Source of the DNA: an uncultured bacterium
GTDB lineage: Bacteria; Babelota; Babeliae; Babelales; Vermiphilaceae
Direction: 5' to 3'
DNA length: 64,000 nt
Assembly: GCA_963713925.1 (NCBI GenBank)
Contig: OY970212.1
Coordinates: 1,254,722 to 1,318,721, forward strand
Shown here: piece by piece, positions 1-64,000 of the stretch
Layout of the letters: each line of letters begins with the position of its first letter
Position numbering within the stretch: the first letter of the stretch is position 1
The notes under the pieces: generated by a model
What the model was told of the DNA's origin: nothing
Seen by the model: the letters and a program-made list of their open reading frames with translations, nothing else
The model's database searches: none
Made by a program: the position numbers and the translations under genes

Positions 1-1840
1 TGGCAACAAGAAATGTAGCGCCTCAGCGAACATCGGTGCAGAAATAGATTATAAAAACGCAATCACCGCAAAGCTTCATGCTGACGTGGAAAACATAACC
101 CTTCTTGATATAATCATGCCGTATAAAGCCACATTAGATGCTTCCTACGAACAACAAAAAGCAAATGGAATTCTCACTATCGCACGTGATGGCACCGACA
201 TTTGCAATATATTGGCTTCCGCTGATATGGCGCACAATGATTACCAAGCTTCTGCAGAGCTTCTCGAAGCCCAAAACATATACGGATACATGCTCAATTC
301 GTGCTGTCTACAAGCAAGCTTGCATCAATGTCTTTTCAGTTCGCATCTTGAAAGCGATATCACCAATCAAAATGGTGGACATGTTCCTCTGAATATCACA
401 CTATCCCCAAACAAAGATACCCATGAGATAGTAGGGTCGGTCGGCTCTGCGACACTTTCAGGAGAAGTTACATTAAATGAAAAAACTATGGAAGGCGAGT
501 TGCGTCTGCATTCTGCTCAACAAAATCTTTTGGGTTCTTGCGCAGTAAGTGTAGGAGAAAAAAAGAGCTCGTGCCACGCGAATATCAATTCTTCCGGCAT
601 ACAACTCTGTTTAGATCAGCTCAATCACCCTATACAAGCCGATGGAACTATTGACATACAAACAAAATTGCAAGACGACATCCTCTTTTTTCAAACATCA
701 TTTAACGGAATGGCTCGCCTTGGTTCGCTGCATAATTGGCTCAAAAAAATTTCGCTTGAAGGTTATTATAACTTTGAAAACAAAACGTGTTATCTACATA
801 CATTGGATGGGGAATTGTATCGTGGCTCATTTCATATGGCAGATGCGCGATGCGTGTTGGACCAACAGTATGGTCTTGAATATCTGCATGCGCCCATCAC
901 TCTATCGGAATGCTTGATTAACATACGAAAAGATCTCTTTACGATGATATCATCAGGCCTTGTTATTTCTTACAAAAAGCAGGAACAACCGTACATCTCA
1001 GGAACCATTTTCTTTGATAAAACGATGATTAAAGAAAATCTTTTTTCACCACAATTCATTCAATCATTGTTTCCTCAGTCAGTTGCAACAAACAAAACAT
1101 TCTTTGTCGATCCTCTCTTTTCCATTGCGATACAAACAAAAGATGTTATTCACGTTAAAACACCACTTCTGGAACTTGCCGCCCACATGAGATTATCGCT
1201 CCAAGGATCTGCATCACACCCAGAACTACAAGGCCGCATTTTACTCCAATCAGGCTCACTTGCCTTCCCCTATGCGCGATTATTGTTTTCAAAAGGTAAA
1301 ATAGAATTTGCAAAAGACAGAATTACTGACCCCATCATCGAACTTCATGCACGCAACACCATAAAAAAATATAAAATCAGTTTGCAAGTCACCGGCTCGC
1401 TCAAATATCCTCATATTCTTTTGGATTCATACCCAAATCTTTCCCAAGAGCAAATTCTCTGTTTATTACTTGCCGGATCACCTGATTCGCTCTCCGGAAT
1501 TGCTCCGGCAGCGCTCCTACAAAGTATGAAATATCTTGTGCTTGATGCAGAACATGCACCATCCAAGCTGCATGCCGCTATTCGTCAATTGTTTGCTCCA
1601 TTTAAACATATCTATCTCATTCCAAGTTTTTCAGATCAAACAAGCAGAGGTGGATTGCGCGGAGCTATCGAAATTGATATAGCGGATCGCTGGCGAGCCC
1701 TCATTCAGAAAAACTTTAGCTTGACAGAAGATACAAGACTTGAAATAGAGTATGCAATAACGGATGACATGTGGTTCCGAGCATTTCGAGACGAACGTCA
1801 TGACGTTGGGGCCGAATTGGAGTTTCGGTGGAAGTTTTAA
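1..1840 (+). CDS. tamB: TamB-like translocation/assembly module protein (DUF490-type C-terminus), 5'-partial
   Basis: The frame of ORF 86..1840 is open back to the window edge. The C-terminus (LSLQGSASHPELQGRI...ISLQVTGSLKYPHILLDSYPNLSQEQILCLLLAG...GAELEFRWKF) has the TamB pattern. Confidence 0.75.
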   Translation, partial: GNKKCSASANIGAEIDYKNAITAKLHADVENITLLDIIMPYKATLDASYEQQKANGILTIARDGTDICNILASADMAHNDYQASAELLEAQNIYGYMLNSCCLQASLHQCLFSSHLESDITNQNGGHVPLNITLSPNKDTHEIVGSVGSATLSGEVTLNEKTMEGELRLHSAQQNLLGSCAVSVGEKKSSCHANINSSGIQLCLDQLNHPIQADGTIDIQTKLQDDILFFQTSFNGMARLGSLHNWLKKISLEGYYNFENKTCYLHTLDGELYRGSFHMADARCVLDQQYGLEYLHAPITLSECLINIRKDLFTMISSGLVISYKKQEQPYISGTIFFDKTMIKENLFSPQFIQSLFPQSVATNKTFFVDPLFSIAIQTKDVIHVKTPLLELAAHMRLSLQGSASHPELQGRILLQSGSLAFPYARLLFSKGKIEFAKDRITDPIIELHARNTIKKYKISLQVTGSLKYPHILLDSYPNLSQEQILCLLLAGSPDSLSGIAPAALLQSMKYLVLDAEHAPSKLHAAIRQLFAPFKHIYLIPSFSDQTSRGGLRGAIEIDIADRWRALIQKNFSLTEDTRLEIEYAITDDMWFRAFRDERHDVGAELEFRWKF

Positions 1841-1858
1841 AAAAGTATAAGGGAAGTA

Positions 1859-2704
1859 ATGAAGCATATGGTAGTAGTAATACTGTGCGCGTTATCGACA
1901 ATAACGCCCGCAACATGGTGTATATATAACAAAACTCATTTTGTTATTGACCAGTCAGGAAATCCGGTAAAAGATGCTCAGTTGTCCCAGGGTTTGGATT
2001 CAATTGAACGCCCTCGAGAAAAAAAGAACAGTTCATATCGCGTCTTTTTCAGCCCAAATGATGATGTGCGCGCCCGCCTGATCGATTTGATCAATCACGA
2101 AAAGAAATCTATTAAAGTTTCTATTTTTATGTTCACCGATAAGGATATCGCACATGCGCTCATTAGTGCGGCGCAACGGAATGTTCAAGTGGCTGTCATT
2201 GTTGATGGAGCAGCGAGCGCTGATCGATTTAGTAAAATTGAAATGCTCAAGCGTTCCGGCATTGATGTTTTTGAATATAAACCGCAAGCCCCAACCGGTA
2301 TCAACAATGATATCATGCATCACAAATTTGTAATTTTTGGATCAAATCAAGATGATTGCTCATTGCTCTGGACAGGATCATGTAATTTCACACGATCTGC
2401 ATCAGTGCGTAATCGAGAAAATGTTATCGTACTTGATGATACGGGTGTAATAGAACAATTTGAGCAAGAATTTGAGCGTCTGAAGCAAATAATTAAAAAA
2501 TCATCATCCATGCTTCACTTGTCCGGGCGGTCTTACCCAAGTTCCGTTTCACTACACTTGGGGCCCAAACTTCAGCTCGGCCCTGTGCGCCATAGCTCCT
2601 ACGAGCGGCGGCGTAAAGTTACGCAGGACAGGCAAGCTACACGACAAGTTCGAAAGGCAAGCAGGATAACCAAGCGATATATCAGAAATAATGAAATATG
2701 TTGA
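1859..2704 (+). CDS. Phospholipase D/Nuc-family protein with signal peptide
   Basis: FFSP, MHHKFVIF, WTGSCNFT and NREN motifs of single-domain PLD enzymes. The C-terminal tail is repeat-derived. Confidence 0.85.
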   Translation: MKHMVVVILCALSTITPATWCIYNKTHFVIDQSGNPVKDAQLSQGLDSIERPREKKNSSYRVFFSPNDDVRARLIDLINHEKKSIKVSIFMFTDKDIAHALISAAQRNVQVAVIVDGAASADRFSKIEMLKRSGIDVFEYKPQAPTGINNDIMHHKFVIFGSNQDDCSLLWTGSCNFTRSASVRNRENVIVLDDTGVIEQFEQEFERLKQIIKKSSSMLHLSGRSYPSSVSLHLGPKLQLGPVRHSSYERRRKVTQDRQATRQVRKASRITKRYIRNNEIC

Positions 2705-2870
2705 TAGGACAATAAAAATGAGCCAAGTTGAGACGGGAATTTCAGCAGGCTTCATTACTACAATTCCTTCTTAGCTCGATCATAATCTATTCGCCTTTTT
2801 TAAAAAAAGCAAGAAAAAAATCATTCATCGATTTTTGCTTCTATAACGAATATCCGGTAAAAAATACGTA

Positions 2871-2901
2871 AAAAAAAGGGGAAATGTTTTTCATTTCCCC
2901 T
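2871..2901. terminator. Intrinsic terminator between convergent genes
   Basis: A-run followed by AGGGGAAATG-TTTTT-CATTTCCCCT hairpin. Confidence 0.7.
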
Positions 2902-2909
2902 CTGCAACT

Positions 2910-3353
2910 TTATTGCAATAATGGAATAATATCTTTTCGGTTCAATTCTCGCGCTAACTCTAATGGTGTCTTGCCTTCATCATCTTTAATATCTTTTTGT
3001 GCGCCGGCTGCAACCAATGCTTTTACGGCTCCACTCTGATTTCTCATGGCAGCACCATGCATTGGAGTATCACCATTTGTTGGAAGCTGCTCATTTAAGT
3101 TAACACCTTGTTTCGCAAGTTGTTTGATCTTTGCAACATCTCCGGCGATTGCCGCTTTATACAAAGCAGGCATTTCGTTTTTTGAGTATAATGCAGCAGC
3201 ACGCACCGACAGTGGTGTTCGCTTATTCACATTGATCGCCGCAGCAATTTGCGTGGATAATGATGCATCCTCCGCTTGCGCCACCGCAATGCCTAAGCAC
3301 ATTAACACAACAAAACCTATATATAATAGGGTAATCTTATTCTGACGTTTCAT
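2910..3353 (-). CDS. Secreted ankyrin-repeat protein
   Basis: GDTPMHGAA and GKTPLELA ankyrin motifs, N-terminal hydrophobic signal, AGGAGG RBS before MKRQ. Confidence 0.85.
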   Translation of the reverse strand: MKRQNKITLLYIGFVVLMCLGIAVAQAEDASLSTQIAAAINVNKRTPLSVRAAALYSKNEMPALYKAAIAGDVAKIKQLAKQGVNLNEQLPTNGDTPMHGAAMRNQSGAVKALVAAGAQKDIKDDEGKTPLELARELNRKDIIPLLQ

Positions 3354-3590
3354 AACATCCTCCTGATTTTTACCCAAATTCCGTTTTCAACTTCATTTGG
3401 GACCCCACAAAATTGGATTTGGGGGTTATTTATTGGGAAAACCTCCATTTCCCCTGTCCCTGCATCTTCATTTTTTATGGTAGCATATTAAGAATGGTAA
3501 ATTCAATAAAAAGTGCGTAAAAATAAGGCTTTTTTATTCTTTAGATATTAACAGTCAAATTTCAAATACAGAAAAAAGCAACTCAAACTC

Positions 3591-3630
3591 TTGCGTTTGA
3601 AATTGCTTTTTTGCTATAATGCAAGCAATT
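3591..3630 (+). promoter_or_regulatory. Sigma70-type promoter of photolyase with flanking inverted repeat
   Basis: TTGCGT(3591)-18 nt-TATAAT(3615) with TG extension. AATTGCTT/AAGCAATT flank the -10. Confidence 0.55.
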
Positions 3631-3641
3631 AAGGAGTTGGC

Positions 3642-5018
3642 TTGAGTAAAATGTACAATACCTCACTGTTCATTTTTAGAAGAGATTTGAGGCTTTTTGA
3701 CAATACTGCTTTAATTGCGGCATGTGTCTCATCAAAACATGTTATCCCTGCATTCATTTTTGATCCTCGTCAAATCGGCAATGAAAACGGCTTTAAAAGT
3801 TTAGCTGCCCTACAATTCATGATCCACTCTCTTCAAGAGCTTAACCGAGAGCTCGTAAAACAGAGGACGACGCTTGCCATTTTTTATGGCAAGGCCCATG
3901 ATATAGTCGCTCAACTAATACAACATGTTGCTCTTGATGCTATCTTTGTAAATAGAGATTATACTCCATTTAGCATCGCGCGTGATGCGGCAATTAAGAA
4001 AATTTGTGTCGAACACAAAAAAGAATTTATATCTCATCCTGATGCGCTTCTTAATAAACCCGAGGCAATTTTTAGTCAATCAAAAACGCCATACACTCTT
4101 TTTACACCATTTTTTAAAAAGGCTATCACTATCCCTGTTTTGCCTGCTCAGAAATTATTGCGATCCCAGTGGTATACAAATACAATTCCCAATGATCAAG
4201 GAATCGATTTTTGCACAAAAATTTTGGTCTCTCAACAACAATCTCTCTTGCTACAGGGCGGAAGAAAAGAAGCTCTTTCAATACTTAAAAACATTTGCTC
4301 CTTCAAAAATTATTTGCAAACACATGATTATCCCTCTCTTCCTACAACACATCTATCAGCTCATCTGAAATTTGGTACTCTATCAATCCGTGAAGTATAT
4401 CATACGTTTATCAAAGAATTGGGTTACGAACATCCCCTCATTCGTCAATTATATTGGCGAGATTTTTTTTATCATGTGGCTTACCACTCTCCCTTTGTTT
4501 TTGGCCATGCGTTTCAAAAAAAATATGACTCATTAGCATGGAAAAATAATGAAGATGATTTTCGAAAATGGTGCGATGGGCTGACAGGTTTTCCGATCGT
4601 TGACGCTGGAATGAGAGAACTCAATAAAACAGGGTTTATGCACAACAGAGTTCGTATGATAGTCGCATCATTTCTAACCAAAGATCTTCACATCGATTGG
4701 CGGTGGGGTGAGCGTTATTTTGCACAAAAATTAATAGACTACGACCCAGCGGTTAACAATGGAAATTGGCAGTGGGCTGCATCAACAGGATCCGATGCTC
4801 AACCTTATTTTCGTATTTTTAACCCTTGGCTACAACAAAAAAAATTCGATGCTCATTGCGTATACATTAAAAAGTGGCTACCCGAGTTAAGCCATTTAAC
4901 TCCAAAACAGATTCATAGGCTTGAGAAAAAAGAGATAAAAGGACTTAAATATCCACGGCCAATGATTGATCATGCTAAAGAAAGTACCCTGGCAAAGCGA
5001 ATGTATAAACGATCATAA
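3642..5018 (+). CDS. phrB: Deoxyribodipyrimidine photolyase (class I CPD photolyase/cryptochrome family)
   Basis: FRRDLRLFDN, LSAHLKFG, TGFPIVDAGMREL, GFMHNRVRMIVASFL, DYDPAVNNGNWQW motifs. Confidence 0.95.
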   Translation: MSKMYNTSLFIFRRDLRLFDNTALIAACVSSKHVIPAFIFDPRQIGNENGFKSLAALQFMIHSLQELNRELVKQRTTLAIFYGKAHDIVAQLIQHVALDAIFVNRDYTPFSIARDAAIKKICVEHKKEFISHPDALLNKPEAIFSQSKTPYTLFTPFFKKAITIPVLPAQKLLRSQWYTNTIPNDQGIDFCTKILVSQQQSLLLQGGRKEALSILKNICSFKNYLQTHDYPSLPTTHLSAHLKFGTLSIREVYHTFIKELGYEHPLIRQLYWRDFFYHVAYHSPFVFGHAFQKKYDSLAWKNNEDDFRKWCDGLTGFPIVDAGMRELNKTGFMHNRVRMIVASFLTKDLHIDWRWGERYFAQKLIDYDPAVNNGNWQWAASTGSDAQPYFRIFNPWLQQKKFDAHCVYIKKWLPELSHLTPKQIHRLEKKEIKGLKYPRPMIDHAKESTLAKRMYKRS

Positions 5019-5027
5019 TAAAAAAGA

Positions 5028-5357
5028 TTATTTCGATGCGTCCTTAAACTGATTAGCAACATATTTACTCAAAGCAGATTTAAGTTGTGGATTTTCGCTC
5101 TCAAGAGGAGTAAGCAAGCTGTCAATTCTTGTTTTTAAGTCCACATTAAACTTCTGAGGATTTGATAAAACAAGCGTGAGTAATTCAGGAGATAATTTAG
5201 TTGTCATGTTTAAATTTAAAGTATGGATCCTATCAGCTCTAGTCTTACAAGCTAGAGATGTTCCATCAGAAGATATTTTAATTGCACACGGTATACCCCT
5301 CTGAACAAGTTCAACAGAATTTACTTTCTGTTTTTTCTTAAGATCGAATAACACCAA
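5028..5357 (-). CDS. Hypothetical protein, possibly the frameshifted 3' part of the upstream gene
   Basis: 109-aa ORF with no clear RBS. It contains a WD40-like blade (AIKISSDGTSLA). Confidence 0.4.
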   Translation of the reverse strand: MVLFDLKKKQKVNSVELVQRGIPCAIKISSDGTSLACKTRADRIHTLNLNMTTKLSPELLTLVLSNPQKFNVDLKTRIDSLLTPLESENPQLKSALSKYVANQFKDASK

Positions 5358-5376
5358 GCTCGCTATGAATTCTTTT

Positions 5377-6036
5377 TTAAAGACATTCTTTAGCGGTCAT
5401 TGCAAAATTCTGATGCTTTTCAGGTTTGACAAACAGACAAGACATAACATCAATTAACGTCCTATTGTCGATGATAAAATAAACAGAAGATATATAGGCA
5501 GGATGCGATCCCTTTTTAATTATAAAGTGATAATTATTTCCGAATATCTCCCTGCATGCCTTCATTTTTTTCAGAAAAGAAAATGCCTCTTGTTCATTCA
5601 TGGGAAGAGCTGTCTTTATCAACGGCTTCGCGTTATTGGTTCTCATGACTTTGACCAACCCTAATGCCTCTGCAACATATTTTTTATAATTCGATCTTAT
5701 TTCAACAGCATTTTTAACTGTTACGTCTGAATTGAGTTCAAAATCGATGTCGGAAAATGATCTTCGAGCAATGATATTTAACAAAAGTTGTAACTCACTG
5801 CTTTGCTTTTCACATCTCTTAAAATAGGTGCCAGAGGACCGAGAATCGTCCGTCAAATCAACCGGAATCATTTGAGTAGTAAAGCGGTACGAACACTCAG
5901 TAGACGGACTGAGTTCAAGTGTTTCTGCTTGATAGTAACTTCCCGCATTTGCCAAAACAATCGACATCTCTTGGCTTGCCCCGATCGAAAGAGTAAAGAC
6001 GAATAGATTGCATAGGATGCATTTTATAATATTCAT
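5377..6036 (-). CDS. Hypothetical secreted protein
   Basis: 219-aa ORF with signal-peptide-like N-terminus. Confidence 0.55.
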   Translation of the reverse strand: MNIIKCILCNLFVFTLSIGASQEMSIVLANAGSYYQAETLELSPSTECSYRFTTQMIPVDLTDDSRSSGTYFKRCEKQSSELQLLLNIIARRSFSDIDFELNSDVTVKNAVEIRSNYKKYVAEALGLVKVMRTNNAKPLIKTALPMNEQEAFSFLKKMKACREIFGNNYHFIIKKGSHPAYISSVYFIIDNRTLIDVMSCLFVKPEKHQNFAMTAKECL

Positions 6037-6065
6037 GGTGATGTATTGAAATGGTAGTGTAAACC

Positions 6066-6590
6066 TTATAAAACTTCGAAATCTTTATACAGCATACTTG
6101 GCTGCACACCTAAGTTGTTTTGGTATTTATTACTCGAATACAAATTGTAATCGCCTTCAATGGTGTGATAGAAGATCTGACAAATTTCAACTTCGGGATA
6201 CACACGAATCGGTTGAACACAGAAAATTTCGAGCGTCCAAAATCCGCTGAATCCAACATCGCCAAATCCTGCAGTTATATGAATGAACAATCCGAGCCGT
6301 CCGATGGATGATCGCCCTTCCAACATAGGCACACATGAAAGCGTCTTCGTGTATTCCATCGTGCGTCCCAGATAAAGTTTCCCGGGCTCAAGCTCCAGAC
6401 CTTCTGCTGGAATGATAATTTTTTCAACCTCATTTTTTTTCTTCATATCCAAGACAGGATCCGAGTAAACCAACAACTCATTATGTAGTCGAAGATTGTA
6501 ACTGTTAGGACCAAGCTGTTTTTCGTTAAATGGTTCAATAACAATATCAGAACCCAAACGCCTTTTGATCTCTTTTCCTGATAAAATCAT
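6066..6590 (-). CDS. dcd: dCTP deaminase
   Basis: MILSG, PNSYNLRL, EGRSSIGRLG, TAGFGDVGF, TLEI, ICQIF motifs. Confidence 0.95.
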   Translation of the reverse strand: MILSGKEIKRRLGSDIVIEPFNEKQLGPNSYNLRLHNELLVYSDPVLDMKKKNEVEKIIIPAEGLELEPGKLYLGRTMEYTKTLSCVPMLEGRSSIGRLGLFIHITAGFGDVGFSGFWTLEIFCVQPIRVYPEVEICQIFYHTIEGDYNLYSSNKYQNNLGVQPSMLYKDFEVL

Positions 6591-6705
6591 CGTTTCTCCG
6601 CTCACTCGGTTCAAAGATTGTAAGATTGTAACAACCTGTTAAAATTACGGTATCATAAATTATTGCAGAAAACAAAAATGCATCAAATATGTATGAGGTA
6701 GTAAC

Positions 6706-7707
6706 ATGGAACGTCATGCCCAAGGCACACAGTTTGAAACTTTACATATCGAGCATATCAAAGAAGAAGCACAAAAAATTGCTCAAGTCATCGATCAAGT
6801 AAGCAAAGTTGTTATTGGTCAGACAAAAGCGATAGAAAGCATGGTTCTTGCTCTTTTGTGCAATGGCCATATTTTGCTTGAAGGTGTCCCCGGCGTTGCA
6901 AAGACAACTATGATCAAATCTATCGCACAAGCATTGGGACTCAAATTCACTCGCATACAATTCACGCCCGATCTCATGCCAGCCGATGTCATCGGAACTA
7001 TGATCTACAACGCAAAAACGCACGAATTTGAAACACGCAAAGGTCCTATCTTTGCAAATCTCATTCTCGCTGACGAAATTAACCGCGCGCCCGCAAAAGT
7101 GCAATCTGCGCTGCTTGAAGCAATGCAAGAACAGCAAGTGACTATTGGTTCAACTTCATATCATCTCGATAAACCTTTCTTTGTGTTTGCAACACAAAAC
7201 CCGATAGAACAAGAGGGCACCTATCGCTTGCCTGAAGCTCAAGTTGATCGTTTCATGTTTAAAATCTCTGTGAACTATCCTTCACGAGAACATGAGCGAC
7301 AAATGATTCTCTCAAAGCAACTCAAGCCCACTATTACCCCCGTTATATCCGGGGCTGAACTCAACAGTATGCAAGGCATCGTCGAAAGCGTGTATTGTGA
7401 TCCTAAAATTTTGGATTACATTTTATCTTTGGTGTTTGCAACGCGTGATCCTGAAAGTTATAACCTCAAAATTTTGAAAAGCTACATCACCTCAGGCGCA
7501 TCTCCTCGAGCCACCATTGCATTAGTGCACGCCTCAAAAGCATATGCTTTTTTAAAACAGCGACATTATATTATTCCCGATGATGTGAAAGCAGTGGCGT
7601 ATGATATTTTGTGCCACAGAATTAGTCTGAGCTATGGAGCGGAATCAGAAAACATTCAGGCATTCCATATCATACAAAAAATTATAAATACGATTCCTAC
7701 GCCGTAA
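6706..7707 (+). CDS. moxR: MoxR-family AAA+ ATPase
   Basis: HILLEGVPGVAKT, RIQFTPDLMPAD, LADEINRAPAKVQSALLEAM, ATQNPIEQEGTY. Confidence 0.95.
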   Translation: MERHAQGTQFETLHIEHIKEEAQKIAQVIDQVSKVVIGQTKAIESMVLALLCNGHILLEGVPGVAKTTMIKSIAQALGLKFTRIQFTPDLMPADVIGTMIYNAKTHEFETRKGPIFANLILADEINRAPAKVQSALLEAMQEQQVTIGSTSYHLDKPFFVFATQNPIEQEGTYRLPEAQVDRFMFKISVNYPSREHERQMILSKQLKPTITPVISGAELNSMQGIVESVYCDPKILDYILSLVFATRDPESYNLKILKSYITSGASPRATIALVHASKAYAFLKQRHYIIPDDVKAVAYDILCHRISLSYGAESENIQAFHIIQKIINTIPTP

Positions 7708-7815
7708 TGTTGACTATTGATACGCGCATGGCAAAAGACCGGCTTGACAAAAAAATCATTCGATGGTTATTGTGTGAGATAAGCAAAAGTGAAGCAGTGC
7801 TTGAATATGATAAGT

Positions 7816-7923
7816 TATCCCACACGACCGCTAACACTCCGCATGAGGACCTTTACAACGGGTTCCCTATGAACGTAGGCCCCAAACGAACCATGGGTAA
7901 AAGTGTTGCGGAATATGGGTATA
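7816..7923. ncRNA. Candidate structured RNA/leader upstream of the secretion cluster (family unassigned)
   Basis: Nested complementary segments: TATCCCA/TGGGTATA, CCGCTAACACT/AGTGTTGCGG, CATG/CATG, plus two internal hairpins. TTGACA lies upstream at 7744. Confidence 0.4.
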
Positions 7924-7943
7924 AATAAAAGGGATCAAAGAGT

Positions 7944-9053
7944 ATGAGACATCCATTTTGGATTTTGAATTCAGTGCTCGTTTTTTTGATCGCCCTGTTG
8001 GCCGGCTACCTCTATCTGAGCTATCAAACTCCTCTAGAGCGCACAGAAATAGAAGCTGCGCCGGTTCGTCCTGTATCTAAAAAAAGTGAACAAAAAATAA
8101 TCATCGAACGTATTTACGAAAATGATATTTTCGGCACAACGCCGCGCAAAGTGATCAAAGAAGAATCCGCTGCCGAACTCGTACAAAAAATGCCCGAACC
8201 ACCACGTCCCGTGAAAGAGGAAGCTCCTCCGGAGGCAGAAGTCACTTTTCTTGATCCATTACCTATAAAATTAAGGGGGATCATGACTTTTGCTCTTGAT
8301 GACTCGAAAAATAGAGCCGTTATTGAAGCGAGCGCAGGCAATGAGGCATTATTCCGCGTTGGCGATATGATTGAAGATGCCCAATTGCTCAGAATTTTTG
8401 CAAATAAAATTATCATCATCCGCTCAAACGGTCAGCAAGAAGTTCTCTACCTGAGAGAAAAAGATGCATTGCTCGATCCAACATACGCAAACGCGCTCGG
8501 CTGGAACGATGTCGTGAAACAAATTTCACCTTCTGAGTTTTCAATTAATGTATCAGCATTTACGACTCGAGTAACAAATATCAGTCAGCTCCTTGATATG
8601 CTTGATATCACGACCATTTACCAAAAAGGTGAAAACTTTGGCTGCCGCATCGGATCTATTGATGAACATTCTCTGGGTGCTTCGCTTGGGTTTATCAGGG
8701 GAGATATTATTACATCAGTCAACGATATTCCCGCTACAAGCACCGCGCAACGATTCAAGATCTACAAAACCGTTGTCGGGCTAAACCCTGAAGAAAAAAT
8801 TGTCATGAAGTTCTTGCGCAGATCACAAGGAAGCTGGAAAGAAATGGAATTCACGTACACATTGCAAGAAGTGCGCAAAAAAGCACAAAAACCAAGAACA
8901 TTTGAACCAACAGAAAACGAAAAGAAACAACGAGAGATCGTTGCAAAAAAACATACCTTAGCTCCAACCATTTCTGATATTCGAAATAGAGAACGTCAGA
9001 ACATGAAAGAACAAGGGAAAAAACCAACCTCATTAATCACTCCTCAGTCATGA
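7944..9053 (+). CDS. gspC: Type II secretion protein C-like (TM + HR + PDZ)
   Basis: N-terminal TM helix, IKLRGI...RAVIE...FRVGDMI HR domain, LGFIRGDIITSVN PDZ motif; directly precedes a secretin. Confidence 0.8.
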   Translation: MRHPFWILNSVLVFLIALLAGYLYLSYQTPLERTEIEAAPVRPVSKKSEQKIIIERIYENDIFGTTPRKVIKEESAAELVQKMPEPPRPVKEEAPPEAEVTFLDPLPIKLRGIMTFALDDSKNRAVIEASAGNEALFRVGDMIEDAQLLRIFANKIIIIRSNGQQEVLYLREKDALLDPTYANALGWNDVVKQISPSEFSINVSAFTTRVTNISQLLDMLDITTIYQKGENFGCRIGSIDEHSLGASLGFIRGDIITSVNDIPATSTAQRFKIYKTVVGLNPEEKIVMKFLRRSQGSWKEMEFTYTLQEVRKKAQKPRTFEPTENEKKQREIVAKKHTLAPTISDIRNRERQNMKEQGKKPTSLITPQS

Positions 9054-9060
9054 GAACAGT

Positions 9061-11652
9061 ATGAAAAAAAAGAATATACCATACATCACCGGCGTTCTGC
9101 TCGCGCTGAGTTGTTTTATGACTCTCAGCACATGGCCGCATAATAAACGCGCTCGCGCCCGAAATGTTATCATGGCTTCAGCAGAAGATGCGGTAGCGCA
9201 GGTTGAACATGATGTCGCTACCCATGTTGAAGTGGTCGACCTGGCTGCAGATACTCAGGTAACTGAGCAACGGAAAAAAGAAGATCAAAAGATCGTCGAT
9301 CTTGATAATAAAAATGAACCGATTGCAAAAGCGCGCGAGGAAAGTGCTGATGAATTTAAAGCAATTGAACCTCAAGAAAATCCTCAACTGAAAGAATCTG
9401 TTGATTTCGAAGATCTTGAACGTGAAAATGCCGAATCTCAAGAAGATTTAATAGAATTCAATTTTGAAAACGCAAGTTTGGAACAGCTTATTTCATATGT
9501 TGCGGATGTTTTTGATTATCAATTCATCACTCCCGATGCTGTTGATCCGGTGGCCAAAGATGAGAAAAAAATTAAAGGAAACTTGATATCATTCAAAACG
9601 CAAAAGCCTCTCTCCAAGCCTGAAGTATGGAACCTCTTTCTCACGTTCATTGATATGTCCGGCTTTGCCGTTGTGCCTTTTAATGATGAACCGAAAATTT
9701 TCAGAATTGTCACAAAAGATCCCGGAGCAGGACCTATCACTCGCGCACCAGTTCCTACCTTTATCGGCGTTGACCCAACAGAAATTCCAACAGCCGTTGC
9801 TTCAAGCGATCAAGTGATCCGTTACATCTATTTTATTAAAAATAGCACCACTGACGCATTTATCGGAGGCACCGGTAATCCGCGCATCTTAGATCAAATT
9901 AAAAGTCCCCAATCAACGATTTTAGCTCTCAAAGAGCATAACGCGCTTCTTATTATCGATAAAGCGTTCAACATTTTCAATTTGATGAAGATCGTCAAAG
10001 AGCTTGATAAGGTGAGCTTGCCGCAAGCGATGTCCGTATTGAAACTTCGCAAAGCTGATGCTATTGAGGTTAAAAATCTGTATGAAAGCTTGATCAAACC
10101 GGACGAAAAAACCCCCATGCCTAATCGGTTGTTACAACGCAAACAACCGACTGCTGCCTATTTTCCTGAAAATGTAAAAATTATTGCTGAACCCCGTACC
10201 AATTCTCTTATCTTGCTTGGTCCAATCGATACCATTAAAAAGATTGAAGATTTTATTGTGGAACACGTAGACGTTTCTATGGAGAAGCCCTTTTCTCCGC
10301 TGTATGTCTACGATGTAAAATATGCGAATGCTGAAACAATTGCTCGCATCATGAATGAGACTACTAAATTTGGAGAAACCTGGGATGAAGCCTCAAAAAC
10401 GGCTCGTGCCGTGGGGGCTGTTCGCGGAGGCATTGATCAATATTTCAAACCGATGCGCTTTGTAGCCGAGATGGCAACTAATAGAATTATTATCAAGGGA
10501 AACTATGATGATTATATTAAGGCCGTTGACATTATTAAGCAACTTGATGAACCGCAACCGCAAGTTGCCGTTGAAATTTTAGTGATACAACTGAGCTTGG
10601 AAGAACTCAAAATTTTAGGGACTCAAATGAGATCCAAAGAGCCGTGTGGAACGAATGGAATTTTCGGAAAAAACATTACGTATCAAACATCCGGAAGCTT
10701 CACCGGATCCAGCAACACAGCTCAAGGATTACAATTGCAGACTCCAAGTAGTACCGGCACGAGCTCTCCTGCCGGCGCCACACAACTGCTGGGTAACTTG
10801 CTCAACTTGGTGACTACTGCCGGAGCCGGAAATACCGTTGTTTCTTTGGGCGATGCTTTGGGAGCGTGGGCAGTCATTCAAGCGCTTGAAAGCCTCACTT
10901 CGACACAATTGGTCGCTAACCCTTTCTTAATTGCGACTAATAAAACAAAATCAAAAGTATCGGTCACTACGATTGAACGTGTGATTGACTCACAAATCTT
11001 ACAAACCGGTAGCAGTACTTCAAACACCTTCAAGGACGAAGAAGCAGGGCTTAATGTGTACGTTGAACCTCAAATTTCTTCCGATGGTATGATTACTCTG
11101 AACATAGCCGTAGAATCATCCCAATTCGTGGGTGCTGTTTTTAACCCTGCCTTTGTGCAAAAAATCGTTCGGGGCCTGCAAACAAAAACGGTTGTTGCCG
11201 ACAAAGAGGTCATTGCGCTCGGAGGCATTATCCAATCAACCGCGACTGACAATGCAAACAAAGTGCCTCTTTTGGCAGATATTCCTTTATTGGGTTGGTT
11301 TTTCAAAAATAAATCTAACGACGTTGTGCGTGATGTGCTTTTGATTTTAGTTGCAACGCAGCTCATACCTGCAGAAAAAGACAGTGAGCGTATTGAAACC
11401 TTTAACAAACGTCGCATGAATCAATATGAAGAGATTCTTGCCGATACGTATGACAATGCGGCATCGCGTGATCCGATTAATAAGTTTTTCTTTGAAAACA
11501 ACTATGGCGGTCCGCGCGAGCTTTATGAAGAATATATGTTGGATCCACGGGATCATCCGGCTCGCAGCGGCGCACGAAGAAGAAAACGTTTTGACCAAAA
11601 GCAAGAAGCAACCACTACCGCTGAAAATGAACTGAGAGGAGTTGCTTCATGA
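9061..11652 (+). CDS. gspD: Secretin (GspD-type), copy 1
   Basis: FNFENASL N0 domain, N-domain repeats (EPRTNSLIL), LDEPQPQVAVE, KVPLLADIPLLGWFFK secretin signature. Confidence 0.92.
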   Translation: MKKKNIPYITGVLLALSCFMTLSTWPHNKRARARNVIMASAEDAVAQVEHDVATHVEVVDLAADTQVTEQRKKEDQKIVDLDNKNEPIAKAREESADEFKAIEPQENPQLKESVDFEDLERENAESQEDLIEFNFENASLEQLISYVADVFDYQFITPDAVDPVAKDEKKIKGNLISFKTQKPLSKPEVWNLFLTFIDMSGFAVVPFNDEPKIFRIVTKDPGAGPITRAPVPTFIGVDPTEIPTAVASSDQVIRYIYFIKNSTTDAFIGGTGNPRILDQIKSPQSTILALKEHNALLIIDKAFNIFNLMKIVKELDKVSLPQAMSVLKLRKADAIEVKNLYESLIKPDEKTPMPNRLLQRKQPTAAYFPENVKIIAEPRTNSLILLGPIDTIKKIEDFIVEHVDVSMEKPFSPLYVYDVKYANAETIARIMNETTKFGETWDEASKTARAVGAVRGGIDQYFKPMRFVAEMATNRIIIKGNYDDYIKAVDIIKQLDEPQPQVAVEILVIQLSLEELKILGTQMRSKEPCGTNGIFGKNITYQTSGSFTGSSNTAQGLQLQTPSSTGTSSPAGATQLLGNLLNLVTTAGAGNTVVSLGDALGAWAVIQALESLTSTQLVANPFLIATNKTKSKVSVTTIERVIDSQILQTGSSTSNTFKDEEAGLNVYVEPQISSDGMITLNIAVESSQFVGAVFNPAFVQKIVRGLQTKTVVADKEVIALGGIIQSTATDNANKVPLLADIPLLGWFFKNKSNDVVRDVLLILVATQLIPAEKDSERIETFNKRRMNQYEEILADTYDNAASRDPINKFFFENNYGGPRELYEEYMLDPRDHPARSGARRRKRFDQKQEATTTAENELRGVAS

Positions 11653-13280
11653 TTCGCGATATTTTCATCCCAAATCGTATCGGTTCCTATTACCTCTTTC
11701 CGCAACGGATCGTCGGCATCGATATACAACCGCATGCGATCTATGCGACTGTGCTCTATTTGTATAAACGTATCATCGCTATTGAAAAGCAATTGAGTCG
11801 ACCGGTTGCGGAAAACAGCGCACCAGAGCAAACAGCACAGGTGCTTAAAGAGCTCTTTGAATCGATAGGCTCATATGATTATGTCGCGACGGTATTGCCA
11901 AGTTCATATGCGGTATTTAAAACAATCACTCTGCCTTTCACCAACAAAGAGAAGATCGGCATGGTGATTGGATACGAGCTGGAGCCCGGATTGCCCTTTG
12001 CGCTTTCCGATGCAGCAATCGGATTTATCACAACCGCTGTTGATGAACAAGAACAATCAACGGAAGTTGTTGCAGTTGCTATCAAAAAAGAGTATCTGCA
12101 AGCACATAAAACGATTTTCGAACTCGCCGGCATCACACCGGAACTTGTATCTATCGATAGCTTGGTAAATTTCGAAATAATAAAAAGCACCGCTACGTTC
12201 AAGCAACGCAGTTCGCAACCAGTTGCGCTTATTAACATCAAAGATGCTGAGACAGAAGTAAGCTATATCTTGAATGGTGCACTGAAACTGATCCGAACAC
12301 TTCCGACAGGGATGTACGATATTCTCAAGGGAGTTGCACAAAAAACAGGTTCTTCCATCGCAAAAGTAAAAACACTCATTGATCAGTATGGAGTGCTCAA
12401 TAATCCTGATCACACCTTTGATGCGGCAATTAAGGAATCATGTAATAGCTTGATTCAATCAATTGCATTCACGTGCAATACCTTCAGTCAACGAGTCAAT
12501 TTTCCACCGATACAATCAAGCCTTCTTGTCGGTGCAGCCACGCAACTCAAGGAGATGGAAACGCTTATATCACAAAAATTAAGCACTCCGTGCACTTCCA
12601 TACCTACTGCAGAATTGATGGGCGCGCAAGATGTATCACTTAAACCATCGCAAGAGTATTTGTCCAGTTTCGCAGTTGCACACGCCTTTGCAAATGCACG
12701 CAATGCCAATATTGCGACACAAGAATCGACTCAACGAGATTTATCACTCGTTACCAAACAAATTATAACAGTGGGCATTCTTTCCTTGCTCTTAGTAGCA
12801 ACTGTTGGCGTCAGCACCTTTATGCAACTGAGACATTGGAATGCCGAATATAATAGCTCATTGGAGCAAGCTATTCAAGAACTCAAATCAATTCCGGGCG
12901 CAACCGCAGCCCCTGGGCAGGAGGAAGAGGGTGAAGCTCCTTCAGAATCCCTTGAATCATACATTGCACGAGCTAAAACACTGGTTGCGCAACGCAAAAA
13001 TCTTGTCGATCAATTTTCTCCGGCTCATAAACGATCAATGCTTGAATACCTCTTGGAGCTTTCAAAATTAGATAGAGACGAGCTTGGTCTGAACATGGAG
13101 CGATTAACGCTTACTCCACAAAAAATGGTTATCAAGGGGCGTGTCAAAGGACCTAATGAAATTGCCATAGTAAGAAACGTAATTGAAGGTTCTCATTTGT
13201 TTGGACAATATACTCCATCACATGGTCTTTCAAATCCTGAATTTAGTGCGACCATCACTCTAACATCAAAGAGGCCATAG
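11649..13280 (+). CDS. GspL/PilM-like actin-fold assembly protein with TM and periplasmic domain
   Basis: VGIDI start, TITLPF...ELEPGLPFA, single TM near residue 375-392; operon position. Confidence 0.8.
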   Translation: MIRDIFIPNRIGSYYLFPQRIVGIDIQPHAIYATVLYLYKRIIAIEKQLSRPVAENSAPEQTAQVLKELFESIGSYDYVATVLPSSYAVFKTITLPFTNKEKIGMVIGYELEPGLPFALSDAAIGFITTAVDEQEQSTEVVAVAIKKEYLQAHKTIFELAGITPELVSIDSLVNFEIIKSTATFKQRSSQPVALINIKDAETEVSYILNGALKLIRTLPTGMYDILKGVAQKTGSSIAKVKTLIDQYGVLNNPDHTFDAAIKESCNSLIQSIAFTCNTFSQRVNFPPIQSSLLVGAATQLKEMETLISQKLSTPCTSIPTAELMGAQDVSLKPSQEYLSSFAVAHAFANARNANIATQESTQRDLSLVTKQIITVGILSLLLVATVGVSTFMQLRHWNAEYNSSLEQAIQELKSIPGATAAPGQEEEGEAPSESLESYIARAKTLVAQRKNLVDQFSPAHKRSMLEYLLELSKLDRDELGLNMERLTLTPQKMVIKGRVKGPNEIAIVRNVIEGSHLFGQYTPSHGLSNPEFSATITLTSKRP

Positions 13281-13281
13281 C

Positions 13282-13827
13282 ATGAATATCTTTAAACGCC
13301 TCCAGGAATATTTCGATTCACTCGATTACACCGGATTTTTGAAAGTTATCGGCATATATGCCTCGATACTTACACTCATTGTTGGTGGGCTTTTGTATTG
13401 GAAATCATATAAAATGGAAATCCTGACTGAATCTCTCGATGATTTAAATAGTAAACGAGAAGAAATCAAAAAATTGCTCACCTCCTATAAAGCATTAGAG
13501 CAAGAGCAAAAAAATGTTGATTCAATCATTACCAAAGACCCTGATTTTAATTTGGCGGCCTATTTTGAAAATTTGTTGCAAAGTTTCAAGGTTAAGCAAT
13601 CGAAAAAAGTGGCTATCATCAGTCGCGCTACCAAAGCCAACAACTATATTGAAGAAATAGCAAGTGCCGACCTGGTTGAAATAGATATGAAAACGTTAAC
13701 GGAAATTATCCAAGAGCTTGACAGCAATAATAGAATCACCATTCAAAAATTGGACATTACCAAAACAATGGCCACGACCGTCAATGTCAGCATTGATGTA
13801 GCAACATTGCTCAAAAAGAGCGCATAA
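13282..13827 (+). CDS. GspM/PilO-like protein
   Basis: TM + coiled coil + ferredoxin-like C-terminus; follows the GspL-like gene. Confidence 0.65.
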   Translation: MNIFKRLQEYFDSLDYTGFLKVIGIYASILTLIVGGLLYWKSYKMEILTESLDDLNSKREEIKKLLTSYKALEQEQKNVDSIITKDPDFNLAAYFENLLQSFKVKQSKKVAIISRATKANNYIEEIASADLVEIDMKTLTEIIQELDSNNRITIQKLDITKTMATTVNVSIDVATLLKKSA

Positions 13828-13847
13828 AAAACTAAGGAATTATACTT

Positions 13848-16781
13848 ATGATGGGCTGCAGAACTCGCTCGTTAACAACAAATGCACTTATCACCGCGCT
13901 GTTCTTTTCTTCTTTTAACTTTGCACAAGATCAACATGCGATCTTGCTTGAAAAAATCATGTCTCAAGAGAATGGGACTCCAAAAAAGAAGGCTCGCAAC
14001 AGAAAAAATGCTCATGCAAAAAAAATGAACTTTGTCTTTGAAAATGAAGGCATTGTTGATGCGGTCAACACTATCGCTGCCCACAAGGAAGCCAATATTC
14101 TTTTGCCGGTCAAAGACGCTGATTTTGAAAAAATTAAAGTTAATTTCGATTCAGTCACAGACGTGACTGTCGATCAAGCATGGAATTTTTTGCAAATATT
14201 GCTTGATCTTTCCGGATATACGATGGTGCAAGAAAATGATCTTTGGAAGATTATTAAAAAAGATAAAACAATGAACCGAGAGCCGCTCCCGATTTTTGTG
14301 GGAATGACGCCGGAAGATCTTCCTGAATCAGAAGATCGGATTCGCTATGTCTATTTCTTCTCAAACTTGAGGGTGGGTGACAACGCTAATAAATCTGACA
14401 ATGAAATTACCGCACTCATGAACATATTGCTTGCGGATCAAACAAAACTTGAAGCAAGCCATTATCTTGATCAAACAACAAATTCAATCATCCTTGCAGG
14501 CAAATCTGCTGATATTAAAGCAGCAATGCGTGTCATTGTTGAACTCGACAACTCTGACATTAAGGAAATGATGGAAGTGCTCCCCCTCAACTATCTATCG
14601 GCAGATTTTGTTACTAATTTATTGCAAAGCCTCCAAGAGCCCACGGAAGCTGAAAAAAAACAAAGTCCTTTGCTGCCAAAGCCAGCCTCAGGAGCAACTT
14701 ATTTTTCACGCAATGTGAAAATACTTCCTTTCGGGGCAAAAAATGCAATCATATTGCTCGGAAAACAAACAGATATTGGCCGTATTAAAGAATTCACCCA
14801 AAAATATCTTGATGTCGCTCTTGATTCGGGTAAATCAGTGTTACATGTGTATAAATTGCAATATCTGGATGCCACCCCTTTTGCAGGAGTACTGACAGAG
14901 ATCGTTAAACGGGATGAATCGCGCAAAACAACCGGACAGTCTGCAGGGAAAACATTATCTGATGGAACAGACATTGAAACCTATTTTGAAGAGGTTATAA
15001 TTAGATCCGATAAACCAACCAAAGATGAAATTACTAAAACTCTGGCACAAGAATCTAAGGAGAAACTCTTAACAAATTTGCAACCACCGTCATATAACAC
15101 AAAAAGTGATGAAACCCTCGGAAGCTATGGCGGCGGCAACAAACTGATAATTGCATGTCGTGACAGTGATTGGGAAAAAATACGAAAACTTATCGAAGAC
15201 CTGGATACTCCTTCGCCACAAATTGTAATTGAGGTGTTGATTACTGAAATGCAAGCATCACAAGTCAAAGAAATTGCATCGCAGTTGCGTAATCCGGGCT
15301 GCTTTCCTATGCCGAACAATGTCAACGCACAAACCGGCATGTTTGATACATCCGGGGCCACAACCACAAACTCTTCAGGTGTGACGACCAGTTTGGCTCA
15401 AATTGTTCCTGGATATACTCCCGGAAACACTCCGGTACCTCCTACCCCAACAACTTCGGGCAACATTCTTACTACTCTACAAGCAGACTTGCTTGCCAAT
15501 GCATTGCAGAATCCGGCGTCAACCACACCCAATTTTATCAGCCTTGCCGGAGCAGCTCCGATTGGATCAACTGTCATCCAAGCATCTGATTCTAACGGTA
15601 AGACATGGGGGTTGCTTCAAATTCTTGATACTTTGAGCGCGACAAATATTATTTCAAATCCGCATGTGATTGCGACCAATAACACCAAAACGGTCGTCTC
15701 CACTATGGACCAGCGCTTGTTGCCTGATACTGCGGCAAACACCGGCGGTCAAGGTACCACAACAATTATCAATAAATGGGCAAACGCCCCGGTGCAGATA
15801 GTAGTGACTCCTCGCATTAGCGGCGAATTTGTAAACCTTGATCTTCAAATTGATATCACTCGATTTTTAACAACGGCGACTTCGACAAATGCTACCCAAC
15901 AAAGCCGCTTGAAACGACAAATTTATACTCAGGCAAATGTTCCCAATGGCGCTATACTTGCGCTCGGTGGATTGACCAGCAACGAGGATGATGCATTCAA
16001 CGCTCGTACGCCGATTTTAGGAAGAATTCCTATTCTTGGATATTTTTTCAAAAGACGCAGCAATACTGAAACTGATTCGGTCGTCGTGGTCTTCATCTGT
16101 CCGACCATTATTCAACCGCGCTTGCGCGCCGGTGTAAGTGATTATACCAATGAACATATTAATTTATCCAAAAAATATATCCGAGACGGAATGGCATTCA
16201 GCTCACTGCGCGATCCGATTACTCACTGGTTCTTTGCAAATGAAGGTCTTGATCAAATAAGCGAAATTGATGACTTCTTGTTACAAGATGATTCAAGAGC
16301 TCAAGAATTTTACCGCTCAGTTGACGAAGGGACAGCTAATCCGGAAGTTCAAGGACGAAAATTGGCAAAAGCCGAAGCGCTCGGACAAACTCAGGACGTT
16401 GGAACAGTTATCGGCTCGCCAAAGCAAAAAATAACAGGAATACGAGAGATTCAGGAGCATGAAGCGAATATCGACACATTAGTTGATGTTTCCGCCTACG
16501 CTCAAAAAGATGAACTTCAGCGTGACGCTACTTCGTTAAAACTTCGTAGCGCAGGCAGGTCCGTCTCCGACAGCGAGACCGGACCGCGTGACGGGCTGGC
16601 CATTGCCCAAGCGCAAAAAAAGCCAGAAGCAATATCTACCGCCGCTCAAAAAGACGAGCTAAGGCGTGACAGGCCTGCCGCCTCACAAAAAACAGAGGCC
16701 GAACCTAAAAAAGAGCGCCCTTTGCTAACGCTCATGGCAGAAATGGAAAATCCGCTGAAACGTAAATCTAGACTGCAATGA
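13848..16781 (+). CDS. gspD: Secretin (GspD-type), copy 2
   Basis: LDTPSPQIVIEV, ILALGGL, RTPILGRIPILGYFFK; paralogous to 9061..11652. Confidence 0.9.
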   Translation: MMGCRTRSLTTNALITALFFSSFNFAQDQHAILLEKIMSQENGTPKKKARNRKNAHAKKMNFVFENEGIVDAVNTIAAHKEANILLPVKDADFEKIKVNFDSVTDVTVDQAWNFLQILLDLSGYTMVQENDLWKIIKKDKTMNREPLPIFVGMTPEDLPESEDRIRYVYFFSNLRVGDNANKSDNEITALMNILLADQTKLEASHYLDQTTNSIILAGKSADIKAAMRVIVELDNSDIKEMMEVLPLNYLSADFVTNLLQSLQEPTEAEKKQSPLLPKPASGATYFSRNVKILPFGAKNAIILLGKQTDIGRIKEFTQKYLDVALDSGKSVLHVYKLQYLDATPFAGVLTEIVKRDESRKTTGQSAGKTLSDGTDIETYFEEVIIRSDKPTKDEITKTLAQESKEKLLTNLQPPSYNTKSDETLGSYGGGNKLIIACRDSDWEKIRKLIEDLDTPSPQIVIEVLITEMQASQVKEIASQLRNPGCFPMPNNVNAQTGMFDTSGATTTNSSGVTTSLAQIVPGYTPGNTPVPPTPTTSGNILTTLQADLLANALQNPASTTPNFISLAGAAPIGSTVIQASDSNGKTWGLLQILDTLSATNIISNPHVIATNNTKTVVSTMDQRLLPDTAANTGGQGTTTIINKWANAPVQIVVTPRISGEFVNLDLQIDITRFLTTATSTNATQQSRLKRQIYTQANVPNGAILALGGLTSNEDDAFNARTPILGRIPILGYFFKRRSNTETDSVVVVFICPTIIQPRLRAGVSDYTNEHINLSKKYIRDGMAFSSLRDPITHWFFANEGLDQISEIDDFLLQDDSRAQEFYRSVDEGTANPEVQGRKLAKAEALGQTQDVGTVIGSPKQKITGIREIQEHEANIDTLVDVSAYAQKDELQRDATSLKLRSAGRSVSDSETGPRDGLAIAQAQKKPEAISTAAQKDELRRDRPAASQKTEAEPKKERPLLTLMAEMENPLKRKSRLQ

Positions 16782-16806
16782 ATTTTTGAAGGTGTAAAAT
16801 TTGGAA

Positions 16807-17071
16807 GTTCGAATGGTTCGATTTCGCTACGCTACACTCACCACGAACGGAAAAAGAAACCGGATCTATCTAGGGTCTGTTGAGTTTTTGTAGTCATGAA
16901 AACCGGTGGTTATTTCATGTTTTCAGAACAAAAAGCTCTTCCCCCCGTTCGTGGTGAGCGATAGTCGAACCATTCGAACGGGAAAGTTTACTTGATCAAA
17001 AAAATTGTTCTTATTATGTCACATGACTGTTCGTATGGTTCGATTTCGCTGCGCTACACTCACCACGAACG
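16807..17071. repeat. Cluster of three REP-like palindromic repeats (family A: GTTCG.ATGGTTCGA...CTCACCACGAACG)
   Basis: Copies at 16807-16850 (+), 16945-16979 (-) and 17029-17071 (+). Confidence 0.85.
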
Positions 17072-17116
17072 AATTTGAAGCTATTTTTTATATTTTTAAA
17101 AACTCAACAGAACCTA
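16871..17116. mobile_element. MITE-like element with 19-bp terminal inverted repeats
   Basis: TAGGGTCTGTTGAGTTTTT (16871-16889) and AAAAACTCAACAGAACCTA (17098-17116), one mismatch; non-coding interior. Confidence 0.7.
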
Positions 17117-17128
17117 AGATAAAAAAAC

Positions 17129-17161
17129 AAATGACCCCACATTTTTCACGTGGGGTTATTT
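17129..17161. terminator. Intrinsic terminator downstream of eno
   Basis: AAATGACCCCAC...GTGGGGTTATTT hairpin with A/T flanks. Confidence 0.65.
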
Positions 17162-17183
17162 ATACATGATGGAGTAGATCTCT

Positions 17184-18437
17184 TTACTCATCAAGCATCG
17201 ACATCAACAATGTGTCTTCCAGACGCAAAAGTTGATTGTATTTTGCAATACGTTCTCCGCCTCTGCAGCCGCCGGCTTTAATGTGGCCGGCATTGGTGCC
17301 AATCGCAAGATCAACAATAAACGTGTCTTCCGTTTCTCCCGAGCGGTGAGAAATAATAGGCTGAAGATCACCTTCGCGACACAAATTAATTGCTTGCAAT
17401 GTTTCAGTAATAGTTCCGATTTGATTTGGCTTGATGATGGCAGCGGATGCAACTTTTCTTTCAATTGCCTCTGATATTCGATGCGGATTAGTGGCAAAAA
17501 TATCATCGCCCACAATCTTAATTTGATCTTTCAACAGCGCTGTCATCTCTTGCCAACCATCCCAGTCATCTACTTGTAAGCCATCTTCAATTGCATACAT
17601 CGGATAGGTTTTCACCCATGATTGATACATTGCTATTAATTCTTGTGACGTTTTTTGTTTATCGAACCATCGATAGGTGCCACTTGATGAATCATACAAT
17701 TGTTGGGCAGCAATATCCAATGATAAAAAGACTTGGCTCTCTGCTTTGATAGATGCAATTGCTGACATAACCATATCAAGCACGTCTTCTACAGCCGTTG
17801 CCTCAAATGCATAACCGCCTTCGAGCCCATATCCAAATGGAATGCCTTTTTTCTCCAGAAGTTTAGAAAATGCACGAAAAATCTGCTGACTGCATTCCAT
17901 CGCTTCTCGAAATGTCTGCATGCCTGCAGGCATGATCATAATCTCTTGCACCGGAAAATTACCGGAAGTATGCGCTCCCCCGTTAACAAGATTCAACAAC
18001 GGGAAGGGAATCGAAACTGATGATTGTTCGCAAAAGTGGGCTATCAATTCATACAATTCAAGCCCATGGGCCACTGCCTGCGCCTTAGCTACTGCCATAC
18101 TTACCGCAGTCATCGTGTTGGCACCCAGCTTTGATTTGTCGGTTGTGCCATCAAGTTCGACCATTTCAACGTCAAGCTCTACAAGATCGGGCTCTTGTCC
18201 GATGAGGGCAGGAGCAATCACATCTTCCAATTTTTTGATTGCCTTTGAAACCCCCATCCCCTCAAGCCGCTTGCCGCCGTCACGAAGCTCTCGAGCTTCA
18301 TACGGACTCTTTGAGGTGCCTGAGGGCGCTGAGGCACGAACAATAATTTCATCATCAAGATATAATTCACACTCAACCGTGGGAATGCCTCTTGAATCAT
18401 ATATCTCGCGACCGGTTAGCTGCGTTATTTCCATCAT
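17184..18437 (-). CDS. eno: Enolase
   Basis: REIYDSRGIPTVE, KLGANT, NGGAH, IEDG, VGDD, IKPNQIGT, SHRSGETED, RIAKYNQLLRLE. Confidence 0.95.
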   Translation of the reverse strand: MMEITQLTGREIYDSRGIPTVECELYLDDEIIVRASAPSGTSKSPYEARELRDGGKRLEGMGVSKAIKKLEDVIAPALIGQEPDLVELDVEMVELDGTTDKSKLGANTMTAVSMAVAKAQAVAHGLELYELIAHFCEQSSVSIPFPLLNLVNGGAHTSGNFPVQEIMIMPAGMQTFREAMECSQQIFRAFSKLLEKKGIPFGYGLEGGYAFEATAVEDVLDMVMSAIASIKAESQVFLSLDIAAQQLYDSSSGTYRWFDKQKTSQELIAMYQSWVKTYPMYAIEDGLQVDDWDGWQEMTALLKDQIKIVGDDIFATNPHRISEAIERKVASAAIIKPNQIGTITETLQAINLCREGDLQPIISHRSGETEDTFIVDLAIGTNAGHIKAGGCRGGERIAKYNQLLRLEDTLLMSMLDE

Positions 18438-18871
18438 TAATCCTTTTTTATCCCAAACTATTTTGGGCACATTTTTTAATGAAAAAAAATATATACTTTT
18501 GAGTATCGTACTATAATCGACAAATTATTACGATGTCTATAAAAGTACGAAAAAATTTTCATGTCATTTTTTATAAACCGATGATTTTTAAAAAAAACCT
18601 TTAGTTTAACTCAAAAATCTATTTTTTCTCTGAAAACACTGACCTTTTTTTGATGCCAATTAATAGCAAACGGATATTGCTTTTTACAAAACTTCATATA
18701 GGATTGGTTGCGATTTTGGTTTTGAAGTTTGTAGTGAAGCAACGAGCAGTCAAAACAATCATAACTCAAAATCATTAGGAGTCTCTATTATGCGCATCTT
18801 ATAAAATAAATTGATTGGAAGAAGTAGTTGAATGATGCATAAAAATCAATTCTATTTTTATAGGAGTTTAT

Positions 18872-19498
18872 ATGAAAAAAATCTTATTGTTACTTATTTG
18901 CTCTCTGAGCGCATTTGCAAGTGAATTAGTTGTAAAAGGTGGTGGCCTTGCTTCACACAAGCTGGGAAATATCGATCTGATCAGAACCGATAAAGGATAC
19001 GAAATTCTCAAAGCAAACAAGCGTATCCAAGTGAAAGATTACGATATCGATCCTTTACTGAAAAAACTTGATAAAAAGAAATTGGCAACTTTTTTTTCAG
19101 AGGGACATGGATACACCGAAGTTTCACAGCTATCAAACGGCGATTACAAAGTAAGAGCTCATGTGCGTGGCCAAGGTGGCGGAGCTGCTTTTGGTGCCTT
19201 TGTATATTGGGCAACAAAAAGCCTTTGTTATGGGACAATTGCAGCCGGTGTTAGTGCCGGTCTTGTTGCAACAGGCGGAATGGCTGGTGGAGCAATAGCC
19301 GGTGCCGCAACTTTAAGCGCAGGTCCTGGAACTGCTGTAGTTGCAGGTGCAATCGGCGCAAACGCCGCTGCAAGTCAAGCAGCAATGCTCGGCGCTACGT
19401 GCGCTGTAAATTCTGTTGGAGTTGCCGGAGTAGCAACAGCGATAGAAGCTCTCGCTTTAACCTTAGGAACCTTGGCTGGTATGACCCCTACTCCTTAA
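18872..19498 (+). CDS. Secreted protein with soluble N-domain and long Gly/Ala-rich hydrophobic C-domain
   Basis: AGGAG RBS, Sec signal, charged ~85-aa domain ending RGQGG, then ~105 mostly uncharged residues. Confidence 0.8.
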   Translation: MKKILLLLICSLSAFASELVVKGGGLASHKLGNIDLIRTDKGYEILKANKRIQVKDYDIDPLLKKLDKKKLATFFSEGHGYTEVSQLSNGDYKVRAHVRGQGGGAAFGAFVYWATKSLCYGTIAAGVSAGLVATGGMAGGAIAGAATLSAGPGTAVVAGAIGANAAASQAAMLGATCAVNSVGVAGVATAIEALALTLGTLAGMTPTP

Positions 19499-19512
19499 GA
19501 GAGCCAACTCCC

Positions 19513-19713
19513 ATGACAAAAAATATGTTAGCAAGTTATGCAAGTGTTTTATTTGAACGAATGAACTCTTTTATAATCTTATGTATATTTTTGTTTTTTC
19601 TGAAATTTAACGGATTTGGATATACAGATATTTCATATACATGGCTTATTTTTACAGCTATAGTGGGCTACCTGGTCGGTCCGTTTATCAGACAATTTTT
19701 TTCTCTAAATTAG
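19513..19713 (+). CDS. Small 2-TM membrane protein
   Basis: ATG 15 nt after the upstream stop; two hydrophobic segments. Confidence 0.55.
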   Translation: MTKNMLASYASVLFERMNSFIILCIFLFFLKFNGFGYTDISYTWLIFTAIVGYLVGPFIRQFFSLN

Positions 19714-19752
19714 AGCGAATAGTGCAGAGAGCAGAAGGGCGCCGCTCTCTGC

Positions 19753-19977
19753 ATGGAAAAAATCATGAACCTATCAATCACATACAAAGAAATTAAAAGA
19801 GCTTTTATTGTCGCATGCTGCATCTCATTCATAGATTTAACAAGCAAATATATGGGACATAGTTATCAAAGCATCCGCTACTATTACATACCTCTTTATT
19901 GCTTAGGCGGTTGTGCCATCGCGATGATTCTCATCTCTCTTAAAACATACGTCAAATCACGATGTAGAGTCCGTTGA
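19753..19977 (+). CDS. Small 2-TM membrane protein
   Basis: 74-aa ORF with two hydrophobic segments and a basic tail. Confidence 0.5.
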   Translation: MEKIMNLSITYKEIKRAFIVACCISFIDLTSKYMGHSYQSIRYYYIPLYCLGGCAIAMILISLKTYVKSRCRVR

Positions 19978-20009
19978 GTTTTTGAAAGTCTTAATAAAAT
20001 AGTTTCCAA

Positions 20010-20161
20010 CCGTTCGTGGTGAGCAAAGTGCAACGGAGTCGAACCATACGAACTCATTTATTCGTATCTTTTTTACAAAATTTCCCATTCTCCGCTATCC
20101 ATAGTCAATTAATTTTTTTTCGTATGGTTCGACTGCACTACGTTCCGCTCACCACGAACGG
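20010..20161. repeat. Inverted pair of family A REP-like repeats
   Basis: 20010-20053 (-) and 20119-20161 (+); same termini as the copies at 16.8-17.1 kb. Confidence 0.85.
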
Positions 20162-20191
20162 TTATAGTAAAAAATTAATTAAGCATCCAAA

Positions 20192-20280
20192 TGACGCTCC
20201 ACGGCTTGAAAGCCGCGGTTTATGAACATGAATTGCGCCTTACATCACCGCGCTGAGGCACGGGGGTTTTACAGCGCGCA
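20192..20280. mobile_element. Probable IS200/IS605-derived non-autonomous end remnant (PATE-like)
   Basis: Two GC-rich hairpins: CCACGGCT-TGAA-AGCCGCGG and CGCCTTACATCACCGCGCTGAGGCACGGGGTTTTACAGCG, resembling IS605-type ends; no ORF. Confidence 0.5.
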
Positions 20281-20296
20281 ATAAATACAATGTTAT

Positions 20297-21136
20297 TTAT
20301 GTGAGCTCGCTTGATAATTTACCGCCATATTTGCGCACCAAATTTGCTGCGTGAGAATCTGTGTATATCAGCTCATCAAGAATAGTTGTCTTGCTATCAG
20401 GGTCAAGCTTGTTGAGCGTTTGCGCTAGTTTGCCGGCGATAGTCTGTATTTCATGTTTATCTACCCATTCAAGCGCAAGCATGGTTCCTCGCGCATCACA
20501 CAAGTGACGAGGGTCTGCTCCTTTGGTCAAGAGATAATCGATGGCGGCTTCATTTTTGAGCAAGATTGCTTCCTGCAGCAAGTTGTTACCGGATGCATAA
20601 ATTTCATCAATAGGCCAAAGCATCTCGGTCATTTCCTCATCTTCTTTTAAAAACTCGGCATGCTCGGGCGCATAGCTCACTAAAGAATTATTTAAATCAG
20701 TTAGTGGATGATTTTTTAAAAAGTCAGCATGTTGGGTCAGTACGGTTACAAAGAAATCAACTACCGAACATTCAGAATCCTTCAAGCGATTTTTGCATCC
20801 TTCAAGCACGGCGCATTTTTCCTCTATAGTGTACCCGGGAACAAACAAAAGATCATATACACAGGTCAACACATCTTCCGGGTTCAATCTTTTAATATAT
20901 TCATTAAGTTCGACTACAGGTCTGACTATAGGCTCTGAGTCAGTTTCTTTTTTGAAAGCGCGCTCGCTATAAGCAATGGGTGTTGATGGAGCTTTTTGTT
21001 GAACAACAACAGGAGCAGGCTGTTCTGGTTTGACCAGTGTTTGAGGAACCGGAGTCTGCTGACGGGGTTTACGTTGGCACCCCGAAAAGCCGATTATGGC
21101 TATACACATATAGTAAATAGGAGAGATCTTTTTCAT
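20297..21136 (-). CDS. Lipoprotein with ankyrin-like C-terminal repeat
   Basis: FSGC lipobox; GNNLLQEAI...IDYLLTKGADP. Confidence 0.7.
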   Translation of the reverse strand: MKKISPIYYMCIAIIGFSGCQRKPRQQTPVPQTLVKPEQPAPVVVQQKAPSTPIAYSERAFKKETDSEPIVRPVVELNEYIKRLNPEDVLTCVYDLLFVPGYTIEEKCAVLEGCKNRLKDSECSVVDFFVTVLTQHADFLKNHPLTDLNNSLVSYAPEHAEFLKEDEEMTEMLWPIDEIYASGNNLLQEAILLKNEAAIDYLLTKGADPRHLCDARGTMLALEWVDKHEIQTIAGKLAQTLNKLDPDSKTTILDELIYTDSHAANLVRKYGGKLSSELT

Positions 21137-21310
21137 TACAAGCTTCTTTTTTTAAATCGGATCGCAAGAGACTATGGGCTTTGTTGAGACGTCAAAAACA
21201 GATGAATAAGCCAGCTTTTTCAAGCAGTAAATTCGGTTTGTTTTGTTTGGGCTTTTTAACCTAGCACGAGTATATAAAAAAAGGGGACAAAAACAACAGT
21301 TTTTTGATAA

Positions 21311-21355
21311 AAAAAAGAGACGTGGAAAACAGGATAGTTTTCCACGTCTCTTTTT
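21311..21355. terminator. Bidirectional terminator-like hairpin
   Basis: AAAAAGAGACGTGGAAAAC...GTTTTCCACGTCTCTTTTT. Confidence 0.75.
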
Positions 21356-21501
21356 GTGTAATTTTTTTAAATATTCTTATTCTACTTCGCTGCCTAATGG
21401 CAGCTTCGAAGAACTCCGCGCTCAATGACTTTTCAATTAGAGCTTATACGAAAATTAAGCTTTCTAACTAAAAAGTAATTGTGTTAAAAGTCAATTAATT
21501 T

Positions 21502-22443
21502 TTAAGCACTACATACTTCGCCCTTTTTCAAGATAACATTTGCAATGATGATCAGCTTTCGCATTACTGCAACAATAGCTACTTTAAAGCTTTTTTTGTT
21601 TGCTATTAGTCGATCATAAAAGGATTTTAAAGGAGCATAATACTTAATAGTCGTTATAGCACACATATATAATGCATTTCGAGGAATAATCCTACCGCCT
21701 TGAATGAACCGTTTGCCTGTATAGTTGCCACTTTCTCGATCGTAAGGACAAACTCCGACAAGGGCTGCTATTTCATTATTGCTTACAGATCCAAGTTCAG
21801 GCACAAACGAAATCAATATCGCGGCCGAAGATTTACCGATTCCCGGGATTGATTCCAAAAGCTCTGTCCGTTTCTGCAGTACCGCATCTTGATCAATCAA
21901 TTCTTCAATTTGTTCATCCAAAGCCTTGATCTCTTTATTTAAAAAGAGGATCATTCTTTCGATACTTGAAACACCGAGTGCATGCGAGGGGTGTTTAAGT
22001 CGAGTTTTTTCAGTTGCCAAAAATTTGGTCAAATCCTGCTTTCGATTAACCAAAGATAGCAATGTTTCTTGGTTATGAGTTCTGCTGACTGGCTCATAAT
22101 CTTGAGAATTCTTCGATGCAAATTCAGCAATTTTTTGTGCGTCTATTTTGTCTGTTTTGCTTTTGCAACCAGTTGCGATTATAAAACCCTTTATCCTCCG
22201 TGGATCAACTATCCAACAACTATAGGAATGTTCCTGTAATACCCGAGTAAGCAATTTTTCGTAACCACCGGTTGCCTCACATGCAATTTGCTTAATACTG
22301 TAATTGGATAATTGCTTCACAAACTTTTTTATTCCGCTTTCTGTATTGGGTATTTTAACCCATTGCTTCAACGGATGAATAAAAATGTCCAAATTGTTCT
22401 TTGAAATATCGACGCCGATAAATACTTCTGGTAGGGTAATCAT
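21502..22443 (-). CDS. IS110-family DEDD recombinase/transposase
   Basis: IGVDISK, CEATGGYE, KTDKIDA RuvC-like DEDD residues; SIPGIG and RESG (catalytic Ser) Tnp domain. Confidence 0.96.
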   Translation of the reverse strand: MITLPEVFIGVDISKNNLDIFIHPLKQWVKIPNTESGIKKFVKQLSNYSIKQIACEATGGYEKLLTRVLQEHSYSCWIVDPRRIKGFIIATGCKSKTDKIDAQKIAEFASKNSQDYEPVSRTHNQETLLSLVNRKQDLTKFLATEKTRLKHPSHALGVSSIERMILFLNKEIKALDEQIEELIDQDAVLQKRTELLESIPGIGKSSAAILISFVPELGSVSNNEIAALVGVCPYDRESGNYTGKRFIQGGRIIPRNALYMCAITTIKYYAPLKSFYDRLIANKKSFKVAIVAVMRKLIIIANVILKKGEVCSA

Positions 22444-22452
22444 AAATACCTC

Positions 22453-22627
22453 ATCCTTGTAAACATTCGAGGTCGTATTAATACGCCTCTAGTAATTGTT
22501 CGAGGTAATTTCGTATAAGCTGATAGTCTCAAACTTTTTAGCAATCGATTACGATTAGGGTTGGCGCGAGCTCTATCAGCTTTTCCCGAGCAACTAATTT
22601 GTGAAACAATATACCGATCACAAATTA
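22453..22627 (-). ncRNA. IS110 bridge (seek) RNA
   Basis: 5' hairpin (AAUUUGUGA/UCACAAAUU), target-binding loop closed by AAGCUGAUAG/CUAUCAGCUU, then a donor-binding loop. All four guides match the flanks or ends. Exact 5'/3' ends are approximate. Confidence 0.88.
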
Positions 22628-22843
22628 ATACATTATCTATCAAAATTTGAATCAATTTTTAACATACAAGGGTTGGCTGTCAAGAGGCACTTGTTTCAGC
22701 AACTTGTCCGCCGTAGCTTACCAATCCTGAAAGCCTGGATAAGCGAAGGCTGGATCCATGTTAAGTAGATCCTGAAATAAATTCAGGATGACATAGCAAT
22801 AAGGAACTTTCGGGATTTTCGGATAAGCTCTTAGATGAGCGCT

Positions 22844-23191
22844 TCATTTTCCGTACTGCTTAAAAATGGCACCCTTATATCCTTCAACAGGAACATCTCG
22901 AGGCGCTTTGAAAACCGAACTTATTAACAATATTTCCTTCGACGCGTTGATCGGAAGCATAGAACCTTTATAAGTCCATGAATCGTACATTGGATGTGTT
23001 CCTGAACGTACGCGCGTTGCTGATTGCATGCTTAATTTAATGATGCACGATTGTTTCGGCTCTATCTCAACATCTCCGATTTTAACCGTAGCATCACAAT
23101 CATTTTTAAAGTAGTAACTCTCACTGTCCGATTCTGAGCTGTACAGACTAGCTGTTGCAATAGTAAAAGCGAATATAATCAGTTTTTTCAT
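22844..23191 (-). CDS. Hypothetical secreted protein
   Basis: MKKLIIFAF signal peptide, AAGGA RBS. Confidence 0.65.
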   Translation of the reverse strand: MKKLIIFAFTIATASLYSSESDSESYYFKNDCDATVKIGDVEIEPKQSCIIKLSMQSATRVRSGTHPMYDSWTYKGSMLPINASKEILLISSVFKAPRDVPVEGYKGAIFKQYGK

Positions 23192-23358
23192 AAATATCCT
23201 TAGTCTTAGCAGGGTTTGTTCATCTGAGCATACCGGTATTTATTACAAAGCCAAACGATCAGGTCGGGAGCAAGCTGTACAAGCATTGTTTTTAGTCTGC
23301 GGAGAATGCTAGGGTAAATTTAGGCAAGAATAATAAAAATTTTTTTATAGGAGAATGT

Positions 23359-23925
23359 ATGAACGGTAACAATAATTTCTACAGGCCGACACTTGAAGAA
23401 ATCAAAAAGAACTCCAGTTGGATCATTGGCTTGGGAATCGTTTCCATAATTCTCGGAACGCTTGCCATTATGTTTGCATTCACGAGCACCGTGCTTTCAG
23501 TCATATTTTTTGGGTGTTTGCTGCTTTCGATAGGCGTTCTTGAAGGAGTTAAGTCATTTACCATTAAGCCATGGGGCACCTTTCTACTTCATTTGATTTT
23601 AAGCGTGCTATTTGTGGTTGGCGGAATTTCAATTATTTTGTATCCAACCATTAATGCGATCACGTTGACCCTAGTGTTGGCAGCTTTTCTTGCCGTATCA
23701 GGCATTATGAAAATGATCTTTGCCCTCGTAAAGCAAGTTCCTCATAAATTTTGGCTCTTTTTAAATGGAGCTCTTGGGCTTTTGCTAGCTATTTTGATTT
23801 GGAAACAATGGCCATTCTCAGGTTTATGGGTTTTGGGAATGTTTATCGGTATTGATATGATATTCACCGGCTGGACATGGATCATGTTAGCCCTCGCTGC
23901 AAGAAAGAGCGCGCAAGGCAGATAG
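23359..23925 (+). CDS. HdeD/DUF308-family membrane protein
   Basis: Six TM helices; WPFSGLWVLGMFIGIDMIFTGW signature. Confidence 0.88.
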   Translation: MNGNNNFYRPTLEEIKKNSSWIIGLGIVSIILGTLAIMFAFTSTVLSVIFFGCLLLSIGVLEGVKSFTIKPWGTFLLHLILSVLFVVGGISIILYPTINAITLTLVLAAFLAVSGIMKMIFALVKQVPHKFWLFLNGALGLLLAILIWKQWPFSGLWVLGMFIGIDMIFTGWTWIMLALAARKSAQGR

Positions 23926-24053
23926 TTCCTTATTCTTTGTGAGAAATAGGAATGCAACTTCGGGTCCTTGTATTTCAAATTGATAAATTACTGATATTTG
24001 TTAAAATAAGATATTGTTAATTGACGCAATTCTGAATACAAGGATCTTTTTTT

Positions 24054-24446
24054 ATGCAATTAAACCTCATCGCTTGTGCAATAACCCTTTTTATTTCAAT
24101 AGGTTGTATCGCCGCAGATAAATCTGATGAGATGGTTCACGTTTTTGTTCGGGCAAAGCAAAAAAAAGCAAGCCAAACCGCTCCATTATATGTCGGTCAT
24201 GAGATATGTGAAGAAGCTTGCGGTTGGCTCTCTAAGATCGCCTCAAAGTCTATTCCCGATCTTCTGATATTTCCGTGCGCATGTCCCTTTCCATCGTGCA
24301 AAAAAAAGCATTCTATGATTATTTTTGGGAGTGAGGGTTATTCTGACTATCTTATGGCTTTGATGAAAAAGTGGGGGGCAGTGGGTAGTAATCCTCATCA
24401 GACAAAAGAGATTGACCTAGAATTATTGGCTCAAATGGGGAAATAA
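24054..24446 (+). CDS. Hypothetical secreted Cys-motif protein, paralog 1
   Basis: Signal peptide; IC...C.WLS and CP.P.CK..H motifs shared with the next gene. Confidence 0.7.
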   Translation: MQLNLIACAITLFISIGCIAADKSDEMVHVFVRAKQKKASQTAPLYVGHEICEEACGWLSKIASKSIPDLLIFPCACPFPSCKKKHSMIIFGSEGYSDYLMALMKKWGAVGSNPHQTKEIDLELLAQMGK

Positions 24447-24454
24447 AGATTTAT

Positions 24455-24862
24455 ATGAATATAAAACTATTGAGTATAATGGCCGCTTTCCTTTCAATGA
24501 TTTGCATTGCGGCGGACAAGTCGTATGAAGACATGGTGCGGGTTTATATTTTTGATCATACAGGCGGCATATACTTTGGAAAAAATATTTGTGCAGATTC
24601 GTGCAAATGGCTTTCTGGAATGATCAAAAAAGATATACCGGATGTTTCCGTAGAACCATGGGAATATAGATGCCCTTCTCCTCTCTGTAAGACTGTGCAT
24701 ACAGTCGTTACTTTTACAAGCCTGGAAAATCAAAAATCCCTCATGAATAACTTGAAAAAATATGGCGCAATGGAGATGAATCCCCAATATAAAGAAAAGA
24801 CAGAATCGCTCATATTTTATAGCGGATTATCTGAATTGAGCAATAAAGAGAAATATATATAA
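24455..24862 (+). CDS. Hypothetical secreted Cys-motif protein, paralog 2
   Basis: Tandem paralog (CIAADKS, ICADSCKWLS, CPSPLCKTVH). Confidence 0.7.
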   Translation: MNIKLLSIMAAFLSMICIAADKSYEDMVRVYIFDHTGGIYFGKNICADSCKWLSGMIKKDIPDVSVEPWEYRCPSPLCKTVHTVVTFTSLENQKSLMNNLKKYGAMEMNPQYKEKTESLIFYSGLSELSNKEKYI

Positions 24863-25036
24863 AGAAGGAGCCGAGTTCTAAACCGGCTTTTTCCTCTTTT
24901 TAAAGACATTTTTTGATCTTTTTATAAAAAAAGTAGTGCAAATTTTGATTTATTCTAAAAAAGGCTTACCTTATGTACTATATATAAAAAAGATGTCTCA
25001 TAGTCTTTTAAAAATCCTTTCATTTTGGGGGCCTTT

Positions 25037-25783
25037 ATGCAGCATAAAAATGAACATTCTCATCAGCATCATGATCATGACCATGCACACTTTGATGAAC
25101 ATAGCCACGGTATTCTGGATGAATTGATTCATCACATTCCGTATGCCATTTTTTCAGTGGCATTTTGTCTGATTGTTTTAAGCTTTTTTGGAAGCCATAC
25201 TATGCTCCCGGGCGCTGATATTAAGGGGTTCTTAAAGCAAACGCACCGGCTCTTTCATAGTTTCCACTTTATGCATATCGTGTTTGCGGCCACGGGAACT
25301 ATCATCACCTACCTCAGATTCTCTTCCAATCGATTCATGGCTCTTATCTTAGGCATTGTGAGCCCTGCGATCTTTTGTACACTTTCCGACTCAGTATTGC
25401 CGACAATCGGGGGAAGAATGCTCGGAGTTGATACTCATTGGCATTTCTGTTTTTATTCAGAATTTCGAAATGTGCTGCCATTCCTCGTTGCAGGCATTGT
25501 TAATGGCTTTGTTATGAGCGGTCATTCTATTTCTCGCCAAGGTTTTTACTCAGTCTTTTCACATTTCTTTCACATATTAATCAGTGCTATGGCCTCAAGT
25601 TTCTATTTAGTTTCAGAAGGCTATGTAACCTGGTACAAGCAAATCGGGCCTGTTTTTTTATTTCTTGTATTTGCTGTGGTGGTTCCGTGTACGCTTGCTG
25701 ATGTTGTGGTTCCCGTTTTAGTAGCTCGTTGGCGTGTTAAGGGTCCCAATGCAGAGCGCAGCGCTGTATTGGGTAAAAAATGA
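25037..25783 (+). CDS. His-rich polytopic membrane protein (possible metal transporter)
   Basis: HSHQHHDHDHAH N-terminus; intramembrane His clusters FHSFHFMH and HFFHIL; CTLSD/CTLAD internal repeat. Confidence 0.65.
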   Translation: MQHKNEHSHQHHDHDHAHFDEHSHGILDELIHHIPYAIFSVAFCLIVLSFFGSHTMLPGADIKGFLKQTHRLFHSFHFMHIVFAATGTIITYLRFSSNRFMALILGIVSPAIFCTLSDSVLPTIGGRMLGVDTHWHFCFYSEFRNVLPFLVAGIVNGFVMSGHSISRQGFYSVFSHFFHILISAMASSFYLVSEGYVTWYKQIGPVFLFLVFAVVVPCTLADVVVPVLVARWRVKGPNAERSAVLGKK

Positions 25784-25798
25784 GGATCGTAAGGAATT

Positions 25799-26890
25799 AT
25801 GAGAAGCATTAAGATTGACCATATAAAAAAGTCATATAATGGCGAGGTCATCATCGAGGATTTGAGCCTCACCATTCCAAGCGGAAAGTTCTTTGCCCTG
25901 CTTGGGCCGAGTGGAAGTGGAAAAACGACCCTCTTGCGACTTATTGCCGGATTTGAAACGGTTGATTCCGGTCATATTTATCTGGGTGATCAGGATATCA
26001 CCTACATGCCGATCAACGAGCGGAGAATCAATACCGTATTTCAAAACTATGCTTTGTTCCCTCACTTGAATGTGTTTGAAAATGTGGCGTATGGTTTGCG
26101 CGTCAAAAAGGTGCCGCAAGAACTCATTGAACAAAAGGTTCATAAAATTCTTAAAGCAGTGCATCTAGAGAAACTCATGCATCGATCTATTACGCAACTT
26201 TCAGGAGGGCAGCAGCAGCGCGTTGCGCTCGCGCGTGCTATAGTCAATGAGCCGGCGGTTCTCCTGTTGGACGAACCATTGGCAGCGCTTGATTTAAAAT
26301 TGCGTGAAAAAATGTTGCTTGAGCTTATTGATTTGCAATCGTCACTCAATACCACTTTCGTGTACGTAACTCATGATCAGTTTGAAGCGCTTACGGTTGC
26401 CGATACCATGGCCATCATGAATTATGACGGGCAAATAGAACAAATCGGCACCCCAAAAGAAATATATGAGTTTCCCGTATCATCATTTGTTGCAAAATTT
26501 GTTGGATCGACCAATATCTTTGAAGGCGTGTACCACGATACAAACGGACGCCAAACATTGTTAGTCGATGGCATAGGACATCTTGAGGTTGTAGTTTCTC
26601 GTTCCAAACCATGGGTAACTGAGGGCAAAACATTACTTATGAGTTTGCGGCCCGAGAAAATTATGATGAGCAAGCGAGAATTGTCCAACTTTTCAAATGT
26701 CATCAAGGGAATTGTCAAATCGATTGTGTATCATGGCCGTTCAACGCAATATAATATTTCAGTAGCCGATCGATATATTGTCCAAGTCTTTGAACAAAAT
26801 GAAGAACATTTCCCTCAAGATAGTATCGATTATGATGATGAAGTGTTTCTCTACTGGCAAAAAGAAAATGTGGTAGTGTTGGAACGATGA
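25799..26890 (+). CDS. potA: Spermidine/putrescine ABC transporter ATPase
   Basis: GPSGSGKT, VFQNYALFPHL, LSGGQQQR, LLLDEP. Confidence 0.92.
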   Translation: MRSIKIDHIKKSYNGEVIIEDLSLTIPSGKFFALLGPSGSGKTTLLRLIAGFETVDSGHIYLGDQDITYMPINERRINTVFQNYALFPHLNVFENVAYGLRVKKVPQELIEQKVHKILKAVHLEKLMHRSITQLSGGQQQRVALARAIVNEPAVLLLDEPLAALDLKLREKMLLELIDLQSSLNTTFVYVTHDQFEALTVADTMAIMNYDGQIEQIGTPKEIYEFPVSSFVAKFVGSTNIFEGVYHDTNGRQTLLVDGIGHLEVVVSRSKPWVTEGKTLLMSLRPEKIMMSKRELSNFSNVIKGIVKSIVYHGRSTQYNISVADRYIVQVFEQNEEHFPQDSIDYDDEVFLYWQKENVVVLER

Positions 26891-27747
26891 AAAATAGCTA
26901 TTTCAGTTCAGAACAAAAATCGTTTTTTATGAGCGTTCCCGCGCTGGTCTGGCAAATGCTTTTTTTAGTGGTGCCATTGATCGTGCTCGTCGTAGTGAGC
27001 TTTGTTGACCCAAATGCTTCTACATTTCGCTTTTCACTCATTAACTATCAATCGTTGTTTCAGGCAATCTATTTTCGCATTATTCTCCGCTCATGCATAT
27101 TGGCATTTGTCACGGCAAGCGTGTGTCTCGCTCTGGCATATCCGGTGGTCTATTGGCTCGTGTTTAAAGTGCGTCGATTTCAATACCTGTATCTTTTTCT
27201 TTTGATTGTGCCTTTTTGGACAAGCTTACTCGTGCAAGCATATGCATGGTTTTTTGTGCTGGAAAAGAATGGGCTTATTAATACACTCCTGCTTTCTTCA
27301 GGAATTATTCATTCCCCAATGCATCTTTTAAACACGCGGTTTGCCACCTACTTAGTAATGATTTATTGTTATTTGCCCTTTATGATTTTGCCACTGTATA
27401 CCACGCTTGAGAAACTTGAGCGCAAGCTCATTGAAGCATCCTTGGACTTAGGAGCAAACCCGTTTCAAACATTCGCGCGCGTGACACTCCCGCTTTCCAT
27501 TTCTGGGATTAAAACCGGCTTTTTCTTAGTGTTTGTCCCCGCATTTGGTGAGTTTGTCATTCCGGCATTGCTCGGGGGAGGCAAGCGTTTTTATATCGGT
27601 TCGCTCATTGAGCATTTCTTTTTGGTCGCTCGTGATATTTATTCGGGAGCCGCATTTACTGTTGTCGTGGGCTTAATATTGGTTGGGATTACCTACCTGA
27701 CTCACTGTATATTGAATTATGCCCTTGCTCATTCAAAGGATAAATAA
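26887..27747 (+). CDS. potB: Spermidine/putrescine ABC permease
   Basis: VPFWTSLLV, YLPFMILPLY, EASLDLGA. Confidence 0.9.
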   Translation: MKNSYFSSEQKSFFMSVPALVWQMLFLVVPLIVLVVVSFVDPNASTFRFSLINYQSLFQAIYFRIILRSCILAFVTASVCLALAYPVVYWLVFKVRRFQYLYLFLLIVPFWTSLLVQAYAWFFVLEKNGLINTLLLSSGIIHSPMHLLNTRFATYLVMIYCYLPFMILPLYTTLEKLERKLIEASLDLGANPFQTFARVTLPLSISGIKTGFFLVFVPAFGEFVIPALLGGGKRFYIGSLIEHFFLVARDIYSGAAFTVVVGLILVGITYLTHCILNYALAHSKDK

Positions 27748-28529
27748 TGAATGTTAGCCATGGATATTCAAAAATGTTTCTTTCGGTTATTGCGACTGCG
27801 GTCTATTTATTTTTATATATTCCGATTATTGTGTTGGTAATAACCTCATTTAATCACAGTTCAAACACGTCACACTGGGGTGGATTTTCGCTCCGGTGGT
27901 ACCACGAACTGGTAAACTCGCTTGATATTATTAATGCGTTAAAAAATTCACTGATTGTCGCCAGCATTTCGACTCTGTTAAGCGCGGTGTTGGGAGTGCT
28001 TTTTGTGTTTTATAGCGCTAAAAGCAAATTGAGTAATCTTATGGTGCTTTTTTACATTAACTTAGCCGTGCCAGAGATAGTGCTTGCTTCCGGACTATTA
28101 AGCGTTTTTTCTTTCTTTTCCATTCCACTGGGGCTAACCTCATTAATCGCCGGTCACACATTGATAGGTCTTGGATATGTAATTCCGCTGGTCTACACTC
28201 GATTTGTCGACATTGAAGATAGATACACAGAAGCATCGCTTGATTTGGGAGCAACTCAGGGACAAACATTTGTTCGCGTGATCTTGCCGCTTCTCATGCC
28301 GGCTCTTTTTGCGGGAGCGTTGTTATCATTTATTGTTTCATTAGATGATTTCTTGATCTCATTCTTTGTTGCTGGCGGCTCAACGCAGACATTGCCGATG
28401 TACATTTTCTCTATCATTCGCAGTGGAGCAACCCCGGTTGTGAATGCAGTGTCTACTATTTTATTATTGGTCAGCAGCGTGGCCGTGTTATGTTATTCTT
28501 TGATATCCGTAAAAAAAATGGATCGATGA
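27747..28529 (+). CDS. potC: Spermidine/putrescine ABC permease
   Basis: FLYIPI, SFN, GFSLRWY, SLDDF, TLPMYIFS. Confidence 0.9.
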   Translation: MNVSHGYSKMFLSVIATAVYLFLYIPIIVLVITSFNHSSNTSHWGGFSLRWYHELVNSLDIINALKNSLIVASISTLLSAVLGVLFVFYSAKSKLSNLMVLFYINLAVPEIVLASGLLSVFSFFSIPLGLTSLIAGHTLIGLGYVIPLVYTRFVDIEDRYTEASLDLGATQGQTFVRVILPLLMPALFAGALLSFIVSLDDFLISFFVAGGSTQTLPMYIFSIIRSGATPVVNAVSTILLLVSSVAVLCYSLISVKKMDR

Positions 28530-28533
28530 TACA

Positions 28534-29607
28534 ATGGAAAAACGAACCTTTTTTTCATATAGCTCTCTTTTCGTGATCAGTCTGTTTTGGATTGCAGTGT
28601 TTGCACTGTTTTTATACACGCCGGCAGCCATTCGTTATTTGTATCCGGAACGATCATTAACGATCTTCACCTGGCCCGCTATTTTGGATCCCCATTATTT
28701 GCGCAAATTTGAACAAGAAACGGGCATTAAGCTTTATATCAGTTATTATGAGAGTAATCAGGAAATGTTTAGCAAGGTGCATGCGACAGGTGGAACTGGA
28801 TACGACATCATTTTACCTTCTGATTACACCGTTGAGCTGTTGATAAAAGATGGTTTATTGCAAAAGCTCGATCACGCAAAATTGCCTTTTTTTTCAGAGC
28901 TCAATCATAATTTGCTTGATAAATATTTCGATCCGGGTAATCACTATTCGTTGCCTTATCTATGGGGTATGTATGGAATTGCTATCAATTGGAATTATTT
29001 TAAAGATACACCACTGGGAACAATAAATTGGAAAACTATTTTTGAGCAAAACCCATACGGAGTCAAAATCGGTATGACCGATGAGTCTCGCGAAGCAATT
29101 CTCCTTGCGTCATTTTACTTATTTAAAACAATTGATATCGCCAATGATCCTCAAAAAATTGAGCAGGTTAAAGAGCTGCTCATCAAACAAAAACAATGGG
29201 TTGAAGCATACACAGAATCTCGATCGGAATATTTACTCTTGTCTGAAAGCGCACCACTGGCAGTAGCGTTTAGCCCGGACATCTATAAAGTAAAAAAAGA
29301 ACATCCCTATCTTGATATTAAGATTCCGGAAGAAGGCAGCTTTGTGCTTATTGATTCAATTGTGATTCCAAAAGCAACTGATAAGACGGATATGATTTAT
29401 CAGTTCATTAATTTCTTATATCGCGAAGATGTGTTAACTCACCACAGCGAAAAATTCGGCTTTTGCTCTCCGATGTATTCTTCAAAAAATCACATGCCTG
29501 AAGATTTTTGCCCGACTGATGAACAATTTGCCAAGCTTCGTTTTTTTGAAAATGTGCTTCCCCAAGATTTGGTAAATGAGATCTGGGTTGCTGTGATGAG
29601 TAGGTAA
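28534..29607 (+). CDS. potD: Spermidine/putrescine-binding protein
   Basis: FEQETGIK, YESNQEM, YDIILPSDY, DPGNHYSLPYLWG, IPEEG. Confidence 0.9.
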   Translation: MEKRTFFSYSSLFVISLFWIAVFALFLYTPAAIRYLYPERSLTIFTWPAILDPHYLRKFEQETGIKLYISYYESNQEMFSKVHATGGTGYDIILPSDYTVELLIKDGLLQKLDHAKLPFFSELNHNLLDKYFDPGNHYSLPYLWGMYGIAINWNYFKDTPLGTINWKTIFEQNPYGVKIGMTDESREAILLASFYLFKTIDIANDPQKIEQVKELLIKQKQWVEAYTESRSEYLLLSESAPLAVAFSPDIYKVKKEHPYLDIKIPEEGSFVLIDSIVIPKATDKTDMIYQFINFLYREDVLTHHSEKFGFCSPMYSSKNHMPEDFCPTDEQFAKLRFFENVLPQDLVNEIWVAVMSR

Positions 29608-29733
29608 TTTTGCATATACAATTCTTGGTTAGTATCAAATTTTAATGAATTGAGTTGCAGTATACTTATTGGAAGTTATTCGACGTAGTTTGTTTGAATC
29701 ACATTCTTTTTCGATTCAAAAAACCAAAAAGGA

Positions 29734-29985
29734 ATGGCTAGATATAGTAATAAATACAACTTTTATAGCCCCAATTTTATTCGAAAGATCAATATGCTTA
29801 ATCAAAATCAAATCGACAACGACAGAGTAACCAGCATTCGAATCATGTTAAATCTTGCTCCCATTCGAGGACATTTATTATCAGATAAGGAAATTTTGGA
29901 AGCTGATAAAATGGTTATGCTCAAAAGACCTGCAACTAATGAAGAATACGTAAAAGAATTTATTGCAAATCAATCGACAAGATAA
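29734..29985 (+). CDS. Small hypothetical protein
   Basis: 83-aa ORF after AAAGGA; no motif recognised. Confidence 0.4.
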   Translation: MARYSNKYNFYSPNFIRKINMLNQNQIDNDRVTSIRIMLNLAPIRGHLLSDKEILEADKMVMLKRPATNEEYVKEFIANQSTR

Positions 29986-30134
29986 ATAACCATTGAAATC
30001 AAATAAATGGCTGGTTAGTTCTATCAAATTTTGGGTCATCATAAAGGTTCTACATTGGCTTTGAGATAGTCATCTCTTTCATAATACAGTAAAATAGTAT
30101 TTAATTTTCATAGCCTTGAATGTAAGAGAAAATT

Positions 30135-32060
30135 ATGCACAATACCTCAAAATTTTATGTCACAACCCCCATTTACTATGTAACGGCTAAGCCGCATCTG
30201 GGCTCGCTCTATTCAACTTTGATCGCAGATGTACTTGCTCGATGGAACAAGCTCTCCGGCAAAGATGTTTTCTTTTTAACCGGCACTGATGAGCATGGGC
30301 AAAAAATTGCTCAGGCGGCACAAAAGGTAAGCCAAGAACCAAAAGCATTTGTGGACAGCTTCATCCCTGCTTACAAAGAAGCGTGGAAAAAGTATGAGAT
30401 TGATTATTCCTATTTCATTCGCACGACTGATCAAAATCATATTGAAGCGGTTCAAAAATGGCTGAAAGATATGCAAAAGCGGGGCGATGTCTATAAATCA
30501 GTCTATTCGGGTTGGTATTGCACACCCGACGAAGCATTTTTGACTGAAAAAGAAGTACAAGAGCAAGCAAAAAAGGTGCCTTCATGCCCAAATTGCTCAC
30601 GGGATACAACCTACATTTCTGAAGAGACTTATTTTTTCAAACTTTCTGCCTACCAAAACAGACTTCTTGCTTTTTATGAACAACACCCGGATTTTATACA
30701 ACCGCGCGAGCGCATGGCTGAAGTGGTCAACTTTGTAAAATCAGGGTTGAAAGATCTCAGCATTTCTCGCACCACTATTAGCTGGGGGATTCCTTTTGTT
30801 CATGATCCGACACACGTCGCCTACGTCTGGGCAGATGCGTTGGCAAACTATATTACCGCCATCGGATTCAACCAACCGGGCAGAGAGAAAGAATTTCACC
30901 ATTGGTGGCCCGCAGATGTACATGTCATGGGCAAAGACATTGTCCGCTTTCATGCCGTTTTCTGGCCGGCATTTTTGATGGCTTCTGACTTACCTTTACC
31001 AAAAACGTTGCTTGTCCATGGCTGGATTAAAGTCGGTGATCAAAAAATGTCAAAGTCGCTCGGCAATGCAGTTGATCCTCTTTTACTCGCAGACACCTAC
31101 GGCGTTGATGAAATTCGGTATTATCTCATGCGTTCGCTTGCAGTTACACATGATGGCGAATTTAGTATTGCCGATATTGAACAAAAAATTGGCTCAGAGC
31201 TTGCCAACGATTTAGGCAATTTGCTCAACCGCATGGTGTTGTTGGCAGAAAAATATGAAACAATGGCGGTCATGCCTCCGGCGCAATGGGATGTAGCTGC
31301 GCGCGAACTTCATGCAAAAGGACGTGAAGCAGTGTTTGAAGCTGGTGAACATATGAATCAGTATATGATTCACTTAGCCATTGCGCGCATTTGGCAATAC
31401 ATCAATCAGGTAAATGCCTATTTTCATGCCAATGAGCCGTGGAAACTGGCGAAAGCAAATCCGGAACAATTTAAAGCCGTGTTGTCTGCAGCTGCGCATG
31501 CATTACGCACCATTGCGGTGCTCACAAGCCCGATAATGCCGGAAAAAATGAAAGCATTACTTGAAAGTTTGGGCATTACATTCAAAGAAAAAGATTCATT
31601 GGAGCGTTTAAATCTTGATCAATGGAATCAAACTTTCAGCTTCAAACGTATTAATGTGTTATTCACTCGACCTGAGAAAAGTTTAGAAAGTGAAAAAAAT
31701 ATGCAAGAACAACAAACACCACCAGCGGCTCCTACCGTTACCATTGATGATTTTATGAAGGTTGAGCTGCGCGTTGGAATGATAGAAAAAGCTGAGTTTG
31801 TAGAGAAATCTGATAAATTGCTCAAGCTTCAAGTGAACTTCGGCGAGCATGGCATGCGCCAGGTTTTTTCTGGCATTCGCAAATATTACATGCCGGAACA
31901 ATTGATTGGCAAGCAAGGCACCTTTGTCTTCAATTTAGCTCCGCGCAAAATGATGGGCGAAGAATCGCAAGGCATGATGCTTTTTGCTCAGGATGCGGGC
32001 GGTGAATTGCAAATCGTTGCGCCGGCGTTGTTGGTGCCAAATGGAACACAGTTAAAATGA
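30135..32060 (+). CDS. metG: Methionine-tRNA ligase with C-terminal tRNA-binding domain
   Basis: YVTTPIYY, HLGS (HIGH-type), GTDEHG, YVWADAL, KMSKS, C-terminal OB domain. Confidence 0.97.
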   Translation: MHNTSKFYVTTPIYYVTAKPHLGSLYSTLIADVLARWNKLSGKDVFFLTGTDEHGQKIAQAAQKVSQEPKAFVDSFIPAYKEAWKKYEIDYSYFIRTTDQNHIEAVQKWLKDMQKRGDVYKSVYSGWYCTPDEAFLTEKEVQEQAKKVPSCPNCSRDTTYISEETYFFKLSAYQNRLLAFYEQHPDFIQPRERMAEVVNFVKSGLKDLSISRTTISWGIPFVHDPTHVAYVWADALANYITAIGFNQPGREKEFHHWWPADVHVMGKDIVRFHAVFWPAFLMASDLPLPKTLLVHGWIKVGDQKMSKSLGNAVDPLLLADTYGVDEIRYYLMRSLAVTHDGEFSIADIEQKIGSELANDLGNLLNRMVLLAEKYETMAVMPPAQWDVAARELHAKGREAVFEAGEHMNQYMIHLAIARIWQYINQVNAYFHANEPWKLAKANPEQFKAVLSAAAHALRTIAVLTSPIMPEKMKALLESLGITFKEKDSLERLNLDQWNQTFSFKRINVLFTRPEKSLESEKNMQEQQTPPAAPTVTIDDFMKVELRVGMIEKAEFVEKSDKLLKLQVNFGEHGMRQVFSGIRKYYMPEQLIGKQGTFVFNLAPRKMMGEESQGMMLFAQDAGGELQIVAPALLVPNGTQLK

Positions 32061-32099
32061 AAATTGTTTTTAAGAAAATTTGATCATGGAGGATAAAAT

Positions 32100-32360
32100 A
32101 TGAACGAATCGACGAAGATATCAATCTTTAACGAGAAACAAATTCGCAAAATACTTTTTGAAGGTGAATGGTATTTTTCAGTCGTAGATATATGTTCCGT
32201 TTTGATAGAAAGTCCTGATTCAGGTGCATACTGGAGAAAGCTAAAACAGCGATTGGTGGCTGAGGGAAGTGAGGTCGTGACATTTTTCTCGTATAAAATG
32301 TATCATTATTATTACAAACGATATTTAGATAAAAATGGTTATATCGTTGATTTGTTATAA
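32100..32360 (+). pseudogene. Truncated BRO-N family protein
   Basis: IRK...EWYFSVVD...YWRKLKQRL matches the N-terminus of 33564..34388; similarity is lost after EVVTF (~32285). Confidence 0.7.
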
Positions 32361-32412
32361 AAACATGATACATTTTTGTTGTGTGTTTTATAAAATTATT
32401 TAAAGGAATAGT

Positions 32413-33006
32413 ATGACAACAATACACGATAACAAATTAAATCGCTTAATTAATCATGAAGAAGCGTTAGAACAACTAAACCAAGCTTTAATGCATTTCG
32501 AAAAAGAAGACTTTCTTTTTACTCTACATAATATTGCAATCGCACAAGGCATTGCACAATTAGCAAAAAAAACAGGTTTAACTCGAGAGGGACTATATAA
32601 AATATTACAACCTTCGGGTAATCCCAAATTAAGCGTTCTGCTGCCAATTATGAAAGCAATGGGATTTGGTCTACAGACAATTTCTAAACGAAGTTTTCTC
32701 GAAGAAAAACAATTATTTCGAGCAATACGCTTGAATTCCCTTGCTCAAACATATCCTGCAGTCGCATTTCATTGGCATCCTTATAAAAATTCTGAATTAA
32801 CTGCAAATGATGTTACGGCAGGTAGCAGAAAAAAAATTTGGTGGCAATGTTTTGATTCAAACAACAATCCATTTCATGAATGGGAAGCTACTCCCATAAG
32901 TTTAATTAAAGAAATCAAAACTAACTTCTTAAAAGGCAATACTTTTACACAGGAAGCTTTTGAAAAGCAATTGAAAAAAATTTGTCCGCATTGTTCTTGT
33001 TTTTAG
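32413..33006 (+). CDS. Addiction-module antidote HTH fused to a zinc-ribbon-type domain
   Basis: IAQLAKKTGLTREGLYKILQPSGNPKL HTH; SLAQTYP...WHPYKN...GSRKKIWWQC...HEW...CPHC (DUF4379-like). Confidence 0.75.
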   Translation: MTTIHDNKLNRLINHEEALEQLNQALMHFEKEDFLFTLHNIAIAQGIAQLAKKTGLTREGLYKILQPSGNPKLSVLLPIMKAMGFGLQTISKRSFLEEKQLFRAIRLNSLAQTYPAVAFHWHPYKNSELTANDVTAGSRKKIWWQCFDSNNNPFHEWEATPISLIKEIKTNFLKGNTFTQEAFEKQLKKICPHCSCF

Positions 33007-33067
33007 CAGCCATAATGAAATGACAACCTTCTAAATATTTTATATCAAGCTCTGACTAAAACTTTGT

Positions 33068-33550
33068 TTGGGAAAAGAATTAGGAATAAATATGATTTGT
33101 AAATGCGGAAATTCTATATCCCCTACAGCCAATCTTTGTCGGTCATGTGATATCATAAGAAGAAAAAATGACCGTGGAACATTGGGAATGTCTGAAACAG
33201 CAATCTATAATCGATGGCATTTAATGTTACGTAGATGTAATAACCCCAATGATCCAAGATATTTTCAATATGGGGGTCGGGGAATAAAAGTATGTGAAAG
33301 ATGGCATAGATTTGAAAATTATTTTGCCGACTTGGGGGATGTCCCTTTTAAGGGGGCTGAGGTTGATAGAATTGACCCCGATGGCGATTATGAACCAAAT
33401 AATTGTCGCTGGATAAATAGAAAAGAAAACATGAAAAATACTCGTTGGAGTAAGAATAACCGCGATAAGTATATAATGGTTCGCAGGGATAAGCTATGTG
33501 AAGATTGCTATAAGAAAACTTTGACTACTAAAGTTGATACAGCGAATTAA
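33068..33550 (+). CDS. Phage-type HNH endonuclease with N-terminal zinc finger
   Basis: MLRRCNNP...YGGRGIKVCERW...VDRIDPDGDYEPNNCRW. Confidence 0.85.
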   Translation: MGKELGINMICKCGNSISPTANLCRSCDIIRRKNDRGTLGMSETAIYNRWHLMLRRCNNPNDPRYFQYGGRGIKVCERWHRFENYFADLGDVPFKGAEVDRIDPDGDYEPNNCRWINRKENMKNTRWSKNNRDKYIMVRRDKLCEDCYKKTLTTKVDTAN

Positions 33551-33563
33551 AAAGGAGGTGGAT

Positions 33564-34388
33564 ATGGCGGAAAATAAAATGGCACAGATTCCTTTTTTTC
33601 ATGAAAAATCAATTCGAAAGCTCTGGTTTAATAGTGAATGGTGGTTTTCCGTTATTGACGTTATTTCTTTCTTCGCGGATAGCGAAGATCCTATTAGATA
33701 TTGGGATAAAATGAAAATAGCAAAGGAAACTATCGACTTACGGCAGTTGAAACTAACAGCTCCGGACGGCAAGAAACGTGAAACTGACTGTGCCAATACG
33801 GCAGGTATATTTCGCATAATTCAATCAATCCCTTCCCCTAAAGCAGAACCGTTTAAATTATGGTTGGCAAAAATAGGTAAAGAACGTATTGATGAAATTG
33901 AAAATCCTGAATTGGGAATGGATCGGGTAAAAAGTCTTTACGAGAAAAAAGGCTATGATAAAGGATGGATTGATAAGCGCATGCGCGGCATATCTGTTCG
34001 TCATACTTTGACCGACGAATGGTCTCAAAGAGGTATTAAAAACCCATTGGATTTTGCAATATTAACCAATGAAATTTATCAAGGCTCATTTGATTTAAAA
34101 GTTCAAGAATATAAAAAGCACAAAGGGCTTGATCGAGAAAATTTACGCGACCATATGACCGATCTTGAACTTATCATTACAATGCTCGCTGAGGCGACAA
34201 CAACGCAGGTCTCTCAACAGAAAAATTCAAAGGGTTTCTCTGCATTGAAAAATGATGCGAAAATCGGAGGAGCAGTAGCCGGACGAACTCGTAAAGATAT
34301 CGAAAAACAGACCGGCAAAAAAATAGTCTCTACCGAAAATTTTTTACCCGAAATCCACACTAAAAATTTAAATGAATCGACCAAGTAA
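33564..34388 (+). CDS. BRO-N domain (phage antirepressor-like) protein
   Basis: WWFSVIDVI, DGKKRETDCA, RIIQSIPSPKAEPFKLWLA, NLRDHMTDLELI; GGAGG RBS. Confidence 0.88.
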   Translation: MAENKMAQIPFFHEKSIRKLWFNSEWWFSVIDVISFFADSEDPIRYWDKMKIAKETIDLRQLKLTAPDGKKRETDCANTAGIFRIIQSIPSPKAEPFKLWLAKIGKERIDEIENPELGMDRVKSLYEKKGYDKGWIDKRMRGISVRHTLTDEWSQRGIKNPLDFAILTNEIYQGSFDLKVQEYKKHKGLDRENLRDHMTDLELIITMLAEATTTQVSQQKNSKGFSALKNDAKIGGAVAGRTRKDIEKQTGKKIVSTENFLPEIHTKNLNESTK

Positions 34389-34397
34389 TATTCCCGT

Positions 34398-34895
34398 TCA
34401 TTTTTTCCTTTGATATCGTCCAATCAATTCTGTTTGCGCCAGGATATGTCCTTTCATTGAATCTATAAGTGAATCTTTGTTGACGCCGGCTTGAGGACTC
34501 AGCGTTGTATCGAGCGCATACAGCTTAAAATGATAATGATGTACGCCGCTTGGTGGGCACGGGCCGCCCCATGCTTGTTTTGAAAAATCATTGGTTCCAG
34601 CCGTATAAGCGTTTTTTATATCTTCAGCCAATGAATTCACCGCCGAGGGGATATTGAAGAGTATCCAATGCACAAAAACTTTTCCGGGAGCATCCGGGTC
34701 ATCAACGATAAGCGCGAAACTTTTGGTATGTTGCGGAACGCCAGACCAATGAAGCTCAGGCGAGATATTGGCACCATCGCAGGTGTATTTTGAGTCGATG
34801 AACCCATTATGTTTAAATGAGGCGCTTTCAAGCTTGAAGTTGTGTGCCATACAAAATCCTCCGTACAATAAGGCAAAAGCTATAATGTGCTTCAT
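34398..34895 (-). CDS. YbhB/YbcL (PEBP/RKIP-like) protein
   Basis: YTCDG.NISPEL.W, DDPDAP, HW, GPCPP...HHYHFKLYALD. Confidence 0.93.
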   Translation of the reverse strand: MKHIIAFALLYGGFCMAHNFKLESASFKHNGFIDSKYTCDGANISPELHWSGVPQHTKSFALIVDDPDAPGKVFVHWILFNIPSAVNSLAEDIKNAYTAGTNDFSKQAWGGPCPPSGVHHYHFKLYALDTTLSPQAGVNKDSLIDSMKGHILAQTELIGRYQRKK

Positions 34896-34943
34896 ATAAT
34901 CTCCACGATTAACATATACTTAGAATAGTTTGATCAGTTTTTT

Positions 34944-35432
34944 ATGCGGTGTGCAATGATTCAATATAATAAGATTTTTCTCAAACCTCTTTCCCGCGAA
35001 GACATTCCTGCATGTATGCAGCAATTTTCGCCGGCGGTGCAACAGGCATTGCATGTGCAATCGAGCGCAGCTGAACAAGAATATCTAGAAAGGCTTGCTG
35101 GGCTTCCATTTACTTGGGTTGTTAAAACCGATGATACAATCGTTGGCCTCATAGCTGTTCGTGATCGCGCAAACCATAAAAACCAAGGGCAATTATACAG
35201 CTGGATCAACGAAAACTATTGGGGTATGGGCGCGTATCAATCAGCGCTTGCTCAAGCAAGTGAAAACTATTTTGAGCAAACAAATGATCTTTATTATACC
35301 GCTCATGTCGATGTCGACAACATCCGCAGTTATAAAGCGCTTAAAAAAGCAGGATTTGCTGATTATGCAATTTCTGAAGGCGCACATGGAAAACAGTTTG
35401 AGCTGATTTTAAGAAACAAAAAAGGGTCCTAA
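34944..35432 (+). CDS. GNAT (RimJ/RimL-like) acetyltransferase
   Basis: YWGMG, VDVDNIRS...LKKAGF. Confidence 0.75.
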   Translation: MRCAMIQYNKIFLKPLSREDIPACMQQFSPAVQQALHVQSSAAEQEYLERLAGLPFTWVVKTDDTIVGLIAVRDRANHKNQGQLYSWINENYWGMGAYQSALAQASENYFEQTNDLYYTAHVDVDNIRSYKALKKAGFADYAISEGAHGKQFELILRNKKGS

Positions 35433-35450
35433 AAATGGACCCTTTTTTTT
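35419..35450. terminator. Bidirectional intrinsic terminator
   Basis: AAAAAGGGTCC-TAAAAAT-GGACCCTTTTTTTT between convergent genes. Confidence 0.8.
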
Positions 35451-35511
35451 ATGTTAGTTCGTAGACTACGGAACTTTTTAGAGCGTCTTGCCTGAGCTTC
35501 CGCTTTGTTTA

Positions 35512-35937
35512 TCAACCTTTTTGAAGTTGTTTGCCTTTTTGCTTGCTCAATCCATCGAATATTGCATTAATCGCGTTCCGAGCGTTTTCGATAGCAGTTG
35601 CAGTTTGTTTGATTTTCGGATCAGTTGAATTCTGAGCTTTTTTTAACAATTGATCCATTTTTTTGCCCAAAGCGTTTGTGAGGTTTTGAACAGTTGCCGA
35701 AGGATTGGCCGCTTTAGAGTTTTTCTCAGCATCTAATGCTCTTTGCAATTCACGTTGCGCTTTGTCGGTTTCTTCAGCAATTTGTTTGAGCGCTTGGTCT
35801 GTACTGCTACGTGCTTGGCTTATGAGTGTTTGCATTAATCCATCAAGCGATTGCATAAGACTGCCAAGCTTTTGTTCATCCGATGCCATAACAAACAATG
35901 GAGCTGCCATAAGTGTGGCTAACATTATTTTTTTCAT
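35512..35937 (-). CDS. Secreted alpha-helical protein with internal duplication
   Basis: Signal peptide; MQTLISQARSSTDQALKQIA versus MDQLLKKAQNSTDPKIKQTA. Confidence 0.7.
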   Translation of the reverse strand: MKKIMLATLMAAPLFVMASDEQKLGSLMQSLDGLMQTLISQARSSTDQALKQIAEETDKAQRELQRALDAEKNSKAANPSATVQNLTNALGKKMDQLLKKAQNSTDPKIKQTATAIENARNAINAIFDGLSKQKGKQLQKG

Positions 35938-36010
35938 ATGATCTCCTGTGTATCAAAAAGTAAAATACCAAAATCACAGTACGAAGAAATAGTATTGTAT
36001 TGCAATAGAT

Positions 36011-36376
36011 TCATTTCTTTCTTTTTATACCTGAATGAAATGGATCTTTTGGATTTGACAAGGTAAAAAGAGAGCGAGTGGCTTCAAGAACGATAGCATC
36101 GTCCGGATCAAGATTTTCAGCTTTTAACAATGTGTTAATTTCTACCGGTATTGGGTAAGTATGATGATAAGCTCTCCTGATCAGATGAACGATGACAATG
36201 CGTTGCTCCGGGTGGTTCATGATATCCTGCCACAAATTGTTTAATAATTGCTTTTTTTGCTCTAGAATCATTTCAGACCAAATTCCACGATCTGCGCATG
36301 TAATCTGCAATGGAACAGATAACAGTATTAAAAACATTCCTGAAACAATATACATTGTAAATGAACGTAATTTCAT
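36011..36376 (-). CDS. Hypothetical secreted protein
   Basis: GGGGGAG RBS before MKLR; hydrophobic N-terminus. Confidence 0.55.
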   Translation of the reverse strand: MKLRSFTMYIVSGMFLILLSVPLQITCADRGIWSEMILEQKKQLLNNLWQDIMNHPEQRIVIVHLIRRAYHHTYPIPVEINTLLKAENLDPDDAIVLEATRSLFTLSNPKDPFHSGIKRKK

Positions 36377-36476
36377 TTCTCCCCCTCTAATGGAAATGAA
36401 GTAGTCTCGTTTTTTTATTTGTAGTATACTCCGTCTCAACTTCTACAATATAGGTTTTATAAAAAAGGAACTTGTA

Positions 36477-38312
36477 ATGCGCCGTTTTTTGATAGCACTC
36501 GTGGGTTGCCTTATTGGCGCGCAATTGCATGCTGAGTGTGGTTGTGAGACAAAAAAAAATCCCGTTTTGAGTACCCCATTTTTGACAACTCGTTCTCAGG
36601 GGCAAGATTCTGCACGCTGGCTTGCCGGATGGGCACATAAAGTCAATCTCTACACCGATGATGATTGGTATAGCGCCTTTTCAGTCACTCCCGAATATAC
36701 ACAAACATTTGCCGGGCATGCAACCGCATGGGCTTTGTTTGGGGAGGATATTCAATGGAATTGCTTTGATCCCTTTATTTATGTTTCCGGCTCGACCGTG
36801 CATCCGCCGCGCGATCCTTTTCACGATTGGCTCGCCGATTATTTTGGTCTTCCGACTGATTTTGAAAGCCGCATCTCAATTAATCCTTCGGTAAAAAATT
36901 TTATTATCGATTTCAACTGGTATTGGGGACTCAATTTCTGCCATCCCGGTTTGTATTTTAACTTCTTCATGCCAATCGTGCACACTCGTTGGAATTTAGG
37001 ATTGTGTGAACGCATCATTAATCCGGGTACGCAGGGATACAATCAAGGCTATTTCACACCAGATGCAGTGCCACGGTCGCAATTATTGAATTCATTTTTA
37101 GAGTTTGCTGATGATCAACTCGCGCCAGAATTGGGAGATGGAGTTACCTTTTGCCCATTGAAAAATGCACGTTTGAGCAGAAAAACGTTATCAAAGACAG
37201 GCATCGCAGATTTGCATGGAGTGTTTGGCTGGAATTTCATACAAAATGAAGAATATCATGTCGGCCTGAATCTTCGTCTTGTCTATCCAACCGGCACACG
37301 ACCTCAAGGAATTCATGTATTTGAACCGATTGTTGGAAACGGCCACTTTTTTGAGCTCGGAGTGGGAGTCTCAACTCATGGGCTCATTTGGGTCGATGAG
37401 GAAAAAGGTCGTGAAGCGGGAGTCTATGTTGAAGCCTGGTGGACTCACATGTTTGGTACACAGCAACGTCGATTTTTTGATTTAAAGAATTCTGAAAATA
37501 GCCGCTACGAGCTCGTAAGTTTATTCACTGAGGATGTGCAAGGTGATTTAGGCTCAGTAGATACTCCGGCAGATGCTCAATTTAGCAACCTATACATGCC
37601 ACTTGCCAACGTCTCAACGCTTGAATGTCATGTGAGTGTGCCATGGCAAGCAGATCTAACGCTCATGCTCAACTATGCAGCATGTGATTTTGAATGGGAT
37701 GTTGGATTTAATTTTTGGAGCAAGCGTCCGGAACACATTCATATAGAGACCGACTTTTGCAACGATTTGATAACCACTCAATCATGGGGAGTGAAAGGCG
37801 ATAGTCAGATGTTTGGTTTTGTAGAAGGCACGAATGCTCCGATTGCGTTATCAGCAACCCAAACTCTTTCGACGGTGAATACCGGATTAAACCTCCAGGT
37901 ACCAAATTCGTTACTCAATCCTAGTATTGATAATGCGACGAAGGCTTATTCAGACGTTACTCCTATTTTAGATCTTCCCGGAGGAACACAAACCAACACT
38001 TCGATTCAACCGCGATTTATAAGAAACCGTAGCTTAGCCTTATGCCAATCAGCAACCCATGGTTTATCGTATGCGATGTTCACTCATCTGAGTTATACCT
38101 GGCAATGCAGCGATCGTTTAGAGACCTATTTTGGCGTTGGCGGCAAATACGAAATTGCCCCTGATGCTCCGATGCAAAATTGCCCATCGCTATGCACCAA
38201 CATTCCAAGCCTCGGGCCATCACCATGCGGCACCTGCGATGATGATACGCTCTTGCAATCCGGATTGTCACAATGGGGCGTGTGGATCAAAGGCGGCATT
38301 TGGTTTAATTAG
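36477..38312 (+). CDS. Large exported protein, probable outer-membrane beta-barrel
   Basis: Signal peptide, amphipathic aromatic strands, terminal WGVWIKGGIWFN; Cys-rich ends. Confidence 0.65.
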   Translation: MRRFLIALVGCLIGAQLHAECGCETKKNPVLSTPFLTTRSQGQDSARWLAGWAHKVNLYTDDDWYSAFSVTPEYTQTFAGHATAWALFGEDIQWNCFDPFIYVSGSTVHPPRDPFHDWLADYFGLPTDFESRISINPSVKNFIIDFNWYWGLNFCHPGLYFNFFMPIVHTRWNLGLCERIINPGTQGYNQGYFTPDAVPRSQLLNSFLEFADDQLAPELGDGVTFCPLKNARLSRKTLSKTGIADLHGVFGWNFIQNEEYHVGLNLRLVYPTGTRPQGIHVFEPIVGNGHFFELGVGVSTHGLIWVDEEKGREAGVYVEAWWTHMFGTQQRRFFDLKNSENSRYELVSLFTEDVQGDLGSVDTPADAQFSNLYMPLANVSTLECHVSVPWQADLTLMLNYAACDFEWDVGFNFWSKRPEHIHIETDFCNDLITTQSWGVKGDSQMFGFVEGTNAPIALSATQTLSTVNTGLNLQVPNSLLNPSIDNATKAYSDVTPILDLPGGTQTNTSIQPRFIRNRSLALCQSATHGLSYAMFTHLSYTWQCSDRLETYFGVGGKYEIAPDAPMQNCPSLCTNIPSLGPSPCGTCDDDTLLQSGLSQWGVWIKGGIWFN

Positions 38313-38379
38313 GTTCGGTTGAGCTTTTGAAAATATGAAAAAATAGAGTTGAAATAGATCAATTTTCTTTTTCCGTTTC

Positions 38380-38584
38380 ACCCATGCTGCGCACAGGACC
38401 CGACGTTCGTGGTGAGCGGAGTTGCGGGCCCCATGCGTAAAGCATGGGTAAGAATGCAACGAAGTCGAATCCATACGAAACGTTCACGTAACATGAATAA
38501 GAATAAATTTTTGATCAAAGTAACTTTTTCCGTTCGATATGGATTCGACTTCGCCGTAAATACGGCTACGCTCACCACGAACGG
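38380..38584. repeat. Inverted pair of family A repeats carrying nested smaller hairpins
   Basis: 38404-38482 (-) with GGGCCCCATGCGTAAAGCATGGGT insert; 38531-38584 (+) with GCCGTAAATACGGC insert. Confidence 0.8.
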
Positions 38585-38660
38585 GAAGTTGCTTCTTGCG
38601 ATACCAAAACGCGAAGCTGCAACGTTTTTCATCACAACAAAAAGTCATTATCCCATTTGA

Positions 38661-39401
38661 TTGGATTCGAGTATGCATATTCCATGGCTCCCCTATCTTA
38701 TTTTTCTAGATCCGACTATCGGCTTACACCCTGATTTCTCGACTGAGCATTGCATCGCATTTAAAAGTGACGTATATGCATCCTATTGTAATGCAGTGTA
38801 TTCAACGGACGTTCCATCAGACGATGAAATTGAAGAAATTAAGCATTTTTTTACCCCATTTAATTGGGTTGTCGCGTCTGATGATAGTGAGACCATACAC
38901 AAATTGATGAAACATGGGTTTCAAAAGGTTTCAACTTTTCCCGTTATGTCAAAAGCATTGGATAGCCCAATTATATGTGAACAACGTTCCGATTTGCACA
39001 TCGTGCAGGTAAGCAGTCAAGAAGAATTCTCTGAGCTGATAAGGATTTTATCCGATTCCTTTAACTATTCTTTTGAACATGTCGATGCGTTTGTTTTATT
39101 GATAAAAAGCCGTGTATATCCGGATCGCTTCAAATTATATCTGGCATATTACAATACTGTGCCGGTTGCGATGTTAATGGCAGTTCAACACAGCGATATC
39201 ACGGCAATTCATTGCGTGGGCACTCTTGAAGCATATAGAAAGAAGGGAATCTCGAGCGCACTCATGAATCGTGTTTTGCTCGATGCACAACAAGTCGGTA
39301 GTCGTATGGCAATTCTTTCCGCATCTTCTCTGGCACAATCAATGTACTTGAAACTTGGTTTTCAGATTGATTGTTACTGTGATTCTTATGCACTGGCTTG
39401 A
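38661..39401 (+). CDS. GNAT acetyltransferase
   Basis: VGTLEAYRKKGISSALM, MYLKLGF. Confidence 0.85.
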   Translation: MDSSMHIPWLPYLIFLDPTIGLHPDFSTEHCIAFKSDVYASYCNAVYSTDVPSDDEIEEIKHFFTPFNWVVASDDSETIHKLMKHGFQKVSTFPVMSKALDSPIICEQRSDLHIVQVSSQEEFSELIRILSDSFNYSFEHVDAFVLLIKSRVYPDRFKLYLAYYNTVPVAMLMAVQHSDITAIHCVGTLEAYRKKGISSALMNRVLLDAQQVGSRMAILSASSLAQSMYLKLGFQIDCYCDSYALA

Positions 39402-39409
39402 AAAAAATT

Positions 39410-40486
39410 TCATTGAGCATGCGAATGTATGTTTGATAATGGAAATTGATACACGGTCTCATCACCGCAAAAATACAATACGGGCGCGAATGTTGAAAAT
39501 GCCATTGATCCACTTGTGGCGTTGCGATGGTAAAGAATTTCGAGAGGTTTTGTTTTATTATTTCGTATGTCAAAGAACTTGATCTCATCAGTTTCGGAAT
39601 AATTCCCAGAGTGTCTCCCCTGGGTTATGGCGATGATTTTCGTTTCAGGGTGGTAGACGATATCGGAAACAACATTAGATACCGGACAAGAAGAAATAAG
39701 CTTTTTGTTTTTGTAATCATATATGTCAATACTTTTGCTTTTTCCCACAATAATCATATTAGCCGATTCATCGACAAGCAATTGTACATTTTGCCAATCA
39801 GGTGATGGAACAATTGTTTCAAACGGTTGCGCGGTAACATGGCGTTTGACGATCGATCCATCGGGCTCAACGGTCAAGAAAGAATCGTCTTGAATAAAAA
39901 ACATTTTGTTGCCTACGAAATAATCTCTTTCAAAACCCTCACATTCGGTTTGCGTGATGAGTTTTAACTTTCGATTTTCAGTATCTACATTGAAATGCAA
40001 CAATTTACCTTGTTTTTTATCGCTGACTCTAACCATAAGTTGATTGCCATTTAATGCAGAAGCATGCACCCAATCATATATAAGAGGAAGAGTAGTTTTC
40101 TTACCATCCTCATGCATGTCGAATAATTTAATTTGCATTTGTATGTTTCCACCACATTCGGCTCCTAAAACAGTAAAACCTACTGCGAGGAACAAAGATG
40201 ATAGGGAAAAAAGATTGAATGGGCACATCTCGTATTGAATCGAAGTTTTTGTTTGTGTCGGTATATGATATTGTAAACTCTTCCAGTTTTTGTAAGCGTA
40301 AATAGCATCACCAATAACTTGGATCTTGTTAGTCTCTGGACATGCGAACAATTTTGAGAGTTTTAGATGTGCTGACGTGTGAGCATATTTATCTTGGCTG
40401 TTTTCATTTTGATTATCTGCAGAAAAAATATACGAAGTTTGTAGATATAAAAAAGAAATAATGAAAGACTTTAATATATGGTTCAT
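39410..40486 (-). CDS. Secreted beta-propeller-like protein
   Basis: Signal peptide; repeated blade motifs (SIDIYD, IVYHPET, IKFFDIR). Confidence 0.65.
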   Translation of the reverse strand: MNHILKSFIISFLYLQTSYIFSADNQNENSQDKYAHTSAHLKLSKLFACPETNKIQVIGDAIYAYKNWKSLQYHIPTQTKTSIQYEMCPFNLFSLSSLFLAVGFTVLGAECGGNIQMQIKLFDMHEDGKKTTLPLIYDWVHASALNGNQLMVRVSDKKQGKLLHFNVDTENRKLKLITQTECEGFERDYFVGNKMFFIQDDSFLTVEPDGSIVKRHVTAQPFETIVPSPDWQNVQLLVDESANMIIVGKSKSIDIYDYKNKKLISSCPVSNVVSDIVYHPETKIIAITQGRHSGNYSETDEIKFFDIRNNKTKPLEILYHRNATSGSMAFSTFAPVLYFCGDETVYQFPLSNIHSHAQ

Positions 40487-40534
40487 ACTGATTTACTCTT
40501 AAAAAATATTTTATTGAAAACTCACGAATGTAAA

Positions 40535-40562
40535 GGCCTCCATGTTTTGGGAGGCCTTATTT
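40535..40562. terminator. Terminator-like hairpin
   Basis: AAGGCCTCC...GGAGGCCTT. Confidence 0.55.
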
Positions 40563-40600
40563 CTGTTTTGAGGTTCAAATCTCTTTTTCTGGATTTCGTA

Positions 40601-41656
40601 TTATTTACTCATTAAAGATGCATAATCTATTTCGATAGCAGCATTTCTCTGTGATATATATAATTTTTGATCTGATGACGATTGTGAAAAACGAAGAATG
40701 TTCTGAGGATCACCTGCTAGTGGAAAATTATGTACATGGCTAGCGTGATCTGTTATTGGTGATTGAAGTTTTCGTAGATCATAAAAGAATATGTTATCTT
40801 TTTGGTTTTTATTGTGAGTAAAGTCGTTTTCAATATCCGGTGTAATGACAAGAGTTTGTGTCTGTGGATGGAGGGCAAAGTTACTTGTCCTTCTGAAATC
40901 AATTGCCTGTTTAAATGTGCCGCTCGAAAGATCATATAATTTAACGGATCTTTTGTTTCTGACAAAGAGGGTTTTGCTCAGTTCGTCGGCTATGCATTCA
41001 TGGGCCCCATCTCCGGCTGGTTGTATGACTGTATATTCTTTCAAATCAAGAATGGATCTTTTAACAATCTGATCCTGATCTGTTTCAACACTGAATACTG
41101 AACCATCTGATGAGGAAGCTAAAATATTTCTAGTTCTGAAAGTGAATGTCTGGCCACAATCAAAAGAACTCGTTTCTTGTAATTCATTTTGATCATCGCA
41201 TTTTAAAACTATTAGTTTTGGGTTTTTGCTTATTGTTCGGGCTACAATTGAATCTTTTAGTGTAGTTGCTGCAATGATATAGGGAATGCTTCGAGATGTG
41301 ACGCTCGTAAGAGTTTCATTATCAAAGAGGGCGAGCGCATCATCATGATCCTTAGTTCCCGATAAATAGAAATGTGTTGGAGCAAGCATCAGCCGATCAT
41401 TGTATGGAATAAACCTCGAGCAAAATTGATTCTGTTCAAGAAATTCGTGTTTTTCGAGTTTACCTTTTAAATCATATCTTAATATATGAGGATCCCACGT
41501 TGTTGATACATAGAATTTATCGTTAACAATATCAAGTCCACCTATTTCTCCGGACACTACTTTGAATAACTCACGTTGTGGAAATTGATCAGCTGAAAAA
41601 AGGAATAATTCAGCTAAAAATGTGAACACCAGAGCTGCTGCGTATATAAAATTCAT
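40601..41656 (-). CDS. Secreted beta-propeller-like protein (paralog)
   Basis: IADE...TLFVRN.RS.KLY and FFYD.RKL shared with 41666..42778. Confidence 0.7.
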   Translation of the reverse strand: MNFIYAAALVFTFLAELFLFSADQFPQRELFKVVSGEIGGLDIVNDKFYVSTTWDPHILRYDLKGKLEKHEFLEQNQFCSRFIPYNDRLMLAPTHFYLSGTKDHDDALALFDNETLTSVTSRSIPYIIAATTLKDSIVARTISKNPKLIVLKCDDQNELQETSSFDCGQTFTFRTRNILASSSDGSVFSVETDQDQIVKRSILDLKEYTVIQPAGDGAHECIADELSKTLFVRNKRSVKLYDLSSGTFKQAIDFRRTSNFALHPQTQTLVITPDIENDFTHNKNQKDNIFFYDLRKLQSPITDHASHVHNFPLAGDPQNILRFSQSSSDQKLYISQRNAAIEIDYASLMSK

Positions 41657-41665
41657 AAATTTTCC

Positions 41666-42778
41666 TCAGTTAATAAATTGGAATTTCTTTGCACAAAGCT
41701 TCCACTTGCCTTTAGCCGGATCGATTTCATACATGGTATTTTCAAGCGCCAGATATACTTTTGGAGCCTCTGACGATTGTGAAAAGCTGATATTGCTTCC
41801 CGCAACACCGGCATCCTTAAAAAGAAACACGCTCGAGGGACGATATGTTACCGGATCTTCTAATTTACGGATGTCATAGAAAAATACATTGTTGCTCGCA
41901 TGTTCAGCCGGTTCGCATGCAATGCCTTCAAGAGTTGGCGTAACGGCAAGAGTTTGCTTCGGACCGCTGTACGCGAATCCGGACGTGCGCCTGTAAGAGA
42001 TACTGTGCATGAATTTATTATTCTTGAGGGAATATAATTTAATGGATCGATCATTTCGAACGAAAAGAGTATCATGTGCTTCATCGGCTATGATTTCTCG
42101 AACGCCATCGCCCGGATGTTGAATAATGGTATCTTCTTGTAAAGTTTCAGGAGATCGTCGGATGATTTTGTCAGTATACTCTTCAAGGCTTATTACGGAA
42201 TGGTCTTGCAAAGATGCCAACATATTTCTACCCCGTATTAATTTAGATTGATCACACAGTAATACGTAACACTCTTTTAACGATGGATTTTCACCATTGC
42301 GATCAATTTTAAAGCAGCGCAATGTCGGAGACTGCCTTGTCGGATCCATTTCAACAAACTTTTGGTACTGAAGATTTCCTGACGTTCTCACGAGGATTGA
42401 ATCTCCCATCGTCGTTGCTGCAATAAGAGTGGGGATAGATGCGGTAGCATGTTTATTGAGACTTTTTTTATCAATGATTGATAATTCACCGAAGTATACA
42501 TCATTATCTGAGTATGAAAGGCCTGTTATGTTGCTTTGATCATATGGGACAAATTTTGAGTAGTGTATTCCTACTGTTAAAGGTTGTTTGGCCAAAATTT
42601 TGGTTTTTGTATCATATTTCAACACTGCATTATCCTCATTAGTTATCGATGAGTAAAGATCGTCATCAATAACAGTGTTTGCCATAAGCATGCCATTTAT
42701 TTTGAATAGTTCACTTGAATACAGTGCGGATGTGTTGGCTAATACCGCAAACATCATTATTACATATAAAAAAATCAT
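41666..42778 (-). CDS. Secreted beta-propeller-like protein (paralog)
   Basis: Tandem paralog; AGGAG RBS, signal peptide. Confidence 0.7.
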   Translation of the reverse strand: MIFLYVIMMFAVLANTSALYSSELFKINGMLMANTVIDDDLYSSITNEDNAVLKYDTKTKILAKQPLTVGIHYSKFVPYDQSNITGLSYSDNDVYFGELSIIDKKSLNKHATASIPTLIAATTMGDSILVRTSGNLQYQKFVEMDPTRQSPTLRCFKIDRNGENPSLKECYVLLCDQSKLIRGRNMLASLQDHSVISLEEYTDKIIRRSPETLQEDTIIQHPGDGVREIIADEAHDTLFVRNDRSIKLYSLKNNKFMHSISYRRTSGFAYSGPKQTLAVTPTLEGIACEPAEHASNNVFFYDIRKLEDPVTYRPSSVFLFKDAGVAGSNISFSQSSEAPKVYLALENTMYEIDPAKGKWKLCAKKFQFIN

Positions 42779-42791
42779 AATTTCTCCTTGG

Positions 42792-44027
42792 TTATTGGTA
42801 GATCGGGAATTCCTTGCACAAAGCCTTCACGCGTTCTTTAACAGCTTCAAGTGCGGCCGGTTTCGTCGCATTCATAATAGTTTCATCAATTAAAAGCGCA
42901 ACTTGTTTTGCTTCTTGCTCTTTCATGCCGCGAGTTGTCATCGCCGGCGTGCCGATGCGAATACCGCTCGTGACCCATGGTTTTTCGGGCTCAAACGGAA
43001 TGCAATTTCTGTTGAGAGTGATGCCCACCGATTCAAGTAATGTTTCTGCTGCACGACCATTAATTCCCTTGCTGCGCAAGTCAACAATAAATAAATGATT
43101 ATCGGTGCCACCTGATACAATGCGATAGTGCAAGTCTTGTAGCGTTTTTGCCATCGTTTGCGCATTTTTAATAATCTGTTTTTGATATTCCACAAATGAT
43201 GGTTGGAGCGCTTCTTCAAATGCAACTGCTTTTGCGGCAATAGTGTTCATGAGCGGCCCGCCTTGGGAGCCGGGAATAATCGTTTTATCAATGAGTTGCG
43301 CATATTCGGCTTTGCACATGATCATGCCGCCGCGTGGCCCGCGCAATGTTTTGTGTGTTGTCGTCGTGACAAAATCGGCATAAGGAAATGGGCTCGGGTG
43401 TAATTTCGCGGCAATAAGTCCGGCAATGTGGGCAATGTCTGCCATGAAATAAGCGTCGACTGAATGCGCGATATCGGCAAATTTTTTAAAATCGATGACG
43501 CGAGAATATGCTGATGCTCCGGCAATAATTAATTTTGGCTTATGTTCACGAGCTAATGAGGCGATGCGATCATAATCGAGTGTTTCTTCATTTTCTTTAA
43601 CACCGTATTGCACGCTTTTAAAGAGCTTGCCCGAAAAATTAACCGGATGGCCGTGGGTCAGATGTCCGCCCTCAGATAAGCTCATGCCCAAAATAGTATC
43701 GCCCGGATTTAAGATACTGAAATAAACCGCCATGTTTGCCTGTGATCCAGCATGTGGCTGCACATTAACATGTTCGGCACCGAACAGTTTCTTTGCGCGA
43801 TCGATGGCCAGTTCTTCTGCCATATCAACAAACTGACATCCGGCATAATAACGCTTGCCCGGATAGCCTTCGGCATATTTATTAGTAAGTACTGATCCGG
43901 TTGCTTGCATGACGGCATATGAAGCATAATTTTCAGATGCGATCAGATCAATTTCTGTCTCTTGTCGATTTTTTTCTTTGTTGATGATATCAAAAATCGC
44001 GCGATCCGTTTTTTCCAAATGATTCAT
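42792..44027 (-). CDS. glyA: Serine hydroxymethyltransferase
   Basis: [47 protein letters not shown]. Confidence 0.98.
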
Positions 44028-44132
44028 GTCGCTCCTTGTGCTCACGTTTATCGAATGAATGTTTGGGGTAGTATAAAAAAAAAGCCCGCTTGGTATAGCA
44101 GGCTTAAATCAAAAAATAGTTTGGTTCGATGT

Positions 44133-44576
44133 TTACGAGATTGTTGTTTTGGTCTCTTCAATATATTGTATAATCGATCGATACATCAAAAAGAAAAGTA
44201 CCAGTCCCTGAAAATACATAAGAGCATATATATGATTCGGTAAGCCATACCAATCAAAGTACCACGAAAACATATACATGCATGTCATAAAACAAAACCA
44301 TCCAAAGCTGAACTGACGAAAGGTTCTCAGATAGTGCGGATTTTCTTCATATTGCAACACCATGCGTGAGGTAAATTCAGGAAATAGAAAGAGCAGTGAT
44401 GTTCCTACGATGACGGCAATCGATGCAATTGTTGCCGCAATATAATTCCACGGGCTTTGCAAGCGCATATATAATGGCCAATTAAACGTAAACATCGGTT
44501 GCGTTACACAGATATAGAAAATGGCAAGCCATTGTTTTTTAAATTGTGGCCATCGGCCGGATAAGAAATAAAGCAT
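44133..44576 (-). CDS. Hypothetical 4-TM membrane protein
   Basis: Hydrophobic 147-aa ORF. Confidence 0.55.
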   Translation of the reverse strand: MLYFLSGRWPQFKKQWLAIFYICVTQPMFTFNWPLYMRLQSPWNYIAATIASIAVIVGTSLLFLFPEFTSRMVLQYEENPHYLRTFRQFSFGWFCFMTCMYMFSWYFDWYGLPNHIYALMYFQGLVLFFLMYRSIIQYIEETKTTIS

Positions 44577-44670
44577 ACTGAAGTGTCCATTTATAGAGGG
44601 TTCATATGAACAAGATTATAGCAAAATCAGCAGCTCGACAAGGCAATGGTAGCTTGAAACCATTGAAGAA

Positions 44671-45873
44671 TTATATGTGTCTTTGTACTACTCGAAAACC
44701 CATAAAACCGGCAAATGCGACAAGGCTTGTTATAATAGCAAATGAAAACCCCAAGAAGGGCGAATAGCGCGTCCATAAAAAACCGATCAGTATATTTGAA
44801 ATGAAAGTTGCAATACCTTCACTTGCTTGCAATACCCCATACCCTAATCCACGAATCTCTGCCGGCAATAGATCCGCCGCACAGGCTTTTTTTAACGTTA
44901 ACACTGTTGCAGCACTCAGGCCCGATAGCGCAAATATGAACGAGCAATAGAGCAAAGATGCGTGAGGGGTAATTAATAAAAAGGACGCTGCTGCAAATAC
45001 CCCGCAACCAAAAAAGGCTAACAGGGTTATTCTATTAATGTAATCACTTAACAACCCAATAAAGAATTCACTGAATGCTCGTACAAGATTAAAAAGTGCG
45101 TATAAAAGAACGAGCAAACGAACGATTTCGTCTTTTGGCGCATCAAGAATCTCTTGCGTTCGGGTGAGCAAGAGGAGTTTATCGAAATTACCTAAATGAA
45201 ACAGAAAAAGAACAACAGAAAAAGCAATAAATGAGCGTGGGAGAAATAAAAAATCTTTCCAAAATGACAATGAGATTTTTGAAGCCTTTTTCTGTACCGG
45301 TACGTCTGCTGTCAAAAAAAGTATGGAAAAAACTGCTAAAATGCCTGGAATAAATGAAAGGGCAAATATGGTATGAATGGAAAATGCCTTTGCGCATGCG
45401 AGCGCTACCAATGGTCCTACAAGTGCACCGAGAGTATCCATAGCACGACTGAGCCCAAATGCCCGCCCATAGTTTTTAGGTTCGATGGTGGCAGCAATAA
45501 GGGCATCTCGAGGAGGTTCTCGCAAACCACTTCCGGTAAAAGAAAGTATGCGATACGTGATTATTCCCCCTATGGAACGAGCAAAACCCACGAGTGTGGA
45601 AAAAAGAGCCGACAGAGCGTACCCAAGAGCGATCAAAGGTTTCTTGCGAGAAAATCTATCGGTTAAAAACCCAGCAAAAATCCTTAAAAAACTGGCAAAC
45701 ACCCCGGTCAAACTTGCAATTAAGCCCAAATAGAATGGAGCTTGTGATGTTCCTACAAACTGTGTTACTAAAACGGGCACGAGCGAAATCGTCATTTCAT
45801 GGCTAAAGTCACTAAAAAAGCTCGCAAGACCAAAGCCAAATACTTTTTTAATCCATGTCTTCATACTGAACAC
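44671..45873 (-). CDS. MFS transporter
   Basis: GFLTDRFSRKK motif A, GLREPPRDALIA, GRAFG..RAMDTLGA; ~12 TM. Confidence 0.92.
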   Translation of the reverse strand: MFSMKTWIKKVFGFGLASFFSDFSHEMTISLVPVLVTQFVGTSQAPFYLGLIASLTGVFASFLRIFAGFLTDRFSRKKPLIALGYALSALFSTLVGFARSIGGIITYRILSFTGSGLREPPRDALIAATIEPKNYGRAFGLSRAMDTLGALVGPLVALACAKAFSIHTIFALSFIPGILAVFSILFLTADVPVQKKASKISLSFWKDFLFLPRSFIAFSVVLFLFHLGNFDKLLLLTRTQEILDAPKDEIVRLLVLLYALFNLVRAFSEFFIGLLSDYINRITLLAFFGCGVFAAASFLLITPHASLLYCSFIFALSGLSAATVLTLKKACAADLLPAEIRGLGYGVLQASEGIATFISNILIGFLWTRYSPFLGFSFAIITSLVAFAGFMGFRVVQRHI

Positions 45874-45988
45874 CTCATTTCCATTGATACTACCGCCATA
45901 CTATTGTGTGCAATAAGATTCATTATTTCACAAAAAAAAGATCCCTGTTATCATTATTCTATACGTCTTTTATACGAACTTATTTTTT

Positions 45989-46939
45989 ATGAATCCTACA
46001 AATATCGCCCTGGCAATCTACGGACTAGAATCGGAATTGGAGCGTGAGCTCAGATTTCGCAAAGTTCGTTTTGAAAAACATGATCGACTCTATTTTTTAG
46101 AGACAGACTACCGCCCACTCTTTGCCCAAGTGACCTGGATAGACTGCCAACAGCTTCCCATTACTTCCATCGGCGATGGCATCAAAAAGCTCAAAGCCCT
46201 CGGGAAAAATTGGGCTCTTTTTAGTATCGGCAACCACAGAAGAGCGCAGCTCATTCAAGATGGCCTGCCCAAAATTAAAAAAGATCCAATTCAATTTACA
46301 CCTCTTGAGCAAAACACTGAATTAAATTCCGGGGCCCCGATGCGGCGCGTGGGGTGGGTCGGTGGCTGGACCCTATTGGACGCAAACACCATCATCTGCT
46401 CATCACAAACGACCTCCCGCTACCCACTCGGCAAAGTTGAATTTGTAGAAAACAAAACAATTCCGCCTTCGCGAGCATACTTAAAATTATGGGAATTTTT
46501 CACTGTGCACTGCCCGCCTCCAAGCGCGGGAACAAAAGTTATCGACCTGGGAGCTTCCCCTGGTGGCTGGAGCTGGGTTCTTTCTCAGCTTGGTCTTGAT
46601 GTCATCAGTGTGGATAAAGCCCCGCTGGATCAGAAAATTGCAAAGGCACCAAACATAACCTTTTTACAAGAAAGCGCATTCGGCCTCGATCCGAAAACAA
46701 TGCCCGACGTGCAATGGCTATTTTCCGACATTATTTGCTATCCCGATAGGCTGCTGACTTTTATTGAAAAATGGATGCAAGAAAGCTCCGTGCAAAACTT
46801 TGTCTGCACGATTAAATTTCAAGGAGAGGCCGACTTTGCCCTCATCGATGAGTTTCTAAAAATACCACAGAGCAGAATCGTGCATTTATATCATAATAAA
46901 CATGAAGTCATGTGGTGGAAAACAAACGAACGTTTGTAA
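45989..46939 (+). CDS. RlmM/FtsJ-like SAM-dependent RNA methyltransferase
   Basis: PPSRAYLKLWE, IDLGASPGGWSW, SVDKAPL, WLFSDII. Confidence 0.85.
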   Translation: MNPTNIALAIYGLESELERELRFRKVRFEKHDRLYFLETDYRPLFAQVTWIDCQQLPITSIGDGIKKLKALGKNWALFSIGNHRRAQLIQDGLPKIKKDPIQFTPLEQNTELNSGAPMRRVGWVGGWTLLDANTIICSSQTTSRYPLGKVEFVENKTIPPSRAYLKLWEFFTVHCPPPSAGTKVIDLGASPGGWSWVLSQLGLDVISVDKAPLDQKIAKAPNITFLQESAFGLDPKTMPDVQWLFSDIICYPDRLLTFIEKWMQESSVQNFVCTIKFQGEADFALIDEFLKIPQSRIVHLYHNKHEVMWWKTNERL

Positions 46940-47016
46940 ACTGAAATCGACTTCTGATATACATTTCTGGTATGAAGTAAATATCCTTGCATCTGTTTTG
47001 TAAAAAAGGACAAAAA

Positions 47017-48066
47017 ATGAGTTTGAAGCATATCTTTTTTTATTCACTCGCTCTATCTTCCATGTTCCTGACGCACGGCAGCGAGAGCTGTTATGTTGCC
47101 ACTTTCACACCTGATTATACTTTCGAAGCACAATTCACGGCACTGTGGCTCAAGCCGGGAGCTACAAACACTCATTTTGCCGCTGAGGCGTTTCCCCTTC
47201 CTGTGCTTTCTCCTAATTGGGCAATTCATGATATTTGTAAAAAACATCATTTTGCTTTTGACCTCCTGTTACGCACCCAATTTCACAATGCTCATTCAAG
47301 CCTTTTTATAAATTGGGAACATTTTAAGCATGGGGATGCTACAGCTTTTACAACAAATTCAAATAATATGACCGGGCCATTCTTTGAAATTGGTCCGGAT
47401 GCAACTCCTTATTTCACGTCGGCCGGTTCGGTACATTTTGATTTTAATGAAATTAATCTTGATTATGGTCAAAACGTCGAATTTGGTCAGCGGCTACAAA
47501 CAAATCTGTTTGCCGGAATAAGCTTGGTCAAACTCTGTGAAATCTTGCGCTATACCTACATGGGAGCCGACGCCGGTCTGTCTCGAATAATTAAAACGCC
47601 AATCCATTTCAAAGGCGCAGGCCTTCATGCCGGTCTTGATTTCATGTATGACATTGCATGCCGTTTTGAGTTTACCGGCAGATTATCCGCATCAATCCTT
47701 AATGGTAAATCTTCCAACCAAACGACGTATACTTCCTTTTCTCCGGCATTGGTGCTCCTAGATGCTCCAAACCCAAATATCCAAGCGGTGTGTCCTCAAT
47801 GCACCACTTTAGTAGTGCCAGTCTTATTTCAAAAAATCGGTCTGGCATATGCACATGAATGGTGTGAAAGATATATGATAACCATAGGAGTAGGATACCA
47901 AGCACAAGTCTATTTCAATGCGTTACGATCCACTGACATGGGTAGCGAAGTTGTTGCACCGCCGGTTGCCTCAAGCTCAGTTGGGGTCTATGCTCGCACC
48001 TTCCAAAGGAATATCAGTAATTTTTCTCTGACTGGGGCGTATTTTTCATTCGGGATCGGTTTCTAG
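47017..48066 (+). CDS. Lpg1974/Legionella-MOMP-like outer membrane porin
   Basis: Signal peptide, ALWLKP, INLDYGQ, F.GAG...GLD, VGYQAQVYFNAL, terminal GAYFSFGIGF. Confidence 0.75.
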   Translation: MSLKHIFFYSLALSSMFLTHGSESCYVATFTPDYTFEAQFTALWLKPGATNTHFAAEAFPLPVLSPNWAIHDICKKHHFAFDLLLRTQFHNAHSSLFINWEHFKHGDATAFTTNSNNMTGPFFEIGPDATPYFTSAGSVHFDFNEINLDYGQNVEFGQRLQTNLFAGISLVKLCEILRYTYMGADAGLSRIIKTPIHFKGAGLHAGLDFMYDIACRFEFTGRLSASILNGKSSNQTTYTSFSPALVLLDAPNPNIQAVCPQCTTLVVPVLFQKIGLAYAHEWCERYMITIGVGYQAQVYFNALRSTDMGSEVVAPPVASSSVGVYARTFQRNISNFSLTGAYFSFGIGF

Positions 48067-48089
48067 CCATAGTTCAACGAAATGAGTTC

Positions 48090-48362
48090 TTGAAGATAGT
48101 TACATGCGTTCATGATTTGTTTGTCGGTTCTGAAGTTGAAGAAAAACGGCAATTAATAAAGCTTATACTTCAGAACCTCAGTATCGATGCTGAAAACATC
48201 GTCTGGGAGCTGCATAAGCCATTTGATTTACTACTAAAATGTTCGGAAGATATGCAGTGGCGTTACCTAGTGGATGCATTCAAAGAAGGCAAAGTTGAGT
48301 TTACCATAAGTTTGCAGCATATGAAAACGGTAATTGAATCAATAAAAAACCCCAGTTTTTAG
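48090..48362 (+). pseudogene. C-terminal remnant of a large serine recombinase in joined (attP) configuration
   Basis: LFVGSEVEEKRQLI...KPFDLLLK...WR aligns with the 53518..55020 product. The following LVDAF...EFTISLQHMKTV aligns with 63836..63949. Confidence 0.88.
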
Positions 48363-48729
48363 CCGGTTTTCGTGGGCTTTTAATATCAAGAAAAGAATAT
48401 GACTATTTTTGCTTCTGTTGCTCAATACATGCAATAAACTGAATAAATTTATTTGAATAATATAATTCATCAGACCAGGGATAAAAATTTTGTTGTTTAA
48501 TTCGTGTGTCACACAATTTATTGAAATCACAATCCACACAATTGAGCCATGCTGAAAATAAGCAGATTTGGCGTCAAGGCAGCCTGTTTCAAAATATGGT
48601 TTTTTTGGTATTGCGATCACGTTGCATTGTAATAATGGTCTCACGTACCTTTTTTAATACCTTACCATTATCCCCCATACAACAAGCCACTGCCAACAGG
48701 CTTATCAAAGCAGCAAACATCTTTTTCAT
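48339..48729 (-). pseudogene. Frameshifted secreted hypothetical protein
   Basis: Signal-peptide ORF MKKMFAALIS... and the downstream ORF overlap at an A7 run (T7 on + at 48600-48606). Confidence 0.45.
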
Positions 48730-48958
48730 GTATAAACCTTCAATTTGGACAAAACGTAAAGAACAACATAAAAACATGTTTACAAATATGCAATAGTATT
48801 ACAAAAACGACAACGCCAAAAACCCTGTAACCGTCACCGGAAACCCCTGATAATCACCTCCTGCGGATCTTGACAAATAGAATATATATGATATCATATA
48901 TCTATGCAGATAGAAAAGATTGAACCTGTAAAACAGGAATAAAAAAAGGAGGTAACCT

Positions 48959-50487
48959 ATGAAAACCTATAAAATCGCATTTTTAAGCCTTTTAGGCCTT
49001 AATTTACCAGCTTTTGGTATGATCCAGATGGCAAAGCAAGAGATTGCCCGCCAGGCTATTCCTTTGGCTCAAGCTACTCAACGATTTGTGCAATCCCATG
49101 CAAAAAAATAGCAGTTGCGGCAGGAGCTTCAGCGGTATATGCAGCTCAAGATGATCTGCGGCTTTCAGCCCTCAATCAAGGTCAACAATGGCAAGAAAAA
49201 TATCCGGCAGCATTTCAAGCATGGATTACCAATCCATTATTAAAACGAATTCATTACAACAGCATTTCTCAATATTTGAATGAAAGCGATCGAACTACGC
49301 TCAAAAAACAAAAAATTGCACAAGCATTGGCTGCAAAGGGAATTCCTTTAAATTTTTCGCAAACCGAAGCCGCCTTAATCAAATTTGACAATCCAAGAGA
49401 TGGAAAAGACTCCATTAAACACATAATTAAAAATATTAAAAGCAAATCCTTGTGGCCATTTTTATTCCAAAATACTAAAACTTTAAATGCTATGTTCAAA
49501 TCTGAAAAAGATATGAATGCCAAAGGAAAAATCGTATTGTACCATGCGATCCCTCGCGCTCCTTATGCACTTAATTACATTAATACCCAACTATGTAAAT
49601 TGCAACTACAAGATTCTTTAAATCCCGATTATCTCATGTTAAGAAGCCCTTTGCATGTTAAAACATTAGACTGGAACGGGGCCTTTAAGAAACGGTTATA
49701 TGCACAATCAAAAGGAATAACCGAGAATCTGAGAGATGATGAAATAAGACAAATATTATTACATCAAAATTCTCACCATGATCATTCCACCATCAAAGGT
49801 CATATCACATCGCATCACAATGGATTGAAAGTCGAACTTCCAGCAGAGTTCTCCGAAAGCATTGCTCAATATTTAATATCGGTAAACCCTTCAATAATCG
49901 GCAATGTGGGCTTTTCTGTTGGAGAATGTTCATTAAACTATTGGATCAGTGGTCATTCGCAGATGAAAATTCCAATAACAGATGATAATATTAGGGTACT
50001 GTTCGAATCGAAAAAAATTCCAAACCACCTTTATGAAAAATATAAAGATCGAATCAAAGATTCTTATATACATTTTCGGGATTATGTCAGTGGTCCGAGT
50101 GGTGTTATGTTACAATTATCAATGACCCCAAGACTTCTTGATGAAACGACTTACCCATCATTTCCTGTTGGTTTTAAGAGAACTGTATTTCACAAAAAAC
50201 AAAATAATTCAATTGATTCTTCTTCGAAGATATTAGGTGAATTTGTAACCAACCCATTCAACCTTTCTCTTGACCGTCCCGGAAAAGAAATCGAGCATCC
50301 GGAAAAAATCAATACGCTTCAATTTCGTGTCATTGCTGATCAATCCAAGCTGCTCGATTACACCAACGAAGAAATGCGAGACAACTTTTCAACCAAAGCA
50401 TATATGTTAGATCAAGCAGGGTTGGAATCATTTCAAGCCGAAATCGATCAAATCATGAAAGAATTGGCAGAAGATATGAAAAAATAA
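48959..50487 (+). pseudogene. Secreted hypothetical protein split by a 1-nt frameshift at A7
   Basis: GGAGG RBS, ATG 48959, signal peptide, GCA AAA AAA TAG at 49100-49111. The -1 frame is open from there through ORF 49276..50487. Confidence 0.7.
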
Positions 50488-50544
50488 GACTTGCAAACAA
50501 ACTATAAAAAGCCCCACTTTTTTCAAAGCTTGTCATTACCCAAA

Positions 50545-50718
50545 ATTTAGATAAGCTCCTAACATTCAAAAAAAGATGAATGTTAGGAGCTTATCTAAAT
50601 GCATGAAGAACTAGAAAAATGGGTAAATGAGCAGTGGGGAGATTGCGATTTGGGTGATAATCGTAGAAATAAACGGACAGTAAAAATAGCTCAAAGCATA
50701 ATAAAATGGATAATTTGA
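50545..50718 (+). pseudogene. IS4-family (IS50/Tn5-like) transposase N-terminal remnant preceded by a perfect 24-bp inverted repeat
   Basis: 50599-50718 encodes MHEELEKWVNEQWGDCDLGDNRRNKRTVKIA, matching the W...LGD.R...R start of IS50-like transposases. Confidence 0.65.
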
Positions 50719-50754
50719 GTTGGTTCATATATTAACCTCTATTAATTAAAATGC

Positions 50755-51516
50755 TTACATGCAACCATCAATAGCTTTGACAAAAGCTTTAACTCCAACA
50801 CTTATTAAAGGGCGGACTATTAAGTTTGCAATATTACACAGCTCCAATATTGCTGCAATTTTGCTTAAAGACTTTTCTGAAATATATTTTGCAGTATTGA
50901 CACCAAGGCTATTGAAAATTCTATAACCATCTAATCCCTTACAAGGAAGTAAGTTTAATGCATTCCATATTATATAAGAATTATTTATGTTTTTTAAATA
51001 ATATGGTTTTGGCGATAGATATTTAATTAAAAAGCCAGCGGCCATTCCAAACAGTGGTCCAGCTAAAACAGAAGTTACATCGCGATTTGATGAGACATCC
51101 CAGTCTGAAGGAATGGTGACACTACCAGATGATGGTTTAAAATTTACATGTAAACTAGGAAAGGTCGCAACTCCGCCATTTTTTACTAATTTTTCTTTTA
51201 CTGTATTTAAAATTTCATTTTCATTGGTTTGATCATTTACATTTATAACAATATGAGCTTGAGCATTATTTAAGTAATAATTAAGTAAAGCATGGCCATA
51301 CTCATGAGCAGTACAAGTAATCATATGAGTCGCATATAAAATTGCCAAATCATGAGCAATTTTAAAGGAAGTTTTTACCACATCATTAGATCTGATTTTT
51401 TCTAAAATGGATTTGTTTTGCTCAGCGACTGGAAGCTTTTCAGAGTTTTCTGCAGAGTGAATCTGCTGAAAACCAAGCCCTATAAAAAGTAAGGCAAAAA
51501 ATATTGATTTTTTCAT
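50755..51516 (-). CDS. M50/site-2-protease-like zinc metallopeptidase
   Basis: HEYGH, LAGP and NLLPCKGLDG motifs. Confidence 0.8.
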   Translation of the reverse strand: MKKSIFFALLFIGLGFQQIHSAENSEKLPVAEQNKSILEKIRSNDVVKTSFKIAHDLAILYATHMITCTAHEYGHALLNYYLNNAQAHIVINVNDQTNENEILNTVKEKLVKNGGVATFPSLHVNFKPSSGSVTIPSDWDVSSNRDVTSVLAGPLFGMAAGFLIKYLSPKPYYLKNINNSYIIWNALNLLPCKGLDGYRIFNSLGVNTAKYISEKSLSKIAAILELCNIANLIVRPLISVGVKAFVKAIDGCM

Positions 51517-51844
51517 AATTTTCCTCCATTTTATCTATGTTTATAGGCTATCATTATATTTTCTATCTGTCAAAATGGGGCGACCGTTCCCACCTGGGAA
51601 CCGGAATACTGGTTACTTTTTATAATCTTGCTTATATTGATCACTGAAAAAATACTTTCCTTGCAAATCCCTATAAATTGCATATACTCAACGCAAAATT
51701 GATACTTTTGCATCCAGGAGAAAGCAATGACAGTCTTATATCATCTACATGCGCAACGAGCTTTTACAAGTTCATGTCTGTGCACCAGTTTACGTAATCA
51801 GTAAACTTACCTAACCAATCCACGATATTTTATTTTGATCATTC

Positions 51845-52138
51845 TTGATGTACGTAGTACGTCAATTCTTTAAGGTATGTATGAAGTTGAAAAAACTTTC
51901 TAATGCCCCACCACCTCCTATGGTGTTCTCGAACGAAGAACATAAACGGGTTGTTGCTGTGTTTGCCATCTTGATAGAAATTGATAGAAGGTTGAACATC
52001 ACCGGCAAAAAAGCTAAAAAAGAAAAAGCAAAATTAGAAGGACAATCCTATGACTCACAAACAATAGGCTCACTCACGCCCCGATATTTTAACAGGCCAG
52101 GCTTCAAGCTTTCACCTTGTATAGTCACTTATCATTGA
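51845..52138 (+). CDS. Small protein homologous to element gene 62464..62661
   Basis: E..RVV..F.ILIEIDRRLNIT versus E..RAV.F..LLAKIDRRLNVT. Confidence 0.6.
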   Translation: MMYVVRQFFKVCMKLKKLSNAPPPPMVFSNEEHKRVVAVFAILIEIDRRLNITGKKAKKEKAKLEGQSYDSQTIGSLTPRYFNRPGFKLSPCIVTYH

Positions 52139-52164
52139 TTATGGTACTATTTTATGGTACTATT
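52135..52164 (+). promoter_or_regulatory. hicAB promoter with overlapping direct repeat (probable operator)
   Basis: TTGATT-17 nt-TACTAT with TG extension; ATGGTACTATT twice (52141 and 52154). Confidence 0.65.
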
Positions 52165-52192
52165 ATTAAATAAAATAACTTGCGGGTAGTAT

Positions 52193-52456
52193 ATGAATGC
52201 AAAACAGCGTAAAACACTCAAGCAAATATTCAAGGTTCCTGTACCGTCAGATGTCAGTTGGAGAGATATAGAAACGCTCTTTGAAGGGTTTGGCGGTATG
52301 ATAACAGAGGGAAGCGGCTCACGAGTTCGTGTTGAATTACATGGAGTGAAGGCCGTATTTCATCGACCTCATCCAAAAAAGGTGACCGATAAAGGAGCGC
52401 TTGTATCAGTGCGTAAGTTTTTAATCAATGCGGGGATCAACGATGCTGAAATATAA
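52193..52456 (+). CDS. hicA: HicA-family toxin
   Basis: W.DIE.LF...G..I.EGSGSRV....G....FHRPHP. Confidence 0.92.
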   Translation: MNAKQRKTLKQIFKVPVPSDVSWRDIETLFEGFGGMITEGSGSRVRVELHGVKAVFHRPHPKKVTDKGALVSVRKFLINAGINDAEI

Positions 52457-52757
52457 AGGATATATTGGACACGCTTCATATGATGATGAAGCAAAGACTT
52501 TTCACGGTGAAGTTATTGGCCTGAAAGACGTCATCACCTTTCAAGGCACGACAGTTAAGGCTATTGAAAAAGCCTTCAAAGATTCCATCGACGACTATCT
52601 TGAATGGTGCAAGGAGCGTGGAGAAAAACCTGAGAAAACGTTCTCAGGCAAATTAAACTTAAGAATGAGCGCAGATCTACATGCACACCTCGCTCTTGAA
52701 GCCGAAAAAAAAGGCATAAGTCTCAACGAACTAATCAATCAAAAGCTCAGTAAATAA
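52443..52757 (+). CDS. hicB: HicB-family antitoxin
   Basis: LKYKGY, FHGEVIGLKDVITFQG, FSGKLNLRM...H..L..EA...GISLN. Confidence 0.92.
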   Translation: MLKYKGYIGHASYDDEAKTFHGEVIGLKDVITFQGTTVKAIEKAFKDSIDDYLEWCKERGEKPEKTFSGKLNLRMSADLHAHLALEAEKKGISLNELINQKLSK

Positions 52758-52793
52758 AACAAGCTTTTGCCCATCATATAAGAAGCATTTCTT

Positions 52794-53101
52794 ATGCACA
52801 AAAGAACATTTAGAACATATGAAGAAAAGCTCATGGAAGATCTACAAGATTCCGAGCTTGCTATCGCATATCTTAATGAAGCTCTCATGGATGAAGATCC
52901 GCGGGTATTTTTATTGGCGCTCAAAGATGTATGCGCCGCTCAAGATATTGATATGGCGGAGCTTGCAAAAAAACTGACTTGAGCAGAGAGAATCTGTATC
53001 GCATATTATCTCCCAGAGGAAATCCTAAATTAAACAGCATTATAGCTCTTTTAAATGCAGTCGGATTTTCATTGGCTGTTCAGCCGGGAATGAAAAAATA
53101 G
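52794..53101 (+). pseudogene. Addiction-module antidote HTH protein, frameshifted at A7
   Basis: ...AYLNEAL...DMAELAKK, then the -1 frame gives TDLSRENLYRILSPRGNPKL...MKK*; A7 at 52967-52973. Confidence 0.8.
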
Positions 53102-53232
53102 AGCGGTCTTTTTTGCATATTAAAACTTTTCAATAATGGGCTTGTTATTATTTTAGATTCCTTTGGCTGCGATTTTTGCAGTCCAAATAAATCGCACATT
53201 TTTCATATTTATTCAAAAAACACGCTTTTTCC

Positions 53233-53261
53233 TTGACAAAAAGGACCTGAATCTATACATT
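53233..53261 (+). promoter_or_regulatory. Sigma70 promoter of the tRNA pair
   Basis: TTGACA-17 nt-TACATT upstream of tRNA-Lys. Confidence 0.6.
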
Positions 53262-53318
53262 TTTGTAGTGATTCAAGCATGAATCGCTTTTTTCTCTTTT
53301 GAAATCTAAAAATTGCGT

Positions 53319-53394
53319 GAGCCGCTAGCTCAGTCGGTAGAGCAACAGCCTTTTAAGCTGTGGGTCGTTGGTTCGATTCCAACGCGGCTCACCA
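53319..53394 (+). tRNA. tRNA-Lys(TTT)
   Basis: Cloverleaf: GAGCCGC/GCGGCTC acceptor, ACAGC-CTTTTAA-GCTGT anticodon arm, GTTCGATTC, encoded CCA. Confidence 0.97.
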
Positions 53395-53499
53395 TACTTC
53401 GCTCCTCTGTGAGCTACGTATGGCAGGCCAGTCTTCATTACATTGCCCAAGCAAAAACTGCTTGCAATCCGATAAAGTTAAGGCCTTTTTAAATTATGC

Positions 53500-53574
53500 G
53501 TCCCCATCGTCTAACGGTTAGGACATCGCCCTTTCACGGCGGTAATAGGAGTTCGATTCTCCTTGGGGACGCCA
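53500..53574 (+). tRNA. tRNA-Glu(TTC), integration target
   Basis: GTCCCCA/TGGGGAC acceptor, TCGCC-CTTTCAC-GGCGG anticodon arm, GTTCGATTC, encoded CCA. Confidence 0.97.
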
Positions 53575-55020
53575 ATCTATACAATCAGCGTTTTTTAATA
53601 GCATATCAAATGGCTTTTGTGCCTCGTAGACGATATTCCCAGCGTCGACCCTTAGGTTCGATAGTACCAAGTTTATCAATTGTCGTTTTTCCTCAACTTC
53701 AGAACCCATGAATAATTCGTAGGCGTTTTGACACAAAGCAAGCGTATATGCTGCCGTTGAGTAGTAATCGTCCTGTGCTTTATCAAGTCTATCGAGGCGG
53801 CTTTTAACCTCGTTAAGCTCATCCCTCAAGCGTTGGTAAAATTTGTCGTAGTCGCTGTCAGTAATACTCCCTTTGAGCTTATCAAGATAAAGATTATCCA
53901 TCATGAGAGTGATGTTTTTTTGTTCTTTCGTGAGTTTGTCAAACTGTTGGTTATGGAATTCTACCTTATACCGATGAACTTCGCTAAGTGTTTGAATTGT
54001 CTGCCGCATGATATCATCAGGCATTTGCAGCCGCTTAAAAGCTTGTCCCAATTGATCGGTAATAGTTTCTTCGCGCAACCATTTTGCGCCATGCTTGCCA
54101 TTATATTGCGTGCAATGATAATAAACATGCCCTTTATGCTTTTCAGGAGTTATGGCAAGTCCGCATTCCGCACAACGCAATAAGCCTCGATAAATGTATG
54201 GCTTTCCCGCATATTTATATTTTTGCTTTTTGTTAAATCGCGCTTTTGTTTGCTGCACGCGATCAAACATATCTTTGCTGATCAATGGCAGATACTTGTG
54301 GGGATGCAATATGCCATTCCATTCCATATTGCCGTAATAAAAATGATTGTTGAACACTTTATCCAAAAACGCTGCCGTCCATTGGAGACCGTAATCATCC
54401 TTTAATTTTTGGCATAACAGATTCAGAGAGTATGCGCCCGTTGCATACAATTCGAAAGCCTTTTGCACAATCCGTGATTCATATTCAGCGACGACTATTT
54501 CTTTCTTTTCATCTTGCGTGACATTTTTATAACCATATGGAGCTTTGGCAGGCCATTCGCCTCTACGCAATTTTTGTTCTATCGCTCGTTTTACGTTATC
54601 GCTAATGGCGTCTGAAAAATATTTTGCCAATCCAAGACTGATGCTGAACTGAAATTTTTGTGCTGCCGATATTCGGCTATTGAGCACTTGCCCATCATTA
54701 ACGAAATGCAATTCAATGTCATCGTTGAGAGCTTTTTCATATAAAAGGGATATGCGCCTATCAAACACATTACGAGACAGCCGATCGACCTTATCAAAGC
54801 AAACTACAATCTTTTCTTCATGCGCAAGCACAAAATCAAGAATACGTTCAAACTCTTCCCGCTGATTCTTGTACGCACTTTCATCAAAACTGAATGTCTT
54901 TGATATCTGAAACCCTTTGTTGTGACAGTATTTTTCAAGGCGAGCAACCTGTGCGGGCAGAGAATTACCCATTTCTTTTTGCTCTTCAGTGCTCACTCTG
55001 GCTATAAGGATTGCTTTCAT
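53518..55020 (-). CDS. Large serine recombinase (integrated-state allele, 3' end antisense to tRNA-Glu)
   Basis: ARVSTEEQ catalytic Ser, DKVDRLSR, APYGY recombinase domain, CAECG...YYHC zinc ribbon, coiled coil. Confidence 0.95.
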   Translation of the reverse strand: MKAILIARVSTEEQKEMGNSLPAQVARLEKYCHNKGFQISKTFSFDESAYKNQREEFERILDFVLAHEEKIVVCFDKVDRLSRNVFDRRISLLYEKALNDDIELHFVNDGQVLNSRISAAQKFQFSISLGLAKYFSDAISDNVKRAIEQKLRRGEWPAKAPYGYKNVTQDEKKEIVVAEYESRIVQKAFELYATGAYSLNLLCQKLKDDYGLQWTAAFLDKVFNNHFYYGNMEWNGILHPHKYLPLISKDMFDRVQQTKARFNKKQKYKYAGKPYIYRGLLRCAECGLAITPEKHKGHVYYHCTQYNGKHGAKWLREETITDQLGQAFKRLQMPDDIMRQTIQTLSEVHRYKVEFHNQQFDKLTKEQKNITLMMDNLYLDKLKGSITDSDYDKFYQRLRDELNEVKSRLDRLDKAQDDYYSTAAYTLALCQNAYELFMGSEVEEKRQLINLVLSNLRVDAGNIVYEAQKPFDMLLKNADCIDWRPQGESNSYYRRERAMS

Positions 55021-55221
55021 AGGTGACGGACTTACCTCTTTAATGAGTTACAACTTCTGGTATTTCTTTATTTTACCATGGATAAAAGAGGTTCTAAAGG
55101 TAAAAAACACATAAAAAGATCGTTTTTGATAATAACGATCTTTTCTAATAGAAAACCCAATCTGACATAGTTTATCTCACGCCATTTGTTAATTTTGTCA
55201 AATTGTATAAAATATATGTAA

Positions 55222-57807
55222 ATGGACCTTATAAATCAAATGGTGGTTATTATGCCAAATCGGACTGCAGGAGCATCGGCTCGCGACGGTAAGGAAGTAC
55301 AATCTCGTATTAAGATAGATCTGCTCTTGGCCGATGCCGGTTGGAAATTACAGGAAGACTCATCAGGCAAAGCAAATGTTGTGCTTGAAGCACGCGTTAG
55401 GTTTTCTCACAAAGATGCCGGACGTGGTTTTGTCGACTATTTATTGCTCGATAAGGATCGACGTCCGCTTATTGTGCTTGAGGCCAAAAGAGAAGGTATT
55501 GACCCATTATCCGCAAAAGAACAAGCTCGCGAATATGCCCGAGAACTGAGCGCACCATTTATTATTCTTTCTAATGGAAATCTCCACTATCTTTGGGATC
55601 TCAGGGTAGGTAATCCTGAACTAATTTCAAGGTTTCCTTCTCCGGCATCAATTTCTCAATATAAAACACTCAACCCGAATAGTAATCTGCTGGTCTCATC
55701 CTGTATTGATGAAACCTATGTTATGCAGTCCCAAATGCCTGAATTTATACGTGATCCCGCTTATAATAATGCATTGACTCGGGATGAATTTATAAAAAAG
55801 CATGAGTTAAAAAGGCTTTATCCCTACCAAGTAAATGCTATCAAGGCTCTTCAGAAGGCAGTCAAATTCGAAAAAAATAGATTTTTATTTGAAATGGCAA
55901 CCGGTACAGGTAAAACCCTGGTATCTTCAGCTGTAATCAAACTCTTTCTAAAATCAGGCAACGCTCGTAGGATACTGTTTCTTGTAGACAGAATTGAACT
56001 TGAAGATCAGGCACAAAAAGCATTCACAAAATATCTCGGTCGCGATTACAGATCAGTAATATACAAAGAAAATCGTGATTCTTGGGCTAATGCCGAAATA
56101 GTTGTTACCACAATCCAAACATTGCTCGCCGGCGATAGATATAGAAAAGAATTTTCTCCGACCGATTTCCAATTAATAATATCTGATGAAGCCCATAGAT
56201 GCATCGGTGGAAACAGTAGAGCCGTATTTGAATATTTTCTCGGCCACAAACTCGGATTGACCGCTACACCGAGAAATTATCTCAAAGGGTTTGATACGCA
56301 AGCTTCAAATAGCCAACGCGATTATGAAAGAAGATTGCTTTTAGATACCTACAAAACATTCGGTTGCGAATCAGGAACGCCGACATTCTGCTATGATCTT
56401 ATTACAGGCGCACAAGAAGGTTATCTGATCCAGCCGATTGTAGTCGATGCCAGGACCGAGATCACTGCAGAATTACTATCTCAGAAAGGATACGCGGTCA
56501 CTGCAACGGCGCAAAACGGCGAAATCGTCAGCGATGTTTTTAAAGCTCGTGACTATGAAAGAACCTTATTCAATGAAGAGACCAATCGGGCAATGTGCCA
56601 AGCATTTCTCAATGCCGGTCTTTTTGATCCCATTGCGCAATCATATGGGCTCCCATTATTCGGTAAATCAATCGTATTTTGTGTCAGCCAAAACCATGCA
56701 GCACGTGTCACCAATATCCTTAACAAGTTGGCATCAACAAAATGGCCTGAATATTATCGCAATTCAGATTTCGCACAACAGGTAACATCTTTAACCAAAA
56801 ATGCTCAACAAAATACCATCGATTTTTCTAACAACAGATTGAACGGAACTTTCAATCACCTCGAAGGGTATAAAACGAGTAAAACTCGTGTCGTAGTGAC
56901 TGTTGGCATGATGACAACAGGTTATGATTGTACAGATCTTCTGAATATAGCATTGATGAGACCGGTGTTCAGCCCGTCAGATTTTATTCAAATGAAGGGT
57001 CGAGGAACGAGAAAAAATCTTTTTGAATCTATCGACAATGATAGACAATCCGTAACCATCCCCAAAAAGCAATTCAAACTCTTCGACTTCTTTGCTTCTT
57101 GTGAATATTTTGAACATGAACATCTCTATGATGAACAAATCAAGTTGCCTGCTTTTGGAAAAAAGTTGGAGAATGATGATTTTGCAGAAAATATAGTAAC
57201 CGATGGTGAAGATAAAACTAAATTCAACACTCCTATCGATATTAAAATGCCCGATGCTATCAGTTCGTTTTCTGAAAAGAAAATCGGCACTGAAGGCATG
57301 CGCATCGATCGAGAAAGCTTCAAAAAAGCAATCGAAGCAGATATTAAAGGCAATGAAACTTTAAAATCCCTTTGGGTCGATGGCGATATTGACGCAGCTA
57401 AAGACTTTGTCGAAAAAGAAATTTTTAACCGGCCAAAGTATTGTCTTAACTTAGATAAAATTCGTAGCCTTTTTAAAGTTGATCGCCGTATTAACACCAA
57501 AGAAGTTTTAGAAATGGCGTTTGAAGGAAGAGAGACATTCGAAAGCAAAGACGAATTATTGGATGCAGAATTTAGCAAGTTTGTTTCCATAAACAAAATA
57601 GACCAAGATCAATATGACGCAGCAAAAAACTTCTTTAAAGCATATGCAACCGATCAAGAAGTGAGGGACATCATCCAGCGCAATAAGCCGGCAGAATTTT
57701 TCAATTGTCTGTCCTTCGATTTTGAAGAGTACAAAAAACTTAAACAGCATAAAACGATTATACCGCAATATATTCGTGATTATGCTCAAAATCTGATGGA
57801 TTTGTAG
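55222..57807 (+). CDS. hsdR: Type I restriction endonuclease subunit R (EcoEI-like)
   Basis: VDYLL...VLEAK nuclease, MATGTGKT, DEAH, GLTAT, MMTTGYD, QMKGRGTR. Confidence 0.92.
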   Translation: MDLINQMVVIMPNRTAGASARDGKEVQSRIKIDLLLADAGWKLQEDSSGKANVVLEARVRFSHKDAGRGFVDYLLLDKDRRPLIVLEAKREGIDPLSAKEQAREYARELSAPFIILSNGNLHYLWDLRVGNPELISRFPSPASISQYKTLNPNSNLLVSSCIDETYVMQSQMPEFIRDPAYNNALTRDEFIKKHELKRLYPYQVNAIKALQKAVKFEKNRFLFEMATGTGKTLVSSAVIKLFLKSGNARRILFLVDRIELEDQAQKAFTKYLGRDYRSVIYKENRDSWANAEIVVTTIQTLLAGDRYRKEFSPTDFQLIISDEAHRCIGGNSRAVFEYFLGHKLGLTATPRNYLKGFDTQASNSQRDYERRLLLDTYKTFGCESGTPTFCYDLITGAQEGYLIQPIVVDARTEITAELLSQKGYAVTATAQNGEIVSDVFKARDYERTLFNEETNRAMCQAFLNAGLFDPIAQSYGLPLFGKSIVFCVSQNHAARVTNILNKLASTKWPEYYRNSDFAQQVTSLTKNAQQNTIDFSNNRLNGTFNHLEGYKTSKTRVVVTVGMMTTGYDCTDLLNIALMRPVFSPSDFIQMKGRGTRKNLFESIDNDRQSVTIPKKQFKLFDFFASCEYFEHEHLYDEQIKLPAFGKKLENDDFAENIVTDGEDKTKFNTPIDIKMPDAISSFSEKKIGTEGMRIDRESFKKAIEADIKGNETLKSLWVDGDIDAAKDFVEKEIFNRPKYCLNLDKIRSLFKVDRRINTKEVLEMAFEGRETFESKDELLDAEFSKFVSINKIDQDQYDAAKNFFKAYATDQEVRDIIQRNKPAEFFNCLSFDFEEYKKLKQHKTIIPQYIRDYAQNLMDL

Positions 57808-57808
57808 C

Positions 57809-60262
57809 ATGATGAATACTGAAACAAAACGACATATTGATAATGCGCGCAAAGTATTAGTGGGAGTAGTTCCTAATCCCATATCGCAAATTGATCAAAT
57901 CACCAATGCGTTGATTTATAAGTTTATGGACGACATGGATGAAGAAGCGATCAAAGCGGGTGGCGAACCATCATTTTTTGTCGACGATCTTGCACAATAT
58001 TCGTGGACTCGTCTTATGGATCCGGCTTTGGGCAATAACGAACGCCTGAATCTTTATTCGGAAGCACTAACCAAATTTTCTCAAGCAAAACAATTACCTG
58101 AGTTATTTAGAGATATTTTCAAGGCAGCATTTTTGCCTTATCGATCGCCTGAAACACTCGGATTATTCCTTAAAGAGGTTTCTCATTTCAATTATTCTCA
58201 TCCTGAAGAATTGGGCAATGCATATGAATATTTACTTTCGATCATGTCCAGCCAGGGCGATGCAGGACAGTTTAGAACACCCCGACACATAATAGATTTC
58301 ATTGTTTCGGTTGTTAATCCGACCAAAGATGATAAGGTGCTCGATCCTGCTTGTGGCACCGGCGGCTTTTTAGTTAGTGCGTATCGACATATACTCAATC
58401 AACATACTGTACAGAATGCACTTACTCCGGCCGAGCGTAAAAAATTGATGAACAATTTTGAAGGGTATGACATTGACCCGAGCATGGTGCGCATGGCGCA
58501 AGTCAATATGTATCTGCACCAATTTAAAAACCCCAGAATTTATAACTACGACACGCTGACTAGTGACAACCGATGGAATGATACATTCGATGTGATTCTT
58601 GCAAATCCTCCTTTCATGTCGCCAAAAGGAGGCATCAAACCACATAATAAATTCGGTCTTTCATCAAGTCGTTCGGAAGTGCTTTTTGTCGATTACATAA
58701 TGAATCACCTTCGACCAAGGGGCAGGGCCGGCATCATTGTTCCTGACGGCGTTATCTTTCGACCGGGAACAGAGTACAAAACCTTGCGTAAAAATCTTCT
58801 TGAAACTGGGCTTTACGCCGTCGTAAGCTTGCCATCCGGCGTATTTCAGCCATATAGTGGTGTCAATACAAGCATTTTGTTGTTTGATCCGGAACGTGCA
58901 AAAAAAAGCACGGAACTATTGTTCATGAAAATAGAAAACGACGGGTTTGATCTTGGTGCTCAGCGTAGACCGATTGATAAAAATGATCTTCTCAAAGCAG
59001 TAGAAATTTTGAAAGCATGGCAGATGGGTGAAAAAGTAGATGACAAGGCTGCGTTGTATGTTGAAAAATCAAAAATTGCCGAATCAGGAGATTATTATCT
59101 GATTGGCGATCGTTATCGGATAGCACAAACCGATAACAGTAAGTTTAATCCCATTGAACTTGGTAAACTTCTAGTTGAAAAGTCTACTCGAGTTGGTAAC
59201 CCTGCTGATGCTAATATTCAAGTTTGGTCAGTTTCCAACAAACAAGGATTTATCGTATCCAACGAATATTTCGATAAACAGGTTGCTTCTGCTGATATTT
59301 CAAATTATAAGATTATTGGCCCTAGTGATTTCGCATATAATCCATCTCGTATTAACGTTGGATCTATAGCCTTGAATTATACAAGTAATATAGGTGCCGT
59401 AAGCCCTATGTACACAGTGTTTTCAATCAAAAACAATGATATGATCTCAAACCAATATATGTATAGCGTATTAAAGAGTGAAAAAATTAGAGAGTATATT
59501 CTGCACTTATCTCAAGGGACTGTTCGTCAACAATTACGATTTGATGATCTCAAGTTAATTCAAATCCCTCTCCCTCCTCTCGAAGTTCAAAATCAAATAG
59601 TCGCTGAACTCCATGGCTATGCAGGAATTATTTCCAGTGCTCGCAAAATTGTTGAAAATTGGAAACCGAAAATTGATATTGATCCGACATGGCCGATGGT
59701 AAAGTTAGGGGGTGTGTGTGATAATTTTCAATACGGAAGCTCAAAAAAATCATCACTTGAAGGAGAAATACCTTGTCTGAGAATGGGTAACATTCAGAAT
59801 GGTGAGATTGATTGGACTGATTTGAAATACGCTACACCTGATGAGGAATTTGAAAAATATTTTCTGAGTGATGGTGATGTTTTATTCAACAGAACCAATA
59901 GTCCCGCTCTTGTTGGAAAAACAGCAATATTTCGAGGCAAGAAGCCTGCCGTATTTGCAGGTTATTTGATAAGGATATTGTATTACAAAGACAAACTTCT
60001 CGGCGATTATTTGAATTATTGTCTCAATTCAGAGTCTGCAAAAGAATATTTTCAACAGGTTAAAACAGACGGAGTAAGTCAATCGAACATAAATGCACAA
60101 TTACTTTCAAGACTTGAAATCCCCCTCCCCCCTCTCGAACTTCAAAAACAAATAATTGAAAAAATCGAATCAGAGCGCATATTGGTCGAATCTACAAAAA
60201 AATTAATATCGATTTATGAACAAAAAAGCAAAGAAGTAATTGCCAAGCTTTGGAATGAATAA
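57809..60262 (+). CDS. hsdM: Fused type I HsdM-HsdS (N6-adenine MTase + two target-recognition domains)
   Basis: GQFRTPRHI, DPACGTGGFL, NPPF, then two S half-domains each ending IPLPPLE.Q..I. Confidence 0.92.
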   Translation: MMNTETKRHIDNARKVLVGVVPNPISQIDQITNALIYKFMDDMDEEAIKAGGEPSFFVDDLAQYSWTRLMDPALGNNERLNLYSEALTKFSQAKQLPELFRDIFKAAFLPYRSPETLGLFLKEVSHFNYSHPEELGNAYEYLLSIMSSQGDAGQFRTPRHIIDFIVSVVNPTKDDKVLDPACGTGGFLVSAYRHILNQHTVQNALTPAERKKLMNNFEGYDIDPSMVRMAQVNMYLHQFKNPRIYNYDTLTSDNRWNDTFDVILANPPFMSPKGGIKPHNKFGLSSSRSEVLFVDYIMNHLRPRGRAGIIVPDGVIFRPGTEYKTLRKNLLETGLYAVVSLPSGVFQPYSGVNTSILLFDPERAKKSTELLFMKIENDGFDLGAQRRPIDKNDLLKAVEILKAWQMGEKVDDKAALYVEKSKIAESGDYYLIGDRYRIAQTDNSKFNPIELGKLLVEKSTRVGNPADANIQVWSVSNKQGFIVSNEYFDKQVASADISNYKIIGPSDFAYNPSRINVGSIALNYTSNIGAVSPMYTVFSIKNNDMISNQYMYSVLKSEKIREYILHLSQGTVRQQLRFDDLKLIQIPLPPLEVQNQIVAELHGYAGIISSARKIVENWKPKIDIDPTWPMVKLGGVCDNFQYGSSKKSSLEGEIPCLRMGNIQNGEIDWTDLKYATPDEEFEKYFLSDGDVLFNRTNSPALVGKTAIFRGKKPAVFAGYLIRILYYKDKLLGDYLNYCLNSESAKEYFQQVKTDGVSQSNINAQLLSRLEIPLPPLELQKQIIEKIESERILVESTKKLISIYEQKSKEVIAKLWNE

Positions 60263-60284
60263 GAAAAACAAATGGAGGCTTTTC

Positions 60285-61049
60285 ATGGAATCACAATATA
60301 ATCCACAGAGAACCCAAAACATATTCTCAGCTTCGAGCGAAAAACCGTATAAATTGAGTCGCTCAAGAATAGAAACGTTCATGCGCTGCAAACGCTGCTT
60401 CTTTCTTGATCGCAAGTGCGGCACCGACCAGCCTCCTATGTTTGCCTATACCTTGAACAATGCAGTGGATGCATTACTGAAAGCCGAATTTGATCAATAT
60501 CGATTAATTCAAAAGCCTCATCCTTATTTGATTCAAAATGGGGTCGATGCAATTCCATTTGCTCATCCGGAACTTGATAACTGGCGTATAAACCAACGGG
60601 GGATCAAATATCATCACGAGTCGACAAATTTCATCGTGCATGGAGCCATTGATGATGTTTGGATTAACCCGCAGGGCGAATTAATAATCGTCGATTACAA
60701 AGCGACCAGCTCAAAAAAAGAAGTAACCTTGGACGATCGTGATTCCTACAAACGACAGATGGAAATCTACCAATGGCTGTTTCGCAAAAATGGGTTCAAA
60801 GTTTCCGATACGGGCTATTTTGTGTATTGTAACGGCGATGCGAGCGGTAATGATTTCACGGGATCGTTGCGATTCAAAATTTCGCTCTTGCCCTACACGG
60901 GAAATGATTCTTGGATTGAAGATACCATTGCAAAAATTTATGAGCTTCTCATTAATGATGAGCTGCCGGCGCCGACTGAAAACTGTAACTATTGCGGCTA
61001 TCTTGCCGCCGCCACAAAACACGTTCAAAGATACGAATCGGCGAAATAA
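60285..61049 (+). CDS. Cas4-like PD-(D/E)XK nuclease
   Basis: LSRSRI...C.RC, GAIDD...IVDYK, QMEIY, C-terminal CNYC. Confidence 0.85.
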   Translation: MESQYNPQRTQNIFSASSEKPYKLSRSRIETFMRCKRCFFLDRKCGTDQPPMFAYTLNNAVDALLKAEFDQYRLIQKPHPYLIQNGVDAIPFAHPELDNWRINQRGIKYHHESTNFIVHGAIDDVWINPQGELIIVDYKATSSKKEVTLDDRDSYKRQMEIYQWLFRKNGFKVSDTGYFVYCNGDASGNDFTGSLRFKISLLPYTGNDSWIEDTIAKIYELLINDELPAPTENCNYCGYLAAATKHVQRYESAK

Positions 61050-61066
61050 ATGCCTGCTTCACTTGA

Positions 61067-62239
61067 TTAATTGCATCGCAGCTGATGTTTTTTAAAATTT
61101 TTCAATCGCAAGGGTTTAAATTCCTTGAGCTGCTTGCGTATCTCCACGAATGGGCTTTCCATCAATGGCAATGATATGTTCTTAGCATCGGACAAAAGCC
61201 GTTGCCACGATCTATTTTTTGAACTATTCGAGCGTGTGTTTCCCGTAAAGATAGTTCGTAATTCTCTTAAGCCATTATCCTCAGCGGCTTTTTTTAATCC
61301 ATATATCGCGAATAGTTTCAAGATGCTCATGCCGGGATTATGCACAACGAGCGAAGCCAATAAATCAGATGTTTTATGATCCAAAAGTGCAGGTCTGCCT
61401 TGCTCAATTTTATCAAAATAATCCAACAGAATGCTTTGCGAAATATTCCCATCAAAAATAGCCTTGAGCGTGACCTCTTCGACCATGCCGAACTGCGCCA
61501 ATAATGGCTTTAACTTTTGCCGGTTGTTAATCCTCACTTCCATCCTGAGCACCTCAAACTTGCCTTGTTCTCTGAGAATGGCAGCAATATTTTGCTGCAT
61601 GCTATTGTCATCTTCTATGGCTCGCTTGTCGCTTCTTTTTGCCATTTCAAGATCTTTTATTTTATCGTAAAACGTTACTTCGTATGAATTACAATGCCAT
61701 TTAAATGAATGGCCTTCATTACGAAAATCTGTTTGGTTTACGTCAAGCGAACGCGTTACGTTTGCTTCCCTGATTTTGTTGATGTAATGATACGGCGTTG
61801 AGCCATCGATTAGCGTAATATTTTTGCTGAAATGTACGGCCGATAAAAGTGCTTGAGCAGCAAGGGTATAAGCAGTCGTAATTATTCCCATTTCCTCAAG
61901 TTTTTGTTCGAGCTTTTTCATAATGGGTATAAGGTCTTCTTTTGTAAGTTCTTCAAAATTATTTCCGAAATAGAGCTTTGGCAATGACAACTCAACTTTA
62001 AGACTCACATCAAATTCTCCGGTACGGTTTATTCGCTTGGTCAAAGTGAGTCGAGGTTTGTAGTTTCCCTCAAGTTGATCTTTTTTGGTCGGATTCTGCT
62101 TTGCAGAAATATAACCATATCTGCCCAATGGTGCGGCATCATTCAATATAAAGGCAGCGGATGGCTCAAACTTATCGGGATCACGTATGTGAAACATTTG
62201 TTCATTCTGACTCAATATCAGCACTACGGTGTCTATCAT
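61067..62239 (-). CDS. Probable rolling-circle-type replication initiator (phage gene II/CRI-like)
   Basis: MIDTV start, VELSLPKL.FGNN, VHFSKN, VTFYDK, LRMEVR motifs. Confidence 0.65.
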   Translation of the reverse strand: MIDTVVLILSQNEQMFHIRDPDKFEPSAAFILNDAAPLGRYGYISAKQNPTKKDQLEGNYKPRLTLTKRINRTGEFDVSLKVELSLPKLYFGNNFEELTKEDLIPIMKKLEQKLEEMGIITTAYTLAAQALLSAVHFSKNITLIDGSTPYHYINKIREANVTRSLDVNQTDFRNEGHSFKWHCNSYEVTFYDKIKDLEMAKRSDKRAIEDDNSMQQNIAAILREQGKFEVLRMEVRINNRQKLKPLLAQFGMVEEVTLKAIFDGNISQSILLDYFDKIEQGRPALLDHKTSDLLASLVVHNPGMSILKLFAIYGLKKAAEDNGLRELRTIFTGNTRSNSSKNRSWQRLLSDAKNISLPLMESPFVEIRKQLKEFKPLRLKNFKKHQLRCN

Positions 62240-62501
62240 GAGAACTCATTACTTCTTCAAATTTTGCTATCACTGCTTGTTCAATTTGACTGGCTATTGT
62301 GTTGTTGATGGGATGGAAAATGTTGAAACTACCCGTAGAAAATTTTTTAGTCGGATAGGTCAGGCGATAGCCACCTTGCTGTCGGGTGTATATGCCTATT
62401 GATCCCAAGAAAAAAGAATTCTCAAATACAATGCTTGCGAATCCGACCAGCCCTCCTTGTGGCTTAATCGGTATTATTTGTATCTCGCTTATGCGATTCA
62501 T
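62202..62501 (-). CDS. SpoVG-family nucleic-acid-binding protein
   Basis: ISEIQI.P......GFASIVF...F...I......G....YP........FHPIN pattern. Confidence 0.75.
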   Translation of the reverse strand: MNRISEIQIIPIKPQGGLVGFASIVFENSFFLGSIGIYTRQQGGYRLTYPTKKFSTGSFNIFHPINNTIASQIEQAVIAKFEEVMSSHDRHRSADIESE

Positions 62502-62661
62502 TTGACCACCGTTTCGTTACGTTAAGCCTCCGATCAATTTTTGCGAGCAACTCGATAAAATTGACTGCCCGAGCAAGTTCTACGGGCGATAAAGGCCCTG
62601 TGTGCTTCTCAGGAGATTGATCGTTAATGAGTTTTGAACTGACTTTACTTTTTTTAACCAT
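62464..62661 (-). CDS. Small conserved element protein
   Basis: Overlaps the SpoVG start; homolog at 51845..52138. Confidence 0.6.
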   Translation of the reverse strand: MVKKSKVSSKLINDQSPEKHTGPLSPVELARAVNFIELLAKIDRRLNVTKRWSNESHKRDTNNTD

Positions 62662-62720
62662 AAGTAAAGTGTGACGTAAGAGTTACGGGGTCGAGCGAGT
62701 CCCGATCGAGGCTCGTAAAT

Positions 62721-63815
62721 TTATTTCAGGTATTGTGGATTAATGCTGATTTTCGATTTCTCAAGAACTAAAAAATCATTTACTCCCACTTTTTCCAATA
62801 CTACGGAATTGACACCGTTACGGGCTCCATATATGGCGTCCTTATCAGCTCTTTCGAGAGTAAAATGACCGATTTTTTTCCGATTTGCTTTTGCGTAAAT
62901 CTCTTCCAAAGAAAATTTTTTATCTTGCGCTTTGCCGTTTTTGAAGAAGCATTTTAACAAAGAAGCACGTATACTTTTTGGCTCAAAATCAATCGATACA
63001 CCATTGATCTTAAGAATACTTTCGGCCGCTTTATATGTGGGGCAGCCTTGTTTTTTTGGCGTGCCTGCTCGTGACGGCTTCTGCTTTTCGAACCATGCCA
63101 TCGTGTAATCTTCAAGGCGATGCAGGTGGTGTTTGGTCTCAGGAACGGAAATGGATTCGGCTGCTTTTTCAGGATCATGCATGAGATATGCGTTGGCAAT
63201 TGAATCCCAGCTATGCCAAACAGTCGTAGATCTCATTTTTTCAAATCGTTGCTTTTCTTTTTCCCATAAATCGAGGGTTGGAACGAAGGTAAACTGACTG
63301 ATTTCGTTCTTATCGAGAAGTTTTGCGAATTGCCCAACAAATTCATGGTAATTCGGAGAATCCTTCGGAAGAAAAAACAACGCGAATCTTATATTTTTGT
63401 ATTGGCTTGGGGTGGAGTTTAAACCCAATTCCGGCGGAAGATTTTCGGCCGCTTTAAAGCATGCCAATTGTTCACGAAAATCACGTGCTTGTATATCGTA
63501 TTCAGCCGCATATACCTCTATTTTTTCATACACCTCACGAATTTCTTGCCGTGTTTGAACCTCGAGTTGATTGCAAATTTTCGCATCATCCGAATATAAG
63601 GCTATTACAGCGGCTTGCAGCGGCGCCATGAAAGGCAAATCGTAAAGTCCAATGATTTCATATATAACAAGCGTCAAAACGTATGCCGTTTCCGCTTGAT
63701 ATGCTCTTGTAAAAAGAAGTCTCAATTTATCAGCAATAGATTCAAGCTCATGGGAACTCTTGGTTTTTGACACGTTCACTACCTTTTCAAATATCATCAG
63801 CTGTTGTCGTGTCAA
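62721..63815 (-). CDS. Hypothetical protein with probable C-terminal winged-helix domain
   Basis: 364-aa ORF with basic C-terminal ILKING...SLEEIY...AIYGARNGVN region. TTGGAT-17 nt-TATAAT just upstream suggests a later start (~63797). Confidence 0.6.
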   Translation of the reverse strand: MTRQQLMIFEKVVNVSKTKSSHELESIADKLRLLFTRAYQAETAYVLTLVIYEIIGLYDLPFMAPLQAAVIALYSDDAKICNQLEVQTRQEIREVYEKIEVYAAEYDIQARDFREQLACFKAAENLPPELGLNSTPSQYKNIRFALFFLPKDSPNYHEFVGQFAKLLDKNEISQFTFVPTLDLWEKEKQRFEKMRSTTVWHSWDSIANAYLMHDPEKAAESISVPETKHHLHRLEDYTMAWFEKQKPSRAGTPKKQGCPTYKAAESILKINGVSIDFEPKSIRASLLKCFFKNGKAQDKKFSLEEIYAKANRKKIGHFTLERADKDAIYGARNGVNSVVLEKVGVNDFLVLEKSKISINPQYLK

Positions 63816-63835
63816 TTATACCGGTTTACCTTGTG

Positions 63836-63949
63836 TCATCCAACCATTGCGGGTTGGATGCCCAAGGACGAACATACCGTTTTGATATGTTGCAGGCTTA
63901 TGGTAAACTCAATTTCGTAGTTCCTGAATGTATCAACTAGGGGACGCCA
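63836..63949 (-). other. Detached native 3' end of the integrase gene (37 codons + stop)
   Basis: Read from the att core it encodes WRPLVDTFRNYEIEFTISLQHIKTVCSSLGIQPAMVG*, in frame with integrase Trp483. Confidence 0.88.
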
Positions 63950-63997
63950 GTCTTCGCTTATCCACCTTGCGATATTTGGCAAGCTACGGCGGGCAGG
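63950..63997 (+). repeat. Family B palindromic repeat (CTTCGCT...AGCTACGGCGGGCAGG) on the chromosomal side of the att site
   Basis: Closely similar to the reverse complement of 22704-22750; a related copy follows tRNA-Lys (53397-53429). Confidence 0.75.
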
Positions 63998-64000
63998 CGC

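Follow-up and report, generated by a model that had tools for sequence, protein, structure and literature searches.

The insertion sequence and its recombinase

The window (the whole stretch of DNA analysed, 64,000 nucleotides) contains an insertion sequence lodged in a smaller dispersed repeat. The insertion sequence has these features:

21474..22670, minus strand: IS110 (IS621-group) insertion sequence, 1,197 bp counting both CT cores
21502..22443, minus strand: putative bridge recombinase gene, 313 aa, with D12/E56/D98/D101 and S238
22643..22664, partner 21482-21503: short imperfect subterminal inverted repeat (sTIR), 73% over 22 nt with an 8-bp perfect core

The limits of the element are set by three genomic copies that are 100, 100 and 99.8% identical across exactly this span, with flanks that differ. 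The window's copy (copy 1) lies at C1:1276195-1277391, an identical second copy at C1:678445-679641, and a third, with two substitutions, at C1:1121218-1122414. Each is exactly 1,197 bp long, and all encode one identical 313-aa protein. A first-pass annotation had drawn the span as 21474..22677; its start stands, but the element ends at 22670, and 22671-22677 is host flank. CT is present at both ends of the element, and empty copies of the host repeat join the left and right target at a single CT. Insertion at a short core, without target duplication past it, is a feature of the IS110 group (IS621-like), and the element displays it.

The IS110 group has been defined by a long upstream non-coding region and an sTIR that is absent or short and imperfect (PMC11187229). 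Here 225 nt of non-coding sequence lie upstream of the gene versus 26 nt downstream, and the sTIR is short and imperfect; on sequence features, the element is a member of the IS110 group (IS621-like). Membership of the IS1111 group was rejected, the element having neither the downstream non-coding region nor the 11-13-bp near-perfect sTIR of that group.

The encoded protein matches PF01548 and PF02371 at 69 and 51.6 bits (cut-offs 29 and 21.3) and NF033542 at 197.7 bits (cut-off 140). Its only relatives of solved structure are ISCro4 and IS621 chains (E about 1e-38), with ISCro4 the best hit (PDB 9t56, E 1.8e-38) and IS621 reaching a phmmer E of 1e-37. D12, E56, D98, D101 and S238 line up with the catalytic motifs of IS621, and an alignment of 60 homologs, drawn from 120 listed proteins, shows no variation at any of the five. 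The predicted protein is an IS110 family recombinase with all five catalytic residues (D-E-D-D plus serine). The best 119 homologs are 59-72% identical to it, and one at 65% is named from Candidatus Dependentiae. The first-pass annotation had singled the protein out as compact, but 313 aa is ordinary, because IS110 recombinases span about 300-460 aa (PMC11208160); most of these 119 homologs have 311-320 aa, and the solved IS621 chain has 328 residues.

The interrupted repeat

The repeat that hosts the element is split into two parts:

22671..22830, minus strand: left part of the host MITE, with an IS5-type terminal inverted repeat (TIR), hairpin modules and the left target (22671-22677)
21440..21473, minus strand: right part of the host MITE, with the right target (21468-21473) and the right TIR
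21437..21439, plus strand, partner 22831-22833: 3-bp target-site duplication TTA of the host MITE, by the identical-flank rule of TIR pairs

The repeat is dispersed, intergenic and 140-270 bp long, with terminal inverted repeats and an interior of REP-like hairpin modules, and the source genome holds about 26 copies of the family. Identical 3-bp flanks, almost all TAA or TTA, were found in 14 of 18 TIR pairs (16 of 20 initial pairs, after removal of three linker pairings and one weak pair, and two pairs added manually). Of 261 genomes of the phylum, 59 contain the TIR with a TWA flank, against 2 hits in total for a reversed control, and 83 contain the inner hairpins. The target-bearing part of the MITE, among the matches listed, is found in the source genome only. 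The same TIRs surround different hairpin cargo in other genomes of the phylum (L144, L149, L151, L161, L168-L170).

Four relatives carry elements of 861-877 bp with the same TIR (L141:1504-2367, L154:5-881, L166:126-989 and L167:111-971). Two of these were scanned, and both encode IS5 transposases above the NF033580 cut-off, making such autonomous IS5-family elements candidate mobilisers of the MITE. With TIRs and a duplication in common with an autonomous IS5 element, and with no coding capacity, the host repeat is by its sequence an IS5-family MITE. An IS5-type transposase was not found in the source genome (95.75% complete) with four Pfam models and a relative's protein. A short Y1 (IS200-type) transposase fragment is the sole hit of its kind there (L123 C1:735855-735944). 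Just past the window's MITE lies a small palindromic repeat (21377-21433) with 3-4 relatives elsewhere in the genome, followed by a 19-bp terminator-like stem (21312-21355).

A predicted bridge RNA in the upstream non-coding end

The non-coding end upstream of the gene, together with the opposite end of the element, holds the following predicted features:

22445..22655, minus strand: predicted bridge RNA, with a 5' hairpin, a target-binding loop and a donor-binding loop; 5' end placed from the -10 box
22591..22631, minus strand: 5' stem-loop of the predicted RNA, from a single-sequence fold
22661..22666, minus strand: -10-like hexamer in the left end, candidate half of a circle-junction promoter
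21489..21494, minus strand: -35-like hexamer in the right end, candidate other half

Folded as a single sequence over 22446-22655, the predicted RNA gives a 5' hairpin followed by two stem-loops, with the guides in internal loops (z -3.26, reached by none of 200 shuffles; z -2.9 in another fold run). When 16 orthologs are folded to a consensus, 96% of cells in the two-loop core remain paired, against 31-38% in slid controls, and 11 of 32 pairs are altered on both sides, which 0 of 500 shuffles reach; these figures are inflated because the orthologs are related. A covariance model built from the ortholog alignment was run on 32 more distant loci outside its training set and located the RNA upstream of the gene in 20. 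Folding and a covariance-model search, two of the checks that the first-pass annotation had suggested, recovered the two-loop fold, and in the source genome the model matches the three element copies only, with no orphan bridge RNA found. Rfam holds no family for the RNA; its 16 weak hits are chance matches away from it. The predicted structure is of the IS621 type, a 5' hairpin (here from the single-sequence fold) and two stem-loops with internal loops.

The -35-like and -10-like boxes come to lie 17 nt apart only when the two ends are joined, the arrangement described for the sigma-70 promoter at the IS621 circle junction (PMC11208160). This is a sequence match, with the -10 box agreeing with consensus at 4/6 positions, and boxes of this kind are frequent in AT-rich DNA (2 found versus 4.8 in shuffles). 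With a promoter here, transcription of the RNA would begin near 22654, some 27 nt ahead of the range given in the first-pass annotation. The window's copy alone has, in its MITE flank, a TTGACA placed 17 nt ahead of a weak -10-like hexamer of the left end (22655-22683, minus strand); a sigma-70-like site over flank and left end, considered for read-through of the linear form, was not above chance and was rejected. Directly upstream of the start codon, a GAGG that is invariant in 16 of 16 sequences lies in the donor-loop stem. One might guess that this stem controls translation by covering the GAGG.

Four guides match the insertion site and the element's own ends

Within the predicted RNA, guide and handshake bases are assigned as follows:

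22557..22565, minus strand: left target guide (LTG), equal to 22669-22677
22534..22541, minus strand: right target guide (RTG), complementary to 21468-21475; 7 nt in the 14-bp model plus one further paired base
22532..22533, minus strand: target-loop handshake guide UU, placed by analogy with IS621 positions 81-82 (PMC11208158)
22491..22499, minus strand: left donor guide (LDG), equal to 21474-21482
22456..22466, minus strand: right donor guide (RDG), 22456-22460 plus either 22461 (continuous) or 22465-22466 (discontinuous)
22454..22455, minus strand: donor-loop handshake guide GA, adjoining the RDG

All four guide matches that the first-pass annotation had read are present, in the order LTG-RTG-LDG-RDG along the RNA. 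None of the guide strings is repeated within the 225-nt left non-coding end. When this end was put through 20,000 dinucleotide shuffles, single matches arose at frequencies of 0.0001 (LTG), 0.008 (RTG), 0.001 (LDG) and 0.039 (RDG), and two or more together in only 7 of the 20,000, so that the set is far above chance. The target is R-CCAACC-CT-TTTTA(G). It had been predicted as GCCAACC-CT-TTTTAG; the first base is G only at the window's copy and A at the other two, and the eighth RTG base lies beyond the 14-bp IS621-model target, its pairing being unreliable in orthologs.

The RDG, earlier read as a continuous UACAAG, is indeed complementary to the left end in that register (22456-22461 with 22665-22670). 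A discontinuous register, spanning a 4-nt bulge as in the pairing reported for IS621 (PMC11208160), is equally conserved, each register being kept in 15 of 15 orthologs. After strand exchange, the first U of the target-loop handshake guide can pair with donor position 7 (A), and the G of the donor-loop handshake guide can pair with target position 7 (C).

The linker between the loops (22509-22521, minus strand) shares 13 contiguous bases with the IS5-type TIR of the MITE (21441-21453, plus strand), as did 2 of 1,500 shuffles. After insertion, linker and right TIR form a 1,083-bp inverted pair around the recombinase gene. We considered this identity as a fifth guide and rejected it: four of the bases lie in a stem, the geometry does not suit the RTG duplex, and orthologs that use other targets have similar linkers. 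The identity is probably due to chance or ancestry.

Target guides covary with the flanks of orthologs

Of 26 loci parsed, all with 54% identity or more, we retained 15 distinct elements. Each bridge RNA is represented by one locus, which for multicopy elements is the first listed, and L038 was left out since it has no left flank. With the core excluded, LTGs score 67 against their own left flanks, compared to 38.6 +/- 4.3 when permuted, and RTGs score 66 against their own flanks, compared to 32.6 +/- 4.7; in neither case did any of 100,000 permutations reach the observed value. The LTG and RTG of the present element match 6/6 and 5/5 positions of its own flanks and at most 3 and 2 of those of others. 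The base that follows the RDG, the donor-loop handshake base, can pair with target position 7 in every one of the 15 orthologs (permutation p 7e-4). These permutation tests overstate independence because the orthologs are kin. The target-loop handshake base agrees with donor position 7 in 14 of 15 orthologs, a count that is uninformative as the base is nearly invariant; LDG and right end agree at position 6 in all 15 (T/T in two, C/C in 13).

Target guides that covary with the target, donor guides that match the donor, and handshake guides make this, at the sequence level, an IS621-type system. Family hits, catalytic residues, fold and guide-flank covariation all bear out the IS621 bridge-RNA architecture proposed in the first-pass annotation. 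Its claim of a new specificity is right in that the element has a target of its own, but is overstated as novelty: nearly every ortholog has its own target, and two rows of Durrant's alignment carry this 9-nt LTG together with another RTG.

Many orthologs are inserted in MITE-type inner hairpins rather than at the site used here. Since these hairpins are found across the phylum, whereas the target-bearing part, among the matches listed, is found here only, the target loop has apparently been retargeted in this lineage. Only 4 of the 15 ortholog representatives occupy mismatch-free sites, and relatives often sit at sites with 1-6 mismatches; strict discrimination is therefore not a property of the clade. 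In five ortholog copies (L031, L033, L018, L003 and L002) the flank matches one target guide only, marking candidate natural half-match insertions. Mismatch tolerance and half-match insertion have been reported (bioRxiv 10.64898/2026.08.31.748434), and the ortholog mismatches fit that account. The L013 IS110 element has an 18-bp tandem duplication of its left end from the core, possibly a donor-into-donor or half-match event. At the right ends of two more distant orthologs (L004 and L023), donor guide and right junction seem register-shifted relative to the CT core.

Occupied and empty sites in one genome

The first-pass annotation had asked whether other genomic copies share the target. They do: all three near-identical copies interrupt the MITE at the same base, 34 bp inside one end. 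Between the three host MITEs there are 8-13 substitutions in the left part, and one of the hosts is without a module of about 53 bp (53 gap columns), while the IS copies are 0-2 bases apart. The copies therefore represent three independent insertions, not one copied composite.

The whole genome was scored against the guide-predicted 15-mer, with G:T wobble allowed. The three occupied sites have no mismatch and are the only such sites in the genome, two of them using a G:T wobble at position 1; among empty sites genome-wide, none is free of mismatches, 5 have one and 26 have two. A profile of the MITE end gave 32 hits, of which six IS-junction halves and three other-module hits were dropped, leaving 23 empty copies. 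All 23 are mismatched, ten of them at exactly one position of the 14-bp model, and the cause in these ten is often a T-tract one base longer or shorter. Occupied and empty copies thus differ in perfect matching by 3/3 versus 0/23 (Fisher p 3.8e-4), or 3/3 versus 0/10 if only one-mismatch copies are counted (p 0.0035). This shows that the element prefers perfect sites, with three events too few to establish strict fidelity. The three copies, the multicopy MITE as target and the handshake base pairing with target position 7, all read from the sequence, go beyond the first-pass annotation.

Base pairing may not be the sole determinant of the site. A DNA hairpin of the MITE could act as a second one, as reported for ISPpu10 (bioRxiv 10.64898/2026.03.19.712850): in 3/3 occupied sites the left target has hairpin modules immediately on its 5' side, and non-MITE sites, all of them empty, are among the 15 genome sites with fewest mismatches. 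Yet the folds of the three occupied sites are unlike one another, and those of empty copies are as good or better. Every non-MITE site has at least one mismatch, and base pairing alone therefore explains the pattern. We consider a contribution of the hairpin unlikely.

The guides might instead record the past function of an element that has recently died, and two of its copies, being identical, could be old duplicates. This is very unlikely: the reading frame is open with all catalytic residues intact, the protein is identical in three copies, and parts of the element appear in contigs from two other DNA studies, next to the left flank seen in the window (X1) or the right flank of the second copy (X2). 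The first-pass description of an apparently intact, on-target element is in line with the open frame, the catalytic residues and three recent copies on guide-matching sites. A single insertion, after which IS5 transposase or gene conversion copied MITE and IS together and left occupancy uninformative about the guides, is scarcely credible: the window's MITE and one other occupied MITE do retain both TIRs and the 3-bp duplication, so that a composite could be an IS5 substrate, but the hosts are of different MITE subtypes, as the substitutions and the gap show, and the searches described above found no IS5-type transposase in the source genome.

A model for guided insertion into the MITE

We think it very probable that this is a recently active IS621-group IS110 element whose guide RNA specifies one site in a MITE. 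As in IS621, read-through transcription would produce a circle of the element; contigs from three DNA runs contained no joint, a result that is uninformative about circles. The circle would join the right-end -35 box to the left-end -10 box, from which a bridge RNA of about 200 nt may be transcribed. Its donor loop would pair with the joined ends and its target loop with both strands of the 14-15-bp site, 34 bp inside the MITE end, and a composite active site of RuvC and serine residues would then recombine the two at the CT core. The handshake bases could form two pairs after top-strand exchange versus one before, so that insertion would be favoured, the direction reported in PMC13626964. The MITEs may serve as harmless intergenic landing sites, as REPs do for IS621, and all three guide-matching sites without a mismatch are now filled by the element.

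A more speculative reading, which we regard as doubtful, is that the bridge system is "pre-optimised" (a 7-8-nt RTG, a canonical RDG and an insertion-favouring handshake), discriminates single mismatches and has saturated its perfect sites. Slippage of the MITE T-tract, from five T's to four, six or more, would then be a means of escape in an arms race of guide versus target between two parasites. If so, the clade, with 15 target loops on one scaffold, would be a series of natural reprogrammings from which high-fidelity recombinases could be drawn.

Apart from that speculation, the element offers a natural and well-controlled case of bridge-RNA targeting, in which a single genome shows the predicted target and donor, the handshake bases, the empty sites and the mismatched decoys. 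It also draws attention to an AT-rich clade of more than 100 recombinases (59-72% identical), a clade that seems tied to Dependentiae-like intracellular bacteria and in which target loops were reprogrammed many times. The mechanism itself remains as described in 2024, and the element is a reasonable candidate for ortholog screens and mismatch-tolerance tests.

Comparison with known systems

The element resembles IS621 of Escherichia coli (PMC11208160, PMC11208158, PMC13626964) in its DEDD plus serine recombinase, its CT core, an upstream non-coding end with a 5' hairpin and two loops, handshake bases and a repeat element as natural target, and it may also share the sigma-70 promoter at the circle junction. 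It differs in its distant protein, its longer 5' region (the 225-nt left end) and its natural RTG of 7-8 nt, where wild-type IS621 is described with 4 nt. It also has a canonical pair in place of the G161:dT12 of IS621, and it inserts in the subterminal region of an IS5-type MITE, where IS621 uses a REP. Both long RTGs and reprogramming in nature have been noted (PMC11208160 and PMC11187229), and 5,511 natural bRNA-target pairs have been catalogued (PMC11208158). The clade's exact scaffold, donor and full-target motifs were not found in the portions of Durrant's supplements available, where alignment gaps could hide them. We found no paper on IS110 in Dependentiae or on insertion sequences in Babelota, in a search that was thin on subscription papers.

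ISCro4 / IS622 (bioRxiv 10.1101/2025.05.14.653916; PDB 9t56), the best hit of solved structure, shares the same architecture. Ortholog screens are routine and often negative; in that report, only 18 of 72 orthologs yielded product. ISCro4 is 88% identical to IS621 and active in human cells, whereas the present element is known from sequence alone.

IS1384 is an IS5-family element. IS1383 inserts into the inverted repeats of IS1384, and IS4321/IS5075 into those of Tn21 (reference titles in PMC11208158); ISPpu9 and ISPpu10 insert into repeats (ISPpu10 in bioRxiv 10.64898/2026.03.19.712850). Like the present element, these IS110-family elements hit the ends of mobile elements or repeats, but they are reported to hit the inverted repeat itself or a REP, while the site here lies 34 bp inside the MITE end. 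Coxiella burnetii IS1111, in an intracellular bacterium, is an IS110-family element that occupies one position of a MITE, QMITE2, in 20 of 21 copies (PMC5896051). It differs in belonging to the IS1111 group, with a downstream non-coding region and an 11-13-bp sTIR, and in its target, a GTAG REP within QMITE2; guides are not analysed in the available text of that paper. The targeting of repeats, MITEs and transposon ends is thus already in print, and the element described here is not a new system but a real example of the bridge-RNA mechanism described in 2024.

Follow-up and report, generated by a model that had tools for sequence, protein, structure and literature searches.

The window analysed here, the terminal 64,000 nucleotides of a single 1.32-Mb contig, which the source names of homologues (Candidatus Babeliales, Dependentiae) place in Dependentiae, contains a live element whose large serine integrase, Int1, is separated from its own C-terminal tail, and an open reading frame (ORF) at 48090-48362 on the plus strand in which the corresponding body and tail are continuous. 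This raises the question of how an integrase C-terminus came to be preserved in one piece near a split one, and of what it says about the split. The initial annotation had proposed that the ORF is a fossil integrase fragment keeping the joined (attP-form) C-terminus, and that it serves as an internal control for the tail swap in the live element. This proposal holds, as the fragment aligns both with the Int1 body and with the displaced tail. We regard the 273-base relic, with a probability of roughly 70%, as a non-functional 3' remnant of a second integrase gene, kept in one frame and likely derived from a junction between tandem elements.

The live element and its split integrase

The features discussed are collected in Table 1. 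According to Pfam, Int1 comprises a Resolvase domain (residues 3-156), a Recombinase domain (181-259) and a zinc ribbon (277-321); its last 16 residues are encoded by the antisense strand of tRNA-Glu(UUC). The sequence TGGCGTCCCC is found at 53565-53574 and recurs at 63940-63949, where it is followed by post-tRNA-type sequence, and we therefore delimit a 10.4-kb element at 53575-63949. As a 10-mer, the repeat by itself is within chance (30 of 100 shuffles gave at least two matches at ≤1 mismatch), and its significance comes from the context, not from the 10-mer. Sequence like that at 63950-64000 stands after many tRNA genes of the same genome. The minus-strand translation of 63836-64000 ends in ...SEDWRPLVDTFRNYEIEFTISLQHIKTVCSSLGIQPAMVG*.

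Table 1. Coordinates of the relic, its surroundings and the live element within the window.
Feature	Position	Strand	Remarks
Outer-membrane protein gene	46987..48066	+	Pfam Legionella_OMP
Integrase body remnant (relic)	48090..48257	+	Corresponds to Int1 residues 427-482, after the coiled coil
W-R codons TGGCGT, uninterrupted (relic)	48258..48263	+	Six bases common to attL/attR in the integrase family
Tail, 32 codons (YLVDAFKEGKVEFTISLQHMKTVIESIKNPSF) and TAG stop (relic)	48264..48362	+	In frame with the body
Low-GC island right of the relic	48363..52757	.	GC 0.32-0.37, versus 0.40-0.45 to the left
Unclassified ORF in the island	49276-50487	+	No family
Unclassified ORF in the island	50755-51516	-	No family
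Element-type small gene	51845-52138	+	Resembles a gene inside the G034 element
HicA/HicB	52193-52456 and 52428-52757	+	Pfam, PHROGs
tRNA-Glu(UUC), target of the live element	53500..53574	+	CCA end is the antisense of the Int1 Trp codon TGG
Int1, intact large serine integrase, 500 aa, integrated form	53518..55020	-	Reads 16 residues past W-R
Displaced Int1 tail at attR	63836..63949	-	Starts with the TGGCGTCCCC copy at 63940-63949
Native post-tRNA sequence GTCTTCGC...GCTACGG..GGCAGGC	63950..64000	+	Right border of the element

The crossover takes place inside the integrase gene, at the Trp codon, so that the integrated copy reads into the tRNA gene and a tail of 32-37 residues is left at the other end of the element. 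Judging from the sequence, the circular form of 53575-63949 would join Int1 to the tail at 63836-63949. Int1 belongs with those integrase genes that span their own attP: its ORF runs through the att core and on into tRNA-Glu in antisense, and the displaced 3' coding piece at the far end is in frame with the core and conserved.

As cargo, the element carries a Cas4-like nuclease, genes for type I restriction-modification and unnamed genes. Within 55222-61049 lie the genes for HsdR, for a methylase-specificity fusion (817 aa) and for the nuclease, which is of the PD-(D/E)XK type. A single ORF with a Resolvase domain was present among those scanned in 53.5-64 kb.

Genome-wide, about half of the tRNA genes are directly followed by a related structured repeat, G[GT]CTTCGC...GCTACGCCTGGC..GCCAG, which occurs in the window at 53395-53436 and 63950-64000. 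Read in antisense, this repeat yields a recurring ...SEDW ahead of the attR tails.

Neither a circle junction nor an empty site was seen in the contigs of two public sequencing runs (X1 and X2), a result with no bearing on activity. The contigs of X1 gave scattered pieces of 200-400 nt at ≥99%, none of them across the att site. In X2, a 59-nt stretch differing at 3 positions from 48270-48328 and a match to 63870-63945, which becomes unlike the window after 63945, each came from a single contig of another organism.

The relic joins both parts of the integrase in one frame

The relic is translated into 90 residues ending in ...CSEDMQWRYLVDAFKEGKVEFTISLQHMKTVIESIKNPSF*. By BLASTP, residues 1-58 match Int1 residues 427-484 (33/58 identical, E 2e-20), the match ending exactly at W-R, and residues 52-85 match the displaced tail at 63836-63949 (21/34 identical, E 1e-12); the tail is in frame with the body across W-R. 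The same two partners were recovered at the DNA level, where a repeat search paired 48114-48270 with 53562-53718 (157 nt, 71%) and 48258-48332 with 63875-63949 (75 nt, 79%), with the change of partner at the W codon. Direct reading places TGGCGT at 48258-48263, and the 16-mer TTGAGTTTACCATAAG at 48295-48310 is found as its reverse complement at 63897-63912. The initial annotation had asserted the alignment up to W-R, its continuation into the displaced tail and the identity of the 16-mer, and the calculations agree with it on all three counts, with exact coordinates and significant similarity beyond W-R.

The relic lacks the Resolvase catalytic domain, Recombinase domain, zinc ribbon and coiled coil by which a large serine integrase is recognized, and it is assigned to the large serine recombinases as a gene fragment, by C-terminal similarity to members of the family. 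Pfam and NCBIfam found no family in the 90-aa ORF, and tblastn found no integrase similarity upstream of 48090. In a library of 1.84 billion proteins, 379 match the relic at E up to 0.001. The closest full-length relatives of its body are P0028 (51/58 identical, 88%) and P0017 (78%), both of them split forms with tails antisense to tRNA-Glu.

The tail evolves as coding sequence

Fifteen tails taken from the DNA of 10 genomes were compared. Frame 0 contains no stop codon in any of them, against 23 and 39 stops in the other two frames. The proportion of nonsynonymous differences was below that of synonymous ones (pN < pS) in 104 of 105 tail pairs, with means of 0.36 for pN and 0.77 for pS, and in all 105 pairs when only codons 14-25, beyond any likely att footprint, were counted. 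Variability was highest at third codon positions (0.57 versus 0.46 and 0.31). For the relic and Int1 tails as a pair, dN was 0.30 and dS 0.63 on 26 codons, a sample too small to weigh alone. The relic tail matches the displaced Int1 tail and 20 further tails, and 22 tails align without gaps to that of the library protein P0102. The tail evolves as protein-coding sequence; the view of the initial annotation that it is conserved coding sequence and not a chance ORF is thus borne out, the substitution test across homologues that it had suggested included.

P0102 (516 aa) is the only one of 120 database homologues with a clear full tail, two more being doubtful matches to a loose pattern. Its contig was not recovered in the metagenome scan, where the best identity was 74-78%. 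In a structure model built from a 77-row alignment the body of P0102 is well modelled, with long helices at 335-439, and the tail appears, with low confidence, as two short helices (481-491 and 501-510) at pLDDT 59-66. The fold of the model matches 9dxd, 9iu2, 9tep and 4kis (E 1e-18 to 3e-12).

Core and target

The core of the relic, TGGCGTTACC, differs from that of the live element, TGGCGTCCCC, and the initial annotation had read this as a sign of a different target or of decay. The difference is real, but the explanation is unsupported as stated. In eight attL/attR pairs the common block measures 6-12 bases and always includes TGGC plus two bases, being limited to these six in three of the pairs; the crossover must therefore be located there, and only TGGCGT, which we infer to be the crossover core, has to match. 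The relic keeps TGGCGT, like the elements at tRNA-Glu, and the codon that follows W-R varies among tails (P, H, C, Y, G or S), working attR tails included (P, H, C, Y and S), so a different target is not indicated. Nor do the full-length relatives point to one, as P0028 and P0017 read into tRNA-Glu. In the suggested search of tRNA 3' ends, no tRNA of the same genome ends in GGTAACGCCA, and the nearest of its 38 tRNA genes is tRNA-Glu, with 2 mismatches. Decay may have altered the codon after TGGCGT in the relic.

Inverted symmetry around the core was also considered. Across 14 joined or in-silico joined sites no centre was prominent (at best 0.34 of positions paired), and the central dinucleotide therefore cannot be fixed in this way.

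Split integrases in the same genome and in relatives

A second element is present in the same genome (G000:C1:604110-610293). Up to W-R, its integrase (604131-605582) shares 61% identity with Int1, and the tail lies about 6 kb away on the same strand (loci L002, L007 and L009). This integrase reads past W-R into WRLTLGTLRTFRWNTF..., where no tRNA is called, and Rfam found no known RNA at the target. Post-Trp tails like that of the second element recur in P0040, P0053, P0085, L061 and L076, so either the target or a divergent class of tail is conserved across genomes. A third large serine integrase (G000:C1:1065173-1066697, locus L003), 31% identical to Int1, ends W-W-S-stop, with final codons antisense to the tRNA-Ala(GGC) 3' end.

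The layout extends to other genomes. At 16 of 22 distinct places in relatives, the Trp codon and a tRNA gene end (Glu, Asp, Arg) coincide; the same applies to 22 of the 30 metagenome loci with a locatable site (Asp, Gln, Asn, Glu, Leu). Among the 120 database homologues, 62 stop at most 4 codons after the Trp, 43 have tails resembling tRNA antisense and 10 have other tails. A same-strand arrangement with 5.6-10.4 kb between integrase and tail is found in the two elements here, in the genomes G017 and G034, and in five metagenome loci.

A different run-on was noticed in the metagenome locus L058 and in P0095: the intact integrase continues after the Trp into WL..W..FR..DW.N..EYPELT..., conserved between both sources. 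In L058 the same strand also carries a canonical tail, 8 kb upstream, and this locus may represent a live integrase joined to the divergent tail of a neighbouring element.

Joined forms and the origin of the relic

Six joined forms were found in 5 of 41 genomes: the relic, two junctions in G017, and one each in G007, G023 and G010. The joined relics in the last three and in G071 all go with broken integrases. A hit in G090 looked joined but was ruled out on closer inspection. In G017, two joined junctions 7.66 kb apart flank one complete unit, made up of a tail, an orf390 homologue and a frameshifted integrase, with a further decayed unit upstream. This locus (L030, G017:C1:37700-47400) comprises at least three tandemly arrayed units of the element family; no tRNA gene was found within 16 kb to its right. 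The core of the joined relic in G071 (L102, G071:C24) is identical to the tRNA-Glu of relatives over 17 bases, with the consequence that the fourth codon past the Trp is an in-frame TAA; behind it the tail is still open and conserved. Owing to this TAA, the tail is not translatable in every joined copy.

These forms bear on the reading that we prefer, the descent of the relic from a tandem junction. The relic would derive from a lineage targeting tRNA-Glu, in which, within a tandem array, the tail of a newcomer was joined to the integrase gene of an older element; a later deletion would have removed everything upstream of the relic up to the outer-membrane protein gene, leaving a remnant presumably without present function. 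The G017 array, which is readable with its joined junctions, supports a tandem origin. The stop codon of the outer-membrane protein gene precedes the relic ORF by 24 bases, and would therefore mark the left end of the deletion.

To the right, the relic borders on a low-GC island of about 4.4 kb that is probably the remainder of a decayed element, a view that the HicAB genes and the element-type gene fit. PADLOC, NCBIfam and PHROGs gave nothing for the unnamed ORFs of the island. The genes for the HicA toxin and the HicB antitoxin overlap (52193-52757) and form the right edge of the island, immediately ahead of tRNA-Lys. Between the convergent ORFs 49276-50487 and 50755-51516 there is a perfect 24-nt inverted repeat with an 8-nt loop (50545-50600), whose Rfam matches, to microRNA families only, were rejected as spurious.

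The relic and Int1 occupy opposite strands, and tRNA-Lys and tRNA-Glu lie downstream of the relic. To its right we found no integrase, no minus-strand tRNA and no tRNA fragment, and Rfam over 46-64 kb detected no further tRNA or tRNA fragment. With no partner integrase or tRNA left, and given the opposite strand, the relic's own array cannot be reconstructed, which leaves some room for the capture of a circle elsewhere. Synteny comparison yielded no empty or ancestral state of the locus among the relatives examined: the FtsJ-like neighbour is present in 1 of 40 relatives (G008), where the outer-membrane protein gene and the tRNAs are not nearby, and G034 shares with the relic locus only the tRNA-Lys/tRNA-Glu pair and the element.

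There is perhaps one chance in five or so that illegitimate or homologous recombination captured a circular copy of the element away from its att site, with decay afterwards and no tandem array involved. The relic, the unnamed ORFs, the small gene and HicAB match in order and strand the circular succession of tail, small gene and integrase seen in the live element and in G034, and the missing partner tRNA is equally in keeping with such a capture. However, no junction sequence supports it, and the only readable array, that of G017, shows the tandem route.

Less likely still is a small gene kept by selection, a stand-alone C-terminal module of about 85-90 aa acting in trans on a related integrase or on att sites. 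The frame of the relic is open over 90 codons, and P0123, a protein of 86 aa from a 26-kb contig, is 73% identical to the relic with almost the same ends; this likeness could mean a shared old truncation held open by selection. The genome of P0123 was not among the 80 family genomes searched. Short joined-form proteins (56-374 aa) make up 37 of the best 149 library matches to the relic; none of these 37 reaches 450 aa, and 7 of them begin 55-58 residues before the Trp, as the relic does. Yet over all 37 the length upstream of the Trp is spread from 25 to 347 residues, and gene finders are expected to call short open frames in relics. The only start that the relic ORF offers is a mechanical TTG, the first in-frame ATG being residue 55, and neither a promoter-like site facing the ORF nor a terminator after it was found. 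Other relics, moreover, are frameshifted or interrupted by stops.

A related idea, about as doubtful as the kept small gene and if anything slightly more so, is that joined copies are more than scars: either the tail of a newcomer restores the resident integrase, or body-plus-tail modules such as the relic and P0123 act in trans. If this were true, tandem accretion would reactivate resident integrases and mobilise whole arrays.

Finally, it is very improbable that the relic comes from a lineage with its attachment site outside the integrase gene, never split and with the tail as a normal C-terminus, for although the relic is unsplit and its TAC codon differs from tRNA-Glu, its closest full-length relatives (P0028, 51/58, and P0017) are split and read into tRNA-Glu, it retains the TGGCGT core, the Trp is the break point in all but a few of the 120 homologues, and no intact chromosomal integrase with a canonical tail was found in the 41 and 80 genomes searched.

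The value of the relic is that of an independent copy, located in this very genome, of what the live element should encode as a circle. By virtue of it, the case for the tail swap moves from an argument about reading frames to one about conserved sequence. Considered alongside the relatives, the relic confines the crossover to six bases, namely the Trp codon and the one after it, antisense to the CCA end of the tRNA. The family of elements piles up in tandem and decays, and many short joined-form ORFs come to be listed as proteins. The natural pair of integrase forms, one with its own tail and one with a tRNA-encoded tail, is a candidate switch of direction or of activity (on/off), which would concern a class of serine integrases directed at tRNA genes.

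Comparison with known systems

The canonical large serine integrases (SPbeta, Bxb1, phiC31, Listeria LI/A118) have the same Resolvase, Recombinase and zinc ribbon domains as the enzymes described here. In the canonical phages attP lies outside the integrase gene, whereas here it lies inside. Myxophage Mx8 (IntP/IntX) reportedly carries attP within its integrase gene, so that integration rewrites the C-terminus, and in both respects it resembles the present elements; the Mx8 enzyme, however, is a tyrosine recombinase, unrelated in sequence and chemistry to these serine integrases.

Integrase genes that span attP are on record for the tyrosine enzymes of Mx8 and SSV, according to the relevant passages of PMC4383910. 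The SSV-type archaeal integrases and those of the RAP44-like Riemerella phages are similar to ours in that integration into a tRNA gene cuts the attP-spanning gene, as set out in the pertinent parts of PMC4383910 and PMC12169736, but they too are tyrosine recombinases, unlike the serine family here. The latter source places the site of the RAP44-like phages at nucleotides 25-43 of the integrase gene, not at its 3' end. Serine integrases were not known to target tRNA genes according to the sections of the 2014 Islander paper (PMC4383910) consulted. Our literature search found no report of tRNA-gene-targeting serine integrases whose displaced tail is conserved, and the DsiB paper came closest.

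DsiB is the ssrA-specific serine integrase of Dehalococcoides genomic islands, described in the portions of McMurdie et al. (2011, PMC3146451) drawn on here. There, the 3' end of dsiB always overlaps attL, the stop codon is located outside the island and the islands occur in tandem; the authors proposed that full function of dsiB may be confined to the circle and to copies lying downstream of an adjacent island, which then provides the 3' fragment. The systems differ in several respects, as far as those portions go. DsiB targets the tmRNA gene at its T-loop, with a 20-bp repeat, whereas the target here is the CCA end of tRNA genes, with 6-12 common bases. DsiB is accompanied by a second, small serine recombinase, DsiA, whereas the live element has only one ORF with a Resolvase domain; neither the tmRNA target nor the DsiA partner that mark the DsiB-type ssrA islands is found here. 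In the same text the C-terminal portion of DsiB is called divergent and conservation of its tail is not reported, while the displaced tail here is conserved. Compared by arrangement and not by sequence, the relic and the G017 array show exactly what was proposed, in that text, for dsiB. The split-integrase architecture was already anticipated for DsiB by McMurdie et al. (2011), and the relic itself is ordinary.

Follow-up and report, generated by a model that had tools for sequence, protein, structure and literature searches.

The direction of recombination by serine integrases is understood to be controlled by the geometry of the att sites together with a separate RDF. The locus described here, within a 64,000-nucleotide stretch of DNA from an uncultured member of the Babelota (the window), raises the question of what becomes of a large serine integrase whose own gene contains the attachment site, and whether the C-terminus exchanged on insertion takes part in this control. 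The element occupies 10,375 bp of the window sequence between the end of a tRNA-Glu (53574) and 63949. The 10-bp core GGGGACGCCA, which a reading of the sequence alone had placed at both ends of the element, was found at 53565-53574, the 3' end of the tRNA-Glu, and again at 63940-63949, with no third copy in the window and a single further, unrelated copy in the 1.32-Mb genome; the chance expectation for a 10-mer core within 20 kb is 0.005. The target was identified by ARAGORN as tRNA-Glu(TTC) (53500..53574, forward strand), the last 6 bases of which overlap the element. The original 3' flank of this tRNA is the host CCA-GTCTTCGC repeat at 63947..64000 (forward strand, up to the contig end at 64000). 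The repeat that starts after 63949 also follows five other CCA ends of the same genome (tRNA-Arg, -Asn, -Asp, -Lys and tmRNA), and the unoccupied tRNA-Glu of two relatives (L182 and L183) bears the same repeat at its 3' side.

In the integrated state, the integrase gene (53518..55020, reverse strand) encodes a large serine recombinase of 500 aa with the Pfam Resolvase, Recombinase and Zn_ribbon_recom domains all above cut-offs. The N-terminal serine catalytic domain (PF00239) scores 76 bits against a cut-off of 23, the RVS motif is unchanged across 90 homologs, PF07508 and PF13408 also exceed their cut-offs, and the inserted coiled coil was modelled as helices 335-382 and 388-439. This ORF terminates in WRPQGESNSYYRRERAMS. 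Its codon 483 is the exact start of the core, and the CCA in attL is the antisense of this codon (Trp483); residues 485-500 derive from the opposite strand of the tRNA and were modelled as disordered. The proposed antisense relationship between the integrated-state ORF and the tRNA is real by geometry, with an overlap of 57 bases (53518-53574). At the far end of the element, a displaced integrase tail frame (63836..63949, reverse strand) comprises 37 codons from the Trp codon and a stop (63836-63838), and its first ~25 bases double as the P arm of attP. Joined to the 482 preceding residues, these 37 yield 519 aa for the circle form; both lengths given by the sequence-only reading were thus reproduced from the sequence.

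The further proposal that attP sits within the integrase gene and that integration exchanges the C-terminus was borne out by comparison of the loci of relatives. In a fold search, the integrase model matched the solved structures 6dnw, 4kis and 9iu2 (Z 10-14.5), which align to model residues as far as 468-482 and then stop, and the cut falls at integrase residue 484, beyond all that aligns to solved integrases. With the joining site inside the integrase gene, insertion removes the conserved 35-residue end of the enzyme. By sequence comparison, insertion spares all four canonical integrase modules and swaps this two-helix tail for a few unconserved residues.

Across the family, the Trp codon lies on a tRNA CCA in 50 of the 70 loci that could be scored with ARAGORN (Glu 17, Arg 12, Asp 9, Gln 7, Asn 5) and, by T-loop motif, in 8 additional loci; tRNA-Ala is a further target. 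At least 14 changes of target tRNA were counted among 49 integrase sequences. Three records with homologs of 30% identity, two small ones labelled "phage" and one plasmid, were integrated forms at tRNA-Leu, -Glu and -Tyr, and no relative was found in viral contigs, where the 5 pattern matches are not integrases. Bases +4, +5 and +6 of the displaced tail equal the tRNA of their own locus in 19, 19 and 18 of 19 loci and base +7 in 7 of 19, compared to at least 6 shared bases in 45 of 342 mismatched tail/tRNA control pairs. The family overlap is therefore 6 bp (TGG plus 3), with identity stopping at +6, so that 4 of the 10 bases shared at the present locus are dispensable; a 10-bp core was rejected as a family rule, given that 11 of 19 loci have 6 bp. 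The arms of attP are symmetric about +5/+6, with 4.2 of 8 matches versus at most 2.8 at 24 other centers (19 sites). These features describe attP as an apparent imperfect dyad about a 2-bp crossover with little homology between attP and attB, as in large serine recombinases. Combining the family overlap with arm symmetry, the crossover would fall at 53569-53570 in attL (identity stretch 53565..53574, forward strand, 10 bp here and 53569-53574 family-wide) and at 63944-63945 in attR (63940..63949, forward strand).

Homologs bearing the same tail were sought either with the tail attached or with it displaced to the far att site, and both arrangements were found. Over 29 aa, the far frame shares 62% identity with the tail on a sister integrase remnant outside the element (48090..48362, forward strand, profile positions 424-484), where the homologous tail is still in frame, and with the natural C-terminus of the homolog P0057. 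Displaced tails were detected with a profile made solely from attached tails, and 18 further loci have a homologous displaced tail. Past the att arm, tail codons 10-29 display conservation by codon position of 0.50, 0.63 and 0.38, the third being lowest, and a pN/pS of 0.58 versus 0.76-1.33 for the other five frames, although the tails were selected by protein profile and the open frame and part of this codon signal are consequently built in. A DNA-only check gave a modest signal: 8 of the 10 top-scoring sites were tail homologs, and a frame open for at least 29 codons was present at 8 of the 10 top-scoring compared to 28 of 63 low-scoring sites. Conserved positions extend to codon 31 and include alternating hydrophobic columns (0.88-1.0). 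In the model of P0057, in which the tail is naturally joined, the tail forms helices 484-491 and 501-510 (pLDDT 82-86) that come after the final strand and helix of the zinc ribbon; the tRNA-read C-terminus has a pLDDT below 50. Collectively, these comparisons and models indicate that the tail behaves as a conserved protein segment.

P0057 was the only tail-attached full-length protein among 4 candidates in the region search. The tail profile also matched 195 representatives, and among the 150 listed all are at most 244 aa, with integrase C-terminal sequence in 30 of the 150; these representatives were clustered at 50%, which hides full-length forms. Two further ideas about the tail were considered and rejected: that it is an internal repeat of the integrase, proposed when MAFFT placed the tail on residues 431-465 in A2 (hhalign probability 0.4%), and that a small 65-aa protein of the element mimics it (hhalign probability 0.2%).

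The remainder of the element characterizes it as small, integrative and non-conjugative, consisting of the integrase, a probable rolling-circle Rep and restriction-modification cargo; conjugative functions were found in 0 of 8 scanned element ORFs, and it carries its own integrase. The cargo, all on the forward strand, comprises a Type I-like restriction subunit of 861 aa (HsdR N-terminus and helicase; Pfam HSDR_N_2, ResIII; 55222..57807), an 817-aa N6-methyltransferase fused to specificity domains (HsdM-S; N6_Mtase, Methylase_S; 57809..60262), and a PD-(D/E)XK nuclease (60240..61049) with relatives in 3 other delimited elements. The following genes lie on the reverse strand. A 390-aa protein (61067..62239) is a probable, weakly assigned Phage_CRI-like rolling-circle replication initiator; it had no match in Pfam, PHROG or NCBIfam, and its Atlas feature score of 0.97 is to clusters with PF05144 in 25-57% of members, the recognition value being below the reliable range. 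A SpoVG-like protein of 99 aa (62202..62501; PF04026, E 6e-12) and a one-helix ORF of 65 aa (62464..62661) just upstream of the replication gene are followed by a 364-aa ORF with no assigned function (62721..63815) and relatives in 2 other delimited elements. The 65-aa ORF belongs to no Pfam family but is recognized at E 2.7e-10 by a profile made exclusively from other loci, and its family is present in 18 of 21 delimited elements, alongside both replication modules. Its position and conservation make it a candidate RDF, excisionase or regulator, which is a guess. Scans of the element ORFs against Pfam, PHROG and NCBIfam revealed no excisionase of a known family, and a scan for promoters and terminators revealed no excess over shuffled sequence (7 vs 5.3 and 2 vs 2.1).

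Tails can also pass between neighbors. The second integrase of the source genome ends in the tail of its neighbor while its own tail lies 6 kb distant, and such donation between tandem neighbors was also observed at L043 and L071. Intact tail-joined genes include P0057, the second integrase of L014 and, with a different tail type, C1:604059-605582 in the source genome. Among the genes of 41 genomes, 22 of 27 that read into a tRNA are intact compared to 1 of 6 that are tail-joined, a contrast confounded by kinship and by age, as the internal members of arrays are older. The genome G001 (96% complete) holds three full or near-full tails, with no integrase detected there. The circle joint 53574/63949 anticipated by the sequence-only reading was not seen in 4 runs (all contigs, shallow; best 0.24 of words, depth ~2-5), and terminal repeats of at least 20 bases were absent from 93 loci with the junction pattern, a set in which many loci do not represent a complete contig.

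The enzyme shares the catalytic, recombinase, zinc-ribbon and coiled-coil modules of phage-type large serine integrases (Listeria LI/A118, Bxb1, phiC31, TP901-1), as well as a dyad attP about a 2-bp center, but differs from them in having attP in the gene, a tRNA CCA target, and a two-helix extension past the end of the solved-chain alignments. A close parallel by description is DsiB of the Dehalococcoides ssrA islands, which occur in tandem; the 3' end of this large serine recombinase invariably overlaps attL at a tRNA-like 3' end (PMC3146451). As described there, the DsiB islands target ssrA only, whereas the present family uses tRNA-Glu, Arg, Asp, Gln, Asn and Ala; the other members of the DsiB module, DsiA (a second, small serine recombinase), ParB and Mom, have no match among the 8 element ORFs scanned, and the conserved tail and crossover defined here have no counterpart in that account. 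Serine integrase genes crossing att are also described in streptococcal elements, namely ICEs at rumA (PMC4701971) and IME_Spy2096_SNF2 at snf2 (PMC5357655), which are conjugative or mobilizable Firmicute elements with protein-coding targets in contrast with the tRNA targets here. According to the accounts consulted, att-in-gene serine integrases are therefore known at ssrA, rumA and snf2, though those accounts describe no tRNA CCA target and report no assays. In the phage Mx8 integrase (IntP/IntX), as cited in PMC4701971 and PMC4383910, attP likewise lies inside int and 112 residues are replaced by 13 on integration, and the truncated form is summarized in PMC4701971 as less active; this is a tyrosine recombinase, unrelated to the present enzyme. 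The suicidal integrases of archaeal SSV, pTN3 and pT26-2 also have att in the gene, with chimeric genes proposed to arise from element exchange (PMC8371274), but the SSV-type split detaches the catalytic domain, while here the catalytic and DNA-binding core stays whole. By its sequence, then, the present enzyme seems to work like the Mx8 and SSV-type integrases without being a member of their group, as it belongs to the serine family.

Based on these data, we favor, with a probability of roughly 0.6 for the whole explanation, an att-in-int element in which the tail acts as a regulatory segment dependent on the integration state and complements an RDF. The attP of the element would recombine with the 3' tip of the tRNA gene, probably by a cut at tRNA positions 71-72, in which case the element contributes only the discriminator base and CCA and the family could shift between tRNAs. 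The tailed enzyme, expressed from the circle, may be the efficient integrating form, and the tail-less enzyme produced by lone integrated elements may be weaker or biased toward excision, probably dependent on the conserved 65-aa protein as its RDF, in which case the tail would complement the RDF and would not replace it. The sequence-only reading had allowed either role, and the replacing role is weakened because the small conserved ORF accompanies 18 of 21 delimited elements with either replication module. It is accordingly unlikely that the tail is the entire direction switch, with the tailed form integrating and the tail-less form excising alone without an RDF. The absence of the small ORF from 3 of the 21 elements and of a known excisionase family from this one would fit such a switch, as would the position of the tail behind the zinc-ribbon domain, which in phiC31 is described as anchoring the coiled coil and being remodelled by the RDF (bioRxiv 10.1101/2025.05.02.651858), but unaided excision would destabilize integrated elements, and intact integrated copies are common.

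We give slightly less credence to a suicide-like lock, in which the tail is essential for activity and integrated elements move only by means of tailed enzyme from a circle or a tandem neighbor. Tail donation in the tandem arrays is consistent with it, SSV integrases are described as acting so (PMC8371274), and McMurdie et al. raised the idea that full function of DsiB may require either the circle or a position behind a neighbor donating the 3' fragment (PMC3146451). However, the integrated form has lost nothing that aligns to active integrases of solved structure, and the intact state of most tRNA-reading genes fits selection on the tail-less protein, although recent arrival also explains it. 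Somewhat more doubtful is a structural or DNA-level role without regulation, in which the tail helps to read the lopsided tRNA site or belongs to an extended binding site and its loss is minor. The first 8 tail codons are also the attP arm, tails persist in the integrase-less units of G001, and the pN/pS signal is moderate and in part circular; yet tail conservation, hydrophobic columns included, extends far beyond the 25-30 bp att arm, and in G028, whose array has six copies, the tails cease to match the profile at positions 15-22, with their first 30 bases almost invariant. It is very improbable that the switch acts through protein stability or through tRNA-antisense silencing of the integrated-state mRNA. 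The disorder modelled for the integrated C-terminus and the antisense reach of the ORF into the tRNA would agree with this, but the C-termini of 58 tRNA-reading relatives share neither sequence nor length (3-80 residues past the Trp, 32 of them at most 4), which argues against a designed degron in the integrated form.

A bolder version of the favored explanation, which we regard as tentative and doubtful as a whole, would make the tail a cis-encoded directionality subunit, attached and removed by recombination and maybe competing with the small protein, in a tRNA-anchored, integron-like system of gene capture. The enzyme would require no more than a CCA end plus a short overlap and so could retarget freely among tRNAs, tails would be passed in tandem arrays, and integrase-less cassettes carrying toxin-antitoxin pairs or single genes would be shuffled.

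As for novelty, the sequence-only reading knew of no characterized att-in-int mechanism for tRNA-targeting large serine recombinases. The tRNA CCA target was indeed not found in print, but att-crossing serine integrases have been published (see above). A literature search confined to main texts found no paper on a tRNA-CCA serine integrase family or its tail, nor on such elements in Patescibacteria, Babeliales or CPR. The word "tRNA" is absent by term count from the main text of a survey of 6,207 LSRs (PMC10083194); its LSR target tables and the TIGER database (PMC12424338) could contain such elements. The family contradicts the Islander paper (PMC4383910), which states that no tRNA-targeting serine integrases were known, and the family's 6-bp overlap, probably shorter than the 7-base seed of the fragment search used there, may explain why it was missed.

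If the tail does regulate, a folded segment gained or lost with each reaction would represent a third control on the direction of serine integrases, and the proposals made for DsiB (PMC3146451) and for the rumA elements (PMC4701971) would become testable with the present family. The frequent retargeting among tRNAs makes the integrase relevant to tools for genome engineering, and the elements bear on how bacteria with small genomes gather defense genes.

The window forms the final 64 kb of a 1.32-Mb genome assembled in one contig, and GGGGACGCCA occurs in it at the end of a tRNA-Glu gene (53565-53574) and again 10,375 bases away (63940-63949). The large serine recombinase (500 aa; 53518-55020, minus strand) reads into this tRNA, with the antisense of the tRNA CCA providing its Trp483 codon, while the far core copy opens a frame of 37 codons that keeps this register, so that by arithmetic the circle form of the integrase would be 519 aa. 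The DNA beyond 63949 is a host repeat also found behind five other tRNA/tmRNA ends in this genome and behind an unoccupied tRNA-Glu in two relatives' loci (L182 and L183), independently supporting the element boundary. Cores, register and boundary all agree with the sequence-only reading, which had proposed a repeated core, an attP inside the integrase gene and alternative 500-aa and 519-aa ends. Repeats of a CCA-KWCTTCGC family (window 63947-64000 and 53392-53440; 21 motif matches in the window's genome) sit behind several tRNA/tmRNA ends, supply the outer arm of attB at 9 of the 19 sites and interrupt the tails, the C-terminal segments from the Trp codon on, in L245 and L246.

A protein search with the integrase gave 2,094 matches among 8,000 scored candidates, the named homologs deriving for the most part from Candidatus Babeliales/Dependentiae and in part from Patescibacteria, which makes a Babeliales host probable. 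The best 120 of the 2,094 are 62-77% identical and diverge only past the Trp, where they show antisense tRNA peptides, immediate stops or, in a few, conserved tails. The Trp codon was placed in 70 of 79 genome loci (9 were truncated, frameshifted or without Trp, and unscored) and fell on an ARAGORN tRNA end in 50 (Glu 17, Arg 12, Asp 9, Gln 7, Asn 5); a T-loop motif was present at 8 more (L036 doubtful), and the remaining 12 were other, tail-joined genes among them. L057 is also tRNA-like, yet was not caught by the motif, and the targets of L053, L058, L062, L064, L067 and L069, missed by ARAGORN without intron mode, resemble tRNA genes with an interruption close to the anticodon loop. In a FastTree topology for 49 intact genes, taken as it stands without support values, the target tRNA switches 14 times, compared to a minimum of 4 and a shuffled mean of 27.6 (lowest shuffle 22). 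Two further intact members are encoded in this genome, one reading into tRNA-Ala (C1:1065167-1066633) and one (C1:604059-605582) ending in a neighbour's tail, with its own tail at C1:610287. The att-in-gene design is real and family-wide.

A profile made from four attached tails located same-strand tails upstream in relatives' loci, and the suggested check, whether homologs carry the same tail either attached or displaced, came out positive, with displaced tails at 18 loci whose integrase reads into a tRNA. These loci and the window were used to place the crossover, excluding L005 (match starts off the core), L016 (gene end missing), L043 and L071 (tail-joined genes), and L041, L072 and L079 (weak matches). 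With +1 to +3, the Trp codon, agreeing by construction, tail and own-locus tRNA were identical at +4 and +5 in 19/19, at +6 in 18/19 and at +7 in 7/19; mismatched tail/tRNA pairs attained 6 bases in 45 of 342 cases. Two core copies are present as proposed, but the overlap is 6 bp rather than 10. The symmetry of the attP arms peaks about +5/+6 (4.2 of 8, with none of 24 other centres exceeding 2.8), where the remaining arm pairings score 0.95-2.7. Because identity ends at +6 and the arms are symmetric about +5/+6, we infer a 2-bp crossover at 53569-53570, within codon Arg484. We take these bases to be tRNA positions 71-72 in standard numbering.

For codon analysis, 23 of 26 tails were used, L031 (indel), L019 and L046 (early stops) being dropped. 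Over tail codons 10-29, identity by codon position was 0.50/0.63/0.38 and pN/pS was 0.58, versus 0.76-1.33 for the five other frames, although this support for a protein tail is partly circular, as the tails were picked with a protein profile. Conserved hydrophobic columns extend to codon 31. A search on DNA alone, which required the 6-bp core and scored symmetry with the arm of the element itself, returned 10 sites with high scores, of which 8 are tail homologs, and 8/10 high-scoring versus 28/63 low-scoring sites were open for 29 codons. In the AlphaFold2 model of P0057, a natural tail-joined homolog, the tail forms two helices (pLDDT 82-86, pTM 0.47); residues 485-500 of the window integrase, read from the tRNA, were modelled with pLDDT below 50, and the C-termini of integrated forms span 3-80 residues with no sequence in common. 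Since alignments of solved integrases reach just model residues 468-482, the models indicate that integration takes off only an extension of the enzyme.

Besides P0057, natural tail-joined cases comprise a remnant at 48090-48362 and a soil contig with an integrase running into the tail (run X2, record 9). Among 93 junction-pattern matches, 31 were tail-joined, several of them near-duplicates; in 27 of the 31 an upstream stop within 25-131 codons closes the frame, and 4 reach the sequence end. The anticipated circle joint (53574/63949) did not appear, no free circle being found in the sequencing runs and the 93 loci searched. In a hand count of 41 genomes from partly overlapping samples, excluding L190 (neither end), L214 (without Trp) and a gapped remnant in G002, genes were intact in 22/27 tRNA-reading versus 1/6 tail-joined cases (Fisher p 0.005; kin not independent). 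This contrast is compatible with selection against the tailed enzyme in the chromosome; alternatively, older array members decay regardless. Several tail-joined remnants (L097, L104, L105, L115, L141 and L142) share a recurrent breakpoint: they start at about codon 385 of the integrase, and the DNA upstream of that point is unrelated. The window remnant belongs to a decayed sister element (48090-48362, 51845-52138 and 52193-52982, plus strand) upstream of tRNA-Lys and in opposite orientation, consisting in order of the integrase C-terminal remnant with tail, a second small helix ORF, HicA/HicB and an addiction-module antidote fragment; immediately preceding the remnant is a gene of the Legionella major outer-membrane-protein family (PF05150, E 4e-39; 46987-48066, plus strand).

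Other elements and islets at tRNA genes were seen in the window's genome. In a tandem pair at tRNA-Asp (C1:601371-610287), a 2.7-kb islet that lacks an integrase and has ORFs of 647 and 180 aa precedes an intact integrase gene and provides it with a tail of a different type, the integrase's own tail lying 6 kb off. An integrase-less 3-kb islet at tRNA-Gln (C1:837093-840074) ends in the second tail type and encodes a 679-aa ORF, with a start like that of the 647-aa ORF, then two small ORFs, a gene set reminiscent of toxin-immunity sets. A 14-kb element at tRNA-Ala (C1:1052490-1066633) encodes an integrase of 30% identity along with primase/helicase-like genes, and has a candidate third-type displaced tail at 1052490.

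Att-in-gene serine integrases have been published, which limits the novelty claimed initially. The serine integrase gene dsiB is reported to overlap attL at ssrA in every case, its full function perhaps being restricted to the circle or to a position behind a neighbour (PMC3146451), rumA ICEs have attR inside the gene (PMC4701971, which also summarises Mx8), and one snf2 element is of this kind (PMC5357655); the att-in-gene arrangement is common to all of these and the present family. PMC4383910 states that tRNA genes are not known as serine integrase targets, a tycheposon preprint (10.1101/2020.12.28.424599) implies a large serine recombinase in 27/937 elements (937 minus 910), and the term 'tRNA' is absent from the main text of PMC10083194; further context came from PMC8371274, PMC12424338 and bioRxiv 10.1101/2025.05.02.651858. 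Our literature search for a tRNA-CCA serine integrase family or its tail found no description, and what appears new, judging from sequence, is that serine enzymes here target tRNA-CCA ends through an overlap of 6 bp and bear a conserved tail that can be detached.

Relatives also hold rows of integrase-less units with the same site at each boundary, and these bear on the role of the tail. An integron-like array behind the integrase element (L247:1347-5290) contains six nearly identical copies of the site, spaced by 0.7-0.85 kb, which enclose five different cassettes, presumably toxin-antitoxin-like as recognised from their sequences; its copies match the tail profile only to positions 15-22, which points to a protein-level role linked to the integrase. 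Conversely, single-gene units behind tRNA-Asp (L245:5363-10330) each start with CCA and a terminator-like hairpin and end in a full tail, three tails still being at least 29 codons, in a genome (G001, 96% complete) where no family integrase was found; this counts against such a role, unless the copies are recent. That the tail has no regulatory role at all is improbable, and we regard a suicide-like lock as only slightly less so. Direction set by the tail alone is also unlikely, if the least so of these alternatives, and control by stability or antisense is very remote.

A one-helix small ORF (window copy 62464-62661) adjoins the replication gene on its upstream side in 18/21 delimited elements, with Rep-type as well as primase-type modules, and matched no known protein family; position and conservation make it a candidate RDF or regulator. 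Our preferred reading, with a probability of roughly 0.6, is that the tailed enzyme would integrate efficiently from the circle, while the tail-less enzyme left in the chromosome would be weaker or excision-biased and would act together with this small protein.
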